Assembly (NCBI GenBank): GCA_965238175.1
Contig: CBDEGZ010000003.1
Location: 1 to 64,000 of the forward strand
Direction of reading: 5' to 3'
Source of the DNA: Gammaproteobacteria bacterium
Lineage (GTDB): Bacteria > Pseudomonadota > Gammaproteobacteria > CAJXQU01
Length of the DNA: 64,000 nucleotides
Below are positions 1 through 64,000 of this stretch, piece by piece (positions within the stretch are counted from its first letter, which is position 1; each line of letters opens with the position of its first letter). The notes beneath the pieces were generated by a model. That model was not told where the DNA came from. It did no database searches and saw only the letters and a program-made list of their open reading frames with translations. Position numbers and translations under genes: made by a program.

Positions 1-222
1 AGATAAAACATTCAGATAACAGGGACAGGATTGCTGTCATATATACGGCCTTCAATGAAGTTTTCAACTTCTGACCTGGATGTATTACGCGCCTATTTTC
101 CTTATCAGGTTATCGGTATTAGTTACCCCTGAGCTCGACAGGTTTTCAATAGGCTGGTTTGACCTGTTATGCCATCTTTAGTTTTACCTTCGCAATTCGT
201 TGAAATGATTTGTTCTCTCTAT
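1..222 (-). ncRNA. Putative bridge/seekRNA-coding non-coding end of IS110 copy 1 (partial)
   Basis: Long non-coding region downstream of the transposase; target-matching tcaggtta (105-112) and cctgagctc (128-136); donor-matching tcatatat (37-44) and gatgt (79-83). Confidence 0.75.
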
Positions 223-1236
223 TTAGGCCGGTGAGTAGTCATCACCAGAAACCGTTATAGCCCAGGCCATTCTTGCCATTTTGTTGGCATACGCCACACA
301 CGCTCGATTATGCCCCCGCGTCTCAACTAAACGATTAATCCATTGACTCAGTTTATCGCCTTTCGTTTTGGCTCTTGATACCACGGCCTTCGCGCCTAGA
401 ATTAACAAACAACGAAGGTATTTATTGCCGCGTTTACTGATCCCCAGTAGCACCTCTTTACCACCACTACTGTACTGTCGTGGAACAAGTCCTAATGAGG
501 CGGACACATCGCGCCCTTTGTGATAATGAGCGCCGTTTCCCACTTCATTAAAATACGCGCTCGAGACCATCGGCCCAAACCCTGGAATAGTTTGTAAGCG
601 TTGGCAAATCGCATTGTTTTTTGCCGATTGAATGATCAATTGGTCAAATGTCGCAATACAGGCATCAAGTGATTGCCATTGTTCCTTTAGCTGGCGCAGT
701 ATCCTTTTGAAAGTAACGGACAACCGTTCGTTCTCATCACTTAATAGCAACGGGATAGATTGACGTAGGGTATTTAGGCCGGGACGAAGGCTAATGCCAT
801 ATTCTGCAACAAGCGCTCTCATTTGGTTACATAATGCGGTTCTTTGTCTGACCGCTAAGTCTCTTGCTTTATGTTGTGCCTGGTTGTCTTGTTGCTCAAC
901 TGATTTAATGCCCACACTTTTTAAATGAGGTTGTTTCGCAGCAACGGCGATGGCCAAGGCATCGTTATAATCATTCTTATTGCCGATTAGAAATGCGTTA
1001 ACATGCTGAGGTGGTAGTAATTTCACCTGATGTCCCTGTTGTTGTATCGCTCGGGCCCAATACTGTGACGTTGCACAAGATTCTATTGCGACTAAACAAG
1101 GAGGTTGAGATTGAAAAAAGGAGAGTACCTGCGCTCGCTTTAACATTTTCTTTTTGATTATACGCCCTTGTTGATTACAGCAGACAGCATGAAATACGTT
1201 TTTTGCTATGTCTAACCCGATTGTTGTAGTCTTCAT
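223..1236 (-). CDS. IS110 family DEDD recombinase/transposase
   Basis: GLDIAK, AIESC and KNDYNDA (DEDD), plus C-terminal GLVPRQYSSGG and ISKRGNKYLR; ATG at 1236 preceded by GAGGAG. Confidence 0.96.
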   Translation of the reverse strand: MKTTTIGLDIAKNVFHAVCCNQQGRIIKKKMLKRAQVLSFFQSQPPCLVAIESCATSQYWARAIQQQGHQVKLLPPQHVNAFLIGNKNDYNDALAIAVAAKQPHLKSVGIKSVEQQDNQAQHKARDLAVRQRTALCNQMRALVAEYGISLRPGLNTLRQSIPLLLSDENERLSVTFKRILRQLKEQWQSLDACIATFDQLIIQSAKNNAICQRLQTIPGFGPMVSSAYFNEVGNGAHYHKGRDVSASLGLVPRQYSSGGKEVLLGISKRGNKYLRCLLILGAKAVVSRAKTKGDKLSQWINRLVETRGHNRACVAYANKMARMAWAITVSGDDYSPA

Positions 1237-1290
1237 TTTGGTCTTCTCCTCTTTTGATTGTGTGTATGTCAGTTCAATCATGGCACCTAG

Positions 1291-2442
1291 ATGCCGTTAG
1301 GGGGAGGAGACCATCACATCAGGTTAATTACTATCGCAAGCACTAGAAAAATCATTCACATCGACATGGATGCTTTTTTTGCCTCTGTGGAACAACGCGA
1401 TCATCCTGAATACCGAAACAAACCGCTGATCGTCGGTGGCGATCCGGGTAAGCGTGGTGTCGTTGCCGCCTGTAGTTATGAGGCGCGGAAATTCGGCATT
1501 CATTCCGCAATGCCCTCTTCTCGCGCACAACGATTATGTCCGGATGCGATTTTTGTAAAACCAAAAATTGATGCTTATCGAGAAGTTTCTGATCAACTCC
1601 GCGCAATCTTCGATCAATATTCTGATCTGGTTGAACCTCTTTCATTAGATGAAGCATATCTTGATGTTAGTAATTCTGATCAGTTTCAGGGATCTGCAAC
1701 CTTGATTGCAAAAGACATTAAACGTTCAATCTTTGAAAAGACAGATCTAATCGCTTCTGCCGGTGTCTCATATAATAAATTTCTTGCCAAGATCGCATCA
1801 GATCAAGATAAACCAAACGGTCTTTTTTTAATCACACCTGAAGAAGGCGAAGAATTTGTTCGACAATTAAAAGTTGGGAAATTCTATGGTGTTGGAAAAG
1901 TGACCGAAGCCAAAATGAAGTCACTAGGAATTCATAACGGTAAGGATCTAAAAAAATGGTCGGAAGAAAACTTAACTGAACAGTTTGGTAAAATAGGTAA
2001 GCACTACTATTTAATTGCACGTGGTATTGATCACAGAAAAGTAGAACCATCGCGGATTAGAAAATCACTGGGTAGCGAACTGACTTATGATCAAGATTTA
2101 GACAATCCTACACAAATCAAAGAGGAATTAAAAAAGTTTATACGCAAAGTTAATCAGAGTTTATCGGATAAAAAACTTCTCGCCCGTACATTTACGATTA
2201 AAATAAAGTACGACAACTTTGAGCAAATTACACGTAGTCAAACCCTAGAATCCCCACTAACTGCAGAAAAAATGCTCTCTCTGATTCCACTTCTAATAGA
2301 AAAAACAGAAATCGAAACACGTAAAGTCAGACTGTTGGGGATCAGTGTTTCAAAACTTGAAAATCAACAAGATCAAGAATCTAATTTACCGAAACAAGAG
2401 ATCCTTAGTTATCAGAAAAACCTAGATCTTCAACAGAAGTAG
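1291..2442 (+). CDS. dinB: DNA polymerase IV; 5' end abuts or lies inside the IS110 end, start uncertain
   Basis: RKIIHIDMDAFFASVEQRD, SYEARKFGIHSAM, LSLDEAYLD and KFLAKIASD motifs. Confidence 0.93.
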   Translation: MPLGGGDHHIRLITIASTRKIIHIDMDAFFASVEQRDHPEYRNKPLIVGGDPGKRGVVAACSYEARKFGIHSAMPSSRAQRLCPDAIFVKPKIDAYREVSDQLRAIFDQYSDLVEPLSLDEAYLDVSNSDQFQGSATLIAKDIKRSIFEKTDLIASAGVSYNKFLAKIASDQDKPNGLFLITPEEGEEFVRQLKVGKFYGVGKVTEAKMKSLGIHNGKDLKKWSEENLTEQFGKIGKHYYLIARGIDHRKVEPSRIRKSLGSELTYDQDLDNPTQIKEELKKFIRKVNQSLSDKKLLARTFTIKIKYDNFEQITRSQTLESPLTAEKMLSLIPLLIEKTEIETRKVRLLGISVSKLENQQDQESNLPKQEILSYQKNLDLQQK

Positions 2443-2518
2443 TACACACACAAACCGTTAAAAGTTATGCAGGGTAGTTGCGCCTGAACTTGGTGGAAAG
2501 AACCTAAACTCTGAACTT

Positions 2519-2603
2519 ATCGAATGAGGTAGGGTTAGATCACCCACGATATTTCTCGGTTTGCGCGAAAATGCCGGAGGCTATGATTTCGGTTAAAATC
2601 GAT
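2519..2603. repeat. Dispersed ~85-bp structured repeat, copy 1 (second copy at 54114-54205)
   Basis: atcgaatgaggtagg, ttctcggtttgcgcg and atgatttcggttaaaatcgat are shared with 54114-54205. Confidence 0.85.
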
Positions 2604-2688
2604 AGCTAAAATTTATGGTGAAATTGAACCAATAGGCGGAACAAGTATTTATAATTCTAAAAGTCAAATACCACACAAACATATAATC

Positions 2689-3321
2689 ATGTCTGATACA
2701 GAAATAAAAACCATTACCTACCGAATAACGACAAACTTGTTCAACCAGCAAGATGTGCACCCATGGATTTATCACATACAGCAAGGGTTTGTCATTGTGT
2801 TCGGTATTAGTCCGAACGGTAAACACGGCCTAACGGATCTTTATGGAGCTGGTAACTGGTTTGGTCCCGGCTTGAATGATAATGTGGCGGTTCAGAACGC
2901 TGTTGCGAAAGCCGGATGTGTGATAGAACGTATACGGCAACAGGATTTGCCCGCATGTATGGCTGGTCGCCCTTTTTTTGCTCAACAATTGATTCAACAA
3001 TTAAGTCAAAGAGAACATCATTTACAACAACGTTTGTTTTTACAACAAACCGCGCCTCTTCCTGTTCGCTTGGCCTGGTTATTATCTTACCTGTTTGATT
3101 ATCAAGGACAGCATTGCGGTCACAGCCATGATCGTGATGTGAGTCTTACTCAGCAAGAAATTGCGAGTATGGTGGGGGGCAGCCGTCAAAGTGTCAGTCA
3201 ACTTTTAGCCCGCTGGAAGCAAGATAGTATTATTGACTATACACGCAGTTATCTCTGTCTGGTCAATGCGGGTAAATTACAGCGGTTGTGTCAGGAGTCA
3301 ATCGCGGTTACCACTTTTTAG
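2689..3321 (+). CDS. Crp/Fnr family transcriptional regulator
   Basis: cNMP-binding-like N-terminus; RLAWLL; HTH LTQQEIASMVGGSRQSVSQLL. Confidence 0.9.
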   Translation: MSDTEIKTITYRITTNLFNQQDVHPWIYHIQQGFVIVFGISPNGKHGLTDLYGAGNWFGPGLNDNVAVQNAVAKAGCVIERIRQQDLPACMAGRPFFAQQLIQQLSQREHHLQQRLFLQQTAPLPVRLAWLLSYLFDYQGQHCGHSHDRDVSLTQQEIASMVGGSRQSVSQLLARWKQDSIIDYTRSYLCLVNAGKLQRLCQESIAVTTF

Positions 3322-3327
3322 CAAAAC

Positions 3328-3370
3328 TGTCTGCCAGCTGACAGAACTTTTCAGTCACTCCCTATACCAT
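3328..3370 (+). promoter_or_regulatory. Crp-family (CooA-type) palindrome TGTCTgccagcTGACA plus -10 TACCAT; predicted class II promoter of the P460 gene
   Basis: 16-bp palindrome at 3328-3343, centred about 41.5 bp upstream of the start implied by TACCAT at 3365-3370. Confidence 0.65.
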
Positions 3371-3407
3371 CAATGTTTGTTTCTAATCATTTGATGGAAG
3401 ATAGACT

Positions 3408-3977
3408 ATGCGAAAATTAATCATTGCGGCTTTCTCACTGCTGATCAGTGCGAACGTATTCAGCCACACCGACATTGAAGATACCTATAAAACCTTGGTG
3501 GATGAGAAAGGGAATATTTCTTTACCGAAAGATTACCGCCAAAACTGGACTTTTTTGGGGTCATATTTTGTAAAAAGCACAGCGACAGATAATGAGCCTA
3601 CTTATGATGTGCATACGGTATACACACAGGCCAAGGCTGTGGCACATTATCGTAAGCATGGCAGATTCCCAGATGGTGCGGTATTAATCAAAGAGGTTAA
3701 TGCCACCAAGTCAGAAGCCATGACAACCGGTCTCGCCAGTTATCAGGATGCACCCAAGGTGATATTTGCCATGGTGAAAGATAATAAAAACCGTTTCGCT
3801 AAAAATGCGGCCTGGGACGAAGGATGGGGTTGGGCCTTGTTCAATCCAGGTAACCCAAAGAGTCAAACCAGCAATTGGAAAGGCGAAGGATTTAATAATT
3901 GTTATGGTTGCCATGTACCGGTCAAAACTAATGATTGGGTGTATATCCAGGGTTACAAAGCCGTATTGGGCAAATAA
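3408..3977 (+). CDS. Cytochrome P460 family protein (periplasmic)
   Basis: Signal peptide; LPKDYRQNWTFLG, FPDGAVLIKE (cross-link Lys position), GWGWALF and C-terminal CYGCH heme motif. Confidence 0.88.
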   Translation: MRKLIIAAFSLLISANVFSHTDIEDTYKTLVDEKGNISLPKDYRQNWTFLGSYFVKSTATDNEPTYDVHTVYTQAKAVAHYRKHGRFPDGAVLIKEVNATKSEAMTTGLASYQDAPKVIFAMVKDNKNRFAKNAAWDEGWGWALFNPGNPKSQTSNWKGEGFNNCYGCHVPVKTNDWVYIQGYKAVLGK

Positions 3978-4012
3978 CCGTAATTGTTATTGATACGTCA
4001 AGGCCGGCAACT

Positions 4013-4110
4013 GTGACTGTTTTGTCCTGTGGACTTCTTTTAGTGGCTATTGGAGAAACAACTCCAACGCACAGAGGCGCTAAAAGAAGTCTGCTGGACA
4101 AAACAGTCAC
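4013..4110. repeat. Long inverted repeat (~98-bp hairpin) downstream of P460
   Basis: gtgactgttttgtcc (4013-4027) and ggacaaaacagtcac (4096-4110) pair perfectly; continued by gacttcttttag/ctaaaagaagtc and inner ttggag/ctccaa. Confidence 0.85.
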
Positions 4111-4142
4111 TGTGTTTTCATCTAATTCATTGTCTCTTTAAT

Positions 4143-5368
4143 TGTAGAAGTTTAGACCCAATCTGACACATCACTAAATCAAGCGGAGCGTAGCGACGCT
4201 TGATTTAGTGAGAGTTACCCGCTTTGATGTAACTGCAACGTAAACATCAAAACACAAAGAGGTAACTCTCATGATTCATACTAATGACAAAGTTATAAAA
4301 CATAAAGTTGGTCTACTCAATCTCGCTGAAGAACTCGGCAATGTCTCAAAAGCCTGCAAGATGATGGGTTTGTCCAGAGATACATTTTATCGCTACAAAG
4401 AAGCGGCTGATGAAGGCGGTGTAGAAGCCTTGTTTGATCGTAATCGGCGTACCCCAAATCTTAAAAACAGAATCGACCCGGCTATTGAAACCGTTGTGCT
4501 CGAGTATGCACTGGAAGAGCCCGCACATGGTCAAACGCGCACCAGTAACGAGCTGCGCAAACGGGGAACATTTGTCTCACCCAGTGGCGTTCGTTGTATC
4601 TGGCTTCGTCATGGTCTTGCTTGCTTTAAAGATCGCCTGAAGGCATTGTCTGATAAGGTAGCTGGTGAAGGCTTGATCCTCACTGAGTCTCAAGTCGCGG
4701 CGATGGAACGCAAGAAAGACGACGATGAGGCTTGTGGCGAGATAGAGACGGCACACCCTGGTTATCTTGGCTCGCAAGATACTTACTATGTCGGTACTTT
4801 CAAAGGCATTGGTCGGGTTTATCAACAAACGTTTGTTGATACTTACAGCAAGGTCGCTCACGCGAAACTGTACCCGACTAAAACACCGATTACGGCAGCT
4901 GACATGCTCAATGACCGCGTCCTCCCATTCTACGAACAACAACGTTTGCCTATGTTGCGCATTTTGACAGATAGAGGGACGGAGTATTGTGGGCGAGCTG
5001 ACCAGCATGATTATCAGCTTTATATGGCGTTGAACAATATCGAACACACCAAAACCAAGGTCAAATCACCTCAGACGAATGGTATTTGTGAGCGATTCCA
5101 TAAGACGATCCTCAATGAGTTTTATCAAGTCGCTTTGCGTAAGAAAATTTACCAATCGATTGATGAACTGCAACTCGACCTTGACGAATGGTTGCTCAAA
5201 TACAATACTCAACGAACTCACCAAGGCAAAATGTGCTGCGGGAGGACGCCGATGGAAACACTCATCGACGGACAAGCTATCTGGAAGGAAAAGTTTGTGA
5301 ATTAAACTTAACCTGACAGTCGGTTACTGATAATTGGGTAACTGTCAGATCAAATCTGAATTTCTACA
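4143..5368 (+). mobile_element. IS481 family element, copy A (1226 bp)
   Basis: TGTAGAA...TTCTACA ends; 7-bp duplication ctttaat at 4136-4142 and 5369-5375. Confidence 0.97.
4271..5305 (+). CDS. IS481 family transposase
   Basis: N-terminal HTH; rve DDE core SQDT, LTDRGTEY, PQTNGICERFH. Confidence 0.97.
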   Translation: MIHTNDKVIKHKVGLLNLAEELGNVSKACKMMGLSRDTFYRYKEAADEGGVEALFDRNRRTPNLKNRIDPAIETVVLEYALEEPAHGQTRTSNELRKRGTFVSPSGVRCIWLRHGLACFKDRLKALSDKVAGEGLILTESQVAAMERKKDDDEACGEIETAHPGYLGSQDTYYVGTFKGIGRVYQQTFVDTYSKVAHAKLYPTKTPITAADMLNDRVLPFYEQQRLPMLRILTDRGTEYCGRADQHDYQLYMALNNIEHTKTKVKSPQTNGICERFHKTILNEFYQVALRKKIYQSIDELQLDLDEWLLKYNTQRTHQGKMCCGRTPMETLIDGQAIWKEKFVN

Positions 5369-5421
5369 CTTTAATGTTTTTATAGTCATTCTTATCCCGA
5401 ATTCATATATGGTCTCCTCCC

Positions 5422-5651
5422 GTATTGCAAGATAAAACATTCAGATAACAGGGACAGGATTGCTGTCATATATACGGCCTTCAATGAAGTTTTCAACTTC
5501 TGACCTGGATGTATTACGCGCCTATTTTCCTTATCAGGTTATCGGTATTAGTTACCCCTGAGCTCGACAGGTTTTCAATAGGCTGGTTTGACCTGTTATG
5601 CCATCTTTAGTTTTACCTTCGCAATTCGTTGAAATGATTTGTTCTCTCTAT
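5422..5651 (-). ncRNA. Putative bridge/seekRNA (exact ends unknown)
   Basis: Guide-like segments at 5557-5565 and 5534-5541 (target) and at 5508-5512 and 5466-5473 (donor), each pair separated by a hairpin. Confidence 0.8.
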
Positions 5652-6665
5652 TTAGGCCGGTGAGTAGTCATCACCAGAAACCGTTATAGCCCAGGCCATT
5701 CTTGCCATTTTGTTGGCATACGCCACACACGCTCGATTATGCCCCCGCGTCTCAACTAAACGATTAATCCATTGACTCAGTTTATCGCCTTTCGTTTTGG
5801 CTCTTGATACCACGGCCTTCGCGCCTAGAATTAACAAACAACGAAGGTATTTATTGCCGCGTTTACTGATCCCCAGTAGCACCTCTTTACCACCACTACT
5901 GTACTGTCGTGGAACAAGTCCTAATGAGGCGGACACATCGCGCCCTTTGTGATAATGAGCGCCGTTTCCCACTTCATTAAAATACGCGCTCGAGACCATC
6001 GGCCCAAACCCTGGAATAGTTTGTAAGCGTTGGCAAATCGCATTGTTTTTTGCCGATTGAATGATCAATTGGTCAAATGTCGCAATACAGGCATCAAGTG
6101 ATTGCCATTGTTCCTTTAGCTGGCGCAGTATCCTTTTGAAAGTAACGGACAACCGTTCGTTCTCATCACTTAATAGCAACGGGATAGATTGACGTAGGGT
6201 ATTTAGGCCGGGACGAAGGCTAATGCCATATTCTGCAACAAGCGCTCTCATTTGGTTACATAATGCGGTTCTTTGTCTGACCGCTAAGTCTCTTGCTTTA
6301 TGTTGTGCCTGGTTGTCTTGTTGCTCAACTGATTTAATGCCCACACTTTTTAAATGAGGTTGTTTCGCAGCAACGGCGATGGCCAAGGCATCGTTATAAT
6401 CATTCTTATTGCCGATTAGAAATGCGTTAACATGCTGAGGTGGTAGTAATTTCACCTGATGTCCCTGTTGTTGTATCGCTCGGGCCCAATACTGTGACGT
6501 TGCACAAGATTCTATTGCGACTAAACAAGGAGGTTGAGATTGAAAAAAGGAGAGTACCTGCGCTCGCTTTAACATTTTCTTTTTGATTATACGCCCTTGT
6601 TGATTACAGCAGACAGCATGAAATACGTTTTTTGCTATGTCTAACCCGATTGTTGTAGTCTTCAT
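5652..6665 (-). CDS. IS110 family DEDD recombinase/transposase
   Basis: Protein identical to copy 1. Confidence 0.96.
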   Translation of the reverse strand: MKTTTIGLDIAKNVFHAVCCNQQGRIIKKKMLKRAQVLSFFQSQPPCLVAIESCATSQYWARAIQQQGHQVKLLPPQHVNAFLIGNKNDYNDALAIAVAAKQPHLKSVGIKSVEQQDNQAQHKARDLAVRQRTALCNQMRALVAEYGISLRPGLNTLRQSIPLLLSDENERLSVTFKRILRQLKEQWQSLDACIATFDQLIIQSAKNNAICQRLQTIPGFGPMVSSAYFNEVGNGAHYHKGRDVSASLGLVPRQYSSGGKEVLLGISKRGNKYLRCLLILGAKAVVSRAKTKGDKLSQWINRLVETRGHNRACVAYANKMARMAWAITVSGDDYSPA

Positions 6666-6756
6666 TTTGGTCTTCTCCTCTTTTGATTGTGTGTATGTCA
6701 GTTCAATCATGGCACCTAGATGCCGTTAGGGGGAGGAGACCATCACATCAGGTTAG

Positions 6757-7389
6757 TTACTCATCGATATAATGATTTCGAGTTCCTTGTAGGATCTGAA
6801 TTATATTATTTCGGCGTTTTTCTTCAGCATCTGGTCGATCTGATCGATGCCATTCAAGCATAAGATCACGTTGTCGTTTGAACAATTCGATACCGTGCTT
6901 TTCACTCATATATAAAACTGATCGAGCGATATCACCGCGTACTTTTTCTCTTGGTTCCACGCGACGTTTTTTTCGATCAATTTCAAAATCACATTTTCCA
7001 TATTTGCGTTTTTCGCCTTTCACAATTCCGAAAGCATAACTGCTACGATCTCTGTTGATATTCTTTTTTGCCGGATAAAGATTGTGAAGATCGGCTTCGA
7101 TCACATTAAAGCGGGAGCTATTTCGACGACAGGTTTTTCGATCACCACATTGTAGTTCACGCATTACCCAGCCCATAGGAAGAACATGTTCGACGTTTAT
7201 TTCACCCTGATAATTCGATTTAAATTTTTGGCCGCAATAAAGGCTTTTTCCACCGTTAGGGTAGAGATCTGACCAAAATAGATCGCGTGCTTCATAATAG
7301 TTTTGAATTGGGCGTTCAGCATCACAGCCAGTTGTTAAAACAAGCAGTAGAAAAAATAAAAAAGATTTAATAATTTTTTTAAGGTTCAT
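6757..7389 (-). CDS. Endonuclease I family (EndA/Dns-like) lipoprotein nuclease
   Basis: Lipobox TTGC; YCG, NVEHVLP, EADLHNLYPA, YGKCDF and RGDIARS motifs. Confidence 0.9.
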   Translation of the reverse strand: MNLKKIIKSFLFFLLLVLTTGCDAERPIQNYYEARDLFWSDLYPNGGKSLYCGQKFKSNYQGEINVEHVLPMGWVMRELQCGDRKTCRRNSSRFNVIEADLHNLYPAKKNINRDRSSYAFGIVKGEKRKYGKCDFEIDRKKRRVEPREKVRGDIARSVLYMSEKHGIELFKRQRDLMLEWHRSDRPDAEEKRRNNIIQILQGTRNHYIDE

Positions 7390-7474
7390 ATGTGCGATTT
7401 CGTGAGGTCATTTTTTACAGCTATTCGGACAATATAACTCAACTAAAACAGATAGTGTTGTCAATCTAAAAAGC

Positions 7475-7996
7475 TTAATAAAAACGTCCGGTTTTTGCTA
7501 TACGCTTCTGCCAGTAAGGTTCGCTGAGACTAGAAATTTTTACTTTTCTTCCTTTGCGTGGTGCGTGGATAAATTTACCATGACCCGCGTAAATCCCGAC
7601 GTGAGAAATATTACGCCAGTTAAAACGAAAAAAGATAACATCACCAGGTTTTAATTTAGAAGCTGGAATTGAGTAAGCCGATTTATATTGATCATTTGCA
7701 GTTCTTGGGACTTTTATACCGACACTCTGATGAGAATATTGAACCAAGCCACTGCAATCAAAACCGGATGGATCTTCACCACCATAACGATATGGTGAAC
7801 CTAAAAGGTTACTAGCAATAGTAAAAATTTCAACGCCTTTTCCGTGAGGTTTTATGGTCGCATAGCTTGGCGAAGGCGATCTTGTTTCGTCATTAACACG
7901 ATGGCTTTCTACAATAGGTGCGGGTGTATTAGAACAACCATTTAAGAATAGAAACATGAAAATAAAGATTGATCTAATAAAAGTAATCATTCTCAA
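7475..7996 (-). CDS. NlpC/P60 (C40) peptidase lipoprotein
   Basis: Lipobox LNGC; GSPYRYGG, GFDCSGL, HVGIY and FIHAP motifs. Confidence 0.93.
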   Translation of the reverse strand: MRMITFIRSIFIFMFLFLNGCSNTPAPIVESHRVNDETRSPSPSYATIKPHGKGVEIFTIASNLLGSPYRYGGEDPSGFDCSGLVQYSHQSVGIKVPRTANDQYKSAYSIPASKLKPGDVIFFRFNWRNISHVGIYAGHGKFIHAPRKGRKVKISSLSEPYWQKRIAKTGRFY

Positions 7997-8009
7997 AAAT
8001 TAACCATGT

Positions 8010-9050
8010 TCAAAAAGTAAATGAAATACTGATCGAACCAAAGTTATGGCTGTCACTTTGATTAACAAATTCTTTAGTTCGAAAAACCTGCGCATAAGAA
8101 AATTTTATACCTTCGTAAATCGCACTAGCCCCAATAATAAAATCACCAACCCAATATCTTTTATCAACATCATGACTGTTGGAAAATGTATTTCCATCCA
8201 GAAAGATATCTCTTAAAACAGCTCGACCTGTGACTGCCGCAAACGCATGAACGCTAAACTCCTTTTTATTTGAAAGCCGCGGGTCGCTATTATTAATTGG
8301 TGCATTTGTATCACCACCAGGACGAATCAAAGATGTTCCAAAATCGGCAGGAATATTCCAGCCTACACGAACTTCGGCCCCGGCATTTGCATAAGTGTAG
8401 ACAGTACCGACAGCAGCACCAATATGACCAATCACGTCATATCCCCATTTGTTATAAAAATTATCAGGACGAAAACGATGTTTTTGTTCATATATAACAG
8501 CAAATGCCGGTTCGTTTTCTAGCTGGTTATCCCATCCTTCTGCTGTTGCAATATCGCGCAAATCGTGGACAAAATTCTGAGCTTCTTCGGCAAGAGAATA
8601 AGGACCGACTATGCCTAATTGCAATTCCAGTGTATCCAACCTGTCGGCTGTTTTTGTATGGAAAGCCGTTCCGAAATATAGCCAGCCAGCATAAGGTCTA
8701 TCATCGCTTATCAAATCCTTTTCCTGAATATCTTGTGGTGTGAAAATCTTTTGTCCTATAGAAAAAGCGATATTGCGTTGAATTTGATCATTGTAAACAT
8801 CATCATTAACAAAAAGGAGATCTGCCCACCAATCAACCCACGGAAGGAGTTTGTCAGTATCACGAAATTTAGTCAGATCGGAGGAAACAAGACTTAATTT
8901 GATACCATTGGTATAGTTCTGATCCGTGTCACCAAAAAGATCATTCTCGAATTGCAGGCTAAACGTCCAGAAACTATTGTCAGACACGGTATCTGTTGCG
9001 TTTAAAGAACTGGAAAACAGTGTAAGCATGATAAACAGAAGCTGAATCAT
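8010..9050 (-). CDS. Lipid A deacylase LpxR family (DUF2219) outer-membrane protein
   Basis: [30 protein letters not shown] and DIFLDGN motifs; terminal Phe. Confidence 0.88.
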
Positions 9051-9140
9051 ATAAAATTAAAAATTCCCTTAATAAACAATCTATTTAGAAATGAAATTAT
9101 AGTAAAAACTTGGAAATTTCAATGCACTTCATGGATAAAA

Positions 9141-9761
9141 ATGAAAAAAACTGAAATGCCTGATCCGGCACAAGCACTGCCGGGAAGAACAGAAAAAATG
9201 CCTGTCCCAGATGCGCACTTTGTAAACGAACACCCACTTTCACCACCTTTCCCAGAAGGGCTGGAAATGGCAATGTTTGGATTAGGTTGCTTTTGGGGGG
9301 CAGAAAGAAAATTCTGGCAATTGGAAGGTGTGTATTCCACTGCAGTTGGTTATGCAGGAGGTTTCACTCCTAATCCGACATATCAGGAATTATGTACCGG
9401 AATGACAGGCCACACAGAGGTTGTTTTGATCGTTTTTGATCGAAAAGAAATCAGTTATGAATCTTTACTAAAAACGTTTTGGGAAGTGCATAACCCTACT
9501 CAAGGCATGCAACAAGGTAATGATGTGGGGACGCAGTATCGATCCGCGATATATACCTATGACGATCATCAAACAGAACTAGCGATCAATTCGCTGAAGA
9601 GCTACCAGCAAAAATTAACTGCGGCATCCAAAGGAGTAATCACTACCGAGATCAAAACTGCGCCAGAGTTTTATTATGCTGAGCCTGATCATCAGCAATA
9701 TCTGGCAAAGAATCCAGCAGGATATTGTGGTTTGGGTGGCTGTGGTGTTAGTTATGATTAA
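9141..9761 (+). CDS. msrA: Peptide-methionine (S)-S-oxide reductase
   Basis: [26 protein letters not shown] and GYCG motifs. Confidence 0.97.
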
Positions 9762-10407
9762 TAGGAAATTTTAGTTGGACTTAGCTAGAATAATTAAAGT
9801 AACGTTTCCTGAAGCACGATATTAAGTTGATTACTTACTTATTATAATGGATATTTAAAAAGGAAAAATAATGCCGATTTTTGTTTTATCAATAATTCTA
9901 CAAGTAGCATTGGTAGTGCATATAGTAAAAACGGGAAGAAACACAACATGGATCTGGATTGTAGTTATGTTGCCTTTAGCAGGCTCAATAGCTTACTTAA
10001 TAGTTGAAGTTCTACCTGGGATAATAGGTGGACGGACCATTAGCCAGGCTAAGAGAAATATAAAAAGTGTCACCAACCCTAATGAAGATATTAATTCTGC
10101 CGCATACGAATACTCTGTTACAGATACTGTCGAGAACTTTTTAAGACTCGCGGAAGAGTGTATGAGCAAAGAGTTGTATGAAGAAGCAAAAAAGTTGTAT
10201 GAGAAATCGCTTAAAGGAATACACGAAGATGACCCTGAACTCATGCATGGTTTAGCTAAAGCAGAATTTGGCTTAAAAAATCACATAAGAGCTAAGCAGC
10301 TGCTGGATGCGTTAATCGCTAAAAATCCGGACTATAAAAATGCAGATGATCATTTGCTCTATGCGAGAGTGGCCGAAGAACTCAATGATACTGAGCTGGC
10401 ATTAAAG

Positions 10408-11633
10408 TGTAGAAGTTTAGACCCAATCTGACACATCACTAAATCAAGCGGAGCGTAGCGACGCTTGATTTAGTGAGAGTTACCCGCTTTGATGTAACTG
10501 CAACGTAAACATCAAAACACAAAGAGGTAACTCTCATGATTCATACTAATGACAAAGTTATAAAACATAAAGTTGGTCTACTCAATCTCGCTGAAGAACT
10601 CGGCAATGTCTCAAAAGCCTGCAAGATGATGGGTTTGTCCAGAGATACATTTTATCGCTACAAAGAAGCGGCTGATGAAGGCGGTGTAGAAGCCTTGTTT
10701 GATCGTAATCGGCGTACCCCAAATCTTAAAAACAGAATCGACCCGGCTATTGAAACCGTTGTGCTCGAGTATGCACTGGAAGAGCCCGCACATGGTCAAA
10801 CGCGCACCAGTAACGAGCTGCGCAAACGGGGAACATTTGTCTCACCCAGTGGCGTTCGTTGTATCTGGCTTCGTCATGGTCTTGCTTGCTTTAAAGATCG
10901 CCTGAAGGCATTGTCTGATAAGGTAGCTGGTGAAGGCTTGATCCTCACTGAGTCTCAAGTCGCGGCGATGGAACGCAAAAAAGACGACGATGAGGCTTGT
11001 GGCGAGATAGAGACGGCACACCCTGGTTATCTTGGCTCGCAAGATACTTACTATGTCGGTACTTTCAAAGGCATTGGTCGGGTTTATCAACAAACGTTTG
11101 TTGATACTTACAGCAAGGTCGCTCACGCGAAACTGTACCCGACTAAAACACCGATTACGGCAGCTGACATGCTCAATGACCGCGTCCTCCCATTCTACGA
11201 ACAACAACGTTTGCCTATGTTGCGCATTTTGACAGATAGAGGGACGGAGTATTGTGGGCGAGCTGACCAGCATGATTATCAGCTTTATATGGCGTTGAAC
11301 AATATCGAACACACCAAAACCAAGGTCAAATCACCTCAGACGAATGGTATTTGTGAGCGATTCCATAAGACGATCCTCAATGAGTTTTATCAAGTCGCTT
11401 TGCGTAAGAAAATTTACCAATCGATTGATGAACTGCAACTCGACCTTGACGAATGGTTGCTCAAATACAATACTCAACGAACTCACCAAGGCAAAATGTG
11501 CTGCGGGAGGACGCCGATGGAAACACTCATCGACGGACAAGCTATCTGGAAGGAAAAGTTTGTGAATTAAACTTAACCTGACAGTCGGTTACTGATAATT
11601 GGGTAACTGTCAGATCAAATCTGAATTTCTACA
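10408..11633 (+). mobile_element. IS481 family element, copy B
   Basis: Same ends; duplication attaaag at 10401-10407 and 11634-11640. Confidence 0.97.
10536..11570 (+). CDS. IS481 family transposase
   Basis: Same protein as copy A. Confidence 0.97.
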   Translation: MIHTNDKVIKHKVGLLNLAEELGNVSKACKMMGLSRDTFYRYKEAADEGGVEALFDRNRRTPNLKNRIDPAIETVVLEYALEEPAHGQTRTSNELRKRGTFVSPSGVRCIWLRHGLACFKDRLKALSDKVAGEGLILTESQVAAMERKKDDDEACGEIETAHPGYLGSQDTYYVGTFKGIGRVYQQTFVDTYSKVAHAKLYPTKTPITAADMLNDRVLPFYEQQRLPMLRILTDRGTEYCGRADQHDYQLYMALNNIEHTKTKVKSPQTNGICERFHKTILNEFYQVALRKKIYQSIDELQLDLDEWLLKYNTQRTHQGKMCCGRTPMETLIDGQAIWKEKFVN

Positions 11634-11943
11634 ATTAAAGGAATATGAGGTTCTCAATGACTATTTCCCTGGGCCTGAAGCAACTTATCGATATGCGCTG
11701 TTACTCAAAAGTATTGGCGAATCTGAAAAAGCCAAATTATTAATAGTGAAAATACTTCATCAGTCAAAAATTTCAGGAAAACACTACAATACTCTCTACA
11801 AAGAATGGGTGTTTTTAGCAAAGAGTGACTACAGTAAATACTAACTTCAAATAGTTATGGTTTATTGTCAGTCAAACAGGAGGTTGATTTATTCGTTGAT
11901 CGCACCTAGATTTACAGTATTAGTGTTATAAGTGGAGCAACAA

Positions 11944-12213
11944 ATGGCGACTGGTTGGGCTCGTGATGGTGCGGTGCAAGATCAAATTGATGCGAGTGTC
12001 GATGACGCGGTTAAGCTTGCTCGAAGTCAATTACCTTCTGGAGAGAGTCTGACACATTGCAAAGAATGTGAAGAGGAGATCCCTCAAGCTCGGCGGGATG
12101 CGATTATGGGCGTACAGCTGTGTATTAAATGTCAGACTGAGCTAGATGAAGAGAATGAACAAGCTTTAAATTCATTTAATCGTCGCGGTAGTAAGGACAG
12201 CCAATTACGCTAG
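11944..12213 (+). CDS. DksA/TraR family C4 zinc-finger protein (YbiI-like)
   Basis: MATGWARDGAVQDQID; CKEC...CIKC; NRRGSKDSQLR. Confidence 0.9.
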   Translation: MATGWARDGAVQDQIDASVDDAVKLARSQLPSGESLTHCKECEEEIPQARRDAIMGVQLCIKCQTELDEENEQALNSFNRRGSKDSQLR

Positions 12214-12898
12214 TTTGATCAAAAGCTACTACGGATCATCTTTGGTAGTTACAACCATCCATTTTCTATCCCTGTATATCCTCTAAAAGCAAAACAGTAT
12301 TTTTGACTATTTAACGCTTAGTCTGTCTCTCGTTTGATATCCTTTTATCAGAATGTATAAGCCAAGTGCTGCTGCGATATGTTTAATAGAGTGGCCGCTG
12401 ATAATCATTAATGTTTCATGTAATGAGTCGTCAAAGAATTCGAAAAACTTTGCCAATACATAAGTTGCTAATAACCACCAGTAACACGAGACACGGTCAA
12501 ATATTGGAGTAAATAAAATTAGCACAATCGGTATAGAAAGGATTGGAAAAAACTGAACGAAAATATAAGGGCGAAGATCACCCATTTGTTTTAACTCTGT
12601 GTAATGCCAGTAGAGCACAGAAAATAATCCAAACAATAATAAAGGTAGTAAGAGAACCTTGCCTAGTTTCAATGAAATAAATTCGCTTATTATGATCGAT
12701 ACCAAACCCATAAATGCGATGGTCATTGGTAATCTGTCCCAAACCAAGGTTTCATTGTTAGGCCACAAATGGTAATAACCTGAGGTTGCAACACTTTAAC
12801 GGAGCAAATAACTAAGGGGCATTTGCCCGCTCAAATTCTACAGGGCTAACATAGCCTAAATAAGAATGCCTCCGTCTTCGATTATAAAACACTTCAAT

Positions 12899-14124
12899 TG
12901 TAGAAATTCAGATTTGATCTGACAGTTACCCAATTATCAGTAACCGACTGTCAGGTTAAGTTTAATTCACAAACTTTTCCTTCCAGATAGCTTGTCCGTC
13001 GATGAGTGTTTCCATCGGCGTCCTCCCGCAGCACATTTTGCCTTGGTGAGTTCGTTGAGTATTGTATTTGAGCAACCATTCGTCAAGGTCGAGTTGCAGT
13101 TCATCAATCGATTGGTAAATTTTCTTACGCAAAGCGACTTGATAAAACTCATTGAGGATCGTCTTATGGAATCGCTCACAAATACCATTCGTCTGAGGTG
13201 ATTTGACCTTGGTTTTGGTGTGTTCGATATTGTTCAACGCCATATAAAGCTGATAATCATGCTGGTCAGCTCGCCCACAATACTCCGTCCCTCTATCTGT
13301 CAAAATGCGCAACATAGGCAAACGTTGTTCTTCGTAGAATGGGAGGACGCGGTCATTGAGCATGTCAGCTGCCGTAATCGGTGTTTTAGTCGGGTACAGT
13401 TTCGCGTGAGCGACCTTGCTGTAAGTATCAACAAACGTTTGTTGATAAACCCGACCAATGCCTTTGAAAGTACCGACATAGTAAGTATCTTGCGAGCCAA
13501 GATAACCAGGGTGTGCCGTCTCTATCTCGCCACAAGCCTCATCGTCGTCTTTTTTGCGTTCCATCGCCGCGACTTGAGACTCAGTGAGGATCAAGCCTTC
13601 ACCAGCTACCTTATCAGACAATGCCTTCAGGCGATCTTTAAAGCAAGCAAGACCATGACGAAGCCAGATACAACGAACGCCACTGGGTGAGACAAATGTT
13701 CCCCGTTTGCGCAGCTCGTTACTGGTGCGCGTTTGACCATGTGCGGGCTCTTCCAGTGCATACTCGAGCACAACGGTTTCAATAGCCGGGTCGATTCTGT
13801 TTTTAAGATTTGGGGTACGCCGATTACGATCAAACAAGGCTTCTACACCGCCTTCATCAGCCGCTTCTTTGTAGCGATAAAATGTATCTCTGGACAAACC
13901 CATCATCTTGCAGGCTTTTGAGACATTGCCGAGTTCTTCAGCGAGATTGAGTAGACCAACTTTATGTTTTATAACTTTGTCATTAGTATGAATCATGAGA
14001 GTTACCTCTTTGTGTTTTGATGTTTACGTTGCAGTTACATCAAAGCGGGTAACTCTCACTAAATCAAGCGTCGCTACGCTCCGCTTGATTTAGTGATGTG
14101 TCAGATTGGGTCTAAACTTCTACA
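12899..14124 (-). mobile_element. IS481 family element, copy C (nested in IS3)
   Basis: Same ends, inverted; duplication cttcaat at 12892-12898 and 14125-14131. Confidence 0.97.
12962..13996 (-). CDS. IS481 family transposase
   Basis: One substitution relative to copies A and B (FYEEQ vs FYEQQ). Confidence 0.97.
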   Translation of the reverse strand: MIHTNDKVIKHKVGLLNLAEELGNVSKACKMMGLSRDTFYRYKEAADEGGVEALFDRNRRTPNLKNRIDPAIETVVLEYALEEPAHGQTRTSNELRKRGTFVSPSGVRCIWLRHGLACFKDRLKALSDKVAGEGLILTESQVAAMERKKDDDEACGEIETAHPGYLGSQDTYYVGTFKGIGRVYQQTFVDTYSKVAHAKLYPTKTPITAADMLNDRVLPFYEEQRLPMLRILTDRGTEYCGRADQHDYQLYMALNNIEHTKTKVKSPQTNGICERFHKTILNEFYQVALRKKIYQSIDELQLDLDEWLLKYNTQRTHQGKMCCGRTPMETLIDGQAIWKEKFVN

Positions 14125-14901
14125 CTTCAATATAGTGAAATAGGCTTTGTTTGGCATCGCTACGTGTTCGATAATCCTCATCATCAACCAACTCTGTTTT
14201 GAGGCTGCCGAAGAAACTTTCAGCGACCGCATTATCATGGCATTCACCTTTTCGGCTCATACTACAAAGGAAGCCATTATCTTTAATGAGCTTTCGATAA
14301 TCACCCGAGGCATAAGTGCTGCCTTGGTCGGAATGGACAATCACATCTTTTGCCTTGTCTCTGCGTGACAGCGACATCGTTAACGCATCAGTGACTAGCT
14401 TGGTGTCATTACGCTCAGACATCGCCCAGCCAATAATTTGCCGTGAATACAAGTCCATCATGGTAGCCAAATATAACCAACCTTGCCGAGTACGAATAAA
14501 GGTCGTGTCAGCTACCCAGGCTTTATTTGTTTCATTGACACGAAATTCACGTTTGAGCCTATCGGGTGCAGGTGCTGTGGTATTTTTTGAATTGGTTGTA
14601 ATCACAAACCGTTTGGCCATCTTCGATTGAATGCCAGCAGTCTTCATCAAACGTGCAACACGCGGTCGACTTACTTTTTCACCTGAATCGAGTAGGTCTC
14701 GATGTATCCGAGGTGAACCATAACGCTTAAAACTAGCTTGATGAAAACATCTTATTTTCGTCAGTAACCGTTGATTCGTTGAGTGTGTCTTACTTTGAGG
14801 CCTGTCTAACCAATCATAATAACCACTGACTGAGACAGTCAGGGTGCGACATAATAACGACACAGAGTGATGGCGACGTTGTATTTTAATAAAGGCGTAC
14901 T

Positions 14902-15213
14902 TCACTTGAGTTCGCCTGCAAAGTACACCGCGGCCTTTTTTAATATCTCAACTTCCTCCTTCAGCCGTGCATTATCTTGGCGTAAGGTGGTGAGTTCACT
15001 TTGTGCTTCTTTCTTAGGCCTTCCACGTTGTTCTGGGAATGCAGTATCACCTTTGTCGGTCAGTTGTTCTTTCCATTTATAGAGCTGATTACGCCGTATA
15101 CCAAGTTCAGCGGCAATCTCAGATGACGGTTTATCTGATTGCTCCATCAAGCGTAACGCTTCTAGTTTGAATTCTCGGGTATAGGTTTTGTATGGTTTTC
15201 TGTTGCTGGTCAT
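14902..15213 (-). CDS. IS3 orfA (HTH); A6G slippery site near its 3' end for a -1 frameshift into orfB
   Basis: YTREFKLEA, LYKWK and EILKKAAVYF motifs; minus-strand AAAAAAG at about 14936-14942; stop overlaps the orfB GTG. Confidence 0.93.
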   Translation of the reverse strand: MTSNRKPYKTYTREFKLEALRLMEQSDKPSSEIAAELGIRRNQLYKWKEQLTDKGDTAFPEQRGRPKKEAQSELTTLRQDNARLKEEVEILKKAAVYFAGELK

Positions 15214-15752
15214 TTGGATACTCCTAAAGGCATATTGTCGCCTATTTAATGTATCCGTTAAAATGTAGCAGGTTCAACCCGACCCAAAGGCAACGAGTGT
15301 AGAACCTAGAAAAAGTGCAACATAAGCGAACTTGTTTTGATACAAAACATTCAGGCTTTTATCATGTAATAATTTTATTAGTCCCCAGATGCCTACGATC
15401 AAAAATGGCAGGTTTGATAACACATTTAATGTGTTTGGGATTGAAAAGAAACTCGCAGTATCTGAAAAGTTATGATATTCGATATCTTGTGATATTGGTG
15501 AGATAAAGCATAGAACAGATAATATTATGATCGCACTTGTAACAATCATTATTTTCCCAATTTTCTCTTTTTTAGCCTCCATGAATCATGATAATTATTA
15601 GTTCAGTGGTTGCCATTATACTTGCTTTGGTATGACTAGTACCACATTAATTTTATAGATTTAGCGCTTAAGTAGATTCTGATTGGGTGCTTATGGGATC
15701 TTGTTTTGAGTAAAGTAAATTAAAGATAGTGTCTATTAAGATATATCAAATT

Positions 15753-17843
15753 TTAACTTGTAATGGCAGTTTCCAAATTATCTATAACTGGATTATAGGA
15801 AGATATCCAAGGTGTAAACTCACCAATCGATAATGGTTTGCTAATGATATATCCCTGGATTTCATCACAACCAAGTTGATTTAATAATTCTAATGTTGCT
15901 TGATCTTCGACACCTTCAGCAGTGATTCTAAGCCCCATATTGTGACCAAGATCGATAGTCGATTTTACGATCACAGTATCGTTGTTATTGTTTAGCATAT
16001 TAAAAACAAATGATTTATCGATTTTGAGTTCTTGTACAGGTAATTCACGTAATTTCGCCAGAGATGAAAAACCTGTTCCGTAATCATCGATCGAAAGATT
16101 AATACCAGCATCTCTTATTTGATTAAGCAATTGTAATGCAAGATCTGTATCTCTGACAAAGCTACTCTCTGTGATTTCTAGTACTATTTGAGATGGCCGC
16201 ACATTATTTTTTTCTAGTAGTTTTAGAATAATTTTAGGCAAATCTGGATCCAGTAAATCGATGGTAGAAAGATTTACACTCATTTTCATATGTAAGCCTT
16301 GCCGGTTCCAGTTACTACACTGCTCGATAGCTTTTCTCAGTACCCAATAGGTGATTAAACTTATATTTCCGGATCGTTCTGCAATCGGGATAAATTCATC
16401 CGGAGGCATAAAACCAAGTTCCGGATGTATCCAGCGGATTAATGCTTCAACACCGACCACCTGATTTGTTTTAACATTAATTTTTGGCTGATAATTGAGT
16501 AAGAATTGATCTGTTTGTACAGCCTCTCTTAGGTCTCGGATAATTGATAATTGGCGAAGATGGCCCGCGTCATTAGCACTTTTATACACGGATACTTCAG
16601 CAAAGTGTTCCTTAGCTTCGTGCATGGCTATATCTACTTGACGTAGCAGCTCGTTTGCATCTTTTTTATGTTCTGGATAAGAAACAATTCCAGAACATAA
16701 AGATAAAATAATTGTAGTGGAATCAAGCTCTATAGGTTTTTTTAACTTAGCGATCAGATTAGTCATATATTGAACACTAGATGTATTGTCTGAACCCTCA
16801 AGCAAAATAAGGAATTTGTCTCCATTCGCTCGAGCAACAGAACCAGAGCCACGAAGGTTGTTCAAAATGCGTGTGGAAACCTCTTTTATAACAGCATCGC
16901 CTAGTTTATGACCAAAGGCATTATTAATATCTTTAAATCTATTTACATTAAGAAGAACAAGCGAAAATGAAGATTGATTTTTATTTGCATGGCTTATAGC
17001 ACGAGTAATATGATTGGCCATGAACACTGAATTTGCCAGGCCGGTTAGTTCATCAAAATGAGCATGTTTTAAAATTCTTTTTTCGCGTTTTGAAATACCG
17101 GTTTGCATATGATCGATCGCTTCTGCCAGCTTTCCGACTTCATCATTTCTATTATTTATTCTTACTTTTGTTTCAAAATCACCAAGCGTGATTTTATTAG
17201 CAGCTACCACAAGATTTTTGATTGGATCAGCGATTTGTTTATGTGAATATAAATAAGCAATAATAGATACCAACAGGATAACTGCGACTAAAGTGAATAT
17301 AAGGTTTATCTCAACGGACAATTCATGGATGATATTAGCTGAATTACTTTGTGCTGAATTTGCTAAGGTTTGTGTATATTGATTTATCCGTGTAGTCATC
17401 AACTTTGATGTTTTTGATAGATCTGCCAGGTTTTTTCTAGCTGTTTCCCATACAATGGGTTTCATGGCCATCGTGGTACGGAGGGTTTTTAGCTGTTGTG
17501 AAAACACGCCGAAGTATTGATTTATATCAGTATTGCCCGGAAGAATTTGAGTTAGACTATGCTTAATGGAATCTATTGTAGTTTTAGATTCGATATCAAA
17601 CTGATCTTCTGACAATGTGTATCCATACAATGAATAAGCACAGATTTCTAGTTGTTTTAAATCACTAGAAATTGACCTGAATGTACTTAGCTGTGGAAGT
17701 GTTTGTTTTACAAAGCTCGAAGTCTTATTAGACACTGAAGAACTTGTACTAATTAAAGGCAAAGCGGTAACTATTGTGATAAGTAAAATTGCACCATAGC
17801 CTAACAAAATTTTATTACTGATCGAAGCTTGCCATTTATTCAC
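15753..17843 (-). CDS. Membrane HAMP-GGDEF(degenerate)-EAL c-di-GMP phosphodiesterase
   Basis: Two TM segments; HAMP (DEVGKLA); GGDEF site reads NGDKF; intact EALIRW and DDYGTG. Confidence 0.92.
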   Translation of the reverse strand: MNKWQASISNKILLGYGAILLITIVTALPLISTSSSVSNKTSSFVKQTLPQLSTFRSISSDLKQLEICAYSLYGYTLSEDQFDIESKTTIDSIKHSLTQILPGNTDINQYFGVFSQQLKTLRTTMAMKPIVWETARKNLADLSKTSKLMTTRINQYTQTLANSAQSNSANIIHELSVEINLIFTLVAVILLVSIIAYLYSHKQIADPIKNLVVAANKITLGDFETKVRINNRNDEVGKLAEAIDHMQTGISKREKRILKHAHFDELTGLANSVFMANHITRAISHANKNQSSFSLVLLNVNRFKDINNAFGHKLGDAVIKEVSTRILNNLRGSGSVARANGDKFLILLEGSDNTSSVQYMTNLIAKLKKPIELDSTTIILSLCSGIVSYPEHKKDANELLRQVDIAMHEAKEHFAEVSVYKSANDAGHLRQLSIIRDLREAVQTDQFLLNYQPKINVKTNQVVGVEALIRWIHPELGFMPPDEFIPIAERSGNISLITYWVLRKAIEQCSNWNRQGLHMKMSVNLSTIDLLDPDLPKIILKLLEKNNVRPSQIVLEITESSFVRDTDLALQLLNQIRDAGINLSIDDYGTGFSSLAKLRELPVQELKIDKSFVFNMLNNNNDTVIVKSTIDLGHNMGLRITAEGVEDQATLELLNQLGCDEIQGYIISKPLSIGEFTPWISSYNPVIDNLETAITS

Positions 17844-18111
17844 GTATGTAACACCCTGTTATTATTAAATAGTTTAATACCGCATTCACAAAAGCTAAAA
17901 GTCCTCAATTCCAGTTTTGGTAGTAGTATTGCTAAGATAGCGGCTTTGGTCTTTGAATCTTTAACCAAAGCTATCATTTTTTAGTTAATATAATGAAAAT
18001 AAAGAAAGGAATATTTTTTAGCGTCATAGATAGACTAATATTCGATAAAATTCAATAGCTATCTATTTGATTAAATTATAAGTTTAGAATGTTTATCTCA
18101 GGTGAATCGTA

Positions 18112-18306
18112 ATGCGTAAAAAACAAAATAATTGCTCAGCTTCTTTAGCTAATAAAAAAATATCTGATGAGGATATTTATTTGATGTTTATGTTGCATCG
18201 ACATCAACGTATGAGTTGTGAAAAAATTGCACGGAAGTTTGGTCTCTCTACAGGAAAGGTCCGCGATATTATTGCCCGCCGTGTTAATTCTGGTTGTTGT
18301 GGATAG
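18112..18306 (+). CDS. Small HTH-like protein
   Basis: EKIARKFGLSTGKVRDII; AGGTG RBS upstream. Confidence 0.55.
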   Translation: MRKKQNNCSASLANKKISDEDIYLMFMLHRHQRMSCEKIARKFGLSTGKVRDIIARRVNSGCCG

Positions 18307-18712
18307 CTTAAAATAAGATGGCAGAGAGGTGTTAAATTAACTGGGTTCCGTTAGTTTATAGATAGCACTGATTTTTCTTGAAGATCTGGTGTGGTACGTA
18401 GCCTTATCTGCATTTTTAAGAAGTTCTGCACTATTTCCAACATATTTGAGATAAAACGCGAGCCCTAATACTTACCGAAACAAATAGCTCATGAGCATCA
18501 ACTATTAAGAGTTCATAATGATGTTTAATCACTTTCCGCAAGTATCTGTATAGTACTCACATTAACAGTGCCAACTATTTTTTCATTAGCAAATCGAAAG
18601 CAATTTTTAAAGAAAAATATCAAGATAAAAAGTCCCGCCATTTCTATAACAATAAAATTATAATTAGAACTCCTGTATTTAGCTAAATAAAATAGACATG
18701 AGCAAAGTCTAA

Positions 18713-20065
18713 TTAGTCATCCCAGAGTTTTTTCCACCAAGGCAGTTCTTCTACAGGTTGAATCGGTTTTACGCCGGGCACTTTATTCCGAATACCGTTG
18801 ATGTCCCATCCGGTTAGATTCGCGAGGGTTTTGACCTCTTGCTCTTTACGTTTGGGTAACGTTTTAGTTAGATATTCTTCTGCTGCAGGACATTTAGCTT
18901 CGCCATTCCAGGGGTGCTTAATTACATAGCGTCCTTGAAAATTTTCACGGTCACCCGTTTGTTGAAAGAATAGATCTTCCGGAAAATTTTCTTGATCATA
19001 TCGAACGTGCAAACGTGAAATAAAAACATCCTTTGCTTGAGGCATGATCCGTTTGGAATTCGGTTGATCCACAGGTTGTATTTGATCATTTAGCCAGAAA
19101 ACACCCAATTCTTTTAATTCTTTATCGGATAATGGATCGGCGGCACATGGATCGCACCAATTCATATCCCAGGCATATTCGAGAAAGACTGCACGATTAT
19201 TTTCTTTTTTAACTTGCGATCGAAACATGTCGAGGTAAAAATTCCCAAAGTCATCTTTTATAAATGCTGGTAACTCCATTCCAGTTGGCATTTTTACGGT
19301 TCGATAATTGGTCGTTTCGACGCGTCCTTTTTTTGTCAGTGCATAAACATAAAGTTCTTGTGCACCATCAGCATTGAGCATTCCTAATCTGATCGGCAGC
19401 ATGAATTTGGGGCTTTCGTAAGCAACTTGAATAGGACGCAAATTTGCAAACCCCAATTTTGATTGTTCTTCCAAATTCACTTTCGCAACAAAAAACCTCA
19501 TATCCTGTTTAATATAACTATTAACGACAGATTCTGCACCATCAGGAATACGGTAACTATTCTCTTTTAACCAGGTGATCAGACTATTACTTTGTTCGGC
19601 AGCTAAGATCAAAATATCGTATTCACCCACAGTGTATGAGGCTTCGATTTTGACCCCTAGACTATTCGCTCGTTGTTGTGCAGCACCATCCATTACTGCT
19701 TCAGACGCAGACATATTCTTCATCATGCGAATAACCATGCAAGGATCTTCATCAAAATATTCCACCAGTCGTGGTGCAGAATAGCTATCAAGATGATCAA
19801 CAATTGCATTGTCGGTGACATGAATTTGTTCGCGTTGCAAAACCGTAGGAACAGGAATGACCATGGCGAAATCTTTTACATCGCCTTTGAAATCATTACT
19901 CATGGTTAACACGGTTCGATTTTCATCACGAACCATGACAACTTGTGATGCTTTGTTGAATAACTTGCTGTCTGCTTTTGCGACATAAAACCCACAAAAT
20001 GCCTGACTGAATACAGGCATTAATGTCATTGAGATAAAACTAAGTAAGAGTATTGGTTTTTTCAT
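18713..20065 (-). CDS. DUF2330 family secreted protein
   Basis: Signal peptide followed by FCGFYVAKAD; SAPRLVEYFD, FMLPIRLG and WCDPCAADP motifs. Confidence 0.88.
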   Translation of the reverse strand: MKKPILLLSFISMTLMPVFSQAFCGFYVAKADSKLFNKASQVVMVRDENRTVLTMSNDFKGDVKDFAMVIPVPTVLQREQIHVTDNAIVDHLDSYSAPRLVEYFDEDPCMVIRMMKNMSASEAVMDGAAQQRANSLGVKIEASYTVGEYDILILAAEQSNSLITWLKENSYRIPDGAESVVNSYIKQDMRFFVAKVNLEEQSKLGFANLRPIQVAYESPKFMLPIRLGMLNADGAQELYVYALTKKGRVETTNYRTVKMPTGMELPAFIKDDFGNFYLDMFRSQVKKENNRAVFLEYAWDMNWCDPCAADPLSDKELKELGVFWLNDQIQPVDQPNSKRIMPQAKDVFISRLHVRYDQENFPEDLFFQQTGDRENFQGRYVIKHPWNGEAKCPAAEEYLTKTLPKRKEQEVKTLANLTGWDINGIRNKVPGVKPIQPVEELPWWKKLWDD

Positions 20066-20906
20066 AATGTATTCCTTTGTTTTGAACTGATTTTGATGAA
20101 TACCCTGATGAAAGCATCTGCCATTGAAATTTTTCATCGGGTAAGAATCGATCAATTATGGGTGTTAACAAACAGCACCCTACTAATGCGTATAGCACAC
20201 CGTTTGGTTGATAAAGTACAAACTGAATAGTCGTTGCCCCTAGAGTCACTATCGCAGCAAAAACAATTCGTCCAGCTCGTGAATTTGGGGTTGTCATTGG
20301 ATCTGAAATCATAAAAAAAGCAAAGATCAAAAGTGCACCGCTTTGCAACTGATGAAGTGGAATTGTTAAAGGATCTCCCAACCAAAACGCACGTCCAAAA
20401 ATCACAGTTGTATAGAATGCCAGAAAAGCAATGGTGATATCTGATCGACGTGATTTATTGATCACGAGCATACCAAGGCATGCGATCAAAAACAGGAATA
20501 ACAGATCACGCCCCCATTGCCCGGACGAAACCCAAGCAGAATCGAAACATAAGATCATCACAACCAGTGCAAGATTTGTCGGGTTGAAAATATGTTTGTT
20601 TTTTGATCGAATGACAAACTTACTGGCGATAGTGATAAAAGCTGCAAGTGCTGCGATAAATAAAACGTCGGTTCGTAACAAAAGACAAAGGGATAAACTT
20701 GAGATTAGGGCACTGCGTGGATCAAATTTATTGAGTGATGAGTGTTGTTGAAGAAATATTTTAGTAAAAAAGTATTGTGTAAGTTGTGCGAATAATAGAA
20801 TGGTAATCGCTATATCAAAACGGATTTCAAAATCAAGAAATAGCAAACCATAAAAAAGTAAAAAACTTAATATAGCGATTTGATAATAACGAGGATCATG
20901 TCGCAT
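20040..20906 (-). CDS. Stand-alone RnfD/NqrB-like membrane protein
   Basis: Polytopic; SKF...HIFNP and AFFMISDPMTTP motifs; overlaps the DUF2330 start. Confidence 0.82.
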   Translation of the reverse strand: MRHDPRYYQIAILSFLLFYGLLFLDFEIRFDIAITILLFAQLTQYFFTKIFLQQHSSLNKFDPRSALISSLSLCLLLRTDVLFIAALAAFITIASKFVIRSKNKHIFNPTNLALVVMILCFDSAWVSSGQWGRDLLFLFLIACLGMLVINKSRRSDITIAFLAFYTTVIFGRAFWLGDPLTIPLHQLQSGALLIFAFFMISDPMTTPNSRAGRIVFAAIVTLGATTIQFVLYQPNGVLYALVGCCLLTPIIDRFLPDEKFQWQMLSSGYSSKSVQNKGIHYEKTNTLT

Positions 20907-21006
20907 TTGTCCACTCCATCGAATACTTTAAAGCCACATTTAGTTTTGAATCGTAGTGTGGATAAGCTAAATTCAAAATCAACGAAACCAGATTAGGTAC
21001 AAAATG

Positions 21007-21633
21007 CTAAATTGATTCCGGTTTCTGATCTTTTTGTAGCGACTCTTCCCATGCGCGTTCTAGTTCTCTGGTGATGTTTTCAAATTGTTTTTGTATCTCT
21101 GGGATCCGTTCTTTCATTTCTTTACCAAAGTCAGAGATGCCTTTTTCGATCTCAGGCATAGCTCTATCCAGTTCTTCCATTGAATTTTCGAACTGTTTTG
21201 AAAGTTGTTCACTGAAACCTTTCAACTCTTGAAAAATTTGATTCAACTGTCCAGTGTTACGGATCGAATCAACGGTTGCGTGATAATCAACTTTCCATTG
21301 TTGATTTTCTTGTACGAGCAATGTGTCGATAGCAACAGTGAAAGGTTTATCACTCTCAACGACAACATTGGTTTCAACTTCTGCAAGTTTTCCATCAATG
21401 ACTATTTTACCGAAACTAATATTTGAAACGGAGATTATATTTTCTGCTTGATGTTCATCACGTAGAGATTTCTCCGAAATATAATTTTTAAGCTGATCAA
21501 TATTTTTTGTTTCAATTGCAGACCAAAAAGCCTGTGTGACTTCCATCGGAGTTTTTGGCTCATCTTCACAAGCGGAAAGCAAAAATATTGAGAAAAAAAG
21601 GACGATTGTTAGAATTATTTTTTTCATATTCAT
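21007..21633 (-). CDS. Hypothetical lipoprotein (NTF2-like N-domain plus coiled coil)
   Basis: Lipobox LSAC; ENQQWKVD; helical C-terminus. Confidence 0.75.
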   Translation of the reverse strand: MNMKKIILTIVLFFSIFLLSACEDEPKTPMEVTQAFWSAIETKNIDQLKNYISEKSLRDEHQAENIISVSNISFGKIVIDGKLAEVETNVVVESDKPFTVAIDTLLVQENQQWKVDYHATVDSIRNTGQLNQIFQELKGFSEQLSKQFENSMEELDRAMPEIEKGISDFGKEMKERIPEIQKQFENITRELERAWEESLQKDQKPESI

Positions 21634-22130
21634 TGTCTCACGCAGTAACCAAAATAATGATCAAGTGCATGCGGATAGAGTGCACGCCAATCAGGATCTT
21701 CATTATTATCAACAGGCCACCAGTTTTTATCTATTCTCCACTCGATATGGTAATGCTTGCCGCAGTCTTCAAGATTAGCTGTTTTAAGCCATTTTTTTCG
21801 GCTTTCGTCAGTGATTTTTTCATTAGAAAAATAATCCTTAACAATGAGAGGATATGCTTTACCAAGATTAGGGATTTTATTTTTATCAAGCTGCATGGAA
21901 GCTGAACGGCTTGCGAAACTAAGCGCCATAGCATCCAAAGCCGAGACAGGTTCTAAGGGATGTTCCATACGACTAATTTGATCACAAATTTCCATCTGAC
22001 CATCAGAACAAGCGCTGATCAAGGCACCGACGTGTTCGGCTTCATTCGCGTAGGACAGGTGGGAGAAAAAGAACATGAAAAGGAGGTATAAAGTGTTGTA
22101 ATTCACGTCGGGAACCATAGATCGATTCAT
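21630..22130 (-). CDS. Hypothetical secreted protein with four Cys
   Basis: Signal-like hydrophobic segment; ATGA overlap with the next gene. Confidence 0.6.
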   Translation of the reverse strand: MNRSMVPDVNYNTLYLLFMFFFSHLSYANEAEHVGALISACSDGQMEICDQISRMEHPLEPVSALDAMALSFASRSASMQLDKNKIPNLGKAYPLIVKDYFSNEKITDESRKKWLKTANLEDCGKHYHIEWRIDKNWWPVDNNEDPDWRALYPHALDHYFGYCVRQ

Positions 22131-22488
22131 TTAATCATATGTCCGACAGTATAATCAATGCAATTGTTCCTATCTTATTAATAGAAAAATTTATTAGAAC
22201 GGATCCTGGGTTTTCTGTGTACTTTAATTTTTTAGCGGTAAACGATTAAGAAAATTTTCAAATTATAGGTTCGTTTTTTTAGTTGTGTTGTTTTTATCAG
22301 ATTTGAAACAGAGGTGATATTACTGCGTCCTATACCAATGATGGATAAATATCGATAATTAGCGTTGTTAAAACTTATGATACTTTTTTCTGGAGTTAAA
22401 AATCAGATATAAAAAACTTAAACAACTAGTTTGATATTCCGGGTGTAATATTTGAGACACACCCGAATTATCGAACTTAATGTCATGT

Positions 22489-23688
22489 TTAAATTTTAAA
22501 TGAACCCATCGTATCACCAACTTGATTCGCCAGCGCAGATAGACCTTGACTGGTTGAAGTTGATACATCAGCGGACTCTGCATTTTGCATTGAAATATCG
22601 TTGATATTAACAATATTACGATTGATTTCTTCTGCAACCGTGTTTTGTTGTTCCGCAGCAACGGCTATTTGGGTTGATACGTGCTCCAACTCACCTATAC
22701 CACTAGAAATATCTGACAATGCTTCACCTGCTGCTTGTGCAAGTTCCACACTGACCTGAGCTTGCTTCTGACCATCATCCATTACACCCACAGCTTGTTT
22801 TGATCTTGACTGTAGTTTTTCGATAATTGACTGAATTTCTTGAGTTGATTCTTGTGTTCGGCTTGCTAGCGAGCGTACTTCGTCTGCAACAACGGCAAAA
22901 CCACGACCTTGCTCACCTGCTCGTGCAGCTTCGATTGCAGCATTCAAAGCTAATAAATTTGTTTGTTCAGCAATACCCTGGATAACATCTAAAACAGATC
23001 CTATACTTTCGCTGTCTTTTTCTAAAGCGTGAATGACATCTGCGGCTCGTTCAACATCACTCGCGAGAGTGTTGATACCATTAATCGTATCTTGAACAAC
23101 TTTTGCACCTTTTTGAGATTGTGTTGCCGTTGTTTGAGCAACGGTTGCCGCACTTGCCGCACTTTTAGATACTTCTTGGACTGAGGCTGTCATTTGGTTC
23201 ATTGCAGTTGCGACCTGCCCTGTCTCATTTCGTTGTTGAACGATACCTTGCATAGACTGCTCTGTAATAGAAGCCATTTTATTGGTCTCTACTGCCACTT
23301 GATTTGTCGTATTGGAAACCTCTTTGATCAGTTCAGCGAAAGCTGCTGTGATTTCATTCGTCGCTTTTGCGAGTCGTATTCCTAATGGATTTTTACCACC
23401 TTCTAATGGCCGCGTGAGATCACAGTTACCAGAAATAATATCTTTAGCAATCCAGGTCATTGAGCCTGTAGTATAGTTGATTGGCTCAAGCACATATTTT
23501 ACCAACTTCATACTGAGTACGTATGCGGGGAGACTAACTCCAGCAACACAAGCTAAAATAGTCATGGCTATACTTGACGTCATTGCCCCTTGGGAAATAA
23601 CCCAGCCTACAATCGTACTAGCGATGAGCGCGGGAACAGCAGCTAACAACACTAAAGTTAACGTCATTTTTGTTTTAAGTTTCAGCAT
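22489..23688 (-). CDS. Methyl-accepting chemotaxis protein
   Basis: [34 protein letters not shown]. Confidence 0.96.
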
Positions 23689-23920
23689 TTTGTAAATCCT
23701 CTAGCCTTTTTCCTTGTCTATAAATTTAAAAAAATATATCAATAATTTAAAAAAACATTACCTTCTGCCATCGTTATCGTCTATTACGAAAACTTCTTTA
23801 GTAATTACAGTTGTTTGTTCTCAAAAAATCTGATTACACATAACACAATTGGTCTGTTTTATGCTTTAATAATCCCTGATAAAATAGAATCATGGTTATA
23901 AAATATTTTGGGTGAACTGA

Positions 23921-26194
23921 ATGAAAAAAAGTTTTAGCTTTTTATTGGTATGCATGTTTCTTACCAGCTGTTCTGGATCTGATCAACAAAAGAGTACTAA
24001 GTTTGTTGAAAAAGCGGATACCCTATTTGCACAAGAAAATTTTACAAAGGCTGCATTGGAATACAAAAATGCACTACAAGTTGATCCGGCCAATGTAGAT
24101 GCACACCTTAAACTGGCAGAAACACATCTCAAGTTGGAAGATTTACGCAGCGCTTACCAGTCATATACGCGAGTTCTAGCTTTACAACCTGAGAATATAG
24201 ATGCACAGATGAGATTAGCTTCATTTTATTTCATGATGAAGAAGTTTGATGACAGCAGGAAGAGTATTGGCCTGGTTTTGAAAAAGGAACCGTTTAATAC
24301 GGAAGCACTTATGCTACAAGCAGGGCTTTTGATCGAAGAACGAGATCTGGATGAGGCTGAATTTATTTTACGTCGGGTTCTAAGGCAAGATGAAAAAGAT
24401 GCACAGCCTTATCTTCCTCTTGCTCAGATCTTGGTGAGTAAAGGAAAAATCGACGAAGCTCAAGCCTTGTTAGAAAAAGGTAGTGAGATAATACCTGACA
24501 AGATCAACTTAAAACTGGCTTTATATAGCTTATACAAGCAAAAAGGTACAACGGACAAAGCAGATGCTTATATCAATGATCTAGTTAAGCAATATCCCGA
24601 AGATGTATCGGTTTCATTATCCCTGGCAAATGTAAAACTTGGCCAGAATAAGGTTGATGAAGCGGAGAGTATCCTCAATTCAGCAATGGAAAAACATCCT
24701 GAAAATGGAAAAATATTTGCTGCACTTGCAAAAGTTTATGAATCATTGAGGCGCAAAGATGATCTTATCGCACTCTATCGACAAGCGTTAGAGAAGTCAC
24801 CAGAAAATTCAGAAAAGCAGTTGGCGCTTGGGGAAGCGCTGCTGAAGTTTGGTGAACAGGATGAAGCGGGCAAATATTTACAACAGGTAATAGAGAAACA
24901 ACCCGACAATCAACGAGCGAGAATACTGAACGCGGAACGTTTAATTACTATCAAAGAATTTGATCCGGCAATTGCACAGTTGGATAAACTACTTGAAGAC
25001 ATACCAGCTAGTTTTGTTGAAGCGAACTATACAAAAGCATTAGCTTTGCTTGCGAATGGTAAAATTGAGGCCGGCAAACAACTGCTGGAAGAAATACTTG
25101 CCGTCAGGATTGACCACACAAATTCGCGAAAATTGTTAAGCAAGCTTTATTTGAGGGATCGTGAATATCAGAAAGCGGTCGATCTTGGAGAGCGTATTTT
25201 AACTTTACATCCGGAGAATGCGGATACACTGAAGATGGTTGGCGCAAGCGCTATTTTATTAGAGCAAACAGAAAAAGCCCGACAGGTCTTTGAAAAGCTG
25301 ATCAAAATTGATCCGACCAAATCAGATGGATACCAAGCTTTAGGGCTTTTATACGCTAGACAGAAAGATTTCGTTAAGGCAATTGAGAATTATGAGAAAG
25401 CGATCGAGATAGATCCGCAAAGAATTGAAGTGCTACAAAAGATGGTTTCGATCCACGTAGCGAATAAAGCACCAGATAAGGCATTGCAAGTGTGCGATGA
25501 AGCACTATCAAAGATAACAAATAATTCTAAAATATCTGCAGGAATAGAGTTATTAAAAGGTCAAATTCATTTGACGACGAAAGAACTGGATAAAGCTGAG
25601 TTGTCGTTTGAAACATCAATAGAATTGGCTCCAGATCAGCAAGAAGGATATTTCTTCTTGGCTAAATTGAATATTGCGCGGTTTGGTGCTGATAAAGCAA
25701 TCGAGATTATGGAAGAAAATATTTTGCAAAATCCCGATCAGCCAGTGCCTCATCTATTGGCAGCAAACATATATGACTTGAGAGGTGAATTTGATCGTTC
25801 AGAACCACATTACCGGAAGATCATAGAGCTACGCCCAAGTTATATACCGGCAAAAAATAATCTCGCTTATGTGTTGGCCGAGCAAGAAAAAAATCTTGAT
25901 GAAGCTTTGAAATATGCAGAAATGGCCAAAGAAAAATTAGGAGAGAATGTGCAAGTATTGGATACACTAGGTTGGATCCAGACTAAAATGGGCAATACTG
26001 ATGCAGCGATTATGAATCTGCAAAAAGGTCTCGAACTAGCACCGGATCAACCTAGCATTCTTTACCACTTAGGTTTGGCTTATCTCAAAAGTGGTAATAA
26101 TGAAAAGGCTAAGGGTGAATTAGAAAAAGCACTAGTTTCAGGTCAGGAATTTCCTGAAAAGGAAAAAGTGCAAGAAGCCTTATCGAGGCTTTGA
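23921..26194 (+). CDS. Long TPR-repeat lipoprotein (PrsT-like)
   Basis: Lipobox LTSC; many TPRs; KNNLAY...LDTLGW...YHLG C-terminus. Confidence 0.85.
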   Translation: MKKSFSFLLVCMFLTSCSGSDQQKSTKFVEKADTLFAQENFTKAALEYKNALQVDPANVDAHLKLAETHLKLEDLRSAYQSYTRVLALQPENIDAQMRLASFYFMMKKFDDSRKSIGLVLKKEPFNTEALMLQAGLLIEERDLDEAEFILRRVLRQDEKDAQPYLPLAQILVSKGKIDEAQALLEKGSEIIPDKINLKLALYSLYKQKGTTDKADAYINDLVKQYPEDVSVSLSLANVKLGQNKVDEAESILNSAMEKHPENGKIFAALAKVYESLRRKDDLIALYRQALEKSPENSEKQLALGEALLKFGEQDEAGKYLQQVIEKQPDNQRARILNAERLITIKEFDPAIAQLDKLLEDIPASFVEANYTKALALLANGKIEAGKQLLEEILAVRIDHTNSRKLLSKLYLRDREYQKAVDLGERILTLHPENADTLKMVGASAILLEQTEKARQVFEKLIKIDPTKSDGYQALGLLYARQKDFVKAIENYEKAIEIDPQRIEVLQKMVSIHVANKAPDKALQVCDEALSKITNNSKISAGIELLKGQIHLTTKELDKAELSFETSIELAPDQQEGYFFLAKLNIARFGADKAIEIMEENILQNPDQPVPHLLAANIYDLRGEFDRSEPHYRKIIELRPSYIPAKNNLAYVLAEQEKNLDEALKYAEMAKEKLGENVQVLDTLGWIQTKMGNTDAAIMNLQKGLELAPDQPSILYHLGLAYLKSGNNEKAKGELEKALVSGQEFPEKEKVQEALSRL

Positions 26195-26324
26195 GGTATA
26201 TACTACCTATACAAAGTCTATGCTATTATTGATGTTAAGTTATTTGATTTGAACATTGCATGAGAATCACTCTACAATCAGAAATCCTTTCCTATTAGTC
26301 TATTTTCTTTAGAAGATATTAATT

Positions 26325-27071
26325 ATGTTGTTAATCCCTGCAATTGACCTGAAAGACGGCAAATGTGTGCGCCTACGTCAAGGCGACATGGATCAAAATA
26401 CTGTGTATTCCGAAGATCCCGTTGCTATGGCTGGCAAGTGGGTTGCGGCTGGTGCGAAACGGCTGCATCTGGTGGATCTGAATGGCGCTTTTAAAGGCAA
26501 GCCAGTCAATGGTAAAGTCATACACGCCATTGCCGAGGCATTTCCTGATGTTCCTATCCAAGTCGGCGGTGGTATTCGAGATGATGATACCATCCAGAGT
26601 TATCTGGATGCAGGTGTCAGTTATGTGATCATCGGAACCAAAGCGGTTACTGCACCACATTTTGTTGAAGATGCATGCTTGGAATTCCCAGGCCATATTA
26701 TTGTTGGTATGGATATAAGAGACGGCAAACTGGCAATTGATGGATGGTCTAAACTTTCTCATCACGATCCACTTGATCTGGCATTACAGTTTGAAGAAAA
26801 AGGTGTGGCAGCGATTGTTTATACTGACATTAGCCGAGATGGAATGATGACCGGTGTTAATGTCGATGCAACCGTTGCTTTTGCAAAAGAACTGACTATC
26901 CCATTAATTGCTTCGGGTGGAATAACCAACATTGAAGACATCAAAAAGCTTTGTGCCGTCGCAAATGAAGGTATTGAAGGTGCGATCACGGGTAAAGCAA
27001 TATATGAAGGTACTTTGGATTTTGAAGAAGGTCAAAGACTTGCCGATGAACTTTGCAGCCTGAATGAATAA
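26325..27071 (+). CDS. hisA: ProFAR isomerase
   Basis: [17 protein letters not shown]; YTDISRDG. Confidence 0.97.
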
Positions 27072-27106
27072 ATATTGTTCATGGGCCTAGATCATAGGAA
27101 ATCTCC

Positions 27107-27880
27107 ATGGGCTTAGCCAAACGTATCATTCCTTGTTTGGATGTCGATGCCGGCCGTGTAGTCAAAGGTGTCCAGTTTGTTGATATCCGTGATGCCGGCG
27201 ATCCAATAGAGATCGCACGTCGATACGATCAACAAGGTGCTGATGAAATTACCTTCCTTGATATCACTGCTAGTAGTGATGATCGTGAAACCATCGTTCA
27301 TGTCGTTGAAGAAGTCGCTAGTCAGGTATTTATTCCCTTAACTGTTGGCGGTGGCATTCGCACCGTTGCAGACATTCGCCGCATGCTTAATGCAGGAGCG
27401 GATAAAGTTGGGATCAATACTGCCGCTGTTTTCAATCCGGATTTCGTCGCTGAAGCCTCATCTAAGTTTGGCTCACAATGTATCGTTGTAGCTATTGACG
27501 CTAGACGAGTTTCAGAGCCTGGAGAGGCAAGTCGTTGGGAAATCTTTACCCATGGCGGTCGAAAACCAACAGGCATTGATGCGGTTGCATGGTCGGTAAA
27601 AATGCAAGAATTAGGTGCAGGGGAAATCTTATTAACCAGCATGGATCGTGATGGTACCAGAGATGGTTTTGATCTGGAGTTAACATGTGCTGTCTCAGAA
27701 GCTGTTGATATCCCCGTTATTGCATCGGGAGGCGTCGGTAATCTTGAGCATTTGGCTGAAGGTGTTTTAAAAGGCAAAGCTGATGCTGTATTAGCTGCGA
27801 GCATTTTTCATTTTGGAGAGCACACTGTAGAACAAGCAAAATTACAAATGCAAAAAGCGGGTATAGAGGTACGTTTGTAA
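27107..27880 (+). CDS. hisF: Imidazole glycerol phosphate synthase cyclase subunit
   Basis: RIIPCLDV; LTSMDRDG; AASIFH. Confidence 0.98.
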
Positions 27881-27914
27881 GTTTTATGTTTATGAATCCT
27901 GAAAGAGCTTTGTG

Positions 27915-28334
27915 ATGGATCAAGAAAAGGATCAAAGTAACAATCAAAAACTCAGCTGGCTGGAAATGATCAAATGGGATGAAAAGGGCTTGATCCCGGC
28001 AATTGCTCAAGAAGCGAATACCGGCAAGCTGTTGATGGTTGCATGGATGAACCGCGAATCACTTAAATTGACAGTAGAAGAGAGGCGTGCAATTTACTGG
28101 TCAAGATCTCGAAAAAAGCTTTGGCGTAAAGGCGAAGAATCCGGACATGTACAGATCATAAAAGAGATCCGTCTAGATTGTGATAATGACGTGCTATTAC
28201 TTCAAGTAGATCAAAAAGGGGGTATCGCCTGCCACACAGGTCGGCATAACTGTTTCTTCAAGCGCTTAATAGATGGCCAGTGGCAGGAAGTGGAACCAAT
28301 ATTGCAAGATCCAGAGTCTATTTATAAAAAATAA
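27915..28334 (+). CDS. hisI: Phosphoribosyl-AMP cyclohydrolase
   Basis: WSRSR, KGEESG, DCDND and ACHTG...CF motifs. Confidence 0.96.
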
Positions 28335-28344
28335 ATAAACTCCT

Positions 28345-29049
28345 ATGCACACTTTTCACAAGAAAATACCTTCTTTACTTTTGATTACTATTTATTTGAT
28401 TGGCTCGGTAGCAATGAGTGCTGAAACGATTGAAACTAAAGAAAATACGACAGTTGCTTTAGCTGATGAAGTTCTTAGGGATATTTTGACCATTCCTGAA
28501 AGAAGCATCCCTCCAGCTCTGTTAGCCCAAGTTCAAGCAATAGCGATTATTCCTGGAGTTATTAAAATCGGGTTGGTACTCGGTGGTAGTTATGGAGAGG
28601 GCGTAATTTTGATGAAGAATCGGCATACTCGTACATGGAGTGATCCTGTTTTCTTAACCCTGAAAGGTGGAAGTTTAGGACTACAAATGGGTGCCCAATC
28701 TTCTGATCTAATTCTCGTTTTTAAGAATAAACGCGGTCTTACAGATCTAATGCATGGAGAACTTACTCTTGGCGCTGGCGCTTCGGTTGCTGCAGGCCCA
28801 GTTGGTAGAAGTGCTTTAGCTGCAACTGATGTTAAACTTCGATCTGAGATCATGTCATACTCAAGGAGTCGAGGTCTGTTTGCAGGGATTTCTCTGGAAG
28901 GCGCCTCATTAGGTATTAATAATGCTGCGAATGCAGCTTTTTATAATAGAAACGAAATTTCTCCACGCCAGATTTTCAATGGCGAAGTGAGATCGCCAAG
29001 AGCAGTACAAACATTGAAGAATTCATTACGAGAACATGCAGGCCAATAA
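28345..29049 (+). CDS. SYLF/Ysc84 (DUF500) lipid-binding domain protein
   Basis: [14 protein letters not shown]; [10 protein letters not shown]; [15 protein letters not shown]. Confidence 0.9.
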
Positions 29050-29368
29050 TAAAAATGAAACATTGCAGCTATTAGCTAGGGTCATCAAAGATCGCAAGCA
29101 GGCTGATCCAAAATCTTCTTATGTCGCAAGCCTGAATCAAAAAGGTTTAGACACTATACTAAAAAAAATTGGTGAGGAAGCTACGGAAACTGTCGTAGCA
29201 GCAAAAAATGGAGATCCTGAACAAGTCGTTTATGAAACAGCAGATTTATGGTTTCATACACTTGTTATGTTGGATAATCTCGAATTAGGACCAGAAGCCG
29301 TGCTAGCAGAATTAGAACGCCGCTTCGGACAATCAGGAATCGAAGAAAAAGCCAGCAGAGAAAAATAA
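29036..29368 (+). CDS. hisE: Phosphoribosyl-ATP diphosphatase
   Basis: SYVASL; KKIGEEATE; ETADLWFH. Confidence 0.96.
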
Positions 29369-29373
29369 GCGAT

Positions 29374-29515
29374 TTAAGGCCTTTCACGAGCAAGGCTTTT
29401 ATTCGTTGGCAAGGCAAAAACGCACGGAATGAAGGAGTTTATACGCATAAATGACTGATTGAGTACGTTTTTAACGATGCCAGAGGATAAAAGAACAATC
29501 GTGAAACGGTCTTGA
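29374..29515. repeat. ERIC-like palindromic element
   Basis: Terminal IR ttaaggcctttcacga / tcgtgaaacggtcttga; caaggc...aacgatgc; aggagtttatacgcataaatgactg resembles the ERIC core. Confidence 0.7.
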
Positions 29516-29541
29516 GAAAAATAAGCTCACTGGAGAACATC

Positions 29542-29742
29542 ATGGGAAAATTTGGAATAACAGAATTATTGATCATATTGGCAATTGTTGTATTGCTGTT
29601 CGGAACACGTAAATTAAAGTCTATGGGCGGCGATATTGGTGGTGCGATCAAAAACTTTAAGGGGGCACTCAAAGACGACACATCTTCTCCTGAAGAAACC
29701 AAAACCACGCTCGAAGAAAACGAAAAATCCAAGAATAGTTAA
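29542..29742 (+). CDS. tatA: Twin-arginine translocase TatA
   Basis: LLFGTRKL...GGAIKNFK; GGAG RBS before ATG 29542. Confidence 0.95.
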
Positions 29743-29748
29743 TCCACC

Positions 29749-30126
29749 GTGTTTGATGTAGGTTTCTGGGAACTGGCCGTGATCAGCGTTGTTGCGCTTC
29801 TGGTGCTTGGGCCTGAACGATTACCGCGTGCCGTCCGTACAACAGGACTGTGGATTAGCAAAGCACGCCGAACCGTGACAACAATGAAAGCCGAGATTGA
29901 ACGTGAGCTTGACGTTGAAGAAATGAAAAAAGCGGTGGATCCAGAAACCATCGATACCCTTCAAGAATTTCAACACGATATAAAAGAGTCTCTCACGGTT
30001 AATAAAACGGACTTGCCCGGTTTCGACAATATTAATCTTGATGCTGAAATAACCGATTTTGAATCAGAGCTAAAAGATCAAAAAGTACCTCCCGAAATTG
30101 GTTCAAAAATAAAAGATCAAAAATGA
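29749..30126 (+). CDS. tatB: Twin-arginine translocase TatB
   Basis: FDVGFWEL...LGPERLP. Confidence 0.96.
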   Translation: MFDVGFWELAVISVVALLVLGPERLPRAVRTTGLWISKARRTVTTMKAEIERELDVEEMKKAVDPETIDTLQEFQHDIKESLTVNKTDLPGFDNINLDAEITDFESELKDQKVPPEIGSKIKDQK

Positions 30127-30878
30127 GCGATCAAGATAAGCGTTTGCCCGAAGGGGAAGAGTCAGAACAAACATTCGTCTCACACCTGATCGAAATCAGA
30201 TCAAGATTACTCAAAATTGTCGTCGCCGTCTTAAGCATCTTTTTAGTACTTTTTTATTTTGCGGCGGAACTTTATGGTTGGTTAGCACAACCACTGCTGC
30301 GTTACCTTCCAGAAAATGCCAGTATGATCGCAACCCAGGTAGCATCGCCTTTTCTGGCGCCCTTTAAATTATCAATGGTGATGGCGATTTTTATTGCCAT
30401 TCCATTTATTCTTTATCAAGTTTGGGCCTTCGTTGCACCAGGGCTTTATGAGAACGAGCAGAAACTAACCTTACCACTGCTTGTTTCCAGCACACTTCTG
30501 TTTTACTTTGGCCTTGCCTTTGCCTACTACATAATCTTTCCGCTGGCGTTCCAGTTTTTCACTTCGATTACGCTAGAAGGCGTGACGCCAATGACCGACA
30601 TAAGCGACTATTTGGATTTCGTACTGAAAATGTTCATGGCCTTTGGGATCGCATTTGAAGTCCCCATCGCGATTATATTACTGACCAAAATGGGCGCGGT
30701 TACGGTTGAAGGGCTGGCTGAAAAGCGAGCCTACGTCATTGTTGGTAGTTTTGTCATCGGCATGTTGATCACCCCTCCAGACGTTATTTCACAAATTCTA
30801 CTAGCCGTTCCCGTCTGGTTATTGTTTGAGTTGGGTTTGTTGATTTCAAAACTGATCGAAAAGAAAGAAGCTGATTGA
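30123..30878 (+). CDS. tatC: Twin-arginine translocase TatC
   Basis: SHLIEIRSR; PGLYENE; FEVP; TPPD. Confidence 0.97.
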   Translation: MSDQDKRLPEGEESEQTFVSHLIEIRSRLLKIVVAVLSIFLVLFYFAAELYGWLAQPLLRYLPENASMIATQVASPFLAPFKLSMVMAIFIAIPFILYQVWAFVAPGLYENEQKLTLPLLVSSTLLFYFGLAFAYYIIFPLAFQFFTSITLEGVTPMTDISDYLDFVLKMFMAFGIAFEVPIAIILLTKMGAVTVEGLAEKRAYVIVGSFVIGMLITPPDVISQILLAVPVWLLFELGLLISKLIEKKEAD

Positions 30879-30949
30879 TCCGCTAGAGCCTTGTTAAATA
30901 CGGAATGAATGTTTCTTTATAAAAAAAATCAGATATGTGCCTACTATAA

Positions 30950-31633
30950 ATGAACACCGGGTTCCAATTACATCCAAGCTGGCTAGAAAAGCTGAAAGCT
31001 GAATTTGATCAGCCGTATATGCAGCAACTCGAAACCTTTCTAAGTGCTGAAAAATCAGAAGGAAAAATAATTTTCCCACCAGAAAATTCATGGTTTAACG
31101 CTTTTGACAGTACACCTTTTGATCAAGTCAAAGTGGTTATCCTTGGACAAGATCCTTATCACGGAGCAGGGCAAGCACATGGACTTTGTTTTTCGGTACA
31201 GCGCGGTGTAAAAACACCTCCTTCGTTAAAAAATATTTATAAAGAACTTGAATCTGATATTGGAATCACTATGCCTGAGCATGGTTGTTTACAAAATTGG
31301 GCGGAAAGAGGCATATTGTTACTGAATGCGACATTGACCGTTGAAGAATCGCAAGCAGGGGGCCATCAAGGACAAGGTTGGGAGCAGTTTACTGATAGTG
31401 TAATTACCGCATTAAATGATAATAGTGAAGGACTGGTCTTTATGCTCTGGGGAAGTCACGCGCAAAAAAAAGGTGCGATTATTGATCAGAAAAAGCACTT
31501 GGTTTTGAAAGCACCACACCCATCCCCACTTTCTGCTTATCGAGGTTTTTTGGGCTGTAAACATTTTTCTCAAGCGAATGAATATTTGAGCGCAAGAGGT
31601 GTACAAATTATCGATTGGTCTTTGTCAGAATAA
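30950..31633 (+). CDS. ung: Uracil-DNA glycosylase
   Basis: GQDPYH; PPSLKNI; HPSPLS. Confidence 0.97.
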
Positions 31634-31643
31634 GAAACTTTTC

Positions 31644-33086
31644 TTAGCCATCTAGCTTCGCTTTTAATAGCTGATTGATCTGACCGGGGTTCGCTTTGCC
31701 GCCAGTATTTTTCATTATCTGGCCAACGAAAAATCCCATTACTTTGGTTTTACCGGCGCGATATTGTTCGACTTGGTCTGGATTGTTATTGATCACCTCA
31801 TCGACCAAGGCTTCCAATTCGCCCGAATCACTCATTTGTTTAAGACCTTGAGATTCGATGATCGTGTCGGCACTTTCGCCTTCACCGGACCAGAGTGATG
31901 CAAAGACCTGTTTAGCGATTTTTCCAGAAATAGTGTTGTCTTTTATGCGTAAAACCAGTTGGCCTAGTTGCTCAGCATTGACCGGGCTTTCAGCGATAGA
32001 TTTATTTTCTTTATTTAAAGCTGCACTTAGTTCGCCATTGACCCAGTTTGCGGTGAGTTTTGTTTCGCCGTTTGCAGATTTGATCGCGGTTTCAAAATAA
32101 TCGGCCAGTTCACGATCAGAAGTAAGCAATCCGGCATCGTAGGCAGATAATTCGAGTTCTTCCTCGAAGCGTTTTTTACGTGCGTCTGGCAACTCAGGTA
32201 ATGTTGCGCGAACTTCATCAAGTAATTTTTGAGTGATTTGTACGGGTAACAAATCAGGATCCGGGAAGTAGCGATAATCATTGGCTTCTTCCTTGCTGCG
32301 CATGGAACGGGTTTCATCTTTATCGGCATCGTAGAGGCGCGTTTCTTGCGTGATGCGACCGCCAGATTCGAGTACATCAATTTGACGATCGACTTCGTAA
32401 TTGATCGCTTTTTCAATGTTGCGAAATGAGTTGATGTTCTTTAATTCTGTCCGTGTACCGAGTTCTTGCTGACCTTTGGGACGGATCGAAACATTCGCAT
32501 CACAACGGAATGATCCTTCTGCCATGTTGCCATCACAAATACCGATGTAACGCACAATAGAATGGATCTTTTTCATGTAGGCAACGGCCTGTTGAGGTGA
32601 ACGCATATCGGGTTCTGAGACGATTTCCAACAGCGGTGTTCCAGCACGATTGAGATCAATTCCTGTCATGCCTTGATAATCTTCATGTAGCGATTTTCCG
32701 GCATCTTCTTCGAGATGCGCGCGGGTAATTCCAACACGAATCGGTTTGCCCTCTTCAACTTCAATGCCGGTATAACCAAGCCCGACGATCGGTTTCTCAA
32801 ACTGACTAATTTGATAGCCTTTGGGCAGATCTGGATAGAAATAATTTTTACGCGCAAAAATGGAAAACTCATCAATTTGTGCATCTATAGCTAAACCAAA
32901 TTTTACCGCCATGCGAACGACTTCTTTATTGAGTACAGGCAAAACACCGGGTAACCCTAGATCTACCACACATGCTTGTGTGTTTGGTTCTGCACCATAG
33001 GCAATCGAGGCGCCCGAAAAAATTTTACTATTGGTTGCCAGTTGCGCGTGAATTTCGAGTCCAAGTACGGTTTCCCATTCCATCAT
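31644..33086 (-). CDS. gatB: Asp/Glu-tRNA amidotransferase subunit B
   Basis: GLEIHAQL; RKNYFYPD; EEDAGKS; YRYFPDPDL. Confidence 0.98.
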
Positions 33087-33095
33087 AAATTCTCC

Positions 33096-34556
33096 TTACT
33101 GAAAGCCGTCAGGTGTTTGGTCATGCCAATCAGTTGTTTGTTGAAACTGATGAGCAATATTTAATAATTTGGCTTCCTGGAAATAATTTCCGATCAACTG
33201 TAGACCGACTGGCAATCCATTAACTTGTCCAGCAGGGATCGACATACCGGGTAGACCTGCCAGGTTGAGAGAGGTTGTGTAGATGTCGGCAAGATACATA
33301 CTGGTCGGATCACCATCTTCCGACAATTCACCTATTTTAAATGCGGTGGAAGGAGAGGTCGGCCCCATGATCACATCCACATCTTCAAAAGCGGCTTTGA
33401 AGTCTTCGCTGATCAAGCGTCTAATCTGTTGCGCTTTAAGATAATAAGCATCGTAATAACCTGCTGATAATGCATACGCACCGATCATAATCCGGCGCTT
33501 AACTTCTTCGCCGAAAGCTTCACCACGAGAACGAGAATAAAGGTCATTCAGATCTTTAGGATCTTCACAACGATAACCGAAACGAACACCATCCATACGT
33601 GAAAGATTTGATGAACATTCCGCAGGTGCGATTACATAATATGCGGGGATGCTCAAACTGGTATTCGGTAAGCTAATCTCTTTTACAGTTGCACCAAGCT
33701 TTTCATATTCTTTGATGGCAGCATCTATTATGCTGGCAATATTCGCATCCAAACCATCACTGAAATATTCTTTCGGTAAGCCGATCTTCAAACCTTCAAG
33801 GCGATCCTTTAAGGAGCGAGTGTAATCTTCACCCTCCTTGTCATAAGAAGTTGAGTCTTTTTCATCAAAACCAGTCATGACATTTAGCATGATTGCCGCA
33901 TCTTCCGCTGTGCGCGTCATTGGGCCACCTTGATCAAGACTCGATGCAAACGCAATCATGCCAAAGCGAGAAACTGCGCCGTAGGTGGGTTTGATACCCG
34001 TTATTCCACACAAAGATGCTGGCTGCCTGATTGAACCACCCGTATCAGTACCGGTTGCGACTGGTGTTAGACGAGCTGCAACAGCAGCGGCTGATCCCCC
34101 CGAGGAACCACCAGGAACTCTGTCAGTATCCCAGGGATTTTTTACGGTTCCGTAATAGCTGGATTCATTCGTCGAGCCCATGGCAAATTCATCCAGGTTA
34201 GTTTTACCCAGCATGACCATCCCAGCAGTATTAATTTTGCTCACAACCGTCGCATCATAGGGCGCGATAAATTTGTCGAGCATTTTTGATCCGCAAGAGG
34301 TTCTGATGCCATTGGTGCAGAAAATATCTTTTTGTGCCAGTGGTATACCTGTTAATGGACCCGCATTTCCAGCAGCAATTATTTGATCCGCTGCTTGAGC
34401 TTGAGAAAGAGCAAGATCTTCTGTCACAGTGATAAAGCTGTTGAGTGATGGATCGTGTTGTTTGATACGATCCAGAAAATGACGAGTCAGTTCTTCGCTG
34501 GAGAAATCTTTATTTTTCAGCGCAGTACTCATCTCTGAGAGAGTTTTGTTATGCAT
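33096..34556 (-). CDS. gatA: Asp/Glu-tRNA amidotransferase subunit A
   Basis: GGSSGGS; [10 protein letters not shown]. Confidence 0.98.
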
Positions 34557-34597
34557 AGTATTTTGATCAGGTGTTTTAATGATTACTCAATTTAGGA

Positions 34598-34885
34598 TCA
34601 TTCGATGACTTTCGGAACAAGATAAAGACCATCTTGAACATTGGGTGCAATGGATTGAAAGTGATCGCGCTGATTAAATTCCGTCACTTCATCCTCACGC
34701 ATTCTGGCGATCAAATCTAATGGGTGGGCGATCGGTTTAATGTTTGTTGTATCAACCGCATTCATTTGATCGACAAATTCGAGAATGCTGGAAAGTTGCG
34801 TCGCAGTTTCATCAATATGTTTAGGGTTGATTTCCAATCGAGCTAAGCGGGCAATTGCTTCAACATCTTCCTTTTTAAGAGACAT
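34598..34885 (-). CDS. gatC: Asp/Glu-tRNA amidotransferase subunit C
   Basis: IARLARL; YLVPKVIE. Confidence 0.96.
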
Positions 34886-34948
34886 TTTGTAACCTTAAGT
34901 AGTCAAAAGGAGGCAATTTAACATATTAGGAGCTGTTGAGGTATTTTG

Positions 34949-35120
34949 CAGCAAGACGCCTTAGTAGTACCCTTGAAATTGGCTTGCCAGTGCCCACGGA
35001 CTGCGTTGTGTCTGTGAAAAATAGAACCACTATTTTCAGCAAAACACGCCTTGTCATGAGCATTGTCAAGCTAACTGAATACAACAATATTGACTGGGTA
35101 GAGTACTGTTACGCTTGCTG
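34949..35120. repeat. ERIC/Correia-like palindromic element between the divergent gatC and mreB
   Basis: Nested stems; ctgcgttgtgtc...gaaccac...acacgccttg core shared with 58424-58475. Confidence 0.7.
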
Positions 35121-35150
35121 AAAGATGCGACCACTGATAAAGTTCGATGA

Positions 35151-36233
<1,083 letters not shown>

Positions 36234-36314
36234 ATCATGGCTGTCTATGTTGTTCGCGTACTAGTAGCGATGACATAGACAAGAAAGACAATAAGGATTC
36301 CGAGTAAGTTAAAG

Positions 36315-37178
36315 ATGAAACCACTCTTTTCAAAACATCTGTTTTTGGGGGCACGATTATTCCTTTGTGTTTTGCTATCGATTGTCTTAATGACAATCGA
36401 TCGTAAGGTTGATTATCTTGAAAGTGTCCGCAGTCACCTTTCATCTATTATTTACCCAGTTCAATATTTGGTCAATCTACCCTTGAAATTTGGAGATTGG
36501 ATGTCTGTATCGTTTGATACTCGTGAGAACTTATTGAAAGAGAATGAAAAGTTAAAAGCTCAGAATCTTTTACTAAAAACACATACACATAAATATCAGT
36601 CGTTAGTCTTGGAAAATCAACGGTTACGAGGTTTGATAGAAGCACCTATTCGCCAGGGTGAGCGAGTACTTGTTGCAGATGTTATGGGAGTAGAGATGGA
36701 TAGTACTACTCGTAAATTTGTTTTGAATAAAGGGTCAAAACAAGGCGTTTTTCTTGGACAACCTATTATTGATTCTCAGGGAATTATGGGGCAAATAGTC
36801 CATGTGGGACAAGCTTCTAGTACAGGGATGATGGTTACTGATGAAGAGCATGCCGTGCCGGTCGAGGTTATTCGTAGTGGTATTCGTGCGATTGCTACCG
36901 GCGAAAGTGTTAATGCTGGAATAAGGTTGGATTATGTGCCTCCCGAATCAGATGTTAAAGAAGGTGATTTGTTAGTTTCTACAGGTATTGGTGGTCATTT
37001 TCCCAAGGGCTACCCAGTAGGGACAGTCAAAAAAGTTACTCTACATCCCGGAGACAGTTTTATGAAGGTTAAAGTTACACCGGTTGCGAATTTGACGAAA
37101 ACCAGAGAGGTGTTACTCATTTGGCCTGGAATTTCAGAGGCTGAACAAACTGAAACTGGCAAGGTAGCTAGGAAGTAA
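36315..37178 (+). CDS. mreC: Rod shape-determining protein MreC
   Basis: ENQRLR; GDLLVSTG; FPKGYPVG; gene order. Confidence 0.95.
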   Translation: MKPLFSKHLFLGARLFLCVLLSIVLMTIDRKVDYLESVRSHLSSIIYPVQYLVNLPLKFGDWMSVSFDTRENLLKENEKLKAQNLLLKTHTHKYQSLVLENQRLRGLIEAPIRQGERVLVADVMGVEMDSTTRKFVLNKGSKQGVFLGQPIIDSQGIMGQIVHVGQASSTGMMVTDEEHAVPVEVIRSGIRAIATGESVNAGIRLDYVPPESDVKEGDLLVSTGIGGHFPKGYPVGTVKKVTLHPGDSFMKVKVTPVANLTKTREVLLIWPGISEAEQTETGKVARK

Positions 37179-37189
37179 TAAGAATTCCC

Positions 37190-37672
37190 ATGACCAACCA
37201 TAATAGCTATTTGATCATATTGTGGACAATATTTGTTGCGTTTTTACTCGCAGCAATGCCACTTCCAGAGTGGATTTCTCACGGGAGACCAGCATGGGTG
37301 GCAATGGTGGTCATTTATTGGTGTATGGCGCTGCCTCAACGAGTAAGTATTGGAACTGCCTGGATTTCGGGACTATTAATGGATGTTCTGCAAGGCTCAT
37401 TATTAGGCCAACATGCGATCGGACTGTCGATTATTGCCTATGTCACGGTCAAGCTACACTTACAAATAAGACAACATCCCTTATATCAACAAGCATTATT
37501 CATAGGCCTTCTGATTTCTGTCTATCTCTGCCTTGTTGTATGGGTAAATGGCATTATTGGTAGACCACCACAATCTTGGTCGTTTTTGATGCCAGTGTTA
37601 ACCAGTATGCTCCTTTGGCCATGGTTATTTGTTATTTTGCGCGATATTCGACGCAGTACTCAGGTCTCATAA
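37190..37672 (+). CDS. mreD: Rod shape-determining protein MreD
   Basis: IYWCMALPQRV; GSLLGQHA. Confidence 0.95.
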   Translation: MTNHNSYLIILWTIFVAFLLAAMPLPEWISHGRPAWVAMVVIYWCMALPQRVSIGTAWISGLLMDVLQGSLLGQHAIGLSIIAYVTVKLHLQIRQHPLYQQALFIGLLISVYLCLVVWVNGIIGRPPQSWSFLMPVLTSMLLWPWLFVILRDIRRSTQVS

Positions 37673-37691
37673 GATACTACTCCTATAAAAC

Positions 37692-39539
37692 ATGTCCCGA
37701 CTGATACTGAAAAATATCGGCCGTGAAAATCAGATATTTTCCCACCGCGTAATTATCTCATTGATTTTTATGGGATTATTATTTGGTTTTCTAGCTTATC
37801 GTATCGCTGATTTACAAGTAGTACAGCATGATCACTTTACTACCAGATCGAAAGATAATCGTGTGAAAATTCTACCAATAACACCGCCTAGAGGGCTGAT
37901 TTTTAGTCGGGATGGAGTGCTATTAGCGGAAAATATTCCAACATTTAGTTTAGAAGTGATCCCTGAAAAAGCCGGTGATATTGATGAGTTAATTGTTAAT
38001 CTGAATAGCATTATTGGTCTTAGCGGGGAGGAGATCCAACGTTTTAAAAAAGAAATAAAGCGGAAACGGCAATTTGAAAACATTCCGATCAAATATAAAC
38101 TGAGTGAAGATGAAATAGCCCGTTTTTCAGTCAATCAATATCGCTTCCCTGGGGTTGAAGTGACAACACGATTAGTTCGCCATTACCCATATGGTGATGA
38201 TTTTGTGCACATGCTTGGTTACGTGGGTCGCATCAACGAAAAAGAAGAGAAACGATTAGACAAAGCAAATTACAGTGCAACAACTCATATTGGTAAAACT
38301 GGAATTGAAAAATCCTATGAACCACAGCTGCATGGTTTGGTAGGTTACCAACAGGTAGAAATAAATGCTCAGGGTCGAGTTGTACAAATACTTGATCGAC
38401 AACCTCCTTTGCCAGGTCAAGATCTTTATTTGACGATTGATACGCGCCTACAGTCCATAGCTGCTGATGCACTAGGCCAACGACGCGGAGCTGTCGTTGC
38501 GATTGATCCTAATACAGGAGCTGTGTTGGCGATGGTAAGCTATCCCAGTTACAATCCAAACTGGTTTGTTAATGGGATTAGTACGGATCGTTATCAAAAA
38601 TTAAGTCAGTCTTCAAACAGGCCTTTATTTAATCGCGCCTTACAGGGGCAATACCCTCCGGGATCAACAATCAAGCCTTTCATAGCAATGGCTGCGCGTT
38701 ATTATGGTGTCCGAGATGAGCATGATCATACACATTGCCCTGGCTGGTTTAGCTTACCAGGTAGCACTCATCGATATCGTTGCTGGAATAAAACGGGACA
38801 CGGGGGAGTTAATTTACAAAGATCTATTATTGAATCCTGTGATGTATTTTATTACGAGCTTGCACAGACCTTGGGTATCGATAAAATACACAACTACCTT
38901 CAAGGCTTTGGTCTCGGTAAAGTTTCGGGTGTTGATCTATCTAGTGAAGCACAAGGTTTGTTGCCATCAAGTGAGTGGAAATTGAGAACCAAAGATTCCG
39001 CCTGGTACCCTGGTGAAACCTTGATTACAGGAATTGGTCAAGGTTATATGTTAACGACTCCTTTTCAGTTAGCTTCTGCTACTGCAACCCTGAGTATGGA
39101 TGGTCATCGAGTTGTTCCGCGGCTCGTTGGACAAATGGAAGATCCGGCAACAGGGAAATCCGGTGATCTATTATCAGAACTGCCGACAAAAGTTGTAAAA
39201 GCTGAAGAAGGTGATTGGCGCATAATTAAACAAGCTATGAGAGAGGTTGTTTTGGGCAAAAGAGGCACTGCTCGAAAAGTTGGAGCAGGTGCTTATTATG
39301 AGTTTGCGGGGAAAACGGGAACATCGCAGGTTTTTGGACTGAAACAGATTGCCGAAGAAAATGCTGATAAGGATGAGATCCCAGAGCGTCTGAGAGATCA
39401 TGCTTTGTTTATTGCTTTTGCTCCGATAAAAGATCCGGTTATTGCCGTTGCAGTTGTTGTCGAAAATGGTGGAAGTGGTGGTCGAACCGCGGGGCCCGTT
39501 GCAAGGAAATTACTCGATTATTACATGGATAATAATTAA
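37692..39539 (+). CDS. mrdA: Penicillin-binding protein 2
   Basis: STIK, SCD and KTG motifs. Confidence 0.97.
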   Translation: MSRLILKNIGRENQIFSHRVIISLIFMGLLFGFLAYRIADLQVVQHDHFTTRSKDNRVKILPITPPRGLIFSRDGVLLAENIPTFSLEVIPEKAGDIDELIVNLNSIIGLSGEEIQRFKKEIKRKRQFENIPIKYKLSEDEIARFSVNQYRFPGVEVTTRLVRHYPYGDDFVHMLGYVGRINEKEEKRLDKANYSATTHIGKTGIEKSYEPQLHGLVGYQQVEINAQGRVVQILDRQPPLPGQDLYLTIDTRLQSIAADALGQRRGAVVAIDPNTGAVLAMVSYPSYNPNWFVNGISTDRYQKLSQSSNRPLFNRALQGQYPPGSTIKPFIAMAARYYGVRDEHDHTHCPGWFSLPGSTHRYRCWNKTGHGGVNLQRSIIESCDVFYYELAQTLGIDKIHNYLQGFGLGKVSGVDLSSEAQGLLPSSEWKLRTKDSAWYPGETLITGIGQGYMLTTPFQLASATATLSMDGHRVVPRLVGQMEDPATGKSGDLLSELPTKVVKAEEGDWRIIKQAMREVVLGKRGTARKVGAGAYYEFAGKTGTSQVFGLKQIAEENADKDEIPERLRDHALFIAFAPIKDPVIAVAVVVENGGSGGRTAGPVARKLLDYYMDNN

Positions 39540-39545
39540 TTCATT

Positions 39546-40640
39546 ATGGTATTACTAAAAAATACTCTGCCAGAAATTCATATTGATGTCCCGTTACTGA
39601 TTGAGTTATTACTTCTTTGTGGTGTTGGATTACTGATCCTCTATAGTGCGGCAGATCAAAAAATGGATATCGTGATACGCCAGTCAGTTCGTCTTGGAAT
39701 AGGCCTGACAGGTATGCTCATCCTTGCACAAATTCCAATGCGCACCCTTATGTGGTGGGCTCCCTGGATCTTTGGTTTAGGATTGTTAATGCTGATCGCA
39801 GTAATGTTCGTCGGGCATATTGGTAAAGGTGCGCAACGTTGGTTAGATCTGAAATTCTTAACGTTTCAACCATCGGAAATTATGAAAATTGCTGTGCCTC
39901 TAATGGTTGCCTGGTACTTAAATGACAAACAGACACCATCTAAGTTAAATAATATATTTATTGGTTTGGTGATCATCATTGTGCCGACTATCTTGATCGC
40001 AAGACAACCCGATTTGGGCACAGCTATCCTGATCGCAGCTTCAGGAGGGTTTGTATTATTCTTATCTGGATTACGCTGGCGACTCATTACGCTTGCTGCA
40101 GTTTTAGGAATGATCGCAGCACCATTGCTTTGGTATGGGATGAAAGATTACCAGAAGCAACGTGTACTGACATTTTTTGATCCTGGTTCTGATCCGCTAG
40201 GTGCAGGTTATCATATAATTCAATCTAAAATCGCCGTCGGTTCAGGAGGACTTTTCGGCAAAGGTTGGCTAAACGGTACACAATCACAGCTGGGGTTTTT
40301 ACCTGAGCGGACCACAGACTTTATTTTTGCAGTTTTTTGCGAGGAGTTCGGTTTTTTAGGCGTTGTCGCGTTGATAGGTCTTTACTGTCTTATAATCTTA
40401 CGTTGCTTATATATGGCCAAACAAGCGCAAGGCACATTTTCGCGTCTGGTTGCAGGTAGCCTTGCGCTTACTTTTTTTACCTATGTATTTGTCAATATGG
40501 GAATGGTGACCGGTCAATTACCTGTTGTCGGTGTACCATTACCCTTGATCAGTTACGGCGGAACATCAATCGTTACCTTGTTGCTAGGTTTTGGTTTGAT
40601 CATGTCTGCATATAGCCACCGAGAACTTATGTCGAGATAA
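39546..40640 (+). CDS. rodA: SEDS glycosyltransferase RodA
   Basis: GAQRWL; QPSE; QPDLGT; SYGG. Confidence 0.97.
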   Translation: MVLLKNTLPEIHIDVPLLIELLLLCGVGLLILYSAADQKMDIVIRQSVRLGIGLTGMLILAQIPMRTLMWWAPWIFGLGLLMLIAVMFVGHIGKGAQRWLDLKFLTFQPSEIMKIAVPLMVAWYLNDKQTPSKLNNIFIGLVIIIVPTILIARQPDLGTAILIAASGGFVLFLSGLRWRLITLAAVLGMIAAPLLWYGMKDYQKQRVLTFFDPGSDPLGAGYHIIQSKIAVGSGGLFGKGWLNGTQSQLGFLPERTTDFIFAVFCEEFGFLGVVALIGLYCLIILRCLYMAKQAQGTFSRLVAGSLALTFFTYVFVNMGMVTGQLPVVGVPLPLISYGGTSIVTLLLGFGLIMSAYSHRELMSR

Positions 40641-40647
40641 TTTATGT

Positions 40648-40754
40648 CATACCCAAACCACTTGAAAATGGAACCACTATCCTCGGCATGCACTGCCTTA
40701 TTGCACAACGACTTGGACATGCTGAAATTTGTTTTTCCAAGTGGTCTGGCTATA
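40648..40754. repeat. Internally deleted ERIC-like element (inverted relative of 58277-58529)
   Basis: IR atacccaaaccacttgaaaa / ttttccaagtggtctggctat; interior aligns with the reverse complement of about 58277-58361. Confidence 0.75.
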
Positions 40755-40757
40755 GGT

Positions 40758-41753
40758 GTGTTACATAAATTTTTGATTGCTATTTTATTCTTTTTGATTT
40801 CTTCAACAGCTTATGGGGCTGAATTAAATCAAGCAGAACAGAAAAAATTTATTCAGGAAATGGTCAATGAGCACAGTTTCGATAAGCAAGCTCTTGAGCG
40901 TATATTTACAAAAGTGGAGTTACTTGATTATGTTTTAGAAGTAATACAGAAGCCCGCTGAAAAATCAAAAGAGTGGCATGAATATCGAAAAATCTTCTTA
41001 ACACAAGAACGTATCGACAAAGGTGTTTTGTTTTGGCAAGAAAACCGTGATTTGTTAATGGAAGTAGAAAAAGAATATGGCGTTCCTCGCGAAATGATTG
41101 TCGCGATTATTGGAGTGGAAACCTACTATGGAAAATTTAAAGGTAAATATCGTGTCATCGATTCTTTAGCGACACTGGCATTTAATTACCCTAAGCGAGC
41201 GAAATTTTTTCGAAATGAATTAAAGCAGTTTTTGCTTTTCACGCGCAGGTTAAAAATGGATCCATTTTCCCGCATGGGATCTTACGCTGGCGCTATGGGA
41301 ATGCCGCAATTTATGCCGAGTAGCTTTCAGGCTTATGCAATAGATTTTGATCGCGATGATCAAATCAATATTTGGGATAACAAAGCGGATATCTTCGGCA
41401 GTGTAGCGAATTATTTTAAGCGTCATGGCTGGAAAACCGGCGAGCCTGTCGCGGTGCCGACCTGGGTTAAAAATAATGCTAGGCTAGAAAAATTTATTGA
41501 AAAAGGACTTAAACCAACCATTCCATTTGATGAGCTGACAAAGTCTGGCATTCAGACAAAAAGAAATATCGATGGGAATCCTACAAGTAGCCTGCTTGAA
41601 TACAAACAGAAAAATGGTAAGGATTATTGGGTGATCTTCCAGAATTTTTATACGATTACGCGCTATAACCATAGTCCACTCTATGGCATGGCCGTTTATC
41701 AACTCTCTGAGGAGATCAAAGAAGCATACATCCAGTTGGTGCTGATCAAATAA
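40758..41753 (+). CDS. mltB: Lytic murein transglycosylase B (start GTG 40758, or ATG 40644 read through the repeat)
   Basis: IIGVETYYG; GSYAGAMGMPQFMPSS; ITRYNHS. Confidence 0.94.
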   Translation: MLHKFLIAILFFLISSTAYGAELNQAEQKKFIQEMVNEHSFDKQALERIFTKVELLDYVLEVIQKPAEKSKEWHEYRKIFLTQERIDKGVLFWQENRDLLMEVEKEYGVPREMIVAIIGVETYYGKFKGKYRVIDSLATLAFNYPKRAKFFRNELKQFLLFTRRLKMDPFSRMGSYAGAMGMPQFMPSSFQAYAIDFDRDDQINIWDNKADIFGSVANYFKRHGWKTGEPVAVPTWVKNNARLEKFIEKGLKPTIPFDELTKSGIQTKRNIDGNPTSSLLEYKQKNGKDYWVIFQNFYTITRYNHSPLYGMAVYQLSEEIKEAYIQLVLIK

Positions 41754-42664
41754 TGGAACGTCTTTTTGTAAAGTTTTTGATCTGCTTTTTTATAGGCCTT
41801 TCATTAAATGGTTGCGGATCGACTAAGAAGGTTTTTTACCCAACCAGCAAACCCGATCCGGCGATAGATTTATCAAAGATCCCCGATGCAGTTCCTCGAC
41901 ATGAACCAAAAAGTCGTTACGGTAACCCAAAATCGTATGTGGTTTTTGGTCAACGTTATTACACAATGAGCTCAGCTAAAGGTTTCTCTGAAACTGGTGT
42001 TGCTTCTTGGTATGGCCCTAATTTTCATGGCAAAAGAACCTCAAGCCAGGAAGTGTATGACATGAACCAAATGACGGCAGCACATAAAACCATTCCTATT
42101 CCAAGTTATGTCGAAGTGACAAATTTACGTAATGGAAGAAGAATTGTAGTCCGCGTAAATGATCGAGGGCCATTTCATGATAATCGCATTATCGATCTGT
42201 CTTACGTTGCAGCGGCTAAGTTAGATATTGTGAAAGCTGGTACAGGTATGGTTGAAATTCGAGTGATCGATCCCGCTAATCCACATGCTCATCGTCAAAA
42301 ATCAAAACAACCTTCTAACCAAACCTCTGTTCAAATTCATCGTCGGCTTCCTCCCTTGGAACAAACTCAACCACAAGCACCTCCGTCACGCACTAGCGTG
42401 ACTCAGATTCCAGCAGAAAAACAATTATTTATACAACTGGGCGCATTTTCTGAATTAACTAATGCACAGAATTTCAGAAACCGTATTCAAAACAGCCTCA
42501 GCAAAACTTCAAGTACTATTGTCTCAATTGCGACGCTTCCTGTTCAAGGTAAACCATTATACAAGGTCAGAATTGGGCCATTAGCAGATATTGAAACTAG
42601 CGATCGTGTGGTTAAAGATCTCAATGCAGCTGGCCTCTATGATCATCATGTCCTTTTCCAGTAA
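41753..42664 (+). CDS. rlpA: Septal lytic transglycosylase RlpA (DPBB plus SPOR)
   Basis: ASWYG; TAAHKT; VNDRGPF; IDLS; QLGAF. Confidence 0.95.
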   Translation: MERLFVKFLICFFIGLSLNGCGSTKKVFYPTSKPDPAIDLSKIPDAVPRHEPKSRYGNPKSYVVFGQRYYTMSSAKGFSETGVASWYGPNFHGKRTSSQEVYDMNQMTAAHKTIPIPSYVEVTNLRNGRRIVVRVNDRGPFHDNRIIDLSYVAAAKLDIVKAGTGMVEIRVIDPANPHAHRQKSKQPSNQTSVQIHRRLPPLEQTQPQAPPSRTSVTQIPAEKQLFIQLGAFSELTNAQNFRNRIQNSLSKTSSTIVSIATLPVQGKPLYKVRIGPLADIETSDRVVKDLNAAGLYDHHVLFQ

Positions 42665-42674
42665 AATCACGCCC

Positions 42675-43811
42675 ATGAATATAAAATCTGTTTTACCTTT
42701 CTTGTTGTTATGTATCACCACTACTGTACAGGCCGTGATTCTACCCGTACCTGCTGCACCCGATGTTAATGCAAAAGCCTATTTATTGGTCGATGTTTTA
42801 ACAGACAAAGTGTTGGCAGATAGAAATGCTACTGATCGAATTGAACCCGCCAGCCTGACAAAAATAATGACCGTCTATGTCGCTGCACATGAATTACGCG
42901 ATGGCAACATTAGCTTGTCGGATGAAGTACTCGTCAGTAAAAAAGCCTGGCAAATGCAAGGCTCGAAAATGTTCATCGAGGTGGGTGATAAGGTCACCGT
43001 CGAAGAATTATTAATGGGGATTGTGGTGCAGTCTGGTAACGATGCCAGTGTTGCACTCGCTGAGCATATATCAGGTACGGAAGAAGTGTTTGCAGTTTTA
43101 ATGAACCTGCGAGCTCAGGAACTGGGCATGAAAGGAACCAATTTTATCAATGCGACTGGCTGGCCAGACGAGGCACATTATACAACAGCTGAAGATCTGT
43201 ATAAATTAACCAAAGCGATAATCACCGAGTTTCCAGAAGATTATGCACGATATAAAATTAAAGAATATACCTACGGCGGCATAACACAACCAAACCGAAA
43301 CAATCTGCTATGGCGCGATAAGACGGTTGATGGTGTTAAAACTGGTCATACAGAATCAGCTGGGTATTGCCTTGTTTCTTCAGGAGTTCAAAAAGGAACT
43401 AGACTGATTTCTATTGTGCTCGGTTCAGCAACAAAAGATTCCAGAATTGATGCCAGTCAAACACTACTAAATTATGGCTTTCGTTTTTTTGAATCGCATA
43501 CCTTAAAAGAAGCGAACAAATCCTTAACGGAGGTTAAGGTTTGGCTAGGAGCCACTGACATACTCAAACTGGGCATCAAGGAAGATCTGAATGTAATGAT
43601 CCCCAGACGGCAATACGAACATCTGCAAGCTAAAATGGATATTGATGCCCAAATCATGGCGCCTGTCGCGGCTGGCGAAGCGTATGGAACGTTGACAGTA
43701 ACTTTGGAAGATAAAGAAATTGCCAGTATTCCACTCATTGCATTGGAATCGATCGAGAAAGCAGGTTTGGTTAAACAACTAATGGACAAAGCCAAGCTTT
43801 TATTAGAATAA
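42675..43811 (+). CDS. dacA: D-alanyl-D-alanine carboxypeptidase (PBP5/6)
   Basis: SLTK, SGN and KTG motifs. Confidence 0.93.
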   Translation: MNIKSVLPFLLLCITTTVQAVILPVPAAPDVNAKAYLLVDVLTDKVLADRNATDRIEPASLTKIMTVYVAAHELRDGNISLSDEVLVSKKAWQMQGSKMFIEVGDKVTVEELLMGIVVQSGNDASVALAEHISGTEEVFAVLMNLRAQELGMKGTNFINATGWPDEAHYTTAEDLYKLTKAIITEFPEDYARYKIKEYTYGGITQPNRNNLLWRDKTVDGVKTGHTESAGYCLVSSGVQKGTRLISIVLGSATKDSRIDASQTLLNYGFRFFESHTLKEANKSLTEVKVWLGATDILKLGIKEDLNVMIPRRQYEHLQAKMDIDAQIMAPVAAGEAYGTLTVTLEDKEIASIPLIALESIEKAGLVKQLMDKAKLLLE

Positions 43812-43828
43812 AAAGCGACTGAGAAAAA

Positions 43829-44689
43829 ATGTCAGATTCAATTTGTTACTTAAACGGTGAATTTCAACCGCTTGCGAAAGCGGTGGTTCCTGTACTTGAT
43901 CGCGGATTTATCTTTGGTGATGGTATCTACGAAATGATCCCGGTATTTAGTGGGCATGCATTTCGTTTGATTGAGCATCTACAACGCTTGGCAAATAGTC
44001 TCAAGGCGATTTACATTAGCAATCCCAACACAATTAATGAGTGGACAAATTTGATCGATACAATGATCAAAAAGAATGGTGCAGGTCATCAGGCGATTTA
44101 TTTGCAAATAACCCGCGGCGTTGCCGTTCGTGATCATGCTTTTCCAGAAAAATCTGAACCAACCGTTTTTATCATGAGTAATCCTTTACCTGAGTCGCAA
44201 AAAGCACATCCGGTTTCAGCGATTGTCTTGCAGGATCCTCGTTGGAATAGTTGTGACATTAAAGCGATCTCTTTGTTACCCAATGTTTTACTACGACAAC
44301 AAGCAAGAGAAATGGGTGCATATGAGGCAATTTTGATCCGAGATGGACAACTAACCGAAGGCGCTGCAAGTAATGTTTTTGTTATCAAAGACGGGGTGAT
44401 AAAAACACCTCCAAAGGGACCAAGACTATTACCCGGGATCACACGTGATCTGGTGGTTGAGTTGTTACAAAAAGAATCTCGCCCATGTGAGGAAACACAA
44501 ATTACTGAAGTCGAACTTCGTAACGCCGATGAGCTCTGGGTAAGTAGCTCGACAAAAGAAATTTTGCCTGTCACGCAACTGGATGGAAAACCTGTCGGGA
44601 CAGGTGAGCCTGGTTTGATCTGGCAGAGTACAGTCGATTTATATCAATCTTTCAAAGATAGCTTCACTGGAACGGACGCGGCCGCATAA
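43829..44689 (+). CDS. dat: D-amino acid aminotransferase (class IV PLP)
   Basis: [12 protein letters not shown]; DIKAISLL; EGAASN; LPGITR. Confidence 0.88.
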
Positions 44690-44693
44690 CGAT

Positions 44694-45047
44694 ATGGAAA
44701 TCTATAAAGAATTTAGTATCGAAGCTGCACATCGTTTACCTAATCTGGCGGATAATCATAAGTGTTCTCGTTTACATGGACACTCATTTTTGATCAGAAT
44801 TTGTGTCGAAGGTGAAGTTGATCCTGACACAGGTTGGATTATCGATTTTGCCGAAATTAAAAAGGCCTATAAGCCAGTTTTTGATCAACTTGATCATCAC
44901 TATCTAAATGAGATTGAAGGCTTAGAAAATCCAACCAGCGAAAATCTGGCGAAATGGATCTGGGATCGTTTAAAACCAGAATTAACCTTGTTATCAAAAG
45001 TGATCATAAAAGAAACTTGTACCTCCGGCTGTGTTTATACCGGCTGA
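44694..45047 (+). CDS. queD: 6-carboxytetrahydropterin synthase
   Basis: AAHRLP; CSRLHGHS; ENPTSEN. Confidence 0.96.
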
Positions 45048-45077
45048 ACACAACTATACAAAGATTAGGAAACAAAA

Positions 45078-45476
45078 ATGACTAGACAAATCATCAGTAC
45101 TGACAAAGCACCACAAGCAATTGGAACCTATTCACAAGCGGTCAAAGTGGGAACAACGGTTTATCTGTCTGGGCAAATACCCTTAGTGCCCGAAACAATG
45201 GAATTGGTTGAGGGCGATATGCGCGCTCAAATTGTACGCGTGTTTGACAACCTTACTGCCGTGGCCGAAGCGGCGGGTGGCTCATTGGCTGATATTTCAA
45301 AATTGAATATCTTTTTAACCGACTTAAGTCACTTCCCATTAGTTAATGAGGTGATGGCGGAATACTTTGTTCAGCCCTATCCCGCACGAGCTGCAGTAGG
45401 CGTTGCACAATTGCCGAAGGCTTCGCAGGTGGAAATGGATGCCATAATGGAGTTATTAAATATCCAAGATACCTAA
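45078..45476 (+). CDS. ridA: RidA family enamine/imine deaminase
   Basis: [11 protein letters not shown]; SGQIPL; YPARAAV. Confidence 0.93.
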
Positions 45477-45619
45477 GAATGCCGGTCTATAACACATTTG
45501 TTTTCATCCAGTGCATCGTTTTTCCTCCTTACAGGGAGTGGTCATGCGCGTCGTCGTGCCTTGTCCTGAATGAAAACAAACCCACTTTAAATCCTGCATT
45601 CTTAGGTATCTTGGGTATA
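45461..45619. repeat. ERIC-like palindromic element overlapping the ridA 3' end
   Basis: 19-bp perfect IR ccaagatacctaagaatgc (45464-45482) / gcattcttaggtatcttgg (45596-45614), ending GGGTATA; internal gcatcgtt...gccttg. Confidence 0.85.
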
Positions 45620-45644
45620 AGACGGGACAACGTTTGATCACGTT

Positions 45645-47753
45645 ATGACCGAGCAACGGTCAAAAACCCCCATAACCACTTTAAAAGGTGTTGGCCTTCG
45701 TGTCGCTGAACGCCTGGAAAAGATTGGGATAAAAGAAATCCAGGATCTCCTTTTTCATCTTCCATTACGCTACCAGGATCGTACGCGAATTATACCGATT
45801 GGTTCGGCGTTACATGGAAGCCAAATAGCCGTTCAAGGCGAAATAGAATTATCTCAAGTCAAGTTTGGTCGACGGCGTTCTCTACTATGTCGGATAAGTG
45901 ATGGAACTGGAGCACTAACCTTACGTTTTTTTCATTTCTCCGCAGCACAACAAAAAAATCTCTCTAAAGGATTGCGTATTATTTGTTTTGGTGAAATTCG
46001 TAGTGGTCCAACAACATTAGAAATGGTGCATCCAGAATATCGAGTGGTTGGAGAAGATGAAAAAATCCTACAGATGGAAGATTCGTTGACACCGGTTTAC
46101 CCAACGACGGAAGGTTTGCATCAGATCAGTTTACGGAAGCTAACCGATCAAGTTCTCTCATTGTTAGCGGCTGATCAAAATAATTTTCTCGAAGATTATT
46201 TTTTGAAGTTGGAGAAAATAAAACCAAAACAAAAAATTCTCAACGATTGGGGGCTTTCAGAGGCAATTCAGTTTGTGCATCGGCCACCACCAGAAGCAGA
46301 AGTTAATCAGCTTATTACCGGGCAACATTCTGCTCAAAAAAGATTGGTGTTTGAAGAATTACTTGCGCATCAGTTAAGTAAGAAATTAAGTCGTAAAGAA
46401 TTTAAAGATCAAAAGGCCCCTTCCTTACAAGCTAATGGAATATTAGCGAAGGAATTACTCACCTCATTACCCTTTGAACCAACGTCAGCACAACAACGTG
46501 TGACGAAAGAAATTCAGAATGACTTGATCAAAAGTCAACCAATGTCACGACTGGTTCAGGGTGATGTTGGTTCAGGAAAAACATTGGTTGCAGCGATGGC
46601 AGCATTGCAGGCGATAGAAGCTGGATTTCAAGTTGCGATTATGGCACCGACTGAATTATTAGCTGAGCAACATTTAAAAATATTTCAACAATGGTTGAAG
46701 CCTTTGAATATTCCAATTATCTGGATTTCTGGCAAGCTTAAAGCCGCAGAAAAAAGACAAGCTTTGTTAGACATTTCAGAGACTGATAAATGTGTTGTGA
46801 TCGGTACGCACGCGTTGTTTCAACAAAGTGTTGAATTCAAAAAATTAGGGTTGAGTATTGTTGATGAACAACATCGTTTTGGCGTGCATCAACGTTTAGC
46901 ACTCCGAGAAAAAGGCAAGGTGGATGGCAATACCACACATCAATTAATCATGACGGCTACGCCGATCCCGCGTACGCTGGCTATGACTGCCTATGCCGAT
47001 CTTGATGTATCTGTTATAGATGAATTACCCGCAGGTCGGCAACCGGTGACAACATCGGTTATTCCGGAACTTCGACGTGAAGAAATCATTGAACGAATTT
47101 CGGATATTTGTCATCAAGGTCGGCAGGTATATTGGGTCTGTACTTTAATAGAAGAATCAGAAACTTTGCAATGCCAGACCGCAACCGAAACCGCAAGTTT
47201 GTTAGCGGAAAGTTTGGATGGTTTAAAAGTGGGATTGATCCATGGTCGTTTAGATAAAGATCAAAAAAATACTGTTATGCAAACATTTCACTCTGGTGAA
47301 ATTGATCTGCTTGTTGCAACAACGGTGATTGAGGTTGGGGTTGATGTACCAAATGCAAGCTTAATGATCATCGAAAATGCCGAGCGATTAGGGCTTGCAC
47401 AATTGCATCAGTTGCGCGGTCGAGTCGGACGTGGTTCGCGTAAAAGTGATTGCGTATTGATGTATCATTCTCCTCTTTCTGATCATGGCAAAGCGCGACT
47501 GGCGATTATGCGAGAAACCAATGATGGTTTTAAAATATCACAAAAAGATCTCGAGTTGCGCGGGCCAGGTGAGTTTCTCGGAACACGGCAAGCGGGTTCA
47601 ATGCGTTTTAAAATAGCCGATTTAATGCGTGATCAGGATCTGGTTCCCGAGGTTGAAAAAACAGCCGTGCAAATAATGAAAACAAATACGGAAATCATAG
47701 AACCTTTGATCCAACGTTGGATGATCCATGGTATTGACTACGCGGATGTTTAA
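45645..47753 (+). CDS. recG: ATP-dependent DNA helicase RecG
   Basis: GDVGSGKT; DEQH; TAT; QLRGRVGRG. Confidence 0.98.
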   Translation: MTEQRSKTPITTLKGVGLRVAERLEKIGIKEIQDLLFHLPLRYQDRTRIIPIGSALHGSQIAVQGEIELSQVKFGRRRSLLCRISDGTGALTLRFFHFSAAQQKNLSKGLRIICFGEIRSGPTTLEMVHPEYRVVGEDEKILQMEDSLTPVYPTTEGLHQISLRKLTDQVLSLLAADQNNFLEDYFLKLEKIKPKQKILNDWGLSEAIQFVHRPPPEAEVNQLITGQHSAQKRLVFEELLAHQLSKKLSRKEFKDQKAPSLQANGILAKELLTSLPFEPTSAQQRVTKEIQNDLIKSQPMSRLVQGDVGSGKTLVAAMAALQAIEAGFQVAIMAPTELLAEQHLKIFQQWLKPLNIPIIWISGKLKAAEKRQALLDISETDKCVVIGTHALFQQSVEFKKLGLSIVDEQHRFGVHQRLALREKGKVDGNTTHQLIMTATPIPRTLAMTAYADLDVSVIDELPAGRQPVTTSVIPELRREEIIERISDICHQGRQVYWVCTLIEESETLQCQTATETASLLAESLDGLKVGLIHGRLDKDQKNTVMQTFHSGEIDLLVATTVIEVGVDVPNASLMIIENAERLGLAQLHQLRGRVGRGSRKSDCVLMYHSPLSDHGKARLAIMRETNDGFKISQKDLELRGPGEFLGTRQAGSMRFKIADLMRDQDLVPEVEKTAVQIMKTNTEIIEPLIQRWMIHGIDYADV

Positions 47754-47756
47754 AGA

Positions 47757-48638
47757 ATGACTAAAGCATGTCTAAGCTTAAAGGAAAGGTTAGTCCAATA
47801 TGCGCTGCTGATGAGGTTGGATAAGCCTGTTGGTATTTATCTTTTGTTGTGGCCAACTTTATGGGCAATCTGGATTGCTTCCGAAGGTAAGCCAGATCCA
47901 TTAGTTTTATTTGTATTTGTTGCTGGCGTAGTTTTGATGCGATCAGCTGGATGTGTCATCAATGATTTTTTTGATCGAAAAATTGATGTTCATGTCAAAA
48001 GGACCGCAGCTCGACCGATTGCAGCAGGTCGAGTGTCGGGCAAAGAAGCAATCATTTTATTTATGCTGCTGTGTGTAATCGCATTCAGCCTGGTATTATT
48101 AACGAATAGCCTGACAATCAAACTTTCTTTTGTAGCTGTTTTGCTCGCGGTGTCCTATCCTTTAATGAAACGTTTTACCAATCTTCCACAATTTTATCTT
48201 GGTCTTGCCTTTGGTTGGGCAATACCGATGTCCTTTGCCGCGATTCAGAATACGGTTCCAAAAGTTGCATGGATTTTGTTGCTGGCGACGATGATTTGGG
48301 CGGTGATCTACGACACGATGTATGCGATGGTGGATTATGAAGATGATCTAAAAATTGGCGTCAAATCAACAGCAATATTATTTGGTGAACATGATCGAAT
48401 GATTATTGGGATCCTGCAATTTTTGATGTTGGCCCTGCTTTTTTGGGCAGGAACGATGATCAGCTTGGACTGGCCCTTACATTTGTCGTTATTGATCGCA
48501 GCGGTGCTGATGTTAAAACACCGAGTGATGATCCGTGATAGAGATAACGATAAATGTTTTCAGGCGTTTAAACAAAACCACTGGATAGGAGTTGTTATTT
48601 TGTTAGGGATTATTTTTAGTTATATAAATAAACAGTAG
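47757..48638 (+). CDS. ubiA: 4-hydroxybenzoate polyprenyltransferase
   Basis: RLDKPVG; NDFFDRKID; YDTMYAMVD. Confidence 0.96.
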   Translation: MTKACLSLKERLVQYALLMRLDKPVGIYLLLWPTLWAIWIASEGKPDPLVLFVFVAGVVLMRSAGCVINDFFDRKIDVHVKRTAARPIAAGRVSGKEAIILFMLLCVIAFSLVLLTNSLTIKLSFVAVLLAVSYPLMKRFTNLPQFYLGLAFGWAIPMSFAAIQNTVPKVAWILLLATMIWAVIYDTMYAMVDYEDDLKIGVKSTAILFGEHDRMIIGILQFLMLALLFWAGTMISLDWPLHLSLLIAAVLMLKHRVMIRDRDNDKCFQAFKQNHWIGVVILLGIIFSYINKQ

Positions 48639-48645
48639 GACATCT

Positions 48646-49032
48646 ATGTGGCTCGTAATTGCTTTAAATCTTCTATACGGTCCTTACAATGCCACGGTGC
48701 AATCAGTGATTGATGCAGAAACGTTAAGGTTGGAAGTTGCTGTTTGGCCAGGTGAAGAAAAATTGATCGATATAGGTGTGTTGGGTGTCGATGCCCCTTC
48801 AATTGATGGAGCATGTGATGTGGAGAAGCTGCTAGCAAAAGAAGCGGCTGAATTGACGCGAGTTTTTATCGGTAAACAAGTGCGACTGACAGATGTTCGA
48901 CGTTCGACGAAAAATAATAAAGTGTATGCAAAAATCAGAAATATTCGCGGCAAATTATTGCGAGACGCTTTGATCCAAAGTGGCTATGGGGTACCTTACG
49001 ATAAAGATAAAAAAGCAAGTTGGTGTCCTTGA
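48646..49032 (+). CDS. Thermonuclease (SNase)-like protein
   Basis: VIDAET; LGVDAP; LIQSGYG; C-terminal SWC; catalytic residues look divergent. Confidence 0.7.
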   Translation: MWLVIALNLLYGPYNATVQSVIDAETLRLEVAVWPGEEKLIDIGVLGVDAPSIDGACDVEKLLAKEAAELTRVFIGKQVRLTDVRRSTKNNKVYAKIRNIRGKLLRDALIQSGYGVPYDKDKKASWCP

Positions 49033-49142
49033 CTTTTACCAAAATTAAAGGGAACAGTTAACTTTAAAACCTGAGAACGGTTTAGGCATTAGTGCCCGTT
49101 GCTTAAACCAATCTGAGGGAATTAATATCTGATGCCTAGCTT

Positions 49143-49186
49143 TGTGATCTAAATCGCATTTCTGAAGTATTGTTTTGGTTTATAGT
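49143..49186 (+). promoter_or_regulatory. CRP site TGTGAtctaaaTCGCA plus -10 TATAGT upstream of the HD-domain gene
   Basis: 14/16 match to TGTGATCTAGATCACA at 49143-49158; TATAGT at 49181-49186 gives roughly class II spacing. Confidence 0.6.
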
Positions 49187-49245
49187 GGCCTACATTATGC
49201 AACTACAGTCATCAAAAGAATTTTAGATGAAGTTCATACAGCAGA

Positions 49246-50040
49246 ATGCTTGATATAACCAAAATATTGTCGGATAAATTTGTCGAGTGTCTCGTTGATG
49301 GATACCGATCTGAGTTTAATGATGAACATCCTGAATACCAAGATCTGATCAAAAATACTGTCGAACGGATTGTTGTTATCATTTCAAGTAGTAATACTCT
49401 CTATCATAATGTGGAGCATACCATTCAAGTGACACTTGTAGGACAAGCTATTCTGCAAGGAAAACGAACTGTCGATGATAGCGTGACACCAGAAATTTGG
49501 TTGAATTTCATAATTGCATTGTTATGCCATGACATAGGTTATGTATCTGGAATATGTTCATCTGATTGCCAAGAAAATGTACCCAACCTAGCAAGTAATG
49601 CGAAACTAATGTCAGTACATATTGATCGTGGTAAACAATTTGTGGCTGAGGTCTTCTCTGAACAGTCTGAAATTGAACTAGAATTTATTCAACAATGTAT
49701 AGAACGTACTCGTTTTCCCGTTATGGATACAGAAGAAGCTCAACAGACAGATGATTTTCCTGGACTTGTTCGTGGTGCTGATTTGGTTGGGCAGGTGAGT
49801 GACCCTCGTTATATTAATAAATTACCCGCTGTATTTTTTGAATTTGAAGAATCTGGGTTTAACCAAATTACAGGATATAAACAACCGGGTGATCTTTTAA
49901 AAAATTATGCTGATTTCTATAGGAGTTCTATCGAACCTTATGTCAAAGAATCGATAGAATATTTGAGAAGAACCCAAGTCGGGCGGGATATTCTAAGCTA
50001 TCATGATCAGAATATTGCCTTCGCTATTAAATCCACTTGA
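49246..50040 (+). CDS. HD-domain metal-dependent phosphohydrolase (Npun_R2479-like)
   Basis: YHNVEHT; LCHDIGY; HIDRG; ADLVGQ. Confidence 0.85.
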   Translation: MLDITKILSDKFVECLVDGYRSEFNDEHPEYQDLIKNTVERIVVIISSSNTLYHNVEHTIQVTLVGQAILQGKRTVDDSVTPEIWLNFIIALLCHDIGYVSGICSSDCQENVPNLASNAKLMSVHIDRGKQFVAEVFSEQSEIELEFIQQCIERTRFPVMDTEEAQQTDDFPGLVRGADLVGQVSDPRYINKLPAVFFEFEESGFNQITGYKQPGDLLKNYADFYRSSIEPYVKESIEYLRRTQVGRDILSYHDQNIAFAIKST

Positions 50041-50126
50041 TCAAGATATCATCGCAATTACATACAAGTTTATGTAGTATCGCGCCTTTTCTATATTTTT
50101 GAGACTAATTATTTCGAATCGGAGCT

Positions 50127-50423
50127 ATGATACTTACTAAAAAGCAGAGCAAATATTTACGTTCATTAGCACATAGCTTGAACCCAGTTGTGCGTATTGG
50201 TCAGAATGGTCTGACAGAGAATGTGCTCGAAGAAGTAAAAAATGCGCTGGAATATCATGAGTTGATCAAACTAAAGATAAATGTTGGTGAACGACAGGAG
50301 CGTGACAACGTTTTGCTGAAAATTTGTGAAGAGACAAAATCTAAATGTATTCAAAAAATCGGTAATACTGCGACCCTATTCCGTAGGAATCCTCAAAAAC
50401 CAGTTATTTCTTTGGCAAAATGA
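50127..50423 (+). CDS. yhbY: CRM-domain ribosome assembly RNA-binding protein
   Basis: LRSLAHSLNPVVRIGQNG; HELIKLK. Confidence 0.95.
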   Translation: MILTKKQSKYLRSLAHSLNPVVRIGQNGLTENVLEEVKNALEYHELIKLKINVGERQERDNVLLKICEETKSKCIQKIGNTATLFRRNPQKPVISLAK

Positions 50424-50733
50424 TTGTAATTTCTAAAGAAAAAGCCAACAACGACACTTAATACATCAACATCAAAGGAATACACAAATAAATAGTTTTC
50501 GAAATGTTGAGTAAGATAAATGGGTACGGATCAAAGGGTTCATCAGATATTAACTAGTCTCCCCTGAAATATAGATAAACTGATGATTTTAAAGGAATAG
50601 GTTATAAACTCTATTAAAATAAACGTCCAAAAAAACAGTGAAATCATGAAAAACTGGCCGATCTGAGAAGTAACTATAACGAGTCAAGCGAAGATACCTA
50701 ATACCAATCACATTCGATGAAACCATTGCCCTA

Positions 50734-50865
50734 GCGAGAAAACAGTTTAGACGATGCGCGAGGATAAAGCTGGTCATCGGCTACTTAAAAAGCGGCCATC
50801 GCTTAACTGTTAATACCGGCAGCTGCATTCAATTTCAAAAAGTGGATGCGGGACGTTATTTTTTC
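50734..50865 (+). pseudogene. Decayed IS5-family transposase C-terminal fragment
   Basis: ARKQFRRCARIKLVIGYLKSGHRL then AAFNFKKWMR, resembling RRRAAIEPVIGHLK...AAFNF; stops and deletions around it. Confidence 0.65.
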
Positions 50866-51180
50866 CATTTATAAAATCATTACGGCAAGTGCTTTTTGTA
50901 AACCAGAACCTGCAACAAGTACAATGTTTGAAATGAATATTTCAGGATCGACTATCTATGATTTGATCGAGCGATATCATCAACGTTCTCTCGCTTTCTT
51001 TATCATGAGTGTTTTAACAACTGGCATTACTATTGGTATTGGGACTCTATCCATTCGACTGTAAGGTTACTTTTCTGTGAAATAGTCATGTGATAAATTA
51101 ATGCGTTAGCGTATCTGACATGCTAAATTGATCGACCTAGACTGTTCAAACAATACAAAACTTGTAAAGATAAAACTACT

Positions 51181-53226
51181 ATGAAAAACCCTTTGTTAGA
51201 AAAAACCGAGCTGCCCGCGTTCAGTAAAATCAAGCCTGAACATATTGAACCTGCGATAGATGAAATACTTGCGGAAAATAAACGTCGCGTAAAAGAGATC
51301 TTATCCGATCAAAGCCCATCCAGCTGGGAAACCACCATTGAGCCGCTGGAAGATCTGGATGAGAGCCTTAGCCGAGCCTGGTCACCAGTCAAGCACATGA
51401 ATGCAACGGCTAATAATGATGATCTACGTGCTGCTTATAATGCATGCTTACCGAAATTATCGGCCTATTCGACTGAGCTAAGTCAAAACGAGGATTATTA
51501 TCAGGCTTGCAAATCGATCGCTGAGAGTGAGAGTTTCACATCTCTGGAACAAGCACAACAAAAAGTAATAGAAAATGCATTACGTGATTTTCGCTTATCA
51601 GGAATTGAATTAGATCAAAAAGATCAAGATCGTTTTAAAGAACTTCGATTACAACTTTCAAAATACGCAACCAAATTTGAAGAAAATCTGCTCGATTCAA
51701 CCAACGCCTGGAAGAAACACATCACCGATGAAACTCTGCTTTCCGGTTTACCTGAATCAACTAAAGGATTAGCAAAACAAATTGCCGAACATGAAGGACT
51801 GAATGGCTGGGCTCTGAATCTACAATTCCCTTCTTATATGCCTGTCATGACGTATGCAGATAATGCTGAACTGCGTTATGAAATGTATCAGGCCTTTGTG
51901 ACTCGTGCGTCTGATCAAAATGCAAATGATGAAGATGGCAGGTGGGATAACAGTGAGAACATGGAAAAATTGCTTGCCTTGCGCCAGGAAATGGCGACTT
52001 TGTTAGGCTTTAAGCATTATTCGGAATATTCTCTGGCCACTAAAATGGCAGACAATCCTGAGGAAGTATTGAATTTCCTCAATGATCTAGCTAAACGTTC
52101 AAAACCTTTTGCCGAAAAAGACCTGCAAGAACTGCAAGACTTTGCTAACGATGAGTTTGATGTAGATGATCTTCAGGCTTGGGATATGTCTTATTATGCC
52201 GAGAAATTGCGCCAACATCGTTACAATCTTTCTCAAGAAATGCTGCGTCCTTACTTCCCAGCAGCCAAAGTGATCAGTGGACTTTTTCAGGTTGTCGAAC
52301 GACTTTATGGTCTGAAAATCAGCGAGAGAAAAGACGTTGATGTTTGGCATGATGACGTGCAGTTTTTCGAAATTTCCGATCAAAATAATAAACTACGTGG
52401 CAGTTTTTATCTTGATCTCTATGCTCGCCCTCAAAAACGCGGTGGCGCCTGGATGGATGAATGTCAGATCAAAAAAAGAACAAGTAATGGCATACAAAAT
52501 CCGATCGCCTATTTGACCTGTAACTTCACACCGCCCATAGGTGATCAACCTTCGTTATTAACACATTCAGAAGTGACAACCCTCTTTCACGAATTTGGAC
52601 ACGGTTTACACCACATGCTGACAAAAATAGATGTTGCAGGTGTTTCTGGGATCAATGGTGTCGCCTGGGATGCAGTGGAATTACCCAGTCAGTTTATGGA
52701 AAACTGGTGTTGGGAACGTGAAGCGTTAAATCTGTTTAGTGGTCACTTTGAAACCGGCGAAGCGATTAATGATGAACTATTTGAAAAAATGCAGGCGGCG
52801 AAAAACTTCCAGTCTGGATTACAAATGCTGCGCCAACTCGAGTTTTCTTTATTCGACTTCCGTTTACATATGCTCGAAGAAACCTTCAGTCGAGATAAGA
52901 TCCAACAGTTATTAGATCAAATTCGAAGCGAAATTTCGGTCGTGCCTACACCTGAGTTTAATCGATTCCAACATAGCTTTTCACATATCTTCGCTGGCGG
53001 ATATTCGGCAGGATATTACAGTTATAAATGGGCCGAAGTATTATCGGCTGATGCTTTTTCAATGTTTGAAGAACATGGGATTTTTGACAGGGCTACAGGT
53101 GATCGCTTTTTACATGCTATCCTTGAGATGGGTGGTTCGCGAGATGCGATGGAACTGTTTGTTGATTTTCGCGGTCGTAAACCAGACATTGGGCCCCTGT
53201 TAAGACATTCTGGAATTATTGCCTAG
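51181..53226 (+). CDS. prlC: Oligopeptidase A (M3)
   Basis: KRGGAWMD; FHEFGHGLHH; VELPSQ; GYYSYKWAE. Confidence 0.96.
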   Translation: MKNPLLEKTELPAFSKIKPEHIEPAIDEILAENKRRVKEILSDQSPSSWETTIEPLEDLDESLSRAWSPVKHMNATANNDDLRAAYNACLPKLSAYSTELSQNEDYYQACKSIAESESFTSLEQAQQKVIENALRDFRLSGIELDQKDQDRFKELRLQLSKYATKFEENLLDSTNAWKKHITDETLLSGLPESTKGLAKQIAEHEGLNGWALNLQFPSYMPVMTYADNAELRYEMYQAFVTRASDQNANDEDGRWDNSENMEKLLALRQEMATLLGFKHYSEYSLATKMADNPEEVLNFLNDLAKRSKPFAEKDLQELQDFANDEFDVDDLQAWDMSYYAEKLRQHRYNLSQEMLRPYFPAAKVISGLFQVVERLYGLKISERKDVDVWHDDVQFFEISDQNNKLRGSFYLDLYARPQKRGGAWMDECQIKKRTSNGIQNPIAYLTCNFTPPIGDQPSLLTHSEVTTLFHEFGHGLHHMLTKIDVAGVSGINGVAWDAVELPSQFMENWCWEREALNLFSGHFETGEAINDELFEKMQAAKNFQSGLQMLRQLEFSLFDFRLHMLEETFSRDKIQQLLDQIRSEISVVPTPEFNRFQHSFSHIFAGGYSAGYYSYKWAEVLSADAFSMFEEHGIFDRATGDRFLHAILEMGGSRDAMELFVDFRGRKPDIGPLLRHSGIIA

Positions 53227-53294
53227 GAACTAAAATAGTTGAGCTTCTAAGGATTATCAGTTTGTCTTACATTACTAAGTAACATAATAATAAT

Positions 53295-54071
53295 ATGAAA
53301 CTGAATATCACATTACTCTTAATTGCGGGCAGTTTATTAACCTCACCTTTTACAACGGCAAAGTCAGCTTACATTGTCGATCAACTTCTGGTTGGGTTAC
53401 ACCAAGAAAAAGATACCGGTAGTCCGATTATAAAAGTGCTTTCTACCGCAACAGAGGTTGAGCTTATTTTACGCGAAGGTGATTACGCACAAATCCGTGA
53501 AAAAGAAGAAGGTAAAATAGGTTGGGTAGACGCTTCGTATCTGATGTACGACCGGCCAGCCAAACTGCTTCTCGCTGAACTACAAGAAAAAGTGAAAAAC
53601 TTCGAATCACAAGATAGCACTCAAGCATTATTCGCTATGCAAGCGCAACACGAACAAAACTCAAAAGAACTGACCCAACAAATAGACGATCTAACACAAA
53701 GTCTTTCCTCCGAAAAACTCAAAGCAGGTGAATTGGAAGCAGCCATTTCACAACACGAAAAAAAGATCGCCCAAATGGAAGCCAGCATCTCGAATGATGA
53801 AGAACAAAATAATGATTCCAAAGTAACCGAACTAGAAAAACAAGTCAGCGAGCTACAAGCACAACTTGAAAATTCTCATAGCAAAGTTACTGATCAAATG
53901 GGTAATGTACTCACATCAACAGGTTTACCGTCAATGTCAGAAATATTAAATCTGCTCAAAAATAGATTCATACAAATTTCTTTTGCTGTTCTGGCTCTTA
54001 TCGCCTTCTTTGTTGGTCGTCGTTGGGAAGACCATAAAATCAGAAAACGACATGGAGGATTTAGAATATAG
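53295..54071 (+). CDS. SH3-type domain / coiled-coil membrane-anchored protein
   Basis: Signal peptide; GKIGWVDASYL; coiled coil; C-terminal TM plus RKRHGGFRI. Confidence 0.75.
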   Translation: MKLNITLLLIAGSLLTSPFTTAKSAYIVDQLLVGLHQEKDTGSPIIKVLSTATEVELILREGDYAQIREKEEGKIGWVDASYLMYDRPAKLLLAELQEKVKNFESQDSTQALFAMQAQHEQNSKELTQQIDDLTQSLSSEKLKAGELEAAISQHEKKIAQMEASISNDEEQNNDSKVTELEKQVSELQAQLENSHSKVTDQMGNVLTSTGLPSMSEILNLLKNRFIQISFAVLALIAFFVGRRWEDHKIRKRHGGFRI

Positions 54072-54113
54072 TGAGGCCATAGCAATAATGACCCAAAGCA
54101 GCGTATTTTACTA

Positions 54114-54205
54114 ATCGAATGAGGTAGGTTATAGGTTAAATCACTCGCGATACTTCTCGGTTTGCGCGGAAATGTCGGGAGACAATGATTTCGGTTAAAA
54201 TCGAT
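54114..54205. repeat. Dispersed structured repeat, copy 2
   Basis: Aligns with 2519-2603, with substitutions and a short insertion. Confidence 0.85.
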
Positions 54206-54244
54206 GATTCTGCTGGAGTCTCTAGTAAATAAAATAACCCCAGA

Positions 54245-54465
54245 TCATATATGGACTCCACCACCCTATAGTCGTAGATTGGTACCTACAAAAACCAAAG
54301 GAGTCCAACCATGAATAATCGACCAATCATTTCGCTCGACTTAGCAAAAAAGTGACCCCAAGTTGTAAAGTTAATAAAACAAGGCAAGCTGTTAACTAAT
54401 TAAGGCCATGTCACCTATAAAGGTCAAAGAATTACTCGCCAAAAGTTCCCCTTATATCGTTGGAA
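54245..54465 (+). pseudogene. Remnant left end and 5' fragment of a different IS110/IS1111 element
   Basis: atggactccaccacc IR-like end; GGAG RBS; ATG 54311 MNNRPIISLDLAKK* then frameshifted QGKLL...VKELLAK...IVG. Confidence 0.7.
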
Positions 54466-54575
54466 AATGTACTAAAATTTTCATAATGTAAACAATTTTA
54501 AATACATGGAATAAATTTTAGAAATTCATTCCCACCTGGTTTATCTCTGATAGCGAGTAAGGTAATGTTTATTAC

Positions 54576-55622
54576 ATGACTACTCAAAACACAGATCCCA
54601 CATCAAACAATTCTTTTTTTAAGATCATTTTTTTCAATATTTGTATTCTCTCTTTTTTGGTTCTTATTCTTTTGGGGATCTTCGAAGCATATTTAAGAAT
54701 CACTATTCCAGAATTATCTAGCGAATCAATTTTCACTTATACGCTGGACACTAAACGATATAAATTAATGAAGAAAGATGCCAGCATTATTGCATGGGGT
54801 GAAGAGCTACGCACGAATGAATTAGGGTTTAGAGATAATCAGACAGCTGTTCCTGATAAACGATCAGACGAATTCCGAGTGGTTGTTTTGGGGGATTCGT
54901 TTACGGTTTCTGCTGGGGTCAATTTTGACTCTATCTATACGACATTGTTAGAAAAAAATCTGCAAAAACAATTTAAGAATATCGAAGTGATGAATCTTGC
55001 GGTAGCTGGTTATAACATTGTTCAATATGAAATGGTACTGAATGAGGTTGCCCTGGATCTAAGACCTGATCTAATATTAGTCTCGGTTTTTCCAAGCAAT
55101 GATTTTAGTATGACAATCTACGATAATAATTTTCTCATTGCTAGAGGAGAAGATGTTAAACAAGAAGAGATATTCTGGTTTAGAAAATCCTATGTTTACC
55201 GGGCCTTTTTGTGGCGAGTTAAGAGCAAACTTAAAAGTCTTTTTGTTAGACCTGTTAAAAATGAATCCCAAATTGCTGAAGCGAGGAAAGAAAGTGAGCG
55301 TGGTTGGATGGAGAACTTAGCTGCATTAAATCGGATCCTAAAAACTGCACAAGAAAAGAATATTCCCACCGTGGTTACTTTGTTGCCTGATAGCTGGAGT
55401 TATGAGGCACAACATAAATCAATTGATCGAATTAAAACATATTTATCAAAGAGAAATGTTGAGCCTGTTGTCTTACTATATCCTTTTATCGAAAGCGGAA
55501 TTAAAGAACCAGAGCTTCGGGTAAACCTGCTCGACAGTCATCCGAACAAACAATATAACATTCTGGTTTCCGAAACTTTGACACCATATCTAGGCAAGAT
55601 CATTTCTGAGAACATCAATTAA
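54576..55622 (+). CDS. SGNH/GDSL hydrolase family membrane-anchored protein
   Basis: NELGFRD; LGDSFT; NLAVAGY; DSHPN. Confidence 0.9.
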   Translation: MTTQNTDPTSNNSFFKIIFFNICILSFLVLILLGIFEAYLRITIPELSSESIFTYTLDTKRYKLMKKDASIIAWGEELRTNELGFRDNQTAVPDKRSDEFRVVVLGDSFTVSAGVNFDSIYTTLLEKNLQKQFKNIEVMNLAVAGYNIVQYEMVLNEVALDLRPDLILVSVFPSNDFSMTIYDNNFLIARGEDVKQEEIFWFRKSYVYRAFLWRVKSKLKSLFVRPVKNESQIAEARKESERGWMENLAALNRILKTAQEKNIPTVVTLLPDSWSYEAQHKSIDRIKTYLSKRNVEPVVLLYPFIESGIKEPELRVNLLDSHPNKQYNILVSETLTPYLGKIISENIN

Positions 55623-55751
55623 AATGTACAATCAAAAAAAAACTATTTTTTGGCCAAAGTTAAATTGCGTTAACCTTTGTTGCACACCAAATTATTACAA
55701 AAATTTCTGTGATAAACTCGTCTTACATTGGAAGTGAACAAGAGGATCTGC

Positions 55752-57596
55752 ATGGAAGTATATATTCTTGGTTTATCGGCTTATTATCATGATAGCGCAG
55801 CAGCGTTAATCAAAGATGGTAAAATTGTCGCAGCAGCACAAGAGGAACGTTTTACCCGTAAAAAACATGATCCAAGCTTTCCAGATAATGCAATCAAATA
55901 TTGTTTAGAAGAGGCAAGTATTCAACTGTCAGATGTTGATCATGTCATATTTTATGACAAGCCTCTGATCAAATTTGAGCGACTGATCGAAACTTATTTA
56001 AGTTACGCACCAAAAGGGCTACGATCATTTATCACTGCAATGCCTGTTTGGTTGAAAGAAAAACTTTATCTTAAAACGGTTCTTAAAAAAGAGTTATCCA
56101 AAACGGGCAATATCCCTCAAAAAGAATTACCTAATTTATTATTTAATGAGCACCATAAATCACATGCGGCGTCTGCATTTTATCCGAGTCCTTTCGAGAA
56201 TGCAGCGGTTATGTGTCTTGATGGTGTTGGTGAATGGGCAACGTCTTCTGTTTGGTTAGGTGATGGAAGAGAATTGACTCCACAATGGGAGATCGATTTT
56301 CCACATTCACTCGGTTTACTCTACTCAGCATTTACTTACTACACTGGTTTTCGGGTCAATTCTGGTGAGTACAAACTCATGGGACTGGCTCCTTATGGAG
56401 AGCCAAAATACGTCGATTTGATCCTCGATAATTTGATCGATGTTAAAGAAGACGGTAGCTATCGCCTGAACATGGAATATTTTGATTATGCCATTGGCTT
56501 GACCATGACGAATCAAAAATTTAGTGACTTATTCGGCGTACCCGTCAGAGCTCCAGAAAGTCCACTTAGTCAACATGAAATGGATATTGCGCGATCAATT
56601 CAGGTCGTGACTGAAGACATCGTTTTAAAACTCGCAAGATCGGTGCATAAAGAATTAGGCGTTGATAACTTATGTCTTGCCGGTGGCGTCGCTTTGAACT
56701 GCGTATCTAATGGACGACTATTGCGAGAAGGACCTTTTAAAGAAATCTGGATCCAACCTGCAGCAGGCGATGCGGGTGGTGCAATCGGTGCGGCACTTTC
56801 AGTTTGGTATGAATATTTAGGGAATGAACGCACCGTTGATGAAAATGATTCTATGCAGGGTTCTTATTTAGGACCCCGCTATAGCAATAATGAAATCAAA
56901 GAATCGCTGAATGCATTGGGTGCTAATTATCGTTATCTGGATAGCGATGAATTAATGCCTGAATTAGCGGAAATTCTGGATAATGGAAATGTTATTGGTT
57001 GGATGCAGGGCAGAATGGAGTTTGGCCCACGAGCATTAGGCGGTCGCTCAATTATTGGAGATCCAAGAAATACTCAAATGCAATCAACGATGAATCTTAA
57101 GATCAAATATCGTGAGTCTTTTCGTCCGTTTGCACCTTCGATACTAGCGGATCGTGTTTCAGACTATTTTGAGCATGAGGCGACAAGTCCTTATATGTTG
57201 ATGGTTGCGCCGGTTGCTAAAAATCTACGGGTCAAAATGACAGAAGAAGAGGAGAAATTATTTGGCGTCGAAAAACTGAAAATACCACGCTCAGAACTCC
57301 CGGCAATTACCCATGTAGATTATTCTGCACGGATCCAAACTGTACATGAGCATACAAATCCTGGTTATCATCAACTGTTAACCGCGTTTGATCAGCGCAC
57401 GGGCTGCCCTGTTTTGGTCAATACATCTTTCAATGTGCGCGGTGAACCGATCGTTAATACCCCAGAAGATGCTTATCGTTGTTTTATGCGTACTGAAATG
57501 GACTGCCTGGTAATTGAAAACTACATCTTACTAAAAAAAGATCAGCCTGAAATGGAAAAAGATGACTCCTGGAAAGAAGAATTCGAGCTGGATTGA
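55752..57596 (+). CDS. O-carbamoyltransferase (NodU/CmcH/SxtI family)
   Basis: YHDSAA; EERFTRKKH; HHKSHAAS; GEYKLMGLA; EFGPRALG; NTSFN. Confidence 0.95.
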   Translation: MEVYILGLSAYYHDSAAALIKDGKIVAAAQEERFTRKKHDPSFPDNAIKYCLEEASIQLSDVDHVIFYDKPLIKFERLIETYLSYAPKGLRSFITAMPVWLKEKLYLKTVLKKELSKTGNIPQKELPNLLFNEHHKSHAASAFYPSPFENAAVMCLDGVGEWATSSVWLGDGRELTPQWEIDFPHSLGLLYSAFTYYTGFRVNSGEYKLMGLAPYGEPKYVDLILDNLIDVKEDGSYRLNMEYFDYAIGLTMTNQKFSDLFGVPVRAPESPLSQHEMDIARSIQVVTEDIVLKLARSVHKELGVDNLCLAGGVALNCVSNGRLLREGPFKEIWIQPAAGDAGGAIGAALSVWYEYLGNERTVDENDSMQGSYLGPRYSNNEIKESLNALGANYRYLDSDELMPELAEILDNGNVIGWMQGRMEFGPRALGGRSIIGDPRNTQMQSTMNLKIKYRESFRPFAPSILADRVSDYFEHEATSPYMLMVAPVAKNLRVKMTEEEEKLFGVEKLKIPRSELPAITHVDYSARIQTVHEHTNPGYHQLLTAFDQRTGCPVLVNTSFNVRGEPIVNTPEDAYRCFMRTEMDCLVIENYILLKKDQPEMEKDDSWKEEFELD

Positions 57597-57609
57597 GGAG
57601 TAAAAAAAT

Positions 57610-58017
57610 ATGACACATGTAATACCAGAATTAGATAGTAAAGGATTACGCCAATTTGGTTTGATGGCAGCAGGATTTTTTGCCGGTATATTTGGTTTGA
57701 TTTTGCCTTGGCTTGCAGATGCAAATATTCCAACCTGGCCATGGGTACTGGCAGCTATTTTTGTGGCCTGGGCTTTACTCGCTCCAGCGACAATAGAGCC
57801 GCTATATAAAGTTTGGATGAAAGTCGCTATGTTTATAGGCGGCATTATCAATAAGATTGTGCTTTCGATCGCCTTCTTTGGCGTATTACTTCCAATTGGA
57901 TTGATATTACGTTTGACAGGCAACAAACCAATAAAAAATGAACTAGATGAAAATATTAAAAGTTATCGTGTACTGAGTGTTTTGGACAAACGCGAAAAAA
58001 TGGAGAAACCTTTCTAA
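57610..58017 (+). CDS. SxtJ family membrane protein
   Basis: LRQFG...PLYKVWMK...C-terminal MEKPF; follows the carbamoyltransferase. Confidence 0.85.
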   Translation: MTHVIPELDSKGLRQFGLMAAGFFAGIFGLILPWLADANIPTWPWVLAAIFVAWALLAPATIEPLYKVWMKVAMFIGGIINKIVLSIAFFGVLLPIGLILRLTGNKPIKNELDENIKSYRVLSVLDKREKMEKPF

Positions 58018-58169
58018 TGATAGATCTAATACAAGACTTATGGGCGTTTATGAAGGAACGAAAAAAATTCTGGATGGCTCCATTAATAATGGTTTTATTA
58101 CTGCTAGGTGCATTGATTGTTTTTGTTCAAGGCTCAGCGGTCGCGCCTTTCATATACACCTTATTTTAG
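58017..58169 (+). CDS. DUF5989 (SxtK-like) 50-aa membrane peptide, not in the ORF track
   Basis: MIDLIQDLWAFMKERKKFWMAP...GSAVAPFIYTLF; TAATG coupling. Confidence 0.9.
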   Translation: MIDLIQDLWAFMKERKKFWMAPLIMVLLLLGALIVFVQGSAVAPFIYTLF

Positions 58170-58183
58170 AAAGTAGTGACGAG

Positions 58184-58217
58184 TGGATAGCATCCGACAA
58201 GGGGGCTATCCATTTTT
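58184..58217 (+). terminator. Possible intrinsic terminator
   Basis: tggatagc...gctatcca followed by ttttt. Confidence 0.5.
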
Positions 58218-58276
58218 GATAGTTTGTTTTCATAGATCAGAACTTATCTTTTTCTTAATATGGAGATAAGTGTCGA

Positions 58277-58529
58277 TATCCAAACCACTAGCAAATGCAG
58301 ATTTCAGCATGCCCAAGCTGTTATGTAGCAAGGCAGCATACGCCGAGAATGGTGTTCATTTTCAAGTATGCTAACACGGTGGTGTGACACTTGGCCTCGG
58401 CTTGTGAGTAAAGCTATCGGTCGCTGCGTTGTGTCTTTTGAAAAGGAACCACCCTTTCCTGCAGGACACGCCTTACCAGCAAGACCGATAGCTTCACTGA
58501 AAACTGCATTTGTTAGTAGTTTGGGTATA
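58277..58529. repeat. Long composite ERIC-like element upstream of deaD
   Basis: IR tatccaaaccactagcaaatgcag / ctgcatttgttagtagtttgggtata; two internal caaggc...aac modules in opposite orientation. Confidence 0.82.
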
Positions 58530-58632
58530 AATTGTTTCATGGTACTATCCTCCGAATTAGATCCCGATTCTCAATAGTTCAGCGTAATTCTTAAACATTT
58601 CACGCGTTCCATTTATTTCAGGTACAAACAAC

Positions 58633-60426
58633 ATGACCAGCGACACGGTTACTGCGTTTAATCAATTAGCGCTAGATAAATCTCTTTTAAAAGCATTGGA
58701 TGATGTGGGATATGAAACACCTTCGCCGATCCAGGCAGAAACAATTCCCCTCATATTAGACGGTAAAGATATTATTGGGCAGGCTCAAACAGGCACCGGT
58801 AAAACTGCTGCTTTCGCCTTACCCTTTTTATCAAATCTTGATCTAAAACAAAAAGATCCACAGGTGCTTGTTTTAGCACCTACGCGAGAGCTGGCTATTC
58901 AAGTTTCTGAAGCCTTTCAAAAATATGCACGCCATTTGAAAGGTTTTCATGTTCTTCCTGTCTACGGCGGTCAGGAATATGGGGGCCAGATCCGTAGTTT
59001 AAAACGGGGTGTTCATGTGGTGGTTGGAACACCTGGACGCATTATGGATCACATGCGCAAAGGCACTTTAAAACTGGATAACCTAAAAGCTCTGGTTTTG
59101 GATGAAGCCGATGAAATGCTGCGAATGGGTTTTATCGATGATGTCGAATGGGTACTTGAACAGACACCATCAACCAGGCAGATAGCGTTATTTTCGGCAA
59201 CAATGCCTCAACAGATCCGACGTATTGCCACAAAATATTTAAATAACCCAGAACAAATCACCATTAAGGTTAAGACGACAACAGCAGAAACTATTCGACA
59301 GCGTTATTGTATCGTCAATGGAATGAATAATAAGTTAGAAGCGCTGACGCGAATTCTGGAAGCAGAAACGTTTGAAGCGATGCTCATTTTTGTACGAACC
59401 AAAACCGCCACGGTTGAATTGGCTGAAAAACTGGAAGCACGAGGCTATGCAGCTGCGGCACTCAATGGTGATATAGCGCAAAATCTACGCGAACGAACCG
59501 TCAATCGTTTGAAAAAAGGGCAGTTGGATCTATTAGTTGCAACTGATGTTGCTGCTCGTGGCCTTGATGTTGAAAGGATCAGCCATGTGATAAATTTTGA
59601 TATTCCACATGACACCGAATCCTACGTGCATCGTATCGGAAGAACTGGGCGTGCTGGTCGCGAAGGTGATGCTATTTTATTTGCTGCACCGCGTGAAAAA
59701 CGCATGTTAGGTGCCATCGAAAAGGCGACACGAAAAAAGATCGAACAAATGGAGCTTCCGTCTACTGATGCGATCAATCAAAGGAGAGTTGTTCAGTTTA
59801 AGCAACGTATTTCCGATACATTAGAGTCAGAAAATTTGAAATTTTTCTCTAATTTGATCGGAGAATATCAACAGGAAAGCAATGCATCCGGCGAAGATAT
59901 TGCCGCAGCACTTGCTCATCTTTTACAAGGTGATACACCATTCCTTTTGAAGAATCTTCCTCCACAGAAAAAATCTCAGAAACAAGAAGGTAACAATCGA
60001 ACTAAAGACAGAGGCGATCAAAAACCACGTAAAGATCGTGATCGATCTAAATCACCAAGGAAAGATGATTCTCCGCTTGAAGAAGGTATGCAGCGCTACC
60101 GCTTAGAAGTTGGAAACAATCATGATGTTCGTCCGGCAAATATTGTTGGCGCGATTGCAAATGAAGCAGGGATTGATAGCCAATATATAGGTAGGATCAG
60201 TATTCGTGATGATTACAGTGTGGTTGATTTGCCCGAAGGTATGCCCAAAGAAATTTTTAATGATCTGAAAAAAGCTTGGGTATCTGGTCAGCGACTGAAC
60301 ATTTCAATTTTTTCTGAAGAAAGAAATTCGAGTAACCCAAGAAGAAAACCTTCCGGTAATTCGAGCAAAAAACCAAGAAACAAAACGAAAACTAAAGCAA
60401 AACCTGAAAAGAAGAAGTCTTTATAA
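58633..60426 (+). CDS. deaD: DEAD-box RNA helicase DeaD/CsdA
   Basis: AQTGTGKT; DEAD; SAT; HRIGRTGR; DbpA-type RBD. Confidence 0.96.
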   Translation: MTSDTVTAFNQLALDKSLLKALDDVGYETPSPIQAETIPLILDGKDIIGQAQTGTGKTAAFALPFLSNLDLKQKDPQVLVLAPTRELAIQVSEAFQKYARHLKGFHVLPVYGGQEYGGQIRSLKRGVHVVVGTPGRIMDHMRKGTLKLDNLKALVLDEADEMLRMGFIDDVEWVLEQTPSTRQIALFSATMPQQIRRIATKYLNNPEQITIKVKTTTAETIRQRYCIVNGMNNKLEALTRILEAETFEAMLIFVRTKTATVELAEKLEARGYAAAALNGDIAQNLRERTVNRLKKGQLDLLVATDVAARGLDVERISHVINFDIPHDTESYVHRIGRTGRAGREGDAILFAAPREKRMLGAIEKATRKKIEQMELPSTDAINQRRVVQFKQRISDTLESENLKFFSNLIGEYQQESNASGEDIAAALAHLLQGDTPFLLKNLPPQKKSQKQEGNNRTKDRGDQKPRKDRDRSKSPRKDDSPLEEGMQRYRLEVGNNHDVRPANIVGAIANEAGIDSQYIGRISIRDDYSVVDLPEGMPKEIFNDLKKAWVSGQRLNISIFSEERNSSNPRRKPSGNSSKKPRNKTKTKAKPEKKKSL

Positions 60427-60457
60427 AAAGGCCGATTAATTTTCTATTTTACTGGCA

Positions 60458-61060
60458 TTATTTTCTGATGCTGGACTTTAACGCGAGGCGAATAATTTCT
60501 TCGCTGCTGAGTCCATCGATTTCAAGTTCTGCAACCGTACGACTCGCTTCTTGTGGTTTAAAACCCAGAGAAATCAGAGCGCTGATTGCATCATTTTCTG
60601 CTGAAGCAGAAGTTATTTTTTGACCTGTTGAAGCCGCATTTGCAAGTTTTATTTCCCAGTCATCGAGTCGATCTCGCATTTCCACAATAAGGCGATCAGC
60701 AGTTTTCTTACCGATGCCTGGAAGTTTGATTAACCGAGCAGAATCTTTTTTGTGGATACACACGGCAAACTCTTGGGCCTCGATTCCGGAAAGTATTCCT
60801 AACGCTACTTTTGCACCGACACCATTTACTTTAATCAAGGTTCGGAACAGACGCCGTTCGTCTTCCGTGAAAAATCCAAATAATAATTGTGCGTCTTCTC
60901 TAACGACAAGGTGAGTGAATAATTGAACTTCTTGATTAATTTCTGGCAGCTTATAAAACGTCGTCATCGGTGTTTCTACTTCGTAACCCACGCCACCCAC
61001 ATCGATCAATAAATGTGGTGGTTGTTTCTCAAGTAGCAAACCTTTAAGTCGACCAATCAT
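60458..61060 (-). CDS. ruvA: Holliday junction branch migration protein RuvA
   Basis: MIGRLKG; [14 protein letters not shown]; GIGKKTA; ATGA overlap with ruvC. Confidence 0.97.
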
Positions 61061-61572
61061 GCGGAATTTCTCATTAATAATGCAGATTGTCGAGAATGAG
61101 CATGACAAACGGCGACTGCCAGTGCATCAGCTTGATCTTCCTGAGGTGCTTTGGCAAGCAACAACAACATTTTGATCATATGTTGGACTTGTGATTTGTC
61201 TGCATGTCCACGTCCAACGATTGATTGTTTAATCCGGTTTGGACTATATTCAAAAACTTCGAGATCACCCTGCATTGCAGCAACCATCGCCGCTCCTCGT
61301 GCTTGACCTAATTTGAGAGCAGAATCCGCGTTTTTATTCATAAAGACCTTTTCGATAGCCAACTCTTGTGGCTGATATTTTTCCATCAGCACAGAAACTT
61401 CAATAAAGATCTCTTTTAATCTTGTCGAGAATTCGCTATCTTTAGAGGTTCTTATACACCCGCTGTGAACGTGCGTATTTTTTTGACCTTGTACATCAAT
61501 GATCCCGAATCCAGTAATACGAGACCCTGGATCAATTCCTAAAATTCTTACAGGTAATGTGTCTGGCTTCAA
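61057..61572 (-). CDS. ruvC: Holliday junction resolvase RuvC
   Basis: ILGIDPGS; LKLGQARG; DQADALA. Confidence 0.97.
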
Positions 61573-61593
61573 CCCAATTCAACCCAATTCAAA

Positions 61594-62340
61594 TTAACCA
61601 AGGGACTCCAAGATTTCGTCACTGATTTCCGCATTTGAATAAACTTCTTGAACATCGTCCAGATCTTCAAGCATGTCAGTTAATTTCATCATTGTCTCTG
61701 CCTGGCCTTGATCCAAATCAACAGTCGTTGCGGCCCGCATCGTAACTTCAGCCATATCAGAAGTCAGGCTGGCAGTATCAAGTGCATCTTTTACTACACC
61801 AAATTCTTCAGGGCTTGTGATGACTTCAATAGAACCATCTTCTTCATTAACGACATCGTCGGCACCACCGTCCAGCGCGGCTTCCATAACGGCATCTTCG
61901 TCGGCACCTGGCGCAAAACTAATCACACCAATTTTACTGAAGAGGTAGGCAACCGAACCATCTGTACCCATGTTCCCACCAAACTTTGTGAAAGCATGAC
62001 GTACTTCGGCTACTGTTCGGTTTTTATTATCGGTCATGCAGTCGACCATTACTGCAACTCCACCCGGACCGTAACCCTCATAACGAACCTCCTCCATATT
62101 GTCGTTATCTTCATTGCCCGCACCTCTTTTAACCGCACGTTCGATCGTATCTTTGGTCATGTTTTGAGAAAGAGCAGCATCAATTGCCGCGCGTAGTCGT
62201 GGATTGCTACCGGGATCTTCACCACCCATCTTTGCTGCTACAGTGATCTCGCGGATTAGTTTAGTAAAAATTTTACCGCGTTTGGCATCTTGACGCCCTT
62301 TTCGATGTTTGATGTTTGCCCATTTACTATGACCTGCCAT
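61594..62340 (-). CDS. yebC: YebC/PmpR family protein
   Basis: [15 protein letters not shown]; YEGYGPGG. Confidence 0.96.
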
Positions 62341-62789
62341 TTGATCCTCTTCATGCTGTGGTTAAACACGCCGGAAATTGTAACACTGCTCGTGAATGGA
62401 AGAAATTAGCACATGTTATGTCGTAACTAATTGTTTTATTTTCAGTTAAGGTTGACTTTGAATCAGTCCTTATAGCAACTTAAGTTATAAAGATTAAATT
62501 TATTACTTGGAATAGTAATAAATAAAAACCTTGTTTTGTTGGTCTTTGCATTATCATTAGCAGGCACGGCCTTTTCCTAACTGGGTCACCACGGATTTTG
62601 TCCGTACAGGACTATCCGGAACTCATTGCAACATTATTCATTATCTTTATTAACAACAAGTGTAGAGGTCTCCCAATAAAAATAAGCATGAATATTAATG
62701 GCTTCAGCAGATCCAAGAGCTTATTTAAGATTATTTTTTGTAAATTAAAAATGATTCTTGTAAGAGTTTTTTCAAATCAATTCTTCCAT

Positions 62790-63674
62790 TTAATTTGATG
62801 CACGTATCGTCACAATAGAGATTTCTGGTGGCACACGAAAACGTATTGGCAAAATACTTGTTCCTAATCCTGGTGTAACAAATAAATGTCGCGCATTCTC
62901 TATAATATGTCCAATGGCATATCGATCATCATAACGAGAAGGAACAACTAGCCTCCCCAACAGTGGAAGATTCACCTGCCCTCCGTGAGTATGGCCTGCA
63001 ATCGTAAGATCTACTCTATCAGGTATTTCTGGGAATAGATCTGGGTTATGAGTAAATGCAATTATGGATGAACCTTTTGGAACATCAGTTAACGCTTTAT
63101 CAATGTCATGTTCACCCTCCCAAAAATCACTGATCCCTGCCAACCAAAATGTATCCGCATTATTTTGAATAAGAATTGAGCGATCTTCTAAAACAGGAAT
63201 TCCATTATCGATGAACGCTTGAAAAACTTGATCATAATCAAACCACCAATCATGGTTACCCAACACGGCATAAACACCCAAACGTGCTTTAAGTTTTGAA
63301 AGGTATTTGGCACTTTTTTCTGGTGGAATAAAGGTTCCCCCAATCACACCATGAATAACAAAATCTCCAGCAAGTAAGATCAGATCGGGAGATGCAGCAT
63401 TTGTTTCCTGAACAATTCTCTCCAACATTTTAAAGCCATGGTGTGGAGAGCCTGTATGTAAATCTGCCAGTACAGCAATACGTAATGGTTCTTTTTTATA
63501 CCATTTTTGAGTGACTATCTCATATTCTTCTACTTGTAATGAAGAAGGCTCCCACCAGAAAGCCCAAGCTGATAAAAAAACCGCAACGATCAAAAATCCT
63601 GAAATGATTATTTTGAGATTTTTCAATTTAAAAACACTAAAGTTATAATTTCCCCTACATACTATAATAATCAA
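62790..63674 (-). CDS. Calcineurin-like metallophosphoesterase (start probably somewhat downstream of the ORF start)
   Basis: DLH, GD, GNHD and GHTHGGQ motifs; N-terminal TM. Confidence 0.92.
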   Translation of the reverse strand: MIIIVCRGNYNFSVFKLKNLKIIISGFLIVAVFLSAWAFWWEPSSLQVEEYEIVTQKWYKKEPLRIAVLADLHTGSPHHGFKMLERIVQETNAASPDLILLAGDFVIHGVIGGTFIPPEKSAKYLSKLKARLGVYAVLGNHDWWFDYDQVFQAFIDNGIPVLEDRSILIQNNADTFWLAGISDFWEGEHDIDKALTDVPKGSSIIAFTHNPDLFPEIPDRVDLTIAGHTHGGQVNLPLLGRLVVPSRYDDRYAIGHIIENARHLFVTPGLGTSILPIRFRVPPEISIVTIRASN

Positions 63675-64000
63675 ATAATCATTTCTAAAATGTCATATTA
63701 TGAAAATATTCTAGAGAACGGAAAAGCTATACTGCGCGAATTGTCTAAAAATAGTTAGATTCTGTGTAAATTCAACTCAATGAAAAAGATCGTGACATGT
63801 CGTTTAACAGTCATTGTGGATCATTATTGATTTCTTTTTTTGAACTACTTCGATTAAAAAGTTGCTGCCCTACATCTGCCATACTTTCTTTACTGAGACG
63901 AATAACTTGTGCAAGTTGTGTCTGTTCAAAAAGGAATCAAGGAAGAATCAACACTCTGTTAAAATCAAGCTATTCTCTGCACTCCTGTCATTATTGTGAC

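Follow-up and report, generated by a model that had tools for sequence, protein, structure and literature searches.

The minus strand at positions 5406-6750 carries an intact IS1111-type insertion sequence (IS) of the IS110 family, 1345 bp long, whose non-coding tail very probably specifies a guide RNA with two loops, one reading the insertion site and the other the element's own ends. The window analysed here is a stretch of 64,000 nucleotides, C3:1-64000, of a 3.35-Mb genome in three contigs. The evidence is comparative. The helices predicted for the RNA covary among related tails, and the guide segments covary with the sequences flanking the related elements (53 guide pairs) and with the ends of those elements (31 combinations).

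Results

The element and its family

The length of 1345 bp follows the IS1111 convention, in which the element runs from its left extension to its right extension and one TG is assigned to the left end. The extensions, TGATGTG and ATA, have the lengths (7 nt left, 3 nt right) given as the rule for IS1111 elements in the available text of PMC11187229. The subterminal repeats, 13 bp long and kept in most homologue loci, are inside the 11-13-bp range of the IS1111 group, and the transposase is inside the group's range of 330-350 residues. The non-coding DNA is unevenly divided, with 246 nt from the stop codon (5652) to the right end (5406) versus 85 nt upstream of the gene (6666-6750). The transposase matched Pfam PF01548 (E = 3.6e-16) and PF02371 (E = 6.4e-20), and scored 302.8 bits against the NCBIfam model NF033542, 'IS110 family RNA-guided transposase' (cut-off 140). 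Residues E52, D89, D92, P252 and G258 are identical in all but at most one of 56 aligned proteins, and G249 is also invariant or nearly so. The segment GLVPRQYSSG (residues 249-258) fits the GL-P----S(t)G motif of the IS110 family, which is printed for the family in the portion of PMC11187229 consulted. Sequence comparison aligned the C-terminal domain with that of the IS621 transposase (PDB 8wt6, E = 2e-4). Pfam, NCBIfam and anatomy agree with an initial annotation of the region, which had called an IS110/IS1111 recombinase with a non-coding region downstream of its gene. As judged from its sequence, the element carries all the marks of the IS1111 group and of a guide RNA that were open to testing here.

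The right end holds a -35-like hexamer, TTGCAA, of which TTGC is invariant in 55 aligned tails; joining of the two ends creates a TATGAT at 17 nt from it. A junction promoter has been published for the family (PMC11187229, consulted in part), and the hexamer is accordingly listed in the table as a candidate promoter element. A promoter scan found no sigma-70-like promoter on the minus strand within the linear element. The same scan found a terminator-like hairpin at 5467-5453, which runs into the end of the 3' donor segment described below. When positions 4000-8000 were scanned against Rfam 15 at E <= 1, four weak matches were obtained, none of them within 5403-5651. NCBIfam names for nine proteins of the window include GatA/GatB and a PEP-CTERM TPR protein, among housekeeping genes. 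Pfam searches for AMO and for DotI/IcmL of a T4BSS gave no match in the genome, but the control genomes gave none either, and the result does not establish absence.

Copies and insertion sites

The genome contains 25 matches of at least 1336 nt, 24 full length and one incomplete; the end of the contig does not hold the remainder missing from copy 1, at the contig start. The 24 full copies have two variable positions over 1343 nt, each in a single copy, and all 24 encode the identical transposase; among the matches listed, 12 places are 100% identical over positions 1-1345. Because the full copies differ at only two positions and encode one protein, the element has apparently been active very recently, and the description 'recently active' given by the initial annotation fits. 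Among six other species of the same genus, five had no match and one (G008) had only a 192-nt match to the tail. There was no match in 24 genomes from other families of the class.

Among the sequencing runs listed for this sequence, three rows of one study contain the stretch and no run is recorded as RNA; three more runs under the same species label contain almost none of its words. In assembled reads the IS forms one unitig, spanning 5403-6755 in X1 and 5403-6754 in X2, with a word depth of 37.8 in X1 and 139.2 in X2 versus 2-4 in the unique flanks. The X4 and X5 contigs over 3400-8000 were short pieces only. No joint listed for the contigs of X1, X2, X4 and X5 that aligned to 3400-8000 corresponded to a circle junction or to an empty site, and the assembly results were given no weight as evidence.

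Removal of 5406-6750 (or of 5404-6748) joins cccgaatt + ca + ggttagtta, in agreement with the target proposed initially, and copy 1 has the flank TCA-ggttaatta reported with it. A logo of the flanks, suggested at the same time as a check, put every full copy at a TAACC-like site. In every one of the 24, and in one orientation, AACC-TG precedes the left end and TG-A follows the right end; T is at -5 (TAACC) in 23. The logo continues on the right side as A19 C16 T22 C17 G14 G18 G19 A19 T19 A17 A17 G15, each of 24, and the site consensus is TAACC-TG-AACTCGGGATAAG. The core had been placed within TGA. In the orientation of the element the dinucleotide common to both junctions is TG, and the core is taken as TG and not TGA: the A that follows opens the left end, and the first target base is likewise A in 24/24 sites. 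Both dinucleotides are TG in the window's element, and a target duplication is indistinguishable there.

The conservation extends far to the right because most of the sites sit in the terminal repeat (roughly 22 bp) of a 215-bp palindromic, MITE-like, non-autonomous element. An intact copy of this MITE-like element is found at C3:2509894-2510108, and there are about nine more long matches to it. At three sites the insertion is 3 nt beyond the end of an IS481-family element. Two others are in a different repeat, TG-AGATCGGTTTAAGCC, which is also the site used by a Colwellia relative (L032). Unoccupied places within one mismatch of the consensus TAACCTGAACTCG number 12, of which three are exact; the guide-predicted site, TAACCTGAGCTCG, has a sole exact copy in the genome, and that copy is empty.

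Structure of the guide RNA

A scan of species-representative genomes yielded 80 loci with relatives of the transposase at 49-78% identity, mostly in marine Gammaproteobacteria and Desulfuromonadales. With the window copy included, both ends were found by end pattern in 60 of 81 sources; the other 21, with truncated contigs or diverged ends, were left out of all counts. There were 56 distinct tails, of which 55 were aligned (238 alignment columns, mean identity 69%), the tail of L064 being excluded for a 50-nt deletion. The minimum-energy fold of the single sequence contains P1 and both hairpins (feature names as in the table), and was unconvincing by itself (z = -1.86, equalled by 7 of 200 shuffles); the alignment was therefore used for structure.

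RNAalifold and pair counts gave two successive internal loops, with a hairpin dividing each loop and covarying helices framing it. In P1, 8/8 pairs are changed on both sides and 99.1% of cells are paired. The two inner pairs of the target-loop hairpin show both-side changes in 26 and 23 sequences. The donor-loop stem (helix 6, GGYC/GRCC across the tails) is 100% paired, with 2/4 pairs covarying, and in the inner hairpin of that loop (helix 7) 5/5 pairs covary. Long-range pairs proposed by RNAalifold (columns 31-33/229-231; 209-226) were dropped, as they involve invariant columns of the subterminal repeats, and a second pair count was made with the ACAGG/CCUGU outer helix tested in their place. 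In the two counts 97.8% and 97.3% of cells were paired, compared with 88.0% and 86.4% in shuffles, and 20 and 22 pairs had changes on both sides. Not one of 500 shuffles reached any of five structure measures, and when partners were slid by 1-3 columns only 33-48% of cells paired. The length of the predicted core is in line with the 145-170 nt published for long seekRNAs (PMC11187229, part of the text).

The initial annotation had picked out four segments of the tail as guides: tcaggtta (5534-5541) and cctgagctc (5557-5565), with ggta (5544-5547) and tacc (5553-5556) between them, and tcatatat (5466-5473) and gatgt (5508-5512), also separated by a hairpin. The motifs and coordinates are correct, and the separator of the second pair, gaagttttcaacttc, is placed at 5486-5500. 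The four segments coincide with the four guide segments of the predicted two-loop RNA.

Features of the element, its predicted guide RNA and its flanks (window positions)
Feature	Positions	Strand	Sequence	Basis or remark
Copy 1 of the same IS	1-1336	-		right end lost at contig start
Right half of target at the 5406-6750 copy	5391-5405	-	TG (5404-5405) + AATTCGGGATAAG	flank logo; terminal repeat of MITE-like element
Whole IS	5406-6750	-		exact stretch common to 24 full copies
Right extension, 3 nt	5406-5408	-	ATA	outside right subterminal repeat
Right subterminal inverted repeat	5409-5421	-	GGGAGGAGACCAT	pairs with 6731-6743
-35-like hexamer	5425-5430	-	TTGCAA	TTGC invariant in 55 tails; candidate promoter element
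Predicted long guide RNA core, 143 nt	5454-5596	-		closure by outer helix; RNA ends predicted
Outer helix	5592-5596 / 5454-5458	-	ACAGG / CCUGU	96% paired; 2/5 pairs compensated
3' donor guide	5466-5474	-	UAUAUAUGA	same sense as right end ATATA + TG + A
Stem-loop between donor guides	5476-5505	-	GGUC/GGCC stem + hairpin GAAGUUGAAAACUUC (5486-5500)	
5' donor guide	5507-5513	-	UACAUCC	complementary to left-end G-ATGT-G, one G-U pair
P1, 3' strand	5520-5527	-		partner of 5576-5583
3' target guide	5534-5542	-	AUAACCUGA	same sense as left flank TAACC + TG + A; pairs with bottom strand
Hairpin between target guides	5544-5556	-	GGUA-ACUAA-UACC	4/4 pairs changed on both sides
5' target guide	5557-5567	-	UCGAGCUCAGG	complementary to target top strand CC + TG + AGCTCG
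P1, 5' strand	5576-5583	-	GCCUAUUG	closes target loop; partner 5520-5527
Transposase gene, 337 aa	5652-6665	-		DEDD/RuvC-like N-terminal domain + C-terminal domain with GLVPRQYSSG
Left subterminal inverted repeat	6731-6743	-	ATGGTCTCCTCCC	perfect 13-bp repeat with 5409-5421
Left terminal extension, 7 nt	6744-6750	-	TGATGTG (TG + ATGTG)	ends of copies
Left half of target	6751-6755	-	TAACC	flank logo

The target loop

Matching between guides and insertion sites was scored for 53 distinct guide pairs with 48 distinct flank pairs. The 3' target guide agrees with left-flank positions -5 to -1 in 42-52 of the 53 and with position -6 in 14. The reverse complement of the 5' target guide agrees with right-flank positions +1 to +6 in 36-46 of the 53 and with +7 in 16; this guide also matches left-flank position -1 in 40. 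Because the match counts drop at -6 and +7, the comparison indicates that the RNA reads 5 + 2 + 6 bases: five on the left, YG, and six on the right. Mean matches were 4.72/6 on the left and 5.17/6 on the right, versus 1.78 and 2.74 for permuted pairings, and 0 of 10,000 permuted pairings reached the observed guide-flank sums; since the homologues are related, these permutation tests overstate independence. Covariation of guide and target across homologues, which the initial annotation had named as a further check, is thus borne out. The relative L031, for example, has guides UAACCUCA and GAUCUGA, and its flanks read aGATC-TG and TG-AGGTTAA. L034 pairs a guide UAACUUGA with TAACT-TG, and in L035 and L036 the guide AUACCCA accompanies TG-GGTATA.

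For the window's own element the fit is close on the left and imperfect on the right. The preferred target had been given as TAACC-TGA-GCTC. Its left half holds; the right half predicted by the guide, AGCTCG, is matched exactly at position +2 in only 3/24 sites, and most sites read AACTCG. The mismatch at the commonest site is at +2, where the guide predicts G and 19/24 sites have A.

The donor loop

The second loop was compared with the element ends in 31 distinct combinations. Base 4 of the left end, which is T, A or G, is matched by the 5' donor guide in 30, the sole miss being a C at that base; T recurs in separate clades (L079, L099), and G is found in L104/L105. In 26 of the 31 (TG 12, CG 14) the 3' donor guide reads the same dinucleotide as is found next to the right end. 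Both counts reflect a small number of independent changes, and they overstate independence in that the homologues are kin. In the window's element the last base of the 5' donor guide faces a mismatch at the T of TG. The segment gatgt, proposed initially as a donor guide, is correctly positioned, and is here refined to 5507-5513, pairing with G-ATGT-G. From these comparisons, the IS1111-type RNA appears to carry a donor-reading loop as well as a target-reading one.

The ends of some relatives differ in their dinucleotides. In 13/60 loci TG precedes the left end and CG follows the right end; the reverse arrangement is found in 0. In the L100 genome 91/91 empty sites, GTAGGTYGGATAAG, read CG. Among four genomes of the TG/CG type, 10/10 left ends have TG, and 8/10 right ends are then followed by CG. 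In Thiotrichaceae-type relatives only the 5' donor guide reads TG; the other three guides (3' donor and both target) read CG. Because the left ends have TG while the empty sites have CG, the left T is carried by the element. An element-borne T agrees with the 7-nt left extension and the lack of target duplication described in the part of PMC11187229 that was consulted.

In these TG/CG-type relatives the donor segments read TG and CG, so that the integrated ends suit the second loop better than a symmetric circle junction does. It is therefore conceivable, although we hold it somewhat doubtful, that the long seekRNA of the ISPa11-like clade has in its 3' half a donor loop that reads the chromosomal ends of the element and not a symmetric circle junction. 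The 5' donor guide would then read the element-borne YG and the left end, and the 3' donor guide would read the right end and the first two bases of the target. If this were so, donor and target would need to share only the crossover G, and excision would depend on the second loop no less than insertion.

Discussion

The anatomy, flank logo, structure and covariation described above come from the sequence; the steps by which such an element would move are taken from the published behaviour of the family. The element would excise as a circle, with a predicted junction CCATATA-TG-ATGTGATGG, and the joined ends would form a promoter (TTGCAA, 17 nt, TATGAT) able to drive the transposase mRNA and the tail RNA together. 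The tail RNA would be processed into two species, one about 90 and the other about 150 nt long. It would then bind the DEDD/serine recombinase and align the joined ends with a site TAACC-TG-A(A/G)CTCG, and insertion would occur before the TG of the target, in one orientation and without duplication.

Three other readings of the tail were weighed. The matches might be chance resemblances in an A+T-rich tail, with the protein alone setting the site preference. Taken by itself, one copy of the element leaves room for this. In 2000 dinucleotide shuffles of the 221-nt tail the exact target sense 8-mer arose in 140 and the exact donor sense 8-mer in 125, so that either one alone turned up in 6-7% of cases; the antisense matches do not stand out (6-mer in 1138, 7-mer in 471). 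Both sense 8-mers arose together in 11/2000, however, and none of the 10,000 permutations of the 53 guide pairs reached the observed matching. The single copy is thus suggestive and not decisive; it is the comparative evidence that is decisive. Barring a systematic mis-assignment of homologue ends, the covariation of guides with flanks already contradicts the chance reading, to which we give almost no credence. A second reading is that the tail acts as DNA, through protein-binding sites or through hairpins of single-stranded DNA during transposition. The matches are, of course, equally present in the DNA of the tail. Compensatory changes in four helices, on the other hand, point to a folded single strand, and in the same family the tail-derived nucleic acid that the transposase had bound was sensitive to RNase but not to DNase, according to the accessible part of PMC11187229. 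A role as DNA is accordingly very unlikely.

The most serious alternative is that only the first loop is a guide, within a short seekRNA, and that the protein recognises the ends by way of the subterminal repeats; processing, termination or regulation would then be the task of the tail's 3' half. In the available text of Siddiquee et al. (PMC11187229), a short RNA of 70-100 nt with the target matches alone suffices for ISEc11 transposition, and the authors leave the function of the long RNA unsettled. The subterminal repeats vary almost not at all, which would be expected of a protein-binding site, and the right end hardly varies, which leaves its guide little scope to covary; moreover, the terminator-like hairpin overlaps the 3' donor segment. 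Against this, the left-end base 4 tracks the guide base even in lineages outside the clade of the window's element (L079, L099, L104, L105), and in most combinations the 3' donor segment and the dinucleotide beyond the right end change together. The layout of the donor loop also copies that of the target loop, and donor-binding nucleotides were predicted in IS1111 RNAs by Durrant et al. (PMC11208160, in the part consulted). We therefore consider a one-loop guide improbable, and retain the two-loop RNA as the preferred reading.

The two-loop RNA has close counterparts among known systems. As described in the consulted part of Siddiquee et al. 2024 (PMC11187229), ISPa11, ISEc11, ISKpn4 and ISPst6 have the same 11-13-bp repeats and 7/3-nt extensions, a transposase of ~340 residues with the GL-P----S(t)G motif, and a downstream non-coding region. 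In IS1111-type seekRNAs, as in the window's RNA, the match to the top strand lies 5' of the match to the bottom strand, with an overlap of the two at the insertion point (PMC11187229, same part). The sizes predicted here, ~90 and ~150 nt, compare with 82-96 and 148-172 nt for the seekRNAs described there (PMC11187229). Some of the homologues (L079, L073, L051) have flanks gtaggg|CG, which is the ISPa11 site GTAGGG*CG as given in the accessible portion of a 2026 review (PMC13604230). The window's element differs from those seekRNA elements in its host and in its target, TAACC|TG AACTCG in a MITE-like repeat.

Likeness to the IS621 bridge RNA is also clear. Both RNAs have two loops, target first and donor second, and within each loop a bottom-strand guide for the left side and a top-strand guide for the right side, both of which cover the dinucleotide (Durrant et al. 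2024, PMC11208160, from the text available). The segment at 5557-5567 corresponds to the IS621 RTG and to the 'T' match of seekRNAs, and that at 5534-5542 to the LTG and the 'B' match. Both enzymes combine a DEDD domain with a serine recombinase, and in a plain sequence search the two proteins align over the C-terminal domain only. The differences are that the RNA of IS621 is located in the left end, and that of the window's element downstream of the gene at the right end; that the order of guides within each loop is reversed between the two; and that the window's element has long subterminal repeats and a core TG (CG in relatives), in contrast to the core CT of IS621 (PMC11208160, as far as its available text goes). 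An E. coli IncHI2 plasmid carries an IS1111-family element to which the tail is 70.7% identical over 192 nt at the DNA level; the tail is the only part that still matches such distant plasmid elements in DNA, their transposases being 43% identical. The plasmid and E. coli collections held only distant relatives, labelled 'IS110 family transposase' or 'transposase for insertion sequence element IS1111A'.

IS4321 and IS5075, also of the IS1111 family and reportedly treated by Partridge and Hall in 2003, likewise insert in the terminal inverted repeats of another mobile element. Their target is the 38-bp repeat of Tn21-family transposons; the corresponding repeat here is roughly 22 bp long and belongs to a 215-bp non-autonomous element.

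The mechanism is thus a known one, and on the comparisons made here the element is a clean new example of the ISPa11/ISEc11-like seekRNA (bridge RNA) kind. No description of this particular element was found in the literature searched or in the plasmid and E. coli collections. The view of the initial annotation that the element is a candidate programmable tool is fair, but it is not special in this respect, since the scaffold is also present in the 55 homologue tails and in E. coli plasmid elements. What the case offers is an apparently active element whose occupied and empty natural sites are visible within one genome. The 53 guide pairs and their sites constitute a natural specificity table for the scaffold and show which positions the RNA reads. 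The comparisons also give support to the donor loop of IS1111-type RNAs, which had been predicted earlier and was not settled. The findings would be no surprise to specialists, and could help in choosing or designing orthologues for programmable insertion.

Mobile elements and genes next to the IS110-family IS

The genes neighbouring the IS1111-type IS110-family IS encode a cytochrome P460 and an endonuclease I. On one side of the IS is a cluster formed by a MITE-like repeat and an IS481-family element; on the other is the point where the endonuclease I gene ends. The MITE-like repeat is palindromic and 215 bp long. Its terminal repeats (TAACCTRAAYTCGGGATAAGAA) measure about 22 bp, and its folding energy is -89.9 kcal/mol; besides the intact copy, the host genome has about nine long matches to it. 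In at least seven MITE copies one terminal repeat is matched from its base 8 onward and adjoins an IS110-family copy, the opposite terminal repeat often being intact and unoccupied. In the window, the IS481-family element sits within the MITE. Its family assignment was based on an NF033577 score of 278 bits, compared to a cut-off of 224, and its ends gave weak Rfam matches to psRNA2 (RF02349; 26.2 and 21.6 bits, gathering score 65). The IS481-plus-MITE flank is common to three IS110-type copies; a further three copies are found 3 nt beyond the other end of the IS481 element.

Coordinates of features (window positions, unless a genome or locus is given)
Feature	Position	Strand	Model
Cytochrome P460 gene	3408-3977	+	PF16694
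MITE-like repeat, pieces	4010-4142; 5370-5403
IS481-family insertion sequence	4146-5370
IS481 transposase	4271-5305	+	NF033577
Endonuclease I gene	6757-7389	-	PF04231
ORF, same length as IS481 transposase	10536-11570	+
ORF, same length as IS481 transposase	12962-13996	-
MITE-like repeat, intact copy	G000 C3:2509894-2510108
Site predicted by both target guides	G000 C3:393936-393955
Solo left-end remnants and diverged partial copy of the IS	G000 C3:1154707-1154798, 1393265-1393348, 2897426-2897503, 2357902-2358288
Match in another species of the genus	G008 C355:8833-9028
Colwellia MAG copy, left flank	L036:1140-1210

Remnants and partial matches

Solo left-end remnants of the IS were also seen in the host genome, each preceded by TAACCTG, along with a single partial copy that has diverged (79% over 397 nt). 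Among the remnants are two adjoining 49-nt pieces in inverted orientation. In another species of the genus, the sole match was 192 nt, at 84%, to the RNA-coding right end, and the transposase gene had no DNA match there. This match is either an orphan tail or belongs to a related element whose gene has diverged.

Flanking dinucleotides and predicted guides

Among the 60 loci with both ends found, 13 have TG before the left end and CG after the right end (L056, L058, L059, L064, L078, L081, L082, L086, L088, L092, L094, L100 and L108); the reverse arrangement occurs in none. Across four such genomes (G001-G004) the left ends have TG in 10/10, and unoccupied sites in one of them (G002) have CG in 91/91. 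In these relatives the 5' donor guide of the predicted RNA has TG and the remaining three guides have CG.

Both target guides together predict the sequence TAACCTGAGCTCG, of which the host genome has a single exact copy. This site is unoccupied; the right end of another IS copy is about 4 nt away from it, in inverted orientation. The left flank of the Colwellia MAG copy terminates in CAATATATA-TG, which is like the right end of the element itself (CCATATA-TG), not like its 3' target guide (AAACA-UG). The donor loop may have guided this insertion, or the flank may be the leftover of a tandem copy.
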